Part shown: in pieces, positions 1 to 29,413 of the stretch
Numbering within the stretch: position 1 is the first letter of the stretch
Layout: every line of letters starts with the position of its first letter
DNA from: Candidatus Limnocylindria bacterium
GTDB lineage: Bacteria; Chloroflexota; Limnocylindria; QHBO01
DNA: 29,413 bases
Assembly (NCBI GenBank): GCA_036375035.1
Contig: DASUSP010000122.1
Coordinates: 1-29,413, forward strand
Direction: 5' to 3'
Program-made: the position numbers and the translations under genes
Notes under the pieces: generated by a model
What the model saw: only the letters and a program-made list of their open reading frames with translations
Databases searched by the model: none
What the model was told of the DNA's origin: nothing

Positions 1-5
1 CCGGT

Positions 6-11
6 CTCCTT
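6..11 (-). promoter_or_regulatory. Probable Shine-Dalgarno for a further gene starting just outside the window (operon may continue leftwards)
   Basis: The minus strand reads ...GGAAAAGGAGACCGG at the window edge, about 50 nt after the cytochrome b stop, with no terminator between. Confidence 0.4.
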
Positions 12-59
12 TTCCGAATCTTCTGGGCCGACGCGGACGCCGACCCCCAATGAGCCGTG

Positions 60-1439
60 CTACTCCCTCAGACTCAACAGGTACGTCACGAGATCGTCGA
101 GCTGCTGAGTGGAGAGCCCGTCGTAGGCCGGCATCTCATCATCCTCGGGAGTGACGATCTGCCTCCGCATCTCCGCCTCCTCCCAGCGACGCCCGGCTCG
201 CGAGAGGTCGGGGCCAACGTCGCCTCCGATGCCACGGATCTCATGGCAGGAGCTGCATCCCTGGGCGTTGTAAACCTCCAGGCCGGCGAGCTCGCCGCGG
301 GACATGCCCACGGTCGGTGGAACTGCGACCGATACCGGCGGGTTCGCGCTCGCCCCGAGGTAGGTGAGGCCCAGGACACCGATCACCACGGCCGCCGTCA
401 GACCCATCGCGACTGGCCGCTGGCGCGGGTGTCGGCCGCGACCCCGATCGATGAAGGGAACGAGGATAAAGATGATCGAAGCGAGCGTGAAAGTCAGGAA
501 GATCAGCAGCGGCTCCAGGCTGCCGGTGAAGTACCAGAGGAGCTGGAAGAGGTCGAGGAAATACCACTCCGGACGGGGAACGTAGTTCGTAGCGTTCGGG
601 TCGGCCTGCGGCTCGAGCGGCGCCCCCGCACCGAGCGCCAGGGCCAAGACCACGATGGTCAGGATGGCGGCGATGACGGCGTCCTTCAGGAGGGGTTCCC
701 AGAACGGCTTGCCGGCCCGCTTCTCGGCGGCATACTCGCGTTCGTAGGCTTCGCGGCGGGACAGACCCGGCACGGACTCCACGAGCGGCTGGCGGCGGGG
801 CGAGGCGGCAATCCCCTGGCGGATGACCGCGAACAGGTGAGTGCCCACGAGCATGAGGAGCGCGGCCGGCAGCACCCAGATGTGAATGCCGTAGAAGCGG
901 GCGAGCGTGACGGCACCCAGCTGCTCGCCGCCGCGCAAGAGTTCGAGCACAGCCCCGCCGATGAAAGGCGCCGAGCCGGCGATGTCTGTGCCCACGACGG
1001 TCGCCCAGTAAGCCTTCTGGTCCCAGGGCAAGAGGTAGCCGGTGAAGGCGAAGCCCAGGACGACGAAGAACAGGCCGGCGCCGATCAGCCAGGTGAGTTC
1101 GCGCGGGTAACGGTGAGCGCCCCAGATGAAGACGCGCAGAACGTGCAGCCCAATGAACAGGACCAGTAACCCGGCTGCCCAGCGGTGGGTGGCGCGGACG
1201 GCAGCACCGAACGGGGTCTGGTCGATATAGAGGACGCTCTCATACGCGTGGTCCGGGCTGGGAACGTATGACATCGAGAGCGCGATGCCGGTCACGATCT
1301 GGACGACCAGGAGGAACAGCGTCGCGCTGCCGAGCGTATGGAACCAGCCGACGTTTCCTGGCACCCGTCGGTCGATGAAGGCCCGGACGAGCGGCGAAAC
1401 ATTGAGTCGCTCGTCAATCCAGCGAACGATGCGGCCCAT
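60..1439 (-). CDS. qcrB: Cytochrome b6-like + subunit IV + C-terminal monoheme cytochrome c fusion (QcrB-QcrC-like) of a Rieske/cytochrome b complex
   Basis: 459 aa. Heme-b His pairs in RATHRWAAGLLVLFIGLH and IHIWVLPAALLMLVGTH, GYLLPWDQKAYWA, Qo motif PEWY, and C-terminal CSSCH with a distal Met (EMPAY). Confidence 0.95.
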   Translation of the reverse strand: MGRIVRWIDERLNVSPLVRAFIDRRVPGNVGWFHTLGSATLFLLVVQIVTGIALSMSYVPSPDHAYESVLYIDQTPFGAAVRATHRWAAGLLVLFIGLHVLRVFIWGAHRYPRELTWLIGAGLFFVVLGFAFTGYLLPWDQKAYWATVVGTDIAGSAPFIGGAVLELLRGGEQLGAVTLARFYGIHIWVLPAALLMLVGTHLFAVIRQGIAASPRRQPLVESVPGLSRREAYEREYAAEKRAGKPFWEPLLKDAVIAAILTIVVLALALGAGAPLEPQADPNATNYVPRPEWYFLDLFQLLWYFTGSLEPLLIFLTFTLASIIFILVPFIDRGRGRHPRQRPVAMGLTAAVVIGVLGLTYLGASANPPVSVAVPPTVGMSRGELAGLEVYNAQGCSSCHEIRGIGGDVGPDLSRAGRRWEEAEMRRQIVTPEDDEMPAYDGLSTQQLDDLVTYLLSLRE

Positions 1440-1442
1440 CGC

Positions 1443-2081
1443 TCAAGCCTTGTCCTGCAGCTCGCCGGCGAACACGTCGTCGCCCTCGATCCGCGCCTCG
1501 TACCGGATCATCGGCCGTGGCGGCGGGCCGCCGATCACGCGGCCGTCGGCGTCGAAGGACCCACCGTGGCAAGGGCAGACGAAGCTACGCGAGCCGGGCG
1601 ACCAGCCGAGCGGACAGCCGAGATGGGTGCAGTGTGGATCGAAGACCGATACATCGGTCTCGCTCGTGCGCACGACGTACATCCCCACCGGCGCGTTCTC
1701 CTGCACCCACCCGTCAACCACGGGTCGGTCGACCTTGACGTACTGCGGGACACCCACCTCAAAGTCGGTCAGCCTGCCGACCGATGCGAGGGCGCTCGAG
1801 CGCAACGTCGGTACGACGGAGACGGAGAGGAGCCGTGCAGGAGTCTTGGCCTGCCAGCCCGGTGCTGAGGCGAATCCTGCGATAGGGATGCCCAGTGCTG
1901 CGGCGATTCCGCCGGCGATCAGCCCGAGCGCCCGCAGGACGAAGTTCCGGCGCGACAGCGCGGCTTTCTCGTCCGGCGGCTCGCCGGATGCCGCAGCCGA
2001 GCCGGCTGGGCCCGGCCCCGTGGCGCCCGGCTCGATGGAGCCGCTCGACATCCCCTCGATGGATTCGTGCTCGCCTTCCAC
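1443..2081 (-). CDS. qcrA: Rieske [2Fe-2S] subunit of the quinol:cytochrome c oxidoreductase
   Basis: Box motifs CTHLGC and CPCHGG; Tat-like SRRNFVLRALG followed by a hydrophobic anchor. Start placed at GTG 2081 (GGAGG 6 nt upstream); ATG 2051 is an alternative. The ORF-track start at 2237 is probably too long. Confidence 0.93.
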   Translation of the reverse strand: MEGEHESIEGMSSGSIEPGATGPGPAGSAAASGEPPDEKAALSRRNFVLRALGLIAGGIAAALGIPIAGFASAPGWQAKTPARLLSVSVVPTLRSSALASVGRLTDFEVGVPQYVKVDRPVVDGWVQENAPVGMYVVRTSETDVSVFDPHCTHLGCPLGWSPGSRSFVCPCHGGSFDADGRVIGGPPPRPMIRYEARIEGDDVFAGELQDKA

Positions 2082-2140
2082 CGCTGACCTCCGCCGTCCA
2101 TGCTCGCGCGCTGGCGGGTGGCCTCCATCCGTATATCCTC

Positions 2141-2158
2141 TCTGCGGACATCCGCAGA
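2141..2158. promoter_or_regulatory. Perfect 8-2-8 inverted repeat, candidate response-regulator binding site
   Basis: TCTGCGGA-CA-TCCGCAGA lies in the divergent intergenic region between the Rieske gene and the response regulator, with related half-sites at 2164-2170 and 2248-2253. Confidence 0.5.
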
Positions 2159-2266
2159 ACTGCCTGCGGGATCCCCCGATCACCGGCGCCGCACGTGACG
2201 TTCGGCCCTTTGCATGCGGCGTGACCTGCCGTATCAACCAACGATCACCGCAGGGAGGCGGGGCGC

Positions 2267-2914
2267 GTGGCGGCCGAGATGATCACGGTCCTGCTGGGCG
2301 ACGATCACGCCGTCGTCCGCGACGGCACGCGCCAGATTCTGGAGCGCGACGAATCGATCACCGTTGTCGGCGAGGCGGCCGACGGCGCCGAGGCGGTGCG
2401 GCTCGCTAGGCAGCTGGCCCCCGACGTAGTCCTGCTTGATGTCGCGCTACCCGTCCTGAACGGGATTGAGGCCACGCGTGAAATCCGTTCAGGACCACGC
2501 GCGCCCTACGTCCTCCTGCTCAGTGCCTATGACGACCAGGACTACGTCGTGGCGGCGATCGAGGCCGGGGCCAGTGGCTATCTGCTCAAGACGGCCAGCG
2601 CGCTGGACGTCGTGGCTGCCATCCGAGCGGTGGTCCGTGGCGAGGTGGTGCTGCACCCCATGCTGGCGAGACGACTTGCGGCGCGATCTCACGACGACGC
2701 GGAGGTCTTGTCGGATCGGGAACGAGAGGTCGTCCAGCTGGCCGCAGGCGGCATGGGCAACAAGCAGATCGCCGACACGCTCTCCTTGAGCATCCGGACC
2801 GTGGAGGCCCACTTCACAAGCGTCTTCAACAAGCTTGGCGTGGCGAACCGCACCGAGGCGATCGCGACGGCAGCCCATCGCGGCTGGCTGCGCCGAGAGG
2901 GCGGCGGGTCGTGA
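2267..2914 (+). CDS. NarL/FixJ (LuxR-HTH) family response regulator
   Basis: Receiver domain (LGDDH, VLLDVALP phospho-Asp, GYLLK) plus LuxR HTH (LSDREREVVQLAAGGMGNKQIADTLSLSIRTVEAH); GTG start with GGAGG upstream. Confidence 0.95.
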   Translation: MAAEMITVLLGDDHAVVRDGTRQILERDESITVVGEAADGAEAVRLARQLAPDVVLLDVALPVLNGIEATREIRSGPRAPYVLLLSAYDDQDYVVAAIEAGASGYLLKTASALDVVAAIRAVVRGEVVLHPMLARRLAARSHDDAEVLSDREREVVQLAAGGMGNKQIADTLSLSIRTVEAHFTSVFNKLGVANRTEAIATAAHRGWLRREGGGS

Positions 2915-4368
2915 GCCAGATGCTCCTGGCTCGCGAGTCGCGCGATCGGCCTCGGCTTGTCCACTGGCTTCAGGCTTGGTGGCCGCCCCTGCACCGACGG
3001 GAATTCTGGATCGTGCAGGCGTTGGTCCTGGCGATTGCGCTGGGGCATGCTCTCGTGGAGACCACGGGGCTCCTCGACCTCCACGGCGCCGATTTCTTGC
3101 CCGTATCGCTGTACCTGCTCCCGGTGGTATACGCCGCGCTCAACTTCGGGATGCGTGGCGCGGCCCCCACCGCGATCTGGTCGTTCGTGCTGACCGTCCC
3201 GAACATCGGCCTCTGGCATGCGGGCGCCGGTGCCCTCGGTGAGCTGTGGCAGGCGAGCCTGGTCGTGGGCGTGGGACTGTTCGTTGGCCACTGGGTGGAT
3301 CGCGAACGCAAGGCGCGCCAGGAGGCCGAGTCGCGGGAACGTGAACGGCGTGCGTCGGAGGCTCGATATCGCGGACTGTTTGACGTGGCCGCGGATCCCA
3401 TCCTCCTGCTCGACCAGGACGGGCTGATCCTGGAAGCCAACGCTGCTGCCGTCACGCTCCTTGAGCGCCCGCCGGCCGTCCTGCGGGGCATGAACGTCGG
3501 CGAGCTGAACCCGGCAATCTGGCGAGCGATCCAGGGACACGCCGTCGAGGGCGGGAAGCCGCTGGAGGTCTCGCGGGACACGGACCGCATCTGGGTCGAG
3601 CCGGTTGCCGTCCCGTTCCAGGATGCCGACGGCCGTTCTCGCGTGCTGGCCCAGCTGCGCGACGTGACCTTCGCGATGGAACGGCAGCAGCTTGTCGAAA
3701 GCTTCGCTCGGCGCACCGTTGCGGCGCGCGAGGAGGAACGTCGGCGCGTCGCTCGCGATCTGCACGATGGCCCGCTGCAATCCCTGATGTTGCTGTGGAG
3801 GAGCCTTGATGAGGCCCAGGAGCAAACCCACGGCACGCCACCGCTCGGATTGGCGTCAGCTCGGAGCCGCGCCGAAGAGGTGGCCGACGAGCTGCGCCGA
3901 TTCAGCAGGGATCTGCGACCGTCGGTGCTAGACGATCTGGGGCTCGCAGCGGCCCTGAAGGCGGAGACCTCGGCCGTCGGCAGCCGGGCCGGACTCACGG
4001 CATCCTTCGAGGTCGTTGGCGATCAGCGGCGTCTCCCGATGGAGATCGAGCTGACCGTGCTTCGCATCTGCCAGGAAGCGCTGCGGAACATCGAACGCCA
4101 CGCACGCGCGAAGCACGCCGCCGTTCGCTTCGAGCTCGAGCCCGATCGCTACCGCCTGTCCGTCGCTGACGATGGTGTGGGAATCCCGCCGCTGCCGCCA
4201 CCCACCGATCTGGTCGCTGCCGGCCGGCTGGGAATCGTTGGTATGCAGGAGCGGGCCCGGCTGGTGGGCGCTGCCTGCCGCATCTCGAGGTCGCACCCAT
4301 GGAGCGCCGTCGTGCAGGTGGTCGGCCCGACAAGCATCGGCCTGGATGGGGCATCCGACGAGGCTTGA
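2911..4368 (+). CDS. Membrane sensor histidine kinase (TM region, PAS, HisKA_3, HATPase)
   Basis: N-terminal hydrophobic helices; PAS-like YRGLFDVAADPILLLDQDGLILEANAAA; H-box REEERRRVARDLHDG; N-box QEALRNIERHA; DDGVG; GIVGMQERA. GTGA overlap with the regulator. Confidence 0.93.
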   Translation: MSQMLLARESRDRPRLVHWLQAWWPPLHRREFWIVQALVLAIALGHALVETTGLLDLHGADFLPVSLYLLPVVYAALNFGMRGAAPTAIWSFVLTVPNIGLWHAGAGALGELWQASLVVGVGLFVGHWVDRERKARQEAESRERERRASEARYRGLFDVAADPILLLDQDGLILEANAAAVTLLERPPAVLRGMNVGELNPAIWRAIQGHAVEGGKPLEVSRDTDRIWVEPVAVPFQDADGRSRVLAQLRDVTFAMERQQLVESFARRTVAAREEERRRVARDLHDGPLQSLMLLWRSLDEAQEQTHGTPPLGLASARSRAEEVADELRRFSRDLRPSVLDDLGLAAALKAETSAVGSRAGLTASFEVVGDQRRLPMEIELTVLRICQEALRNIERHARAKHAAVRFELEPDRYRLSVADDGVGIPPLPPPTDLVAAGRLGIVGMQERARLVGAACRISRSHPWSAVVQVVGPTSIGLDGASDEA

Positions 4369-4372
4369 GGCG

Positions 4373-4939
4373 CTACGGCGCTTGCCTCGATCGCGGGACT
4401 TCACTCCAGTAGCGCCGCAGGCGGTGAGCTGCGGCGTCCTGGGCACGCGCCAGGGTGGCCCTGCACCAGCCGGTCCAGGCAAAGACCGCCGCGAGCCACA
4501 CCGCGAGCGTGAGGGGCACGTCCACCAGCACCGTCATGAGCACCTGGTCGGGCGAGCTCAGATGGTGATGCACGAGCACGGCGCCCACCGCAGCGAGCCA
4601 GCCCACGATCATGAATATCGACACGCGCCGCGCGAATCGCGCGAGCGCGGGGTCTACCTCCGCGGCCCCCGCCCAGGCATCCGAGACGGGAGGCGCCGGG
4701 CGCAGCAGAAGCAACGCTCCGGTGATCAACGAGTACCCGACGGCACCGATCGGCAGCAGGAGATGGAAGGCATCGTGGACCGGATCCTCCAGCCTGGCGA
4801 TCAGGGGCACGCTCGCGAAGGCGGCAACGACGCTGAAGCCGACCACGGCGCGGACCACGATGCCGTTGAGGGCCGCGATCACCGGAGCCTCGACGAAGCT
4901 CCGCGGATCAAGCTCGGCCGTCGGGCGGGCCGCGTTCAT
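4373..4939 (-). CDS. Hypothetical membrane protein (about 4 TM segments)
   Basis: 188 aa with several hydrophobic stretches and GGAGGA upstream; it fills the gap between neighbours; no family recognised. Confidence 0.65.
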   Translation of the reverse strand: MNAARPTAELDPRSFVEAPVIAALNGIVVRAVVGFSVVAAFASVPLIARLEDPVHDAFHLLLPIGAVGYSLITGALLLLRPAPPVSDAWAGAAEVDPALARFARRVSIFMIVGWLAAVGAVLVHHHLSSPDQVLMTVLVDVPLTLAVWLAAVFAWTGWCRATLARAQDAAAHRLRRYWSEVPRSRQAP

Positions 4940-5084
4940 CCACTCAGTTCCTCCGCCACGCTTGGGCGCGCCTCCACCCGGCGTGCAGACGCGCTAGGAA
5001 TGGTCGTCCGCTGGTGGAAGCGGGCGATAGGGCCGTTCGTCCCCGCGCAGGACGTGACAACCGTGGCGTCCCGGTGCCCCGACT

Positions 5085-5507
5085 TCAAAGGACCTGGTGC
5101 TCCCTGCGGTGCAGCCGATCGATGAGCTCATGGAGGACGACATCGGCCATGTCCGGGTACTCCTTGAGAAGGGCGGTGAACTCCCAGGCTGGCAGCAGGA
5201 GGCATTCGGTCTCCACCAGCGCCTTCACCGATGCCGTGCGCAACGTCTTTTCGATCAGCGCCACCTCACCGAAGAAGGCGTAGGGGACCAGTTCGCGCAG
5301 GACCTCGAGCGTTTCTCCCTCCTCCTGCTCCACCTGCACGCGTCCGCGCAGCACGATGTAGAGCGCGGATGCGGGATCGCCCTGCCTGATGATGTACTCG
5401 CCGGGGCCGTAGGCCCGCCGCGTGCCCTGCTCGGCCAGCCGGCGACGCACCTTCTGGTCCAGGCCCTCGAACAGTGGCACCTGGATGAGAACGTTCTCGA
5501 TGTCCAT
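5085..5507 (-). CDS. Stand-alone cyclic nucleotide-binding domain protein (no HTH)
   Basis: 140 aa; YGPGEYIIRQGDPASALYIVLRGRV, FFGEVALI and RTASVKA are CAP_ED motifs; it ends after the C-helix. Confidence 0.9.
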   Translation of the reverse strand: MDIENVLIQVPLFEGLDQKVRRRLAEQGTRRAYGPGEYIIRQGDPASALYIVLRGRVQVEQEEGETLEVLRELVPYAFFGEVALIEKTLRTASVKALVETECLLLPAWEFTALLKEYPDMADVVLHELIDRLHRREHQVL

Positions 5508-5516
5508 GACCTACCT

Positions 5517-5981
5517 CTAGCTGACCTTGGCGGCGCCGATGCGCTCGGCGACCTGGCGCTGGATGCGGCCCAGGAGGGCGGAGGCTCCTCGTAGCCTCAG
5601 GGGGCTGACCACCTCGGCAAGGGCCATGCGGGCAGTCACGTCACCCGGAACGCCCAGCACCTCGTCGGCGGCGAGCCCGTCCAGGGCGGCGTGGAAGATG
5701 CCGGCGAAGCCGCGGGTCGTGGGCGACTCCGGCGGAGCGTCCATGAAGAGCCGTACGCGGCCCTCGGCGTCCAGCTCGGTGGCGACGAAAAGCGGCGACT
5801 GGCACTCGGGCACCGGCTCCAGCCGCTCGGGATGGGCCGCGTAGCGTTCCGGGAGCGGCGGCAGCGACTGCGAGTACTCGAGCAGGAGCTCCAGCCGGTC
5901 GCGCGGCGGCGACGAGGCGAAGTCCCCGACGATCTCCGCCAGCCTGTCGGGCAGCCGATCAGGCATCGTCTCGGCGGTCAT
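5517..5981 (-). CDS. sufE: SufE-family sulfur-acceptor protein
   Basis: [26 protein letters not shown] (acceptor Cys), [21 protein letters not shown]; ATGA overlap with the sulfurtransferase. Confidence 0.9.
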
Positions 5982-6868
5982 CCGGCGTCGGCCTCAGCCT
6001 CTCGCTCGATCGGCATCCGCACCGCGTTGCCCCACTCGGTCCACGATCCGTCGTAATTGCGGACGCCACGGAAGCCGAGCAGGTAGGTCAGCGCGAACCA
6101 GGTGTGGCTCGAGCGCTCCCCGATGCGGCAGTAGACCACCACGTTATCGGTGGGTGACAGGCCCAGCTCGCCCTGGTACAGGGCCTCCAGCTCGTCACGC
6201 GGCTTGAAGGTACCGTCCTCGTTCGCGGCTCGCGCCCATGGCACGTTGACAGCGCCGGGGATGTGACCGCCGCGCAGCGCCCCCTCCTGCGGGTAGTTGG
6301 CCATGTGCAGCAGCCTGCCGGTGTACTCGTCCGGCGACCGGACGTCGACCAGCGGCTTGCCGAGGTGGGCCAGCACGTCGTCTCTGTAGGCACGGATGCG
6401 CGAATCGTCCCGCTGCACCACGGGATACTCGGCTGCGGGGCGGGATGGTGCATCGGTCGTCATCGGCCTGCCCTCCGCTTCCCACTTGGTGCGACCGCCA
6501 TCCAGCAGTCGGACGTCGGGATGGCCGAACAGGCTGAAAACCCACAGGGCGTAGGCGGCCCACCAGTTGGACTTGTCGCCGTAGAAGACCACCGTGGTGT
6601 CGCGACCGATGCCCTTGCGCCGCATGAGCTCGGCGAACCGCTCGGCGTCCAGGTAGTCGCGCGTCACCGGGTCGTTGAGCTCGGTGTGCCAGTCGACCTT
6701 CACCGCGCCGGGGATGTGGCCGGTCTCGTACAGCAGGATGTCCTCGTCCGACTCCACGACGGCGAGGTTCGGGTCACCCAGGTGCTCGGCCAGCCAGGCG
6801 GTGGTGACCAGCTTCTCCGGATTGGCGTATCGGGCCAGCTTGGGATCGGGATCGTTTGGGAGAGCCAT
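5978..6868 (-). CDS. sseA: Two-domain rhodanese / thiosulfate sulfurtransferase (SseA/CysA type)
   Basis: [22 protein letters not shown], active-site loop [10 protein letters not shown]-terminal YDGSWTEWG. Confidence 0.93.
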
Positions 6869-7116
6869 GGTGTCGTGATGCTACCCCCGATGCCCGATCC
6901 CGTCGCCTGGCGGCATGTGACCCGGGCGACGCGGAGAAGTCACGGAGTGACGCTGGTCGCCAGCGCGGCTTCTGCCATTCGGTCGGCCGGGCTCGTTACC
7001 GCGGTCTCTGCCGGACCCGACTTCCTCTCACTAGTTTTCGGGCCGGTAGGCACTTGTGACGCCCCGCATCTGCTCCGATCCTCGGTCCTGTGACTCTCCG
7101 CTGTGGAGGCGAGAGG

Positions 7117-8484
7117 ATGCAGACCCCGGTTCGCGATGAACTCGTTCGCGACGCGCTCGACCACATCATCTTCCACGCGACTCCTCGCTCGCTCCTCGAG
7201 AAACGCGGCCCATGGGTGCTTCACCGTGGCGAGGGGGCGCTCCTGTACGACGCGGACGGGCGCGAGTACCTCGATGCGCTGTCAGGTGGTGTCTTCGCCG
7301 TCCTCGCCGGGTACGGACGAACGGAGATCGCCCGCGCCATGTCCCGGCAGGCCGAGACGCTGAACTACACCAGTCCCTATGGGACCACCAGCGCCGTGAC
7401 AGTGGACCTCGCGCGGAAGCTCGCGGCGCTTGCGCCCGGCGACCTTGATGCGTGCTTCTTCTGCAGCTCCGGGTCGGAAGCGGTGGAGGCGGCCATCAAG
7501 CTGGCTCGGCAGTACCACCAGGCGACTGGCGAGAGCCAGCGCTACAGGGTGGTGTCGCTCCGGCGTGCGTACCACGGCGCAACGATGGGCGCCCTGTCGG
7601 CCACCGGCTGGAGTCCCGGCTTCGGCGTGCTGCGTCGCAGCGCAGACCCCGCGGTCCCGGGCGTGGGCTTCGTGAGCGCCATGCCCCCGTACTGCCGCCA
7701 CTGCGAGCTCCGGCTCACCTACCCCTCCTGCGACCTTGCCTGCGCGACGACCGTCGAGCAGGCGATCCTGGGTAGCGATCCCGAGCTGGTCTCATGCGTC
7801 ATCGTCGAGCCGATCATGTCCACGGCAGGCTGCATCATCCCGCCACCCGACTACCTGGCAATGATCCGGCAGATCTGCGACCGGTACGGGGTCCTCCTGA
7901 TTTGCGACGAGGTGGTGTGCGGATTCGGCAGGACCGGCCGATGGTTCGGTGCCGACCACTTTGGCGTCATCCCCGACATCATGGTCGTCGCAAAGGGCCT
8001 CACCAGTGGCTATGCCCCGATGGCGGCGGCCATCGCGTGCCGCCGGATCGCCGACGCCATCCCGGTCTTCTGGGACGTCCACACCTATGGCGGGCACCCG
8101 GTGTCCGCGGCCGCCGCCGTGGCGAACATCGCGATCATCGAGCGCGAGAACCTGGTGGAGAACTCCGCCACCGTGGGCGCGTACATGCTCGAGCTGCTGC
8201 AGGGGCTGCGCGCGCATCGGCTGGTGAGCGACGTCCGCGGCCTCGGCCTGTTCATGGCTGTGGAGCTGAGCACGGATGGATCCGTCGACCTTGCGCTCGA
8301 CAACCAGGTGGCCGCGATCGCCCGCGAGATGGGCCTCTTCGTCCGGCCGCTGGGCGGGACGATCCTGCTCGGCCCGCCGCTGGTATACAGCCGCGACCAG
8401 GCTGCGCGGACCGTGGAGGTGCTCGATACCGCGCTCTCGAAGGTGGAGGCGGTCGAGCGGACGCCGGTGGGCGCCCCGCGGTAA
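7117..8484 (+). CDS. PLP-dependent class-III aminotransferase (omega-amine/diamine type)
   Basis: YLDALSGG, SGSEAVEAAIK, AYHGAT, IVEP, LICDEVVCGFGRTG, DIMVVAKGLTSGY (PLP Lys). ATG 7117 preferred (GAGAGG immediately upstream). Confidence 0.92.
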   Translation: MQTPVRDELVRDALDHIIFHATPRSLLEKRGPWVLHRGEGALLYDADGREYLDALSGGVFAVLAGYGRTEIARAMSRQAETLNYTSPYGTTSAVTVDLARKLAALAPGDLDACFFCSSGSEAVEAAIKLARQYHQATGESQRYRVVSLRRAYHGATMGALSATGWSPGFGVLRRSADPAVPGVGFVSAMPPYCRHCELRLTYPSCDLACATTVEQAILGSDPELVSCVIVEPIMSTAGCIIPPPDYLAMIRQICDRYGVLLICDEVVCGFGRTGRWFGADHFGVIPDIMVVAKGLTSGYAPMAAAIACRRIADAIPVFWDVHTYGGHPVSAAAAVANIAIIERENLVENSATVGAYMLELLQGLRAHRLVSDVRGLGLFMAVELSTDGSVDLALDNQVAAIAREMGLFVRPLGGTILLGPPLVYSRDQAARTVEVLDTALSKVEAVERTPVGAPR

Positions 8485-8503
8485 CGACGCCCGACCGATT
8501 GCC

Positions 8504-9973
8504 ATGGCCGTCCGACGCCTCTCTGCGTTCGAGTGCATGTACCTCGGCCTGGAGACCGCCGACTGGCCATGCCATTTCGGGGGCCTGGCGATCCTGGACG
8601 GGAATGCCCTGCTGGACACCAATGGCGATCTGCGGCTGAACGCGATCCGATCGGGCCTGGAACGTCGCCTGGCCCGGGCGCCGCAGCTGCGCCGTCGCCT
8701 CCACCGTCCAGGCTTCCTGCGGGGACGGCCACTCTGGGTGGACGATGAGCGATTCGCCATCGAGAACCACGTCCACGAAGCGGCGGTGACGCCGCCGGCC
8801 GGCGAGGAGGATCTACTCGCGACCGCCGCCCGCCTCTACGCCCCCGTCCTCGATCGCCGGCGCCCGTTGTGGGAGCTGTGGTTCATCACCGGGCTCGCCG
8901 ATGGGCGTGTGGCGGCGCTCCTGAAGCTCCACCACGCGATCGCAGACGGCATGGCGGCGGTCGCGGTGATGGGGGCGCTGTTCGATTCGGGCCCCGGCGC
9001 ACCCCAGCGTCCTGAGCCGGGGTGGACGCCCACCCCGCCTCCCTCCGGCTGGCTTCTGTTCATCGATACCCTCGCGAGCGTCGGGGGCAAGCTAGCGCGC
9101 ATCGGTTCGGCGCTGGTTCATCCGGGGCGGCTGGTTGCTGCGGCGCGGCTCATGACGAAGGTCGTCGGCCGCAGCATGGGCCGGCACGGCGCGCCAAGTA
9201 CGTCCCTGAACGGTCCCGTGCGGGCTGGGAGACGCATCGGCTATGTCCGGCTGGACCGCGCGCAGGCCAGGCGCGAGGCGCGGCGTCACCGTGGCACGGT
9301 CAACGACGTGGTGCTCTCGATCTGGTCCGGTGGGCTCCGTCGCCTCCTTCTCTCGCGCGGGGATCGCGTCGAAGGCGTGGAGCTGGCTGCCGGCCAGGCG
9401 GTGTCGTTGCGGCGGGCGAGCAGAGTCCGCGCGGTCGACAACCAGGTCGGCACCATCATCGTCCCGCTGCCGTTGTGGCAAACGGACGCCGACGATCGGC
9501 TCGCGGAGATCGTGCGGACCAGTCGCAGGCTGCGGATGCGGAGGCAGCTCCCCGCCGGCATCGCCGGAGCCATGACCGCCCTGCAGGCGACCCCGCTGGG
9601 ACGATGGCTGAACCTTCACCAGCGCGCGGCGAACGTCATCGTTACCAACGTGCCCGGGCCATCCGCCACCGTCCGGCTCCTGGGTGCACCCGTGCTCGAG
9701 ATCCTCCCGATCATCCAGCTCATCGGGAACATCGGGCTGACGCTGTGCGCCTTCTCGTACGCTGGCCACGTTGCCCTGGTGGTGAGCGCCGACGCGCGAG
9801 GCTTCCCCGATCTCGACGAGCTGATCGCAGGGATGGCCGAGGAGTGGAAGATGCTCAGCGACGGCGCGCGCGCTGCCTCGCCCACTGGCCGTGGTCAACC
9901 GGATCCGCAGGCTGTGGCCGGCGAGGGGGCGGCCAATCCGGCCGCAGTCTCCGCTCTGTGGTACGGGCCATGA
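8504..9973 (+). CDS. Wax ester synthase/diacylglycerol acyltransferase (WS/DGAT) family O-acyltransferase
   Basis: RRLSAFE, WVDD..F.IENHV, LDRRRPLWELWFI, catalytic HHAIADG, GTVNDVVL, TNVPGP. Start set at ATG 8504; the ORF-track extension upstream overlaps the aminotransferase. Confidence 0.9.
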   Translation: MAVRRLSAFECMYLGLETADWPCHFGGLAILDGNALLDTNGDLRLNAIRSGLERRLARAPQLRRRLHRPGFLRGRPLWVDDERFAIENHVHEAAVTPPAGEEDLLATAARLYAPVLDRRRPLWELWFITGLADGRVAALLKLHHAIADGMAAVAVMGALFDSGPGAPQRPEPGWTPTPPPSGWLLFIDTLASVGGKLARIGSALVHPGRLVAAARLMTKVVGRSMGRHGAPSTSLNGPVRAGRRIGYVRLDRAQARREARRHRGTVNDVVLSIWSGGLRRLLLSRGDRVEGVELAAGQAVSLRRASRVRAVDNQVGTIIVPLPLWQTDADDRLAEIVRTSRRLRMRRQLPAGIAGAMTALQATPLGRWLNLHQRAANVIVTNVPGPSATVRLLGAPVLEILPIIQLIGNIGLTLCAFSYAGHVALVVSADARGFPDLDELIAGMAEEWKMLSDGARAASPTGRGQPDPQAVAGEGAANPAAVSALWYGP

Positions 9974-11172
9974 CCGCCGCCGGACCGCGGCTTGTGAACG
10001 CCCGGCACGCGGCGCACGTTTCCCTGGAGCCCAGCAGCTCCGGGCGTGAGGCGGTTGAAGCCTACGCGGAGGAGATCCGACGTCGCCTGGGCTCCGATGT
10101 CTTCCTTGCTGCTCGCCTCGAGGGGCACTTGCTCCGCCGCCTGGGCGTCGATCCATCGACACTGAGCGCGGCCATCCTCGGCGGCTTGGCCGGCATCAGC
10201 TTCCGGCTGCTCGTCCCGCTTGGGGTGACTGCCGTGACCGGACGGTGGGTGGGGATCCGCTGGGAGGCGTGGGTGCTGATCGCGATCCTGCTTGGCTTTG
10301 CCGATGCTTGGTCCCTTCGGAGGCATGTCCCGATCGGTCTCGCGGGCGAACCGATGCGAGTGGAAGCCCGGCGCATGCTGCAGGACCTGACCGGTCTGGT
10401 TCCCAGGATCGAGCACCTGGCGGATCTGCGGCAGCTGGCTGCTTTCGTTCGGCGCTGGTACAACATCCGGGCGAGCGCAGCGGTCGCGGCGGCCGTCGCA
10501 TTCACGATCCTCCTGGCGTGCCTGGCGGTTGCTCCCAACAGCATGGCCGAGCTGCCGCTTGGCAGCGTGGCTCTGCTGGCTCTGCTGCTCTACGAGTTCG
10601 GCGAGCTGGCCTTTCAGAACCTATACAGCGTGCCGTTCATGACCCGCGAAGCGCGCTACGACCACGGGCTCTTCTGGCCGAGCCCAGTCGACTCGGTCGA
10701 GGTCCAGGGCGAGATGCGGGCGTGGGCCACGATGCAGTTCATGGTGGGAGTCGGGGTGACCTTCTCCCTCGTCCTCGCTGTGCTGCTGGTCGGCCCAGAG
10801 TCACCGCTTGTCCTGCCGCTGGCGGCCGGGTTCATCGGGTGGGGCTACGCCACCACATTCGCATCGATGGTCGCGGTGCGCGCCGGAGTCCGGACGATCG
10901 TTGCCAAGTCTCGCGAGCGCAACCTGGCCGCGCTGCAGAGCCGCATCGACGCCTACGGCCCGCCCTTCGCCGAACGGTCGCCGGCCGATGCTGCTCGGGT
11001 CGAGCATCTGATTGCGCTCCATCGGGCCATCCGGGAGGCGCCAGCCAGCCCGTCGGCATCGCGGACGCTCATCCACACGATGGTCGCGCTCGTCATTCCG
11101 ACGGCGATGTTCATCGTCTCGGTCTTTGGCGAGGTCATAGCAGAGCGATTGCTCGATGCGCTCCTGCCCTGA
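9970..11172 (+). CDS. Hypothetical multi-pass membrane protein (400 aa)
   Basis: ATGA overlap with the WS/DGAT stop; 6-7 hydrophobic segments; coding-like codon usage from 9970. The upstream part of the 716 aa track ORF is shadow sequence. Confidence 0.75.
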   Translation: MTAAGPRLVNARHAAHVSLEPSSSGREAVEAYAEEIRRRLGSDVFLAARLEGHLLRRLGVDPSTLSAAILGGLAGISFRLLVPLGVTAVTGRWVGIRWEAWVLIAILLGFADAWSLRRHVPIGLAGEPMRVEARRMLQDLTGLVPRIEHLADLRQLAAFVRRWYNIRASAAVAAAVAFTILLACLAVAPNSMAELPLGSVALLALLLYEFGELAFQNLYSVPFMTREARYDHGLFWPSPVDSVEVQGEMRAWATMQFMVGVGVTFSLVLAVLLVGPESPLVLPLAAGFIGWGYATTFASMVAVRAGVRTIVAKSRERNLAALQSRIDAYGPPFAERSPADAARVEHLIALHRAIREAPASPSASRTLIHTMVALVIPTAMFIVSVFGEVIAERLLDALLP

Positions 11173-11374
11173 TGAGACGGGCGCGGACGACAGGAGCAGC
11201 TCCGGGAGGGTGGCTGTTCGCGCGCCGCCACGCCCGACGCAATTTCTGTCGCGACACAAGGCGAATCGTGCACACCATCTCTCCGGCGAGCTCTGCAGCA
11301 ATCCGGCGCGCCTGTGACTGTCGTAGCGTTAGCGGCGTGGAGACCGTACCTGCCGTCGATCTCGTGAAGCGACC

Positions 11375-12826
11375 ATGCGACTGCTGATCGTCGGCGCCAG
11401 CGGCTACATCGGCGGGCGGCTTGCCGCCCGGCTGCAGGCGCAGGGCCATGACCTGGTGCTCACCAGCCGTGACGCGCGACCATTGGCGGAACGGTTCGAA
11501 GGGGCGCAGGTGGTGGCGGCCGACCTGCTGCAGCCGTCCACGCTGCCACCGGCGCTCGAGGGCGTGGACGTCGCTTACTACCTCGCCCATTCGATGGGCT
11601 CCGGTGAACGAGGCTTCGCCCAGCGCGATCAGCAGGCGGCCCGCAACTTTGCCCAAGCCGCCGCCAGGGCCGGGGTGCGTCGGATCATCTACCTGGGTGG
11701 GCTGGGCGACGAGGCCGATGACCTCTCGCCGCACCTCCTCAGCCGACACCTGACCGGCGCAGAGCTCGCGAACCACGGCGTGCCGGTGACCGAGTTTCGC
11801 GCCGCGATCATCATCGGTTCCGGCAGTGCCTCGTTCGAGATCCTGCGCTACCTGACCGAGCGCCTCCCGCTGATGATCACGCCCCGCTGGGTCAGCACCC
11901 GCTGTCAGCCGATCGCCATCCGCGACGTCCTCGACTACCTGACGAGCGCCCTCGACCACGCGGAGGTGGAGGGGATCGTCGAGATCGGCGGGCCGGACGT
12001 GCTGTCCTACGGGGAGATGATGCAGGGCTATGCGCGCGAGCGCGGCCTGCGCCGGGTGATGGTCCCGGTTCCGGTCCTCACTCCCCGCCTGAGCTCGTAC
12101 TGGGTCAGCCTCGTTTCACCGGTTCCCGCCGGGATCGCCCGACCGCTGATCGAGGGCCTGCGCAACGAGGTGGTGGTCCATCACCCGGAGCCGGCCGCAG
12201 CGTTCGGGCTCCATCCGCTGCCCTACGCCGAGGCCGTGCGGCGCGCCATCGAACGGACCGATAGCCACGACGTCGAGTCAACCTGGTTCGACTCGCTCGA
12301 TATGCCGGGGCGAGAGGATCTGCCGACGCTGACGAGCCGTGAGGGGATGCTGGTGGAGCGGCGCCAGCGGACCGTGGCCGCGTCACCGGAGCGAGTGTTC
12401 GCCGAGGTCGAGCGCCTGGGTGGTGCGTCCGGCTGGCCCTACGCAAACCCGCTGTGGCGCATCCGCGGCGCGGTCGATCGTTCGATCGGGGGCATCGGCA
12501 TGCGCCTGGGACGCCGCTCTCCGACGAACCTCAGGGTCGGCGACGCGCTCGACTTCTGGCGCGTGGAGGAGATCCGGCGCCCCAGCCTGCTCCGGCTGCG
12601 GGCCGAGATGAAGGTGCCGGGTCGCGCGTGGCTGCAGTACCAGGTCACACCCACGCCCGACGGAACCCGGCTGGTACAGACGGCCCTCTTCGAGCCGAAG
12701 GGGCTCCCCGGGCTCGCCTACTGGTACGGGCTGTACCCGGTCCATGGCCTCATCTTCCGCGGAATGGTGAAAGCCCTGGGCGATCGTGCAACGGCTGACG
12801 GGCAAGCGGTGGAGCACTCGCCATGA
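11375..12826 (+). CDS. YbjT-like atypical SDR / NAD-dependent epimerase with C-terminal DUF2867-like domain
   Basis: LIVGASGYIGG, AYYLAHSM, RIIYLGGLG, FRAAIIIGSGSASFEI, QPIAIRDV; C-terminal GDALDFWRVE, LRLRAEMKVPGRAWLQ, GLAYWYGLYPVH. Confidence 0.92.
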   Translation: MRLLIVGASGYIGGRLAARLQAQGHDLVLTSRDARPLAERFEGAQVVAADLLQPSTLPPALEGVDVAYYLAHSMGSGERGFAQRDQQAARNFAQAAARAGVRRIIYLGGLGDEADDLSPHLLSRHLTGAELANHGVPVTEFRAAIIIGSGSASFEILRYLTERLPLMITPRWVSTRCQPIAIRDVLDYLTSALDHAEVEGIVEIGGPDVLSYGEMMQGYARERGLRRVMVPVPVLTPRLSSYWVSLVSPVPAGIARPLIEGLRNEVVVHHPEPAAAFGLHPLPYAEAVRRAIERTDSHDVESTWFDSLDMPGREDLPTLTSREGMLVERRQRTVAASPERVFAEVERLGGASGWPYANPLWRIRGAVDRSIGGIGMRLGRRSPTNLRVGDALDFWRVEEIRRPSLLRLRAEMKVPGRAWLQYQVTPTPDGTRLVQTALFEPKGLPGLAYWYGLYPVHGLIFRGMVKALGDRATADGQAVEHSP

Positions 12827-12945
12827 AGGCAGTCATCGGCCACCACGGATCACCCTCGGCCGCGGGCGCCATCCGGATGGCCGCCTCCCTGCCGTAGCCC
12901 GATCCCAGTGAGCTGCAGGTGGTGCGGGTCGCTGCTTCGGCCCAG
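12823..12945 (+). pseudogene. Truncated universal stress protein paralogue with an in-frame TAG
   Basis: Reads MKAVIGHHGSPSAAGAIRMAASLP*PDPSELQVVRVAASA; about 105/123 nt identical by manual count to 24082-24204. Trp TGG is TAG at 12895-12897; homology is lost after about 41 codons. Confidence 0.85.
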
Positions 12946-13193
12946 AAACCGGCGGCGGACCTCACGCAGGCCCCCAGCGCCACCGCTGCAGCGAACAGTC
13001 CAACGCCGATTACGATCGGTGCCATCACCGTGTTCTTCTCGTACGGCAGCCGGATGGCCAACCTCACCGACATGCGACCGAACGACGAGTTCTACGCCCT
13101 CGGTCGCGCGAGGGGTGGACACCTCGCCGAGCCGTCGCTCTCGATCCACGCCGCCAGGCCAAGTCCCTCGATTGGCGGAGTACTCTGGGCGGG

Positions 13194-13706
13194 ATGGCAG
13201 CCCTGTTTCTGAGGACCCAGCACCTCGAGCTGCGCCCACTTACCCTCGATGATCTCGACGATCTGGCGGTGATGCTCGGTGATCGGGAGGCCCTGTCGGA
13301 CTGGGGAGAGCCGCTGGATCGCCGAGGGGCGCGCGAATGGATCGAGCGGAACCTCGCCCGCTACGAGGCGGACGGTTACGGCCGCTGCGCCGTGATCCTG
13401 CAGGGGACGGGCGAGTTGGTGGGTGACTGCGGCCTGATCAGCACGACAGTGGAAGGCAAGCGCGAGGTTGAGCTCGGGTGGATCGTCCGTCGTCCGTACT
13501 GGGGAAAGGGGATTGCCACCGAAGCGGCTGCCGCTTGGCGGGACTACGCGTTCGAAACCATCGGGCTGGAGCGGATCGTGTCGATGATCAGCCACGCGAA
13601 CATCGCATCCCGCCGCGTCGCGGAGAAGCTGGGGATGAAGGTCGAGCGGGAGGCTGTATGGGGAGAGCTGCCGCACCTGATGTACTCGCTCACCCGGGTG
13701 GTCTAA
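13194..13706 (+). CDS. GNAT N-acetyltransferase, RimJ/RimL family
   Basis: LRTQHLELRPLT, ELVGDCGL, VELGWIV, YWGKGIATEAA, NIASRRVAEKLGM. Confidence 0.9.
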   Translation: MAALFLRTQHLELRPLTLDDLDDLAVMLGDREALSDWGEPLDRRGAREWIERNLARYEADGYGRCAVILQGTGELVGDCGLISTTVEGKREVELGWIVRRPYWGKGIATEAAAAWRDYAFETIGLERIVSMISHANIASRRVAEKLGMKVEREAVWGELPHLMYSLTRVV

Positions 13707-13879
13707 GGGTCCGCCATTTGGTGGTTTGACGGCTGAGGAAACTCGATCCGGCCCGCGAGCCGCTTCGGCCCGCCAATGCGGCAATCCGCTGGCCATCTTG
13801 CGGGCCTTACGGATGACATGGGCCGGGGCGCCTCCAACAATCAGCGAGCCTGCCATCTTCAGAAGCGGGCACGGAGGGT

Positions 13880-14482
13880 ATGGAGATGAGACGGCTCTCA
13901 CTCGTCGTCACCGGCGCGCTGCTAGCGACGTTCTTGTTCGCATCCACGGCGGTCGCCGGGCCACCTGGCCCACCGAGCCGCGGCGTCATGGAACCCGCGT
14001 CGAATGGCTGCCCGTGGCCGGACTTCGCCAACGACTTTCTGGCTGCGGAAGGGGTCCTCAAGTGCCTCCCCGCACAGATCCCATGGAGTGCTTCCCAGGG
14101 ACCCGAGGGCCAGATTGACTACGGGGTCCGAATCGTGGCTGATCCGCTGATCGCGGTGGATGGCAGCGACGCGGAGGGGTGGTTCGTGTTCTGGTGCCAG
14201 TTCCGGGCGGGGCTGAAGTACCAGATCATCGTTACCGGGCTGGCCCCACATGCGACCTACGGGGTGCATGCCGAAGGCTTCGGCTTCGGTCCGGGCGGCG
14301 CCACGGCGGTCGCGTATCACCTTGGCACCATCAGGACCGACGCGAATGGCGGTGGGGTGCTCGGCGGCGTACTGCGGCTGGCGCCCGGCGGCTACGAGCT
14401 CGACGTCACGATCAGTGATGGTGCGGGCGCTCGGCTGAGCATCCCTGACGATGACCTCGTTGGATTCGCCGTGCTGCGCTGA
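13880..14482 (+). CDS. Hypothetical secreted protein
   Basis: Signal-peptide-like MRRLSLVVTGALLATFLFASTAVA, GGAGG upstream, Gly-rich beta-like mature part; no family recognised. Confidence 0.7.
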   Translation: MEMRRLSLVVTGALLATFLFASTAVAGPPGPPSRGVMEPASNGCPWPDFANDFLAAEGVLKCLPAQIPWSASQGPEGQIDYGVRIVADPLIAVDGSDAEGWFVFWCQFRAGLKYQIIVTGLAPHATYGVHAEGFGFGPGGATAVAYHLGTIRTDANGGGVLGGVLRLAPGGYELDVTISDGAGARLSIPDDDLVGFAVLR

Positions 14483-14488
14483 CTGCTC

Positions 14489-15883
14489 ATGCGGTCCCGG
14501 TTGGCCACCTTGCCCAGCGACGGTCCCGACGACGAGCACATTCTCCGGGATGGGTCGCGCGTGGCGGTCCTGGGCGGTGGACCGGCCGGATCGCTGTTCG
14601 CCTACTTCCTCCTGGACATGGCGTCTCGCCTCCACACGCAGGTGGAGGTGGATATCTATGAGCCGCGTGCCCTCGACCGCCCAGGCCCGGTCGGCTGCAA
14701 CATGTGCGGCGGAATCGTCTCCGAGACACTGGTTCAGAACCTGGCGATGGATGGCGTGCTCCTCTCGGACGACGTGGTGCAGCGCGCCATCGACTCCTAC
14801 GTGCTGCACACCGACGTCGGCAGCGTCCGTATTGCGACGCCGAGCGCGGAGGCGCGCATCGGCGCCCTGCATCGCGGCGGCGGACCGCGCGACGCGACCG
14901 CGGGTGGGTGGCGGTCATTCGACCATCTTCTCCTTACGAATGCGCGGGCGCTCGGCGCACGCGTGATCAAGGCCCGCATCGACGCGATCTCGCGCACCGA
15001 GGGAAGGCCCACGCTCCATCCGCGCGGCGGTGCAGCGCTCACCTACGATCTGGCGGTGGTGGCCACGGGCGTGAACACCTCGATCCTCAAGGCGTTCGAG
15101 GGCTGGGGCGTCGGCTACCGCCGGCCACAGCTCACCAAGACGCTCATCCGCGAGTACCTGCTTGGGAGCAATGCGATCGACGCCTCGCTGGGCTCGTCGA
15201 TGCACGTCTTCCTCTTGAACCTTCCGCGCCTGGAGTTCGCAGCCCTGATACCGAAGGGCGACTACGTCACCATGTGCCTGCTCGGCGAACGGATCGACAG
15301 CAGCCTGGCCGACGCCTTCGCCGATGCTCCTGAGGTCCGTCGGGTCATGCCCACCGGCTGGGATCCGGGCAGTCACACCTGTCAGTGCCTGCCGCACATC
15401 AACGTCCACGGAGTCGACAAGCCCTACGCGGACCGGGTCGTGTTCATCGGCGACAGCGGCGTCACTCGGCTCTACAAGGACGGCATCGGGGCCGCGTACC
15501 GGACGGCCAAGGCGGCGGCACGAACCGCTCTGTTCGAAGGCGTCTCCGAAGACGCCTTCCGCAGCAACTTCCTGCCGGTATGCCGCTCGATTCGCAGCGA
15601 CAACCGTGTCGGGCGGTATGCGTTCCTGCTCACCCGGGTGGCCAAGCGGGTGCGCCCGGTGCGCGGCGCGATCCTTGCGATGGTGCGCGAGGAACAGCGG
15701 AACGGGGGGCCGCGTCGGCTGAGCGACGTACTGTGGGACATCTTCTCCGGCAGCGCACCGTACAGCGACATCTTCCGACGGATGGTGCATCCGGCCCTGG
15801 TGGCAAGAGGCATTCGTGCCCTCCCGTCTGCGTTGTTGCCAGCCTCGAATCGTCGGCCACCTCACCACGAGGTGGTCCCATGA
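14489..15883 (+). CDS. FAD-dependent oxidoreductase, geranylgeranyl reductase/FixC-like
   Basis: RVAVLGGGPAG (FAD binding), GCNMCGGIVSE, AVVATG, ALIPKGD, VVFIGDSG and GIGAAYRTAKAAA. Confidence 0.85.
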   Translation: MRSRLATLPSDGPDDEHILRDGSRVAVLGGGPAGSLFAYFLLDMASRLHTQVEVDIYEPRALDRPGPVGCNMCGGIVSETLVQNLAMDGVLLSDDVVQRAIDSYVLHTDVGSVRIATPSAEARIGALHRGGGPRDATAGGWRSFDHLLLTNARALGARVIKARIDAISRTEGRPTLHPRGGAALTYDLAVVATGVNTSILKAFEGWGVGYRRPQLTKTLIREYLLGSNAIDASLGSSMHVFLLNLPRLEFAALIPKGDYVTMCLLGERIDSSLADAFADAPEVRRVMPTGWDPGSHTCQCLPHINVHGVDKPYADRVVFIGDSGVTRLYKDGIGAAYRTAKAAARTALFEGVSEDAFRSNFLPVCRSIRSDNRVGRYAFLLTRVAKRVRPVRGAILAMVREEQRNGGPRRLSDVLWDIFSGSAPYSDIFRRMVHPALVARGIRALPSALLPASNRRPPHHEVVP

Positions 15884-16275
15884 CACGGGCTGCACTCGGG
15901 CGGCTCTACACCGATGGCGAGGTCGTGATGCGCCAGGGCGATCCCGGCGACTGCCTTTTCGTCGTTCTGGACGGGACGGTTGAGATCGTCCTCGAACGCG
16001 ACGGCAGCGAGGTCCCACTGCGCCTGGCGGGCCGAAACGAGATCTTGGGGGAGATGGCAGTCTTCGACGGGGGACCCCGTTCCGCCACTGTTAGGGCAAA
16101 GGGTCCTGCCCGAATCCTGACCCTCGACAGGCGCAACTTCCTGCGGCGGATCAACGAGGACCCGTCGCTCGCCTTCACCATGATCGAAACGATGGCCGGG
16201 CGTGTCCGCGACCTCAGCCACGAGGTCGGCGAACTGCATGCGGTCCTGGAGAGCAGAGAGCAGCGGGACGCCTGA
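15880..16275 (+). CDS. Stand-alone cyclic nucleotide-binding domain protein
   Basis: 131 aa from ATG 15880 (ATGA overlap); GEVVMRQGDPGDCLFVVLDGTV, ILGEMAVFDGGPRSATVRA; no HTH. Confidence 0.9.
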   Translation: MTRAALGRLYTDGEVVMRQGDPGDCLFVVLDGTVEIVLERDGSEVPLRLAGRNEILGEMAVFDGGPRSATVRAKGPARILTLDRRNFLRRINEDPSLAFTMIETMAGRVRDLSHEVGELHAVLESREQRDA

Positions 16276-16280
16276 GGACG

Positions 16281-16412
16281 GATGTCCTCGTCCGGCTCGA
16301 CGACGGCCAGGCTGGTGTCGTCGAGGCGCTCGGCCAGCCAGGCCGTGGTGACCAGCTTCTCGAGATGGGCACCCTGGGACAACTTCGGATCGCGATCAAT
16401 CGGGGGCGGCAT
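16281..16412 (-). pseudogene. N-terminal remnant (44 codons) of a rhodanese/SseA paralogue
   Basis: [44 protein letters not shown] versus the N-terminus of 5978-6868 (30/44 identical by manual count); homology stops 5 nt from the convergent cNMP gene stop. Confidence 0.85.
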
Positions 16413-16503
16413 GGCGCGCGTCTTCGCAGGCACCCGGTGGACGCGAACGTGACGGTTCAGGACTGGAGAGCGGCCCCCAAGGCAAGGGTGTACCGAACGG
16501 CCC

Positions 16504-16532
16504 TTCACGCCCGGCGCAGCGCGGGCTAATGT
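16504..16532 (+). promoter_or_regulatory. Candidate sigma70-type promoter for the acyl-CoA ligase
   Basis: TTCACG-17 nt-TAATGT, ending 30 nt upstream of ATG 16563. Confidence 0.45.
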
Positions 16533-16562
16533 CGCCCGATCGGAGGCACGAGGGATACGCGC

Positions 16563-18455
16563 ATGGGCCGGCGCCTCAATGTGACGGGCGAGCCGATCCG
16601 GCTGGCCGAAGACGAACGCGCCCGGAACCTGCTCGATCTCGCGCGCCGCAGTGTCACGGGATACGACGCCAAGGTCGCCTACACTTGGAAGCCGAGCCGC
16701 CGGGCGGCACGCGCCGAGGGACGCGAGCCCGGGTGGCAGAGCGTGACCTTCGGCGAGCTGTGGAGCTGGGTGGAACGCGTCGCCGCCGGGCTGGCCGCCT
16801 GGGGCGTGGGTCCCGGCGACCGGGTGGCGATCATGAGTCGCTCACGACCCGAGTGGCTGGTCTGCGACCTGGCGGCGATGTCGCTAGGCGCGGTCACCTG
16901 CCCGATCTATCACGCGGAGCGTGATCTGGTCATCGGCTTCATCCTCGGGAACACCCAGGCGCGTTTCGCCATCGTCGAGAGCGCCAACCTGGCCAGGCGC
17001 CTTGCCGGCCTGCACGGCACCGCGCTGCAGGGCATCGTCGTGCTTGATCCGGCGGACGACGTGCCAGAGGCGACCGTCACGCTGGAAGGCCTCATGGGGC
17101 AGGCCCAGCCGGACGACGCCTGGCGCGGCGCATGGCAGCAGCGCTGGTCCGCGTTCAGCCGCGCCGACCTGGCGACGATCATCCACACCTCGGGAGCCAC
17201 CGCGGACCCGAAGGGCGTGCCGCTGACCCACGGGAACGTGCTCGCCCACTGCGAGATGGCGATGCAGGCCATGCCGTTCTCGTCAGACGACCTCGGCATG
17301 TCGGTCCTGCCGCTGAGCCATATCGCGGAGCGAGCAGGCGGGCAGATGGTCCCCCTGGCGGTGGGAGCGTCCATCACCTTCGCCGAGCCGGTGATCGAGC
17401 GCTGGCCGGCGAACCTGCGCGAGGTGCGCCCCACGGTAATGGTCAGCGTCCCACCGATCTTCGCGCGCATCTACCGCCGTATCCAGGACCAGCTGGACGC
17501 GGGCCCCGCCTGGAAGCGGCGCGCCTTCGCCTGGGCCACCGGGGTGGGGTCCGTGCACTACGCCAACCATCTGGCCGGTCGCGCCGATGGCCCGTGGATC
17601 AGCCTGCAACTCGCGGTCGCCCGGCGTTTCGTCTTCCGGCCCATCAAGGAGCTGCTGGGCGGTCGGCTGCGATTCTTCGCCTGCGGCGGCGCGCCGCTGC
17701 CGCAGGCCATCGGTGAGCTCTTCTACTCCATGGACATCCTCATCCTGGAGGCATGGGGCCTGACCGAGGCGTCAGGCGTCCTATGCATGAACCGGCCGGA
17801 CAGCTTCCGGTTCGGGACCGTGGGCCTGCCGTTCCCCGGGACGGAGATCCGGATCGACCCGGAGACCAGCGAGATCCTGGCGCGCGGACCGCAGGTCTTC
17901 GGCGGCTACCTGAACCTACCGGAGGAAAACGCGACAGCCTTCGAGCCCGATGGCTGGTTCCACACCGGTGACATCGGCGAGATCGACGAACAGGGACGGG
18001 TCAAGATCACCGACCGGCTGAAGAACCTCATCGTCCTGGCGAACGGCAAGAAAGTGATGCCGGCGCCGATGGAGAACGCCCTGGCGGCCTCGCCGTACAT
18101 CGGCCAATCGGTGATCCTCGGCGATCACCACGAGCGGACCGGCGCCCTCGTCACGCTCGACCTCGAGCACGTCCGATCGTGGGCGGCGAAGAACGGCATC
18201 GGCGATGACAGCATGGCGGAGATCGCGGAGCACCCGGCCGTGCGCGAGCTCATCGAGAGTGAGGTGCGGCGGCTCCTGGCGGAATTCGCCCCGTACGAGC
18301 GGCCTCGCCGCGTCTCCATCCTCCCTCGCGAGCTCACCGAGGAGGCCGATGAGTTGACCGCCATCCGGAAGCCCAAGCGCCGAGTCATCGTCGCGAACTT
18401 CCCCGATCACGTCGCCCGCCTGTTCGAGGGCGAGCGGGTGGAGGTCGCCTCATGA
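16563..18455 (+). CDS. fadD: Long-chain fatty acid-CoA ligase (AMP-dependent synthetase, FadD15/ACSL-like)
   Basis: IIHTSGATADPKGVPLTHGN, LPLSHIAER, GGAPL, EAWGLTE, DGWFHTGDIG, ITDRLKNLI, C-terminal ELTAIRKPKR. Confidence 0.92.
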   Translation: MGRRLNVTGEPIRLAEDERARNLLDLARRSVTGYDAKVAYTWKPSRRAARAEGREPGWQSVTFGELWSWVERVAAGLAAWGVGPGDRVAIMSRSRPEWLVCDLAAMSLGAVTCPIYHAERDLVIGFILGNTQARFAIVESANLARRLAGLHGTALQGIVVLDPADDVPEATVTLEGLMGQAQPDDAWRGAWQQRWSAFSRADLATIIHTSGATADPKGVPLTHGNVLAHCEMAMQAMPFSSDDLGMSVLPLSHIAERAGGQMVPLAVGASITFAEPVIERWPANLREVRPTVMVSVPPIFARIYRRIQDQLDAGPAWKRRAFAWATGVGSVHYANHLAGRADGPWISLQLAVARRFVFRPIKELLGGRLRFFACGGAPLPQAIGELFYSMDILILEAWGLTEASGVLCMNRPDSFRFGTVGLPFPGTEIRIDPETSEILARGPQVFGGYLNLPEENATAFEPDGWFHTGDIGEIDEQGRVKITDRLKNLIVLANGKKVMPAPMENALAASPYIGQSVILGDHHERTGALVTLDLEHVRSWAAKNGIGDDSMAEIAEHPAVRELIESEVRRLLAEFAPYERPRRVSILPRELTEEADELTAIRKPKRRVIVANFPDHVARLFEGERVEVAS

Positions 18456-18463
18456 ACCCAACG

Positions 18464-18489
18464 ACGCGACTAGCGCGCTGGAGTCGCGT
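18464..18489. terminator. GC-rich hairpin between convergent fadD and agmatinase genes (possible bidirectional terminator)
   Basis: ACGCGACT...AGTCGCGT 8-bp perfect stem in a 49-nt convergent gap; no clear U-tract. Confidence 0.45.
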
Positions 18490-18504
18490 GGCGCATGCCC
18501 CGAA

Positions 18505-19449
18505 TCACGTAACAGGGACGAAGAGCGTCAGCATCTCGTAGACGATGTTCGCGGCGGCAACGGCCGTGATCTCGGCATGGTCGTACGCGGGAGATACCTC
18601 GACGACGTCGCACCCAACCACGTTCAGGCCTCGAATCTTCCGCAGCATCGTCACCAGCTCGCGGGAGGTCAGCCCGCCGATCTCGGGGGTTCCCGTTCCC
18701 GGCGCGTGCGCCGGGTCCAGCACGTCGATGTCCACCGACACGTACAGCGGCCGGGGACCGATGCGCGCTCGGATCTCGGCGGCGATCGCGGACGGGCCGC
18801 GCTCCGCCACGTCATCGGTGCCGAAGATCAAGAATCCCATGCCCCCGTCGTCGGCAAGGTCCCCCGCCGAGTAGAGGGAGCCACGGATCCCCACGTGGAC
18901 CGATGCCTCATGGTCCAGCAGCCCCTCCTCGGACGCCCGGCGGAAAGGGGTCCCGTGGGTATAGGGCTCGCCGAAGTAGGTGTCCCAGGTGTCGAGGTGG
19001 GCGTCGAAATGCACCAACGCCACGGGGCCGTGCTTGGCGGACACCGCGCGCAGTGCCGGCAGGGCGATGGTGTGATCACCTCCGATCGCCACGAACCGCG
19101 CCCCCGTGGCCAGGACGGCCGCCAGGCCCTGTTGTATCGAGGCGAGCGCATCCTCGATGGAGAACGGGCTCGCCGCAATGTCGCCGAGGTCCACGACCTG
19201 CAGGCTGTCGAAGGGACTGGTGCCGGAGGCGGGGTGATACGGCCGCAGCAGCCTGCTCGCCTGCCGAACTGCCGAGGGCCCGAACCGCGCACCGGGCCGG
19301 TAGGTTACGCCCGCGTCGAAGGGGACGCCGACGATCGCGACGTCGAACTCGGGCGCCTCCGCCTCCGTGGGCAGGCGGGCGAAGGTGGCCAGGCCCGCAT
19401 AGCGCGGAACCTTGGTGGCATCGGTCTGGCCGACGATCCTGCGATTCAA
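18505..19449 (-). CDS. speB: Ureohydrolase, agmatinase/guanidinobutyrase family
   Basis: [30 protein letters not shown] and [18 protein letters not shown] show a complete binuclear metal ligand set; TTG start with GGAGG upstream. The exact substrate cannot be read from sequence. Confidence 0.9.
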
Positions 19450-19464
19450 TCCTGGTGCCTCCGG

Positions 19465-20235
19465 CTACCTGAAGACGGCTCCGCCGTTGGGGCTGATCAC
19501 CTGACCGATGAAGAAGTCGCCCGCAGAGGACGCGAGCAGCACGGCGGTCTCGGCGATCTCGTCTACCCGCCCGAGACGGCCGGCGGGGATCTCCTTCTCC
19601 TTCTCGATCCACTCCGGCGCCATGTCAGCCAGGATCATGTCCGTTTCGATCGGTCCGGGCGCGATCACGTTCGCACAGATCCCGGGCGCAACCTCGTGCG
19701 CCAAGGCGTAGGTGAATGCGATGACGCCGCCCTTGGCGGCGCAGTAGTGCCCGTACCCGGCGCGCCCCTTCAGCGCCAGCTCGGACGCGATGTTGATGAT
19801 CTTGCCGACGGGCTCCGACGGGATGTGCGGAAGCGCGAACTTCGTGGTCAGGAAGACGCCGCGCAGGTCCGTCCCGATCAGCTTGTCCCATTCCTCCACG
19901 GCCATGTCGGCGATGTGGACCTCCGCGCCGATGGTCCCCGCGTTGTTGACGAGCACGTTGATCCGTCCGAACCGCTCGACGGCTTCCTCGACGGCCGCAC
20001 GGCACTCCTCCGCGTGGCTCACATCGGCGCGGATCGCGTGACCAGCGACCCCGTGCGACCGCACCCGCTCGACCACCTCCTTCGCCGCGTCTTCCCGGCT
20101 GAGGTAGGTGATCACCACCGAGGCGCCCTCACGGGCGAATGTTGTCGCGATTCCGGCACCGATCCCCCGGCTGCCGCCGGTCACCAGCGCCACCCGGCCC
20201 GCCAGCTTCCCCTGCGTCTCATGCACCGCGTTCAT
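19465..20235 (-). CDS. Classical SDR oxidoreductase (FabG-like)
   Basis: TGGSRGIG, VNNAG, NIAS, YCAAKGG (YxxxK), PGPIET. Start is ATG 20235 or GTG 20226. Confidence 0.93.
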   Translation of the reverse strand: MNAVHETQGKLAGRVALVTGGSRGIGAGIATTFAREGASVVITYLSREDAAKEVVERVRSHGVAGHAIRADVSHAEECRAAVEEAVERFGRINVLVNNAGTIGAEVHIADMAVEEWDKLIGTDLRGVFLTTKFALPHIPSEPVGKIINIASELALKGRAGYGHYCAAKGGVIAFTYALAHEVAPGICANVIAPGPIETDMILADMAPEWIEKEKEIPAGRLGRVDEIAETAVLLASSAGDFFIGQVISPNGGAVFR

Positions 20236-21094
20236 CCTCCGATCCAGTGGCCCCGTCGTCCGCCAGCAGGCTCGCCGCGAGGTGGTCCGCCCGCGCGAAG
20301 ACGACGTCCCCGCACTCGTCCGCAAAGTCGATGAATCGCTCGATGGCCCGCAGCCGCCCCGGCCGCCCGCTCAGGAACGGGTGGCAGGTGAGCACGCACA
20401 GCGATCCTGTGCTCCGCATGCCGTCAAGCTCCTCGGTCCACAGGCCGGCGACCTCGCTGGGGCGCTTGATCGTGTGGCCGAGGTCCGGCGCCGGGATGTA
20501 CATGTACTGCTCCCAGTCGTCGAGCGACCAGTGGACCGGCAGCTCGGCCACGCGCCCGCTGCCAGTCTCGAGCAGGTAGGGTCGATCGTCGTCGAACAGC
20601 GACGAGTCGTAGCGGATCCCCAGCGCGGGAAGCGCACGGAGGGTGAGCGCCGTCGTGGACCACATCGGTGCCCGATAGCCAACCGGGGACGCCCCCGCCC
20701 TGCGCAGCGCCTCCAGCCCGCGCTCCAACTCCAGGCGTTGCTCGTCATCGGAGAGCATCGTCGGCGAGCGGTGCGTGTACCCGTGCAGGCCTACCTCGTG
20801 GCCCGCCGCCAGGACGGCGACCACGGCATCGGGCCAGCGCTCCGCGACGATGCCGGGGAAGAAGAACGTCGCCGGCATGTCCCGCCGCCGCAGGAGATCC
20901 AGGATCCGGGCGAGCCCCACCCGCGGACCGTACGCCTGGTGCGACATGGTCGACAGGTGCCCGGCGTACTCGTCGCCTGCGGCCAGGATCGGGCTCTCCG
21001 CGTCGACGTCGAATGTCAGGAGGACCATTGCAGCGGCGGCGCCGCGCCACGTATCGGGCGCCGGATGGCGCGCCATGCCGTCTACGTCATGCAT
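20219..21094 (-). CDS. Carbohydrate esterase 4 / NodB-fold hydrolase, PuuE/HpPgdA-like
   Basis: LTFDVD, YGPRVGLARILDLL, ATFF, HEVGLHGYTH, GYRAP, YDSS, LDDW, CHPFLSGRP. Start is ATG 21094 or 21076. Confidence 0.9.
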   Translation of the reverse strand: MHDVDGMARHPAPDTWRGAAAAMVLLTFDVDAESPILAAGDEYAGHLSTMSHQAYGPRVGLARILDLLRRRDMPATFFFPGIVAERWPDAVVAVLAAGHEVGLHGYTHRSPTMLSDDEQRLELERGLEALRRAGASPVGYRAPMWSTTALTLRALPALGIRYDSSLFDDDRPYLLETGSGRVAELPVHWSLDDWEQYMYIPAPDLGHTIKRPSEVAGLWTEELDGMRSTGSLCVLTCHPFLSGRPGRLRAIERFIDFADECGDVVFARADHLAASLLADDGATGSEDERGA

Positions 21095-21843
21095 CGGATC
21101 TCGCCCCCGTTCGGATGCAGGACCTGGCCGTTGTAGGCACGCCCACCGTCAGGCGAGGCGAGGAAGGCGATCGTGGCCGCGATCTCGTCCGCCCGGCCGA
21201 TGCGGCCGGCCGGAATCCCCGCCGCATAGATGGCGTGCATCTCCGCGAGCGGCTTGCCGGCATCGCGCGCATCGACTTCGAGCTGCGGCGTGTCGATCAC
21301 TCCCGGTGCCACCACGCTCACGGACACGCCCTGGGGGCCGAGCTCGGCAGCGAGGGTGTGGCCCAATGCGATCAGGCCCGACTTCGAGGCCGCGTACCCG
21401 GTGGCGTTCTCCCAGCCGACGACGCCCCAGTACGACGCCACGATCACGATCCGGCCCCGTCCGGCGGTGACCATGCCCGGCACGACGCGTTCGATCAGGT
21501 GGAGGTGGCCGGTCAGGTTGACGTCCAGCTGCTGCCACCACTGCTCGACCGGCAGCTCCAGGAAGGGGGCCATCCACATCCGGGCGGCGTTGGCCACCAG
21601 GACCTCGACCGGCCCGAGCCGCGCCTGGACCTCGTCGACCATCGCACCGATCGCCCGCTCATCCGCGATGTCGCCAGGCGCCGGGAATCCCCCGGTCGCC
21701 GCGACCACTTCGCGGAGGCGTCCGTCGTCGACTCGGGCGTTGATCGCGACCCGGTAGCCGTCGCGCGCCAGGCGCTCCACGACCGCCCGACCGATTCCCT
21801 GGCCGGCCCCGGTGACCAGGGCGACGGGACCCTCACGATCCAT
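21082..21843 (-). CDS. Classical SDR oxidoreductase
   Basis: TGAGQGIG, VANAA, IVASYWG, YAASKSG, APGVIDT; strong SD (GGAGGGAG) before ATG 21843. Confidence 0.92.
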   Translation of the reverse strand: MDREGPVALVTGAGQGIGRAVVERLARDGYRVAINARVDDGRLREVVAATGGFPAPGDIADERAIGAMVDEVQARLGPVEVLVANAARMWMAPFLELPVEQWWQQLDVNLTGHLHLIERVVPGMVTAGRGRIVIVASYWGVVGWENATGYAASKSGLIALGHTLAAELGPQGVSVSVVAPGVIDTPQLEVDARDAGKPLAEMHAIYAAGIPAGRIGRADEIAATIAFLASPDGGRAYNGQVLHPNGGEIRCMT

Positions 21844-22450
21844 GCTTGTCTCCCTCCCCCTCCACGGGGGTGAAGACCTGGCCGACGTAGAAGTCCCCCT
21901 CCTGCGCCAGGAACGCCACGGTGTCGGCAACCGCGTCGCCGGTGCCCGTGGACGGAGCGACGACACAGTTCACGCGGATGCCTTGAGGCGCCATCTCGAC
22001 GGCCAGGCTCTTGGTGAAGCCGATGATGGTGCCACCGGCCGCAGCCTCGTACGGCCGCGAGGGAGCTCCGCCGGGCAGCGCTGCCCGCGGCACCAGGGTG
22101 ACCACCATTCCCCGGTGGGCCGCCACCATCCCGGGGAGCACGGCGCGGCACGCGTTCGTGACCGCGCGCAGATGGGAGTTCAGCAGCTGAGTCCAGCGCG
22201 CCCCGTCCAGACCCGTGAACTCCGCCGGGGCCGCTTCGCCCAGTCCCGTGACCAGGACCTCGATCGGCCCGATCTCGGCGGCCACCCCATGGACTGCATC
22301 CGCGATGGAGCCTCCGTCCGCGGCATCCGCGGTGAGCGGCGCCACGCTGTATCCGGCCGCCGCGAGGCGACGGGCGATGGCCGGACCGACCATCCCCGCC
22401 GCCCCGATGACAAGAGCGACAGGCCGCGCTCCCGTGCCGCCTTCGCTCAT
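21833..22450 (-). CDS. Shortened, degenerate SDR-fold protein (probable pseudoenzyme)
   Basis: SDR scaffold is recognisable (ALVIGAAGMVG, GPIEVLV, GFTKSLAVEMAPQGIRVNCV, VAFLA..GDFYVGQV), but YxxxK, the NNAG motif and the substrate loop are missing. Confidence 0.75.
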   Translation of the reverse strand: MSEGGTGARPVALVIGAAGMVGPAIARRLAAAGYSVAPLTADAADGGSIADAVHGVAAEIGPIEVLVTGLGEAAPAEFTGLDGARWTQLLNSHLRAVTNACRAVLPGMVAAHRGMVVTLVPRAALPGGAPSRPYEAAAGGTIIGFTKSLAVEMAPQGIRVNCVVAPSTGTGDAVADTVAFLAQEGDFYVGQVFTPVEGEGDKHGS

Positions 22451-23910
22451 ACGACCGCCTTCGTCTCCTTCTCAGGAACCGTCATATAGGCGACCGCACC
22501 GATGATCCCCAGGATTACGATCATGAGGATCACGCCCCAGTTCTCGTACCAGGCCAGATCCGCGTATCGCGGCCAGGCGATGTTCACCAGCTCGAAGACG
22601 AGCCACAGAGACGCGACCAGCGTGACCGCGAAGCTGAGCCGCCCGAGGTTGAACGGCCCTCGCTCGTGCCGCCGGGTGACGTGCAGGTACAGCGCCGCGA
22701 TTACCGGGAAGGCGAACGAGATGTAGAAGCCGCCGACCACGAACGAGACGAGCAGGGTGTAGATCTGCTCGGCGCCCAGGTTGACCAGCAGGAACAGCGC
22801 GGCAACGACACCGACGAACACGATCGCCCGGGCTGGCAGCTTGTGCTGATCGGTGAGTCCCTGGAAGAAGCCGTAGAACGGCACCGCGCGGTCACGGGCG
22901 AACGAGTAGAGCGTCCGCGACACCGCGGTCTGGAGCGCGACCATGCTGGCGGTGAAGCCGAGGGCGATGATCGCAAGCAGTGGCCGCGTGATCGTCTCGC
23001 CGAAGTGGTACTCCATCGTCTGGACGACCGGGTCGGCCACGTTCCCCGTCATGGCGGCATCGATGTCCGGTATCGCGAGCAGGATCGCGAAGGCGGAGAA
23101 GATCACGACCGCGCCGACGAAGCCGAGGACCACGATGATCGACCACGGGACCGACTGCTCCGGCTTCTTCACCTCTTCGGCGATCGCTCCAGATGCCTCG
23201 AAGCCCAGGAACGACCAGCCGATGAACGCCACCGCCCCGAGCCAGGCAAAGGTGAACCAGTTGAAGTCGGCCGCGCCGCTCGCCGAGGTCTCCCAGAGCA
23301 CGGAGATCGGGTTCACCTGGAACCCGACCAGCAGCACGATGCCGACAATGATCGAGGCGATGAACTCCGCCGCGATCGACAGGCTGACGAAGACCTTCAG
23401 GACCCACTGCCCGATGGTGTTGGCCAACGTGCCAAAGGCCAGGAAGCCGAACGCCATGATCACCAGGAGCGTCTTGTCGGCGTCGTCGATGCCGAGAACC
23501 GGAGCGAAGAAGCTCGCGGCGGCGAAGGCAACCGTCGACATGGCGATGGTGAGCGTCCACATGTAGGCCCAGCCGGCGAACCATGCCGGACCGGTGCCGA
23601 CCTGCTGCCGCGTCCACTGGTAGACGCCGCCCGCGAGCGGCCATCGGCTGGCGATCTCGCCGAACACGAGCGCGACGAGCATCTGCCCGCCCAGGACCAG
23701 GAAGAGCCCCCAGAAGAAGATCGGTCCGGCCGCCGCGAGGGCGAGCGCGAACATGCCGTACAGGGCGACGATCGGCGAGATATCCGCGAAGCCCAGCGCA
23801 GCGGCATGCCAGAAGCTGAACTCTCTCTTCAGCTCCTGGGTGTACCCGTACTCCTTGAGCCGTGCGGCCTCGTGATCCTCGAGAGGATCGGCACGATGCT
23901 CGGCAACCAT
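22447..23910 (-). CDS. APC-superfamily amino acid/amine permease
   Basis: 487 aa, about 12 TM; YGYTQELKREF, EIASRWPLAGGVYQW, FLGFEASGAIAEEVKKPEQSVP, SRTLYSFARD..VPF, GPFNLG. Confidence 0.92.
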   Translation of the reverse strand: MVAEHRADPLEDHEAARLKEYGYTQELKREFSFWHAAALGFADISPIVALYGMFALALAAAGPIFFWGLFLVLGGQMLVALVFGEIASRWPLAGGVYQWTRQQVGTGPAWFAGWAYMWTLTIAMSTVAFAAASFFAPVLGIDDADKTLLVIMAFGFLAFGTLANTIGQWVLKVFVSLSIAAEFIASIIVGIVLLVGFQVNPISVLWETSASGAADFNWFTFAWLGAVAFIGWSFLGFEASGAIAEEVKKPEQSVPWSIIVVLGFVGAVVIFSAFAILLAIPDIDAAMTGNVADPVVQTMEYHFGETITRPLLAIIALGFTASMVALQTAVSRTLYSFARDRAVPFYGFFQGLTDQHKLPARAIVFVGVVAALFLLVNLGAEQIYTLLVSFVVGGFYISFAFPVIAALYLHVTRRHERGPFNLGRLSFAVTLVASLWLVFELVNIAWPRYADLAWYENWGVILMIVILGIIGAVAYMTVPEKETKAVV

Positions 23911-24081
23911 GGATCCTGACCCTCCTTCTCTCCCGGCCCGCCAGCAAGAAGCATTCGGAATGGAAGGGCGACCCGGCAGCTGTGAGGGTCACCGAGCGGC
24001 ACCCTCCGCGGCCAGTGCCGAACGGCATGGACCTTTCGACCGAACCGCGCCGTGCCACGCGGCAAGTGAGATCATCCTGCG

Positions 24082-24870
24082 ATGAAGGCGGTCATCGGCC
24101 ACGACGGATCACCCGCGGCCGCGGGCGCCAGCCGGATGGCCGCCTCCCTGCCGTGGCCGGCGGATAGCGAGCTGCATGTGGTGCGCGTCGCCACTTCGGC
24201 GCACCAGACGGAGTCGGACCGCGCCGACCTCGCCGAGGCGGCAACGACGCTGGCTGGCGAGGGCCGCAACGTGGCCACCGCGCTGGTGACGGGCAGGCCG
24301 GCGACCGTCCTCCGCGATCGGGCGATGGAGCTGCAGGCCGACCTGCTCATCCTGGGAGCGCGTGGGCTGAGCCCGATCCGCGAGCTGCTGCTGGGGTCCG
24401 TCTCGGCGGAGCTCATCGAGAGGGCGCCGTGCTCCGTACTCGTGGCGCGCGGCGAAGGTTACGAACGACTGGTGGTGGGGACCGATGGATCTCCCGCGGC
24501 CACGGCCATGCCGCGCGTCATCTGCGCCTGGGAGCTGTTCCGTGGCTCGAGCGCGCTGGTGATCGGCGTGGCTGCGGACGGCCACTCCGACGCCGATCGG
24601 CCCGCGCACCGGGAGCTGGCGCTCGCCACGCGACGCCTCGCAGCGCGGCTGGATACCTGCGGCCTGCTGACCGCCGACGAGGTGCGTGCCGGCGACCCGG
24701 CCGAGGTCCTGATCGACGTCGCGGGTCACGAGGCGGCGGACATCCTCGTCGTCGGCCCGCGCGGACGGTCACGGGTGGCCGACCTGCTGCTGGGCAGCGT
24801 GGCGCGCAAGGTCGTCCGGCATGCGCCCTGCTCGGTGCTGGTCGTCAGGGATCCGGCCGGCATTCGCTGA
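24082..24870 (+). CDS. Tandem-domain universal stress protein
   Basis: Two USP domains: VIGHDGSP...DLLILGARG...LLGSVSAELIERAPCSVLV and VVGTDGSP...DILVVGPRGR...LLGSVARKVVRHAPCSVLVV. Confidence 0.92.
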   Translation: MKAVIGHDGSPAAAGASRMAASLPWPADSELHVVRVATSAHQTESDRADLAEAATTLAGEGRNVATALVTGRPATVLRDRAMELQADLLILGARGLSPIRELLLGSVSAELIERAPCSVLVARGEGYERLVVGTDGSPAATAMPRVICAWELFRGSSALVIGVAADGHSDADRPAHRELALATRRLAARLDTCGLLTADEVRAGDPAEVLIDVAGHEAADILVVGPRGRSRVADLLLGSVARKVVRHAPCSVLVVRDPAGIR

Positions 24871-24913
24871 CGGGATCCACCATAGATCTCGGGATCAACC
24901 GGTCACGCGCCCG

Positions 24914-24922
24914 TGGTATCTT
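24914..24922 (+). promoter_or_regulatory. Candidate extended -10 promoter of the original tRNA-Gly locus
   Basis: TGGTATCTT (TGn-TATCTT) ends 11 nt before the tRNA 5' fragment. Confidence 0.45.
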
Positions 24923-24933
24923 CGGCACGCCGC

Positions 24934-24973
24934 GCGGGAGTAGCTCAGTTGGCAGAGCGTCAGCCTTCCAAGC
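24934..24973 (+). repeat. Exact 40-nt copy of the 5' half of tRNA-Gly(TCC) (putative attL)
   Basis: GCGGGAGTAGCTCAGTTGGCAGAGCGTCAGCCTTCCAAGC is identical to 27736-27775; identity starts at tRNA base 1 and ends 2 nt past the anticodon loop. Confidence 0.95.
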
Positions 24974-25023
24974 CTCTCGGCCCGAGCGCTGTGCTATCCC
25001 AAGTGGCGTCCTGAGCGTGGCAC

Positions 25024-25042
25024 GCTCAGTTATGCGCTGTCA
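25024..25042 (+). repeat. 19-bp direct repeat, left copy (partner at 27631-27649)
   Basis: GCTCAGTTATGCGCTGTCA versus GCTGAGTTATGCGCTGTCA, 18/19 identical. Confidence 0.85.
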
Positions 25043-25081
25043 TCGCCCTTGGCCGAGGGAGCGGCGGCCTAGGCGGATTGC

Positions 25082-25811
25082 CTAATCGCGTTTGACCACC
25101 ACGCCCCAAAGCGGTCTGATGGGCCTCCAGGTCCCAGTCGGGTCAATCACCTCCGGTGTCCATGGGCCAGCCGCGACCACCCGCGCCGGCGGGCTGGAAG
25201 CGCCCTTCAATGTCGACACCAACAACGCGTCTACCCTGCATTCGGGGGCGAGCAGTCCGGTTGACGCGAATGACCGCGCCCCTTCGTTCGGCAAGGGAGG
25301 CGAGTGCATATGTCGACGCAGACGGGGCAATCGGATGCCCGACTTCGACCAGACAGGCGCTCGGGCCGGCCGCGAGTTGGGGCACGAGCTCGCCCAGCTC
25401 ATCAGACTCGACCAGCCTGGCCGGGAGGTCAGGAGATGCCGACCTGAGCTCCGCCGCCAGTTCGACCAGCCGCACTCGGTTCTCCGACACGTGAAGCACG
25501 CCCGTCGCATCCCGGCTCAGCCATGTCCCTCCGTCGGCATCGACCAACCAGGTGCACAGACTGAGTGTCTCGTGGTACAGCGAAACAAGAGTGGGGTCGA
25601 ACGGATAGCCGACGTAGCCTGAGTTCCGGCCCGAGGCTCCGGCCGCCAGGGCTTCGCGCTCGTAAAGGGTTACGGCTGCGCCGTCGCTGGCCAAGAACGC
25701 TGCAGCGGCCGTACCGCACACTCCGCCTCCAATGACGACGAAATCTGGAGAGGTGGTGGGATTCACAGGTGCCGCATTCGATCCATAGTCGCCGATAACC
25801 CTCCGGGTCAA
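25082..25811 (-). pseudogene. FAD-dependent oxidoreductase (DAO/glycine oxidase family), frameshifted and C-terminally truncated
   Basis: FVVIGGGVCG, TLYER..LAAGASGRNSG. An extra G at about 25180-25182 shifts the conserved (A)VVAAGPW motif to another frame, which stops at 25082 after about 240 aa in total. Confidence 0.8.
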
Positions 25812-27511
25812 CCGGATTGGCTGGCGGCCTCGACCCAGCCGGGAATCTCGCGCCGGAAGATCGTCAGCGGCAATGTTCCGTGCCCGAGCACCTCGTCATG
25901 GAAGACGGCGAGGTCGAAGCGCCCGCCCATGCGTTCAGACACCTCGCGCCGTGCCTGCTCGATCTCTCGCTGGCCGACCTTGTATGCCAGCGCCTGGGCC
26001 GGCCACACCAGATAGCGGTCGACCTCCGTCTCCGCAAACGCTCTCGGAGCGCCGAGTCGCTCCCGGAAGTAGTCGATCGCCTGCTCGCGGCTCCATCGGT
26101 ATGCGTGCAGTCCGGTGTCAGCCACCACTCGCACGGCGCGATAGAGCTGGAACTCGAGCATGCCGAGCCTTTCCAGGTCGCTGGCGTAGAGGCCCATTTC
26201 ATCGGCCAGCCGTTCGGCATAGAGCCCCCAGCCTTCGATGAATCCGGTCCCGCTCGGGGGCGGAAGAGCGGCACTGCCGCTCACGGAGGCGATCTCGGTG
26301 CGGAACCGCGGCAGACCGCTGAGCTCGATCTCGATCGCCACCTGGAAGTGATGGCCGGGGATTGCCTCGTGGAAGGTGACGACTGGAAGCATGGGCAGGG
26401 GAAGGCCGGGATGTGGGTTCGTATTGAGGTAGAACAACCCAGGTCGCGAGCCGTCCCGAGCGGGCGGCCAGTAATGCGTCTGCTGAAAGTCCTCGAGGTC
26501 ACCATCGATCGGTTTGACGTTGCACGCCGCTCGCGGGAGGCGCCGAAAGAACCTTGGGGCGGAAGCCTCCGCCTGCCGAACGCGCTCGGTGGCGACATCG
26601 AGTTGCTGCTGTCTCGCGATCGGCTGATTGGCCGGTTCCTCGATGAGTTGTCGCCGCAGTGGTTCGCGGTCGGAATAGCCTAATCGGCGGGCGAGCTCGT
26701 CCATCTCGGCCTCGATGTGTTCGACTTCGGCCAGACCGAAGCGGTGGAGATCGTCGGGGGCCGTCTGCAGGGTCGTTTGCAGGCGAATGGCGAGCTCGTA
26801 CGCGCGTTCGCCGTTAGGCGTGGAACTCAGGCCCGGCTCCGAGCGGGCGGCTGGCTCGTACACCTCTGCCAGAAAGTCCCGCAGGAGCTGCAGCGCCGGG
26901 TAGACGTGAGCCTCCACCGCCTGCTTGACTCGGTCGCGGGCGACCTCGCTCGCGACCTGGGCCAACGTCACCGCCCTGCTCTCGGCCGGCGGCCGCGCCA
27001 GCATTCGCTCGATGTGCGCGATCGTCTTGCGAACCGGCGCCGGTTGCGAGGTCCGGCCATCCCCGATCCCCTCTCGCAAGGTGGCGATGTGCTGTGTAAT
27101 GGCGCGGGGGTAGGCGGCAAAGCGAGCCAGGAGTGCGTCGAGCGCGTCCGGCTGCTGCGCGGGCTGGAACTCGGCAATCTCCGCAGGCAGGGTCTGCACC
27201 CCCATCATGTGGTCGACCGCCAGCTGATACTGCTTCTGTTCCATCGCTTCGAGCCGGTTGCGGGCCAGCAGAACCAGCATCTCGAGGGTCACCGCCTGCT
27301 CGCCGGTTGGCTGGTGGCGGATTGCCTCGGCCTCTGTCAAGAGCCCGCGGCAGGCGGCTGCTTCGGCCGCGCGCCCCGCATCACCGAAGTCGGGCAGCCG
27401 ATCGTCCCAGCGCCGATCGCCGATGCGTGTGGCGGAAACCGGATCGCGCTCCAGCACACCATCAAGGAAGCGATCGGCGACCTCGTCGACATCAGCGATT
27501 GGACGGGTCAT
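25808..27511 (-). CDS. DUF885 family protein (putative zinc metallopeptidase-like)
   Basis: N-terminal DPVSATRIGDRRWDDRLPD, TFHEAIPGHHFQ, GFIEGWGLYAERLADEMGLY, RAVRVVADTGLH, EVDRY..WPAQALAYKVG, FHDEVLGHGTLPL. Start set at ATG 27511. Confidence 0.88.
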   Translation of the reverse strand: MTRPIADVDEVADRFLDGVLERDPVSATRIGDRRWDDRLPDFGDAGRAAEAAACRGLLTEAEAIRHQPTGEQAVTLEMLVLLARNRLEAMEQKQYQLAVDHMMGVQTLPAEIAEFQPAQQPDALDALLARFAAYPRAITQHIATLREGIGDGRTSQPAPVRKTIAHIERMLARPPAESRAVTLAQVASEVARDRVKQAVEAHVYPALQLLRDFLAEVYEPAARSEPGLSSTPNGERAYELAIRLQTTLQTAPDDLHRFGLAEVEHIEAEMDELARRLGYSDREPLRRQLIEEPANQPIARQQQLDVATERVRQAEASAPRFFRRLPRAACNVKPIDGDLEDFQQTHYWPPARDGSRPGLFYLNTNPHPGLPLPMLPVVTFHEAIPGHHFQVAIEIELSGLPRFRTEIASVSGSAALPPPSGTGFIEGWGLYAERLADEMGLYASDLERLGMLEFQLYRAVRVVADTGLHAYRWSREQAIDYFRERLGAPRAFAETEVDRYLVWPAQALAYKVGQREIEQARREVSERMGGRFDLAVFHDEVLGHGTLPLTIFRREIPGWVEAASQSG

Positions 27512-27630
27512 GAGGCTCTTGCACCCCGACTTCTGACGGATGGCACGCGGCTGTCGGAATCCAGAAACATCGCGTTGCGGCCCGGTGCCGACCAGAGCCA
27601 TTCGGCCCCATACCGGGCCTCGTCTGTGCG

Positions 27631-27649
27631 GCTGAGTTATGCGCTGTCA
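27631..27649 (+). repeat. 19-bp direct repeat, right copy
   Basis: GCTGAGTTATGCGCTGTCA, followed by a second GCGGTGT motif 11 bp after the internal GCGCTGT. Confidence 0.85.
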
Positions 27650-27708
27650 CAGCGGTGTGCCACTGACATCGGTCCATGGGGTCGGTCGGAGGTCCCGCAG
27701 CGCTCGGT

Positions 27709-27714
27709 TATGAT
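27709..27714 (+). promoter_or_regulatory. Candidate -10 element for the intact tRNA-Gly, located inside the island
   Basis: TATGAT ends 21 nt upstream of the tRNA; no convincing -35. Confidence 0.4.
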
Positions 27715-27735
27715 GTCTGCCCACGCTCGAATCGG

Positions 27736-27811
27736 GCGGGAGTAGCTCAGTTGGCAGAGCGTCAGCCTTCCAAGCTGAATGTCGCGGGTTCGATCCCCGT
27801 CTCCCGCTCCA
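27736..27811 (+). tRNA. tRNA-Gly (anticodon TCC), CCA encoded
   Basis: 76-nt cloverleaf: GCGGGAG/CTCCCGC acceptor stem, GCTC/GAGC D-stem, TCAGC-CTTCCAA-GCTGA anticodon arm, GGTTCGATCC T-arm, T discriminator, CCA. Confidence 0.98.
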
Positions 27812-27857
27812 TCCCCCCATCGGGCGCGAACTCGGGCGTGGGCATGAGGTGCGCTTC

Positions 27858-29204
27858 GTGAAGCCTTCAGGCGGAACGGCGAGCCGTGTCGTCGAGCGAC
27901 TGCTCGCCCCATTGCGCGACTTCATCCATGCCGAGGTCTCGGGCGGCATCGTGCTCCTGGCCGCCACGCTGGCGGCCCTCGCCTGGGCGAACTCGCCATG
28001 GGGCGAGACCTACCCGGCGGTGTGGCAGACCCAGCTTGTGGTCGGCACCGACGACATCGGGCTCACCAAGCCGCTCCAGCTGTGGATCAACGACGGGCTG
28101 ATGGCGATCTTCTTCTTCGTCGTCGGTCTCGAGATCAAGCGCGAGATCGTGGCCGGGGAGCTGTCCTCGCCGCGGCGCGCTCTCGTCCCCATCGCCGCCG
28201 CCCTCGGCGGGGCCGCTGCGCCGGCGCTGATCTTCCTGGGCTTCACGCTCGGCACCGACGCGGCCCGGGGATGGGGCATCGCCATGGCCACCGACATCGC
28301 GTTCGCGCTGGGGCTGCTGGCCCTGCTCGGATCGCGCGTGCCCCTCACCCTGCGGCTGTTCGTGACGGCGCTGGCCATCGTGGACGACATCATGGCCGTC
28401 CTGGTCATCGCCGTCTTCTACACCGCCGAAGTGTCGGTCGCCTGGTTGGCGGCATCGGCCGGGCTCATCGGACTGCTCATCGCCGTCAACCGCCTCGGCA
28501 TTCGCACCATCGGTGTCTACGTGGTGATCGGCCTCCTGCTGTGGGTGGCCGTCCTCCAGTCCGGGCTGCACGCCACCCTCGCCGGGGTGCTGCTCGCCGC
28601 CGCGATCCCGGCCAGCACCAGGCGCTCCCCCCGGGACGTGCCCGAGCGAACGGCGTCGGCGCTGAGGCGATTGACAGAAGCCATCGCGGGCGAGCCGACG
28701 ACCCGGGAGACCGCCTACGAGCGAGAGGCCGCCCTGTGGGAGCTGGAGGCTGTCGCCGCGTCGGCCCAGTCACCGCTGCATCGGCTGGAGCACGCGCTCC
28801 ACCCGTGGACCGCGTTCCTGATCGTGCCGCTCTTCGCGCTCGCCAACGCCGGGGTGGCGATCGGCACCTACCTGGGCGAGGCAGCCACGAGCCCGATCAG
28901 CCACGGCATCGTGGCCGGCCTCGTCATCGGCAAGCAGGCGGGCATCCTCGGGGCGACCTGGGTCGTCGTCGCCACCGGACTCGGCCGGCTCCCGGAGGGC
29001 CTGGACTGGCGGCACATCTGGGGAGCGGGGTGGGTGTGCGGGATCGGGTTCACGATGTCGCTCTTCATCGCCGAACTGGCGTTCCCCGGTGGTGACTCGC
29101 TGGCCGTGGCCAAGCTGGGGATCCTGGCCGCGTCGCTCCTGGGGGCGAGCGGCGGCCTGTTCGTGCTCATGCGCAGAGGCACGGCCCCGGCGGCCGAGGG
29201 GTGA
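27858..29204 (+). CDS. nhaA: Na+/H+ antiporter NhaA
   Basis: WINDGLMAIFFFVVGLEIKRE, AMATDIAF, ALAIVDDI, SGLHATLAGV, RLEHALHPW, CGIGFTMSLFI. GTG 27858 preferred (GAGGT upstream); GTG 27849 is an alternative. Confidence 0.95.
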   Translation: MKPSGGTASRVVERLLAPLRDFIHAEVSGGIVLLAATLAALAWANSPWGETYPAVWQTQLVVGTDDIGLTKPLQLWINDGLMAIFFFVVGLEIKREIVAGELSSPRRALVPIAAALGGAAAPALIFLGFTLGTDAARGWGIAMATDIAFALGLLALLGSRVPLTLRLFVTALAIVDDIMAVLVIAVFYTAEVSVAWLAASAGLIGLLIAVNRLGIRTIGVYVVIGLLLWVAVLQSGLHATLAGVLLAAAIPASTRRSPRDVPERTASALRRLTEAIAGEPTTRETAYEREAALWELEAVAASAQSPLHRLEHALHPWTAFLIVPLFALANAGVAIGTYLGEAATSPISHGIVAGLVIGKQAGILGATWVVVATGLGRLPEGLDWRHIWGAGWVCGIGFTMSLFIAELAFPGGDSLAVAKLGILAASLLGASGGLFVLMRRGTAPAAEG

Positions 29205-29413
29205 GCCTCGCGCCCGCGCTCCTCCTGTTCGTGGTCGGGAGCGTGCTGCTGGTCGTGGGGGCCGAGAGCCTTGTGCGTGGCGCGTCCCGCCTGGCTGCTG
29301 CCGCCCGCGTCTCGCCGCTCGTCGTGGGCCTGACCGTGGTCGCCTTCGGCACCAGCTCGCCGGAGTTCGCCGTGACGATCGGCTCTGTCGCCCAGGGCCA
29401 GACCGACCTCGCG
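29201..29413 (+). CDS. Calcium/sodium antiporter (CaCA, YrbG-like), 5' partial at the window edge
   Basis: Manual translation MSLAPALLLFVVGSVLLVVGAESLVRGASRLA..VSPLVVGLTVVAFGTSSPEFAVT contains the alpha-1 repeat GTSxPE; GTGA overlap with nhaA. Confidence 0.9.
   Translation, partial: MSLAPALLLFVVGSVLLVVGAESLVRGASRLAAAARVSPLVVGLTVVAFGTSSPEFAVTIGSVAQGQTDLA

Follow-up and report, generated by a model that had tools for sequence, protein, structure and literature searches.

A shortened, apparently non-catalytic SDR and its proposed active SDR partner in an operon of Candidatus Limnocylindria

The window analysed here, a stretch of 29,413 nucleotides from Candidatus Limnocylindria bacterium (contig DASUSP010000122.1), carries on its minus strand a gene, X (P0002; 21833..22450, ATG to TGA), that encodes a shortened and seemingly catalytically dead classical SDR of 205 aa. 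We propose, with a probability of roughly 0.7, that X is a non-catalytic pseudoenzyme subunit assembling with SDR_A, the active-looking classical SDR encoded directly downstream; X would no longer oxidise or reduce, and would be retained for that assembly. The first-pass annotation had raised the idea of a pseudoenzyme subunit, and comparative evidence lends it support through clade-wide loss of the catalytic Lys, selective constraint, adjacency to SDR_A and gene fusion. Natural fusions give the strongest support for the putative X/SDR_A complex, because related organisms carry both components as a single fused protein.

All genes of the operon lie on the minus strand. The first encodes an APC-family amino-acid permease (22447..23910; Pfam AA_permease_2, 1.8e-45), which also matches the urea-carboxylase-system permease model, below its cut-off. 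Its stop codon and the X start codon share a 4-nt ATGA overlap (22447..22450) indicative of translational coupling, and the 3' end of X overlaps the beginning of SDR_A by 11 nt (21833..21843), with a GGAGG Shine-Dalgarno-like run within X ahead of the SDR_A ATG (21843-21841); coupling on both sides of X, as first annotated, is thus borne out. SDR_A (21082..21843; 253 aa), the proposed catalytic partner, has TGAGQGIG, VNLTG, the catalytic Ser and YAASK. It is followed by a polysaccharide-deacetylase/DUF2334 (CE4) hydrolase weakly similar to the allantoinase PuuE (20219..21094), by SDR_B, a second active classical SDR of 253 aa with a GTG start and an inconsistent link to X (19465..20226), and by an arginase-family ureohydrolase that exceeds the NCBIfam agmatinase cut-offs (18505..19449). 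The operon would serve to import and degrade a nitrogen-rich (guanidino or amine) compound, and it is there that an X/SDR_A complex would act.

By sequence and predicted fold, X belongs to the classical SDR superfamily. It scores 84.8 bits against Pfam PF00106 adh_short (cut-off 26.6), with only residues 37-170 matched, and its AF2 model (pLDDT 90.9, pTM 0.89) has FabG, PhaB and other classical SDRs as its best structural matches (TMq 0.85), aligning with Z of 26-27 and an rmsd of about 2 A over about 190 of the 205 residues. The reading frame runs without stop or frameshift, as first described, and the motifs then listed are all found in it. IGAAGMVG (residues 15-22) follows a GxxGxxG pattern instead of the classical TGxxxGxG, with a Met at its sixth position that is variable among orthologues; TGLG (68-71) stands where NNAG is expected; VPRA is part of LVPRA (119-123), in which Pro121 occupies the catalytic Ser position; and YEAAAGG (134-140) replaces YxxxK. 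The first-pass annotation was right that Lys is missing from this last motif, but it counted Lys alone: in an ungapped alignment to YAAAK-bearing orthologues the Tyr position falls on Glu135 and the Lys position on Gly139, so that both residues are lost, and Tyr134 is the residue just before the catalytic Tyr position. The tetrad Asn-Ser-Tyr-Lys is represented in X by His93, Pro121, Glu135 and Gly139. Two deletions noticed earlier are also present. The gap after beta-2, put at about 20 aa, amounts to about 21 residues relative to SDR_A, of which about 12 are missing only in X and its 86%-identical relative P0003; and the substrate loop between beta-6 and alpha-G has lost about 25 residues, X having one beta-alpha unit fewer than a normal SDR. 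Having lost the substrate loop and every residue of the tetrad, X is most likely a pseudoenzyme.

In each of the fusion proteins P0156 (417 aa), P0272, P0273 and P0162 an N-domain of the dead X type is followed by a C-domain of the SDR_A type; a homologue from genome G576 is built in the same way as P0162. The N-domains of P0156, P0272 and P0273, from contigs of 22-260 kb, are about 54% identical to one another. Every fusion has one YxxxK and one TGxxxGIG, both in the C-domain, which is 51-54% identical to SDR_A (P0156 54%, P0162 51%); the N-domains have lost the SDR Gly motif and reach up to 40% identity to X, that of P0156 having the same loop deletion. In a tree from a quick search, in which the fused N-domains sit on long branches, these domains group within the loop-deleted dead-X clade beside the window's X (SH-aLRT 99), and the C-domains group with the SDR_A clade, as members of it (98). 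MAFFT placed X sequences on the fusion C-domain rather than the N-domain, and the alignment used to fold P0156 consequently had just four sequences across the N-domain (model pLDDT 88.8, pTM 0.88). The only two-domain matches of this predicted model are FabG4 of M. tuberculosis and M. smegmatis and HMwFabG of A. baumannii, with TMq of 0.76-0.82 and TMt of 0.74-0.82 over about 430 columns; against FabG4-type structures, Z is 31.2 with 326 residues aligned. Other long proteins were left aside: P0151 (497 aa), whose middle part is an out-of-frame translation; P0133, which has two YxxxK motifs; and the remaining long profile-search hits, presumably generic long SDRs, most of which have YxxxK or the cofactor motif twice, a few having just one or none.

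Gene order likewise associates X with SDR_A. X stands between an APC-family permease gene and SDR_A in nearly every locus recovered, overlapping both in the window, and it is directly upstream of SDR_A in genome G004, one Chloroflexota MAG and seven metagenome contigs. Counted where downstream DNA is present, the two genes adjoin in all but two loci, L006 and L007, both from Rubrobacter, in which a 160-aa ORF lies in between; a further Rubrobacter contig (L008) stops short of SDR_A. Additional SDR_A orthologues were found with a fusion-protein query, the reported matches spanning its SDR_A-like C-domain only. In this set an SDR gene is immediately upstream of SDR_A in 9/9 assessable Actinomycetota loci, two of which (L119 and L120) duplicate L005 and L007. 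In six of the nine loci the upstream gene is plainly of X type; L125_X and L127_X belong to the X family by their place in the tree, but their scores against X are no higher than those against SDR_A or SDR_B, and L128_up falls outside the X clade. No further SDR_A orthologue appeared in a 300-genome sample of the window's phylum.

The first-pass annotation had assigned X to the adjacent active SDR or SDRs, of which adjacency and fusions uphold SDR_A and not the second, SDR_B. SDR_B does share the operon of X in the window, in G004 and in L004, and this is one point in favour of a different view, that X partners SDR_B or another protein, or works on its own as a nucleotide-binding regulator or sensor, as NmrA or atypical SDRs do. 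Its GxxGxxG pattern, with a weak Pfam Epimerase match over residues 12-45, does recall extended or atypical SDRs, and the Gly loop is conserved. We nevertheless consider such a role unlikely: the Rubrobacter loci have no SDR_B, and in L085-L088, where X still adjoins SDR_A, it is 2-3 kb distant; X is fused to SDR_A and never to SDR_B in the fusions found; it has no DNA-binding or other partner domain; and the window's copy has lost the adenine-ribose-binding beta-2 segment. The genomic evidence thus supports SDR_A, rather than SDR_B, as the probable partner.

The losses in X are largely shared. All 22 non-identical Lys-less X sequences have open frames, and the 19 of them included in the tree form one clade (support 100/98). 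The catalytic Lys is lost, with frames intact, in every close and intermediate orthologue, which answers the earlier question of motif conservation and argues against private decay of X. Full-length orthologues with YxxxK, proposed at the outset as the mark of a copy in decay, do occur, all of them at the base of the family, the dead forms making up a single clade; in Rubrobacter and most other Actinomycetota loci read, Ser, Tyr and Lys are still present in the gene at the X position. The basal orthologues represent the ancestral state and do not mark the window's copy as decaying. The dN/dS comparison suggested earlier gave a matching answer, as neutral evolution is rejected by a codon model of X (lnL -4355.05 with omega free against -4736.30 with omega fixed at 1; 2dlnL = 762), and on this basis we regard the gene as conserved under selective constraint. 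Synonymous sites are saturated (dS about 1 by NG86, ML omega 0.02-0.04, ML tree length 71) and omega values are untrustworthy, so use was restricted to the likelihood-ratio test and to dN in X as a multiple of dN in SDR_A; the NG86 dN/dS values for the same genome pairs, 0.23-0.37 for X against 0.08-0.14 for SDR_A, are to be read with that saturation in mind. Non-synonymous change in X is 2-3 times that of SDR_A, and in Rubrobacter, where X keeps YAAAK, the two rates are equal.

A decaying remnant, open by chance, might look similar in some respects, with deletions building up stepwise in the fastest-evolving gene of the operon (X is 52% identical to its G004 orthologue, against 76-89% for neighbouring genes). 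Comparative data already contradict this explanation, which we judge highly improbable: besides the frame kept in 22 Lys-less orthologues and the rejection of omega = 1, there are 65 invariant columns among the nine closest X sequences, GC3 has a coding signature (0.84, with 0.87-0.90 in neighbouring genes), coupling is intact on both sides, and even the extra deletion recurs in P0003. Conservation is highest in GDFYVG (185-190), beta-6, beta-1, beta-5, alpha-F, alpha-G and the Gly loop, and lowest in the Ser loop (122-132), residues 73-82 and the loop-deletion site, a pattern consistent with a structural role.

The catalytic Lys of SDRs positions the nicotinamide ribose and lowers the pKa of the Tyr; within the dead-X clade its position holds A, G, T, I or V, and the lost residue has no conserved replacement. 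This bears on the suggestion that X is still an enzyme, its catalysis moved to other residues (Tyr134 with His93, for example) in an open site that takes a small substrate. Tyr134 is invariant in the dead clade and is His in active orthologues, His93 is conserved within S/V-H-L even in the active-looking Rubrobacter forms, and the Gly-rich loop GAAGxxG is retained; one review warns, moreover, that catalytic residues of apparent pseudoenzymes may migrate (PMC10211241). Yet the Ser position can hold P, S or T and the former Tyr position E, R, Y, Q or F, the substrate loop is gone, the beta-2 terminal Asp kept in most relatives is deleted with its segment in the window's copy, the fused N-domains are without the Gly motif too, and dN exceeds that of SDR_A, all of which makes migrated catalysis quite unlikely. 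Since the Gly-rich loop, the beta-2 Asp (in most relatives) and the invariant Tyr134 are kept, X may retain nucleotide binding or some chemistry.

As a pseudoenzyme subunit of SDR_A, X would fill the place of the second catalytic subunit in an ordinary SDR dimer or tetramer, with a stoichiometry that is probably X2A2. The interface would involve the alpha-E/alpha-F helices and the alpha-G/beta-G edge, and X would stabilise SDR_A or complete its active site. Most Actinomycetota X proteins read look catalytically competent. Together with the 160-aa ORF between the genes in two Rubrobacter loci, this means that the ancestral X and SDR_A may have been two sequential enzymes and not a complex.

Inactive SDR partners are already known, namely BbsC, the beta subunit of petunia benzaldehyde synthase and the FabG4 N-domain, and X would add another. 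In polyketide synthases the pseudo-KR is a shortened Rossmann-type half without cofactor or catalytic motifs that props the catalytic SDR half; to our knowledge it is always fused, within a megasynthase. Support of an active SDR by a dead partner is also the role proposed for X. BbsC is of normal SDR length, whereas X is shortened to 205 aa, lacks the substrate loop and has one beta-alpha unit fewer. PlmKR1 is an example of a polyketide synthase ketoreductase with a structural subdomain (PMC6008564).

BbsC is the inactive subunit of the heterotetrameric BbsCD of Thauera aromatica (PDB 7pcs; von Horsten et al. 2022, cited in PMC13418739 and PMC10818641); like X it has an SDR fold without a working active site, is encoded beside an active SDR and is supposed to have a structural or supportive role. 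The BbsCD complex has been demonstrated, whereas that of X and SDR_A is inferred from sequence and models. X seems to have arisen separately, and in trees the active proteins closest to it are the syntenic X of Rubrobacter and other Actinomycetota; PDB sequence searches listed BbsD (7pcs_B, 2e-13 and 1.3e-23), and BbsC is absent from the best 60 PDB sequence matches listed for X. The trees point to an origin of X from active X, independent of BbsC. In the heterotetrameric (alpha2beta2) petunia benzaldehyde synthase, again a catalytically inactive SDR subunit beside an active one, beta stabilises the complex and contributes to substrate binding (PMC13418739); this plant peroxisomal enzyme differs from X in its full-length beta, its sequence lineage and a complex shown by crystallography.

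FabG4/HMwFabG (M. tuberculosis Rv0242c, 3q6i/3v1t/3lls; A. baumannii 6uuv) resembles an X-SDR_A pair in that an active ketoreductase domain comes after an N-domain that is non-catalytic and Rossmann-like ('flavodoxin-type'); helices of this N-domain pack against the other protomer's catalytic domain (PMC8007833, PMC6008564). The likeness in three-dimensional arrangement is confined to the predicted model of fusion P0156, at a sequence identity of just 22-26%, and the 25 best NCBIfam matches listed include no FabG4-specific model. In the window X and SDR_A are separate overlapping genes in different frames, unlike the one-chain layout found in P0156, P0272, P0273 and P0162, and their operon holds a permease and a ureohydrolase where fabG4 is described with HtdX (PMC6008564).

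Automatic annotation describes X as an oxidoreductase. Were it instead a scaffold, the redox steps of the operon would number two, not three, and SDR_A expressed alone could be insoluble or inactive. We suggest, tentatively and at less than even odds, that present-day genomes may still hold, within the X family, each step on the way from a free catalytic SDR subunit to a domain with a structural role only. These steps would be an active partner (in Rubrobacter and most other Actinomycetota loci read), loss of Lys while the loop remains, deletion of the loop, further loss of the beta-2 segment (the window) and fusion to the catalytic partner. Were this graded route true, it would offer a natural model for the origin of FabG4-type N-domains and of the pseudo-KR subdomains of polyketide synthases. 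The graded natural variants (active, dead, truncated and fused) allow the contribution of a dead subunit to an SDR complex to be probed, and can also reveal the origin of fused structural domains like the FabG4 N-domain.

X (P0002), a truncated SDR, is encoded by a 205-aa ORF on the minus strand at 21833-22450, within an operon (18505-23910) that reads, on that strand, APC-family amino-acid permease, X, SDR_A (21082-21843), a polysaccharide-deacetylase/DUF2334 hydrolase, a further SDR (SDR_B, 19465-20226) and an arginase-family protein. The permease stop codon overlaps the start of X as ATGA, and the 3' end of X shares 11 nt with SDR_A, whose ATG is closely preceded by GGAGG, confirming the coupling on both sides described in the first-pass annotation; GC3 of X (0.84) is similar to that of the adjacent genes. 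Pfam adh_short matches X with 84.8 bits, over residues 37-170 only. The motifs previously quoted are all present (IGAAGMVG, 15-22; TGLG, 68-71; LVPRA, 119-123; YEAAAGG, 134-140), as are both deletions: after beta-2, where about 20 residues had been thought lost, X has approximately 21 fewer than SDR_A, and approximately 25 are gone between beta-6 and alpha-G, removing the substrate loop. YEAAAGG had been read as YxxxK lacking its Lys; the loss of Lys stands, while the frame of the motif does not, since alpha-F aligns gap-free with YAAAK-bearing orthologues and places Glu135 at the catalytic Tyr site and Gly139 at the Lys site, with Tyr134 one residue before. The tetrad positions of X are His93, Pro121, Glu135 and Gly139. 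Catalysis retained via migrated residues such as Tyr134 is unlikely. SDR_A (253 aa) has TGAGQGIG, Ser and YAASK all intact.

Of 1.84 billion representative proteins searched by profile, 69 matched at E <= 1e-30. The orthologues of X form a small family, in which P0003 is 86% identical to X and likewise 205 aa long, and also has the extra deletion after beta-2, which is therefore not an assembly error. P0004-P0008 follow at 65-68% (210-216 aa), then P0009, encoded in genome G004 (52%), P0010 (48%) and longer relatives of 227-234 aa (37-43%). One 497-aa protein, P0151, has a Rubrobacter-type X start and SDR_A-like stretches at its end, but its middle is an out-of-frame Arg-/Pro-rich translation, and it was rejected as a single protein; it is probably an X-SDR_A pair read through because of a frameshift or a mis-call. 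The same order (permease, X, SDR_A, deacetylase) is found in G004, in metagenome contigs L084-L090 and in L004, a Chloroflexota MAG that is the closest named operon carrier. Rubrobacter loci L005-L008 read arginase-family gene, permease, X, SDR_A, as far as L008 extends (it stops inside X, leaving downstream genes uncovered), with the deacetylase too in L005 and L006. Rubrobacter X (~228 aa; TGAASGIG, VAGLD, ISSE, HYAAAK) looks catalytically competent. In a maximum-likelihood tree the X family is monophyletic (98/96) with YxxxK-bearing forms basal, and Lys-less X forms a single clade (100/98; 19 rows) of two loop-deleted subclades and one with the loop kept.

The first-pass annotation had proposed motif conservation and dN/dS among orthologues as checks. 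Lys is lost across one clade whose frames are open. Best conserved in X are GDFYVG (185-190), beta-6, beta-1, beta-5, alpha-F, alpha-G and the Gly loop; least conserved are the Ser loop, residues 73-82 and the loop-deletion site. X thus keeps its core, as well as the helices and the edge strand used for subunit contacts in SDR oligomers, the former substrate-facing loops drifting. In every comparison with the window copies, X shares the least identity (36-52%); SDR_A shares 53-78%, the deacetylase 55-76% and true SDR_B orthologues 73-85%. That this reflects simple decay is very improbable: as in the window, where no stop or frameshift had been noted, the frame is open in 22/22 non-identical Lys-less sequences, and under GY94 omega fixed at 1 fits X far worse than omega free (lnL -4736.30 versus -4355.05), synonymous sites being saturated. 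NG86 dN/dS for X and SDR_A respectively was 0.28 and 0.13 (L004-L084), 0.23 and 0.08 (L088-L089), 0.37 and 0.14 (window-G004), and ~0.11-0.19 and ~0.12-0.14 in three Rubrobacter pairs with active-looking X, absolute values being unreliable given this saturation; relative to SDR_A, loss of catalysis therefore went with a 2- to 3-fold relaxed constraint, constraint itself being kept.

An AlphaFold2 model of X (119-sequence alignment; pLDDT 90.9, pTM 0.89) is a Rossmann sheet one beta-alpha unit short of the usual. Its top Foldseek matches are FabG and acetoacetyl-CoA reductases (TMq 0.85), and VIA-align superposes it on many classical SDRs (Z 26-27, rmsd ~2 A, ~190 residues).

The profile search also gave proteins of 417-466 aa that join an X-type N-domain to an SDR_A-type C-domain. 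Over 155 residues the N-domain of P0156 shares 40% identity with X, and it has the X loop deletion and a degenerate alpha-F (HVAAADGALDGFTKSLA); the C-domain of P0156 is 54% identical to SDR_A; P0162 has the same two-part design (51% to SDR_A). The N-domains of P0272 and P0273, from contigs of 22.8 and 260 kb, are ~54% identical to that of P0156; hence the fusion is a conserved architecture rather than an artefact of sequencing. YxxxK and TGxxxGIG occur only once each per fusion, both in the C-domain. In a 51-row tree (quick search, long N-domain branches) the N-domains nest within the loop-deleted dead-X clade that holds the window's X (SH-aLRT 99) and the C-domains within the SDR_A clade (98), and operon order, X then SDR_A, matches domain order. 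A P0162 homologue in genome G576 (L128:1314-2688; dead N-domain, SDR_A-like C-domain) is preceded by a permease tail and, at L128:566-1306, by a full-length active SDR encoded separately, so that G576 carries an active SDR as well as a fused dead domain. The P0156 model (pLDDT 88.8, pTM 0.88) matched solved chains over both domains only in FabG4 of M. tuberculosis and M. smegmatis and high-molecular-weight FabG of A. baumannii (TMq 0.76-0.82, ~430 columns; Z 31.2, 326 residues aligned across 1-374). A FabG4 model was not found among the 25 best NCBIfam matches of the fusion and identity to FabG4 is 22-26%; by sequence, FabG4 family membership of the fusions is not obvious.

X adjoins SDR_A in every locus except L006 and L007, where a 160-aa ORF (L006:7056-7538; L007:8707-9189) separates an active-looking X from SDR_A; SDR_B is missing from Rubrobacter loci and lies 2-3 kb away in L085-L088. 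For a search less tied to X, a fusion protein was compared with 401 Actinomycetota genomes, all but one match covering the SDR_A-like C-domain alone. Ten genomes have an SDR_A orthologue, two being the Rubrobacter genomes of L005 and L007, and an SDR gene lies directly upstream in 9/9 loci with upstream DNA. Six of these nine are clearly X type; L125_X and L127_X belong to the X family in the tree, but their scores against X do not exceed those against SDR_A or SDR_B, and the L128 gene falls outside the X clade. Among the seven upstream genes whose catalytic motifs were examined, YAAAK is retained in five, YTASK is present in L128_up, and L124 is a dead form. Beside this pairing, X as a stand-alone nucleotide sensor, or with a partner other than SDR_A, is unlikely, if slightly less so than retained catalysis. 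A conserved GAAGxxG loop argues for nucleotide binding by X, and the deleted VAGxD segment of the window copy argues against it.

The window (contig C122) comes from a bin of 2.49 Mb and 77% completeness. SDR_A orthologues occur in 1/301 sampled genomes of its phylum and 10/401 of Actinomycetota; the operon is therefore rare and patchy. The hydrolase has weak PuuE likeness, the arginase-family protein scores above agmatinase cut-offs, and the permease resembles that of the urea-carboxylase system; a permease, PuuE-like CE4 hydrolase and agmatinase-family enzyme suggest that the operon breaks down a guanidino or ureido compound. In SDR_A and every one of its orthologues, ANAA stands where NNAG is expected, TPQLEVDA lies in the substrate loop, and a conserved Trp-rich stretch (S-Y/E-W-G-V-I-G-W-x-N-A-T-x-Y) surrounds the catalytic Ser and Tyr; these are family signatures. 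In L004 (11081-11980) and L084 (3328-4227) an arginase-family gene follows SDR_B in the reverse orientation; it shares only ~50% identity with the window gene, against 80% for the G004 counterpart, and is likely a different paralogue. Elsewhere in the window, a 222-aa ORF (25143-25811) adjoining a DUF885 gene matches only the first 185/353 positions of Pfam DAO and looks like a truncated FAD oxidoreductase.

We consider X to be a non-catalytic subunit that assembles with SDR_A, with a probability of roughly two in three. It likely arose stepwise: from an X-SDR_A pair with catalytic X, as in Rubrobacter and most other Actinomycetota loci read, X would have lost Lys and Tyr, then the substrate loop and, in the window lineage, the beta-2 segment with the ribose-binding Asp, while in other lineages it would have been joined to SDR_A. 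Fused structural domains are established in FabG4/HMwFabG and in polyketide ketoreductases. Petunia benzaldehyde synthase (PMC13418739) and BbsCD (von Horsten et al. 2022, cited in PMC13418739 and PMC10818641) are established cases of SDRs with an inactive subunit. X would work like all of these; unlike BbsC, it is truncated. The N-terminal 'flavodoxin-type' domain of FabG4/HMwFabG has no catalytic role, its helices packing on the other protomer's catalytic domain (PMC8007833; PMC6008564), and PMC6008564 compares it with the structural domain in PlmKR1, a polyketide ketoreductase; X would likewise be non-catalytic, but is a separate, translationally coupled gene. X appears to have arisen separately from all of these. 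What makes X of interest above all is that related operons still carry every stage: active, dead, truncated and fused.
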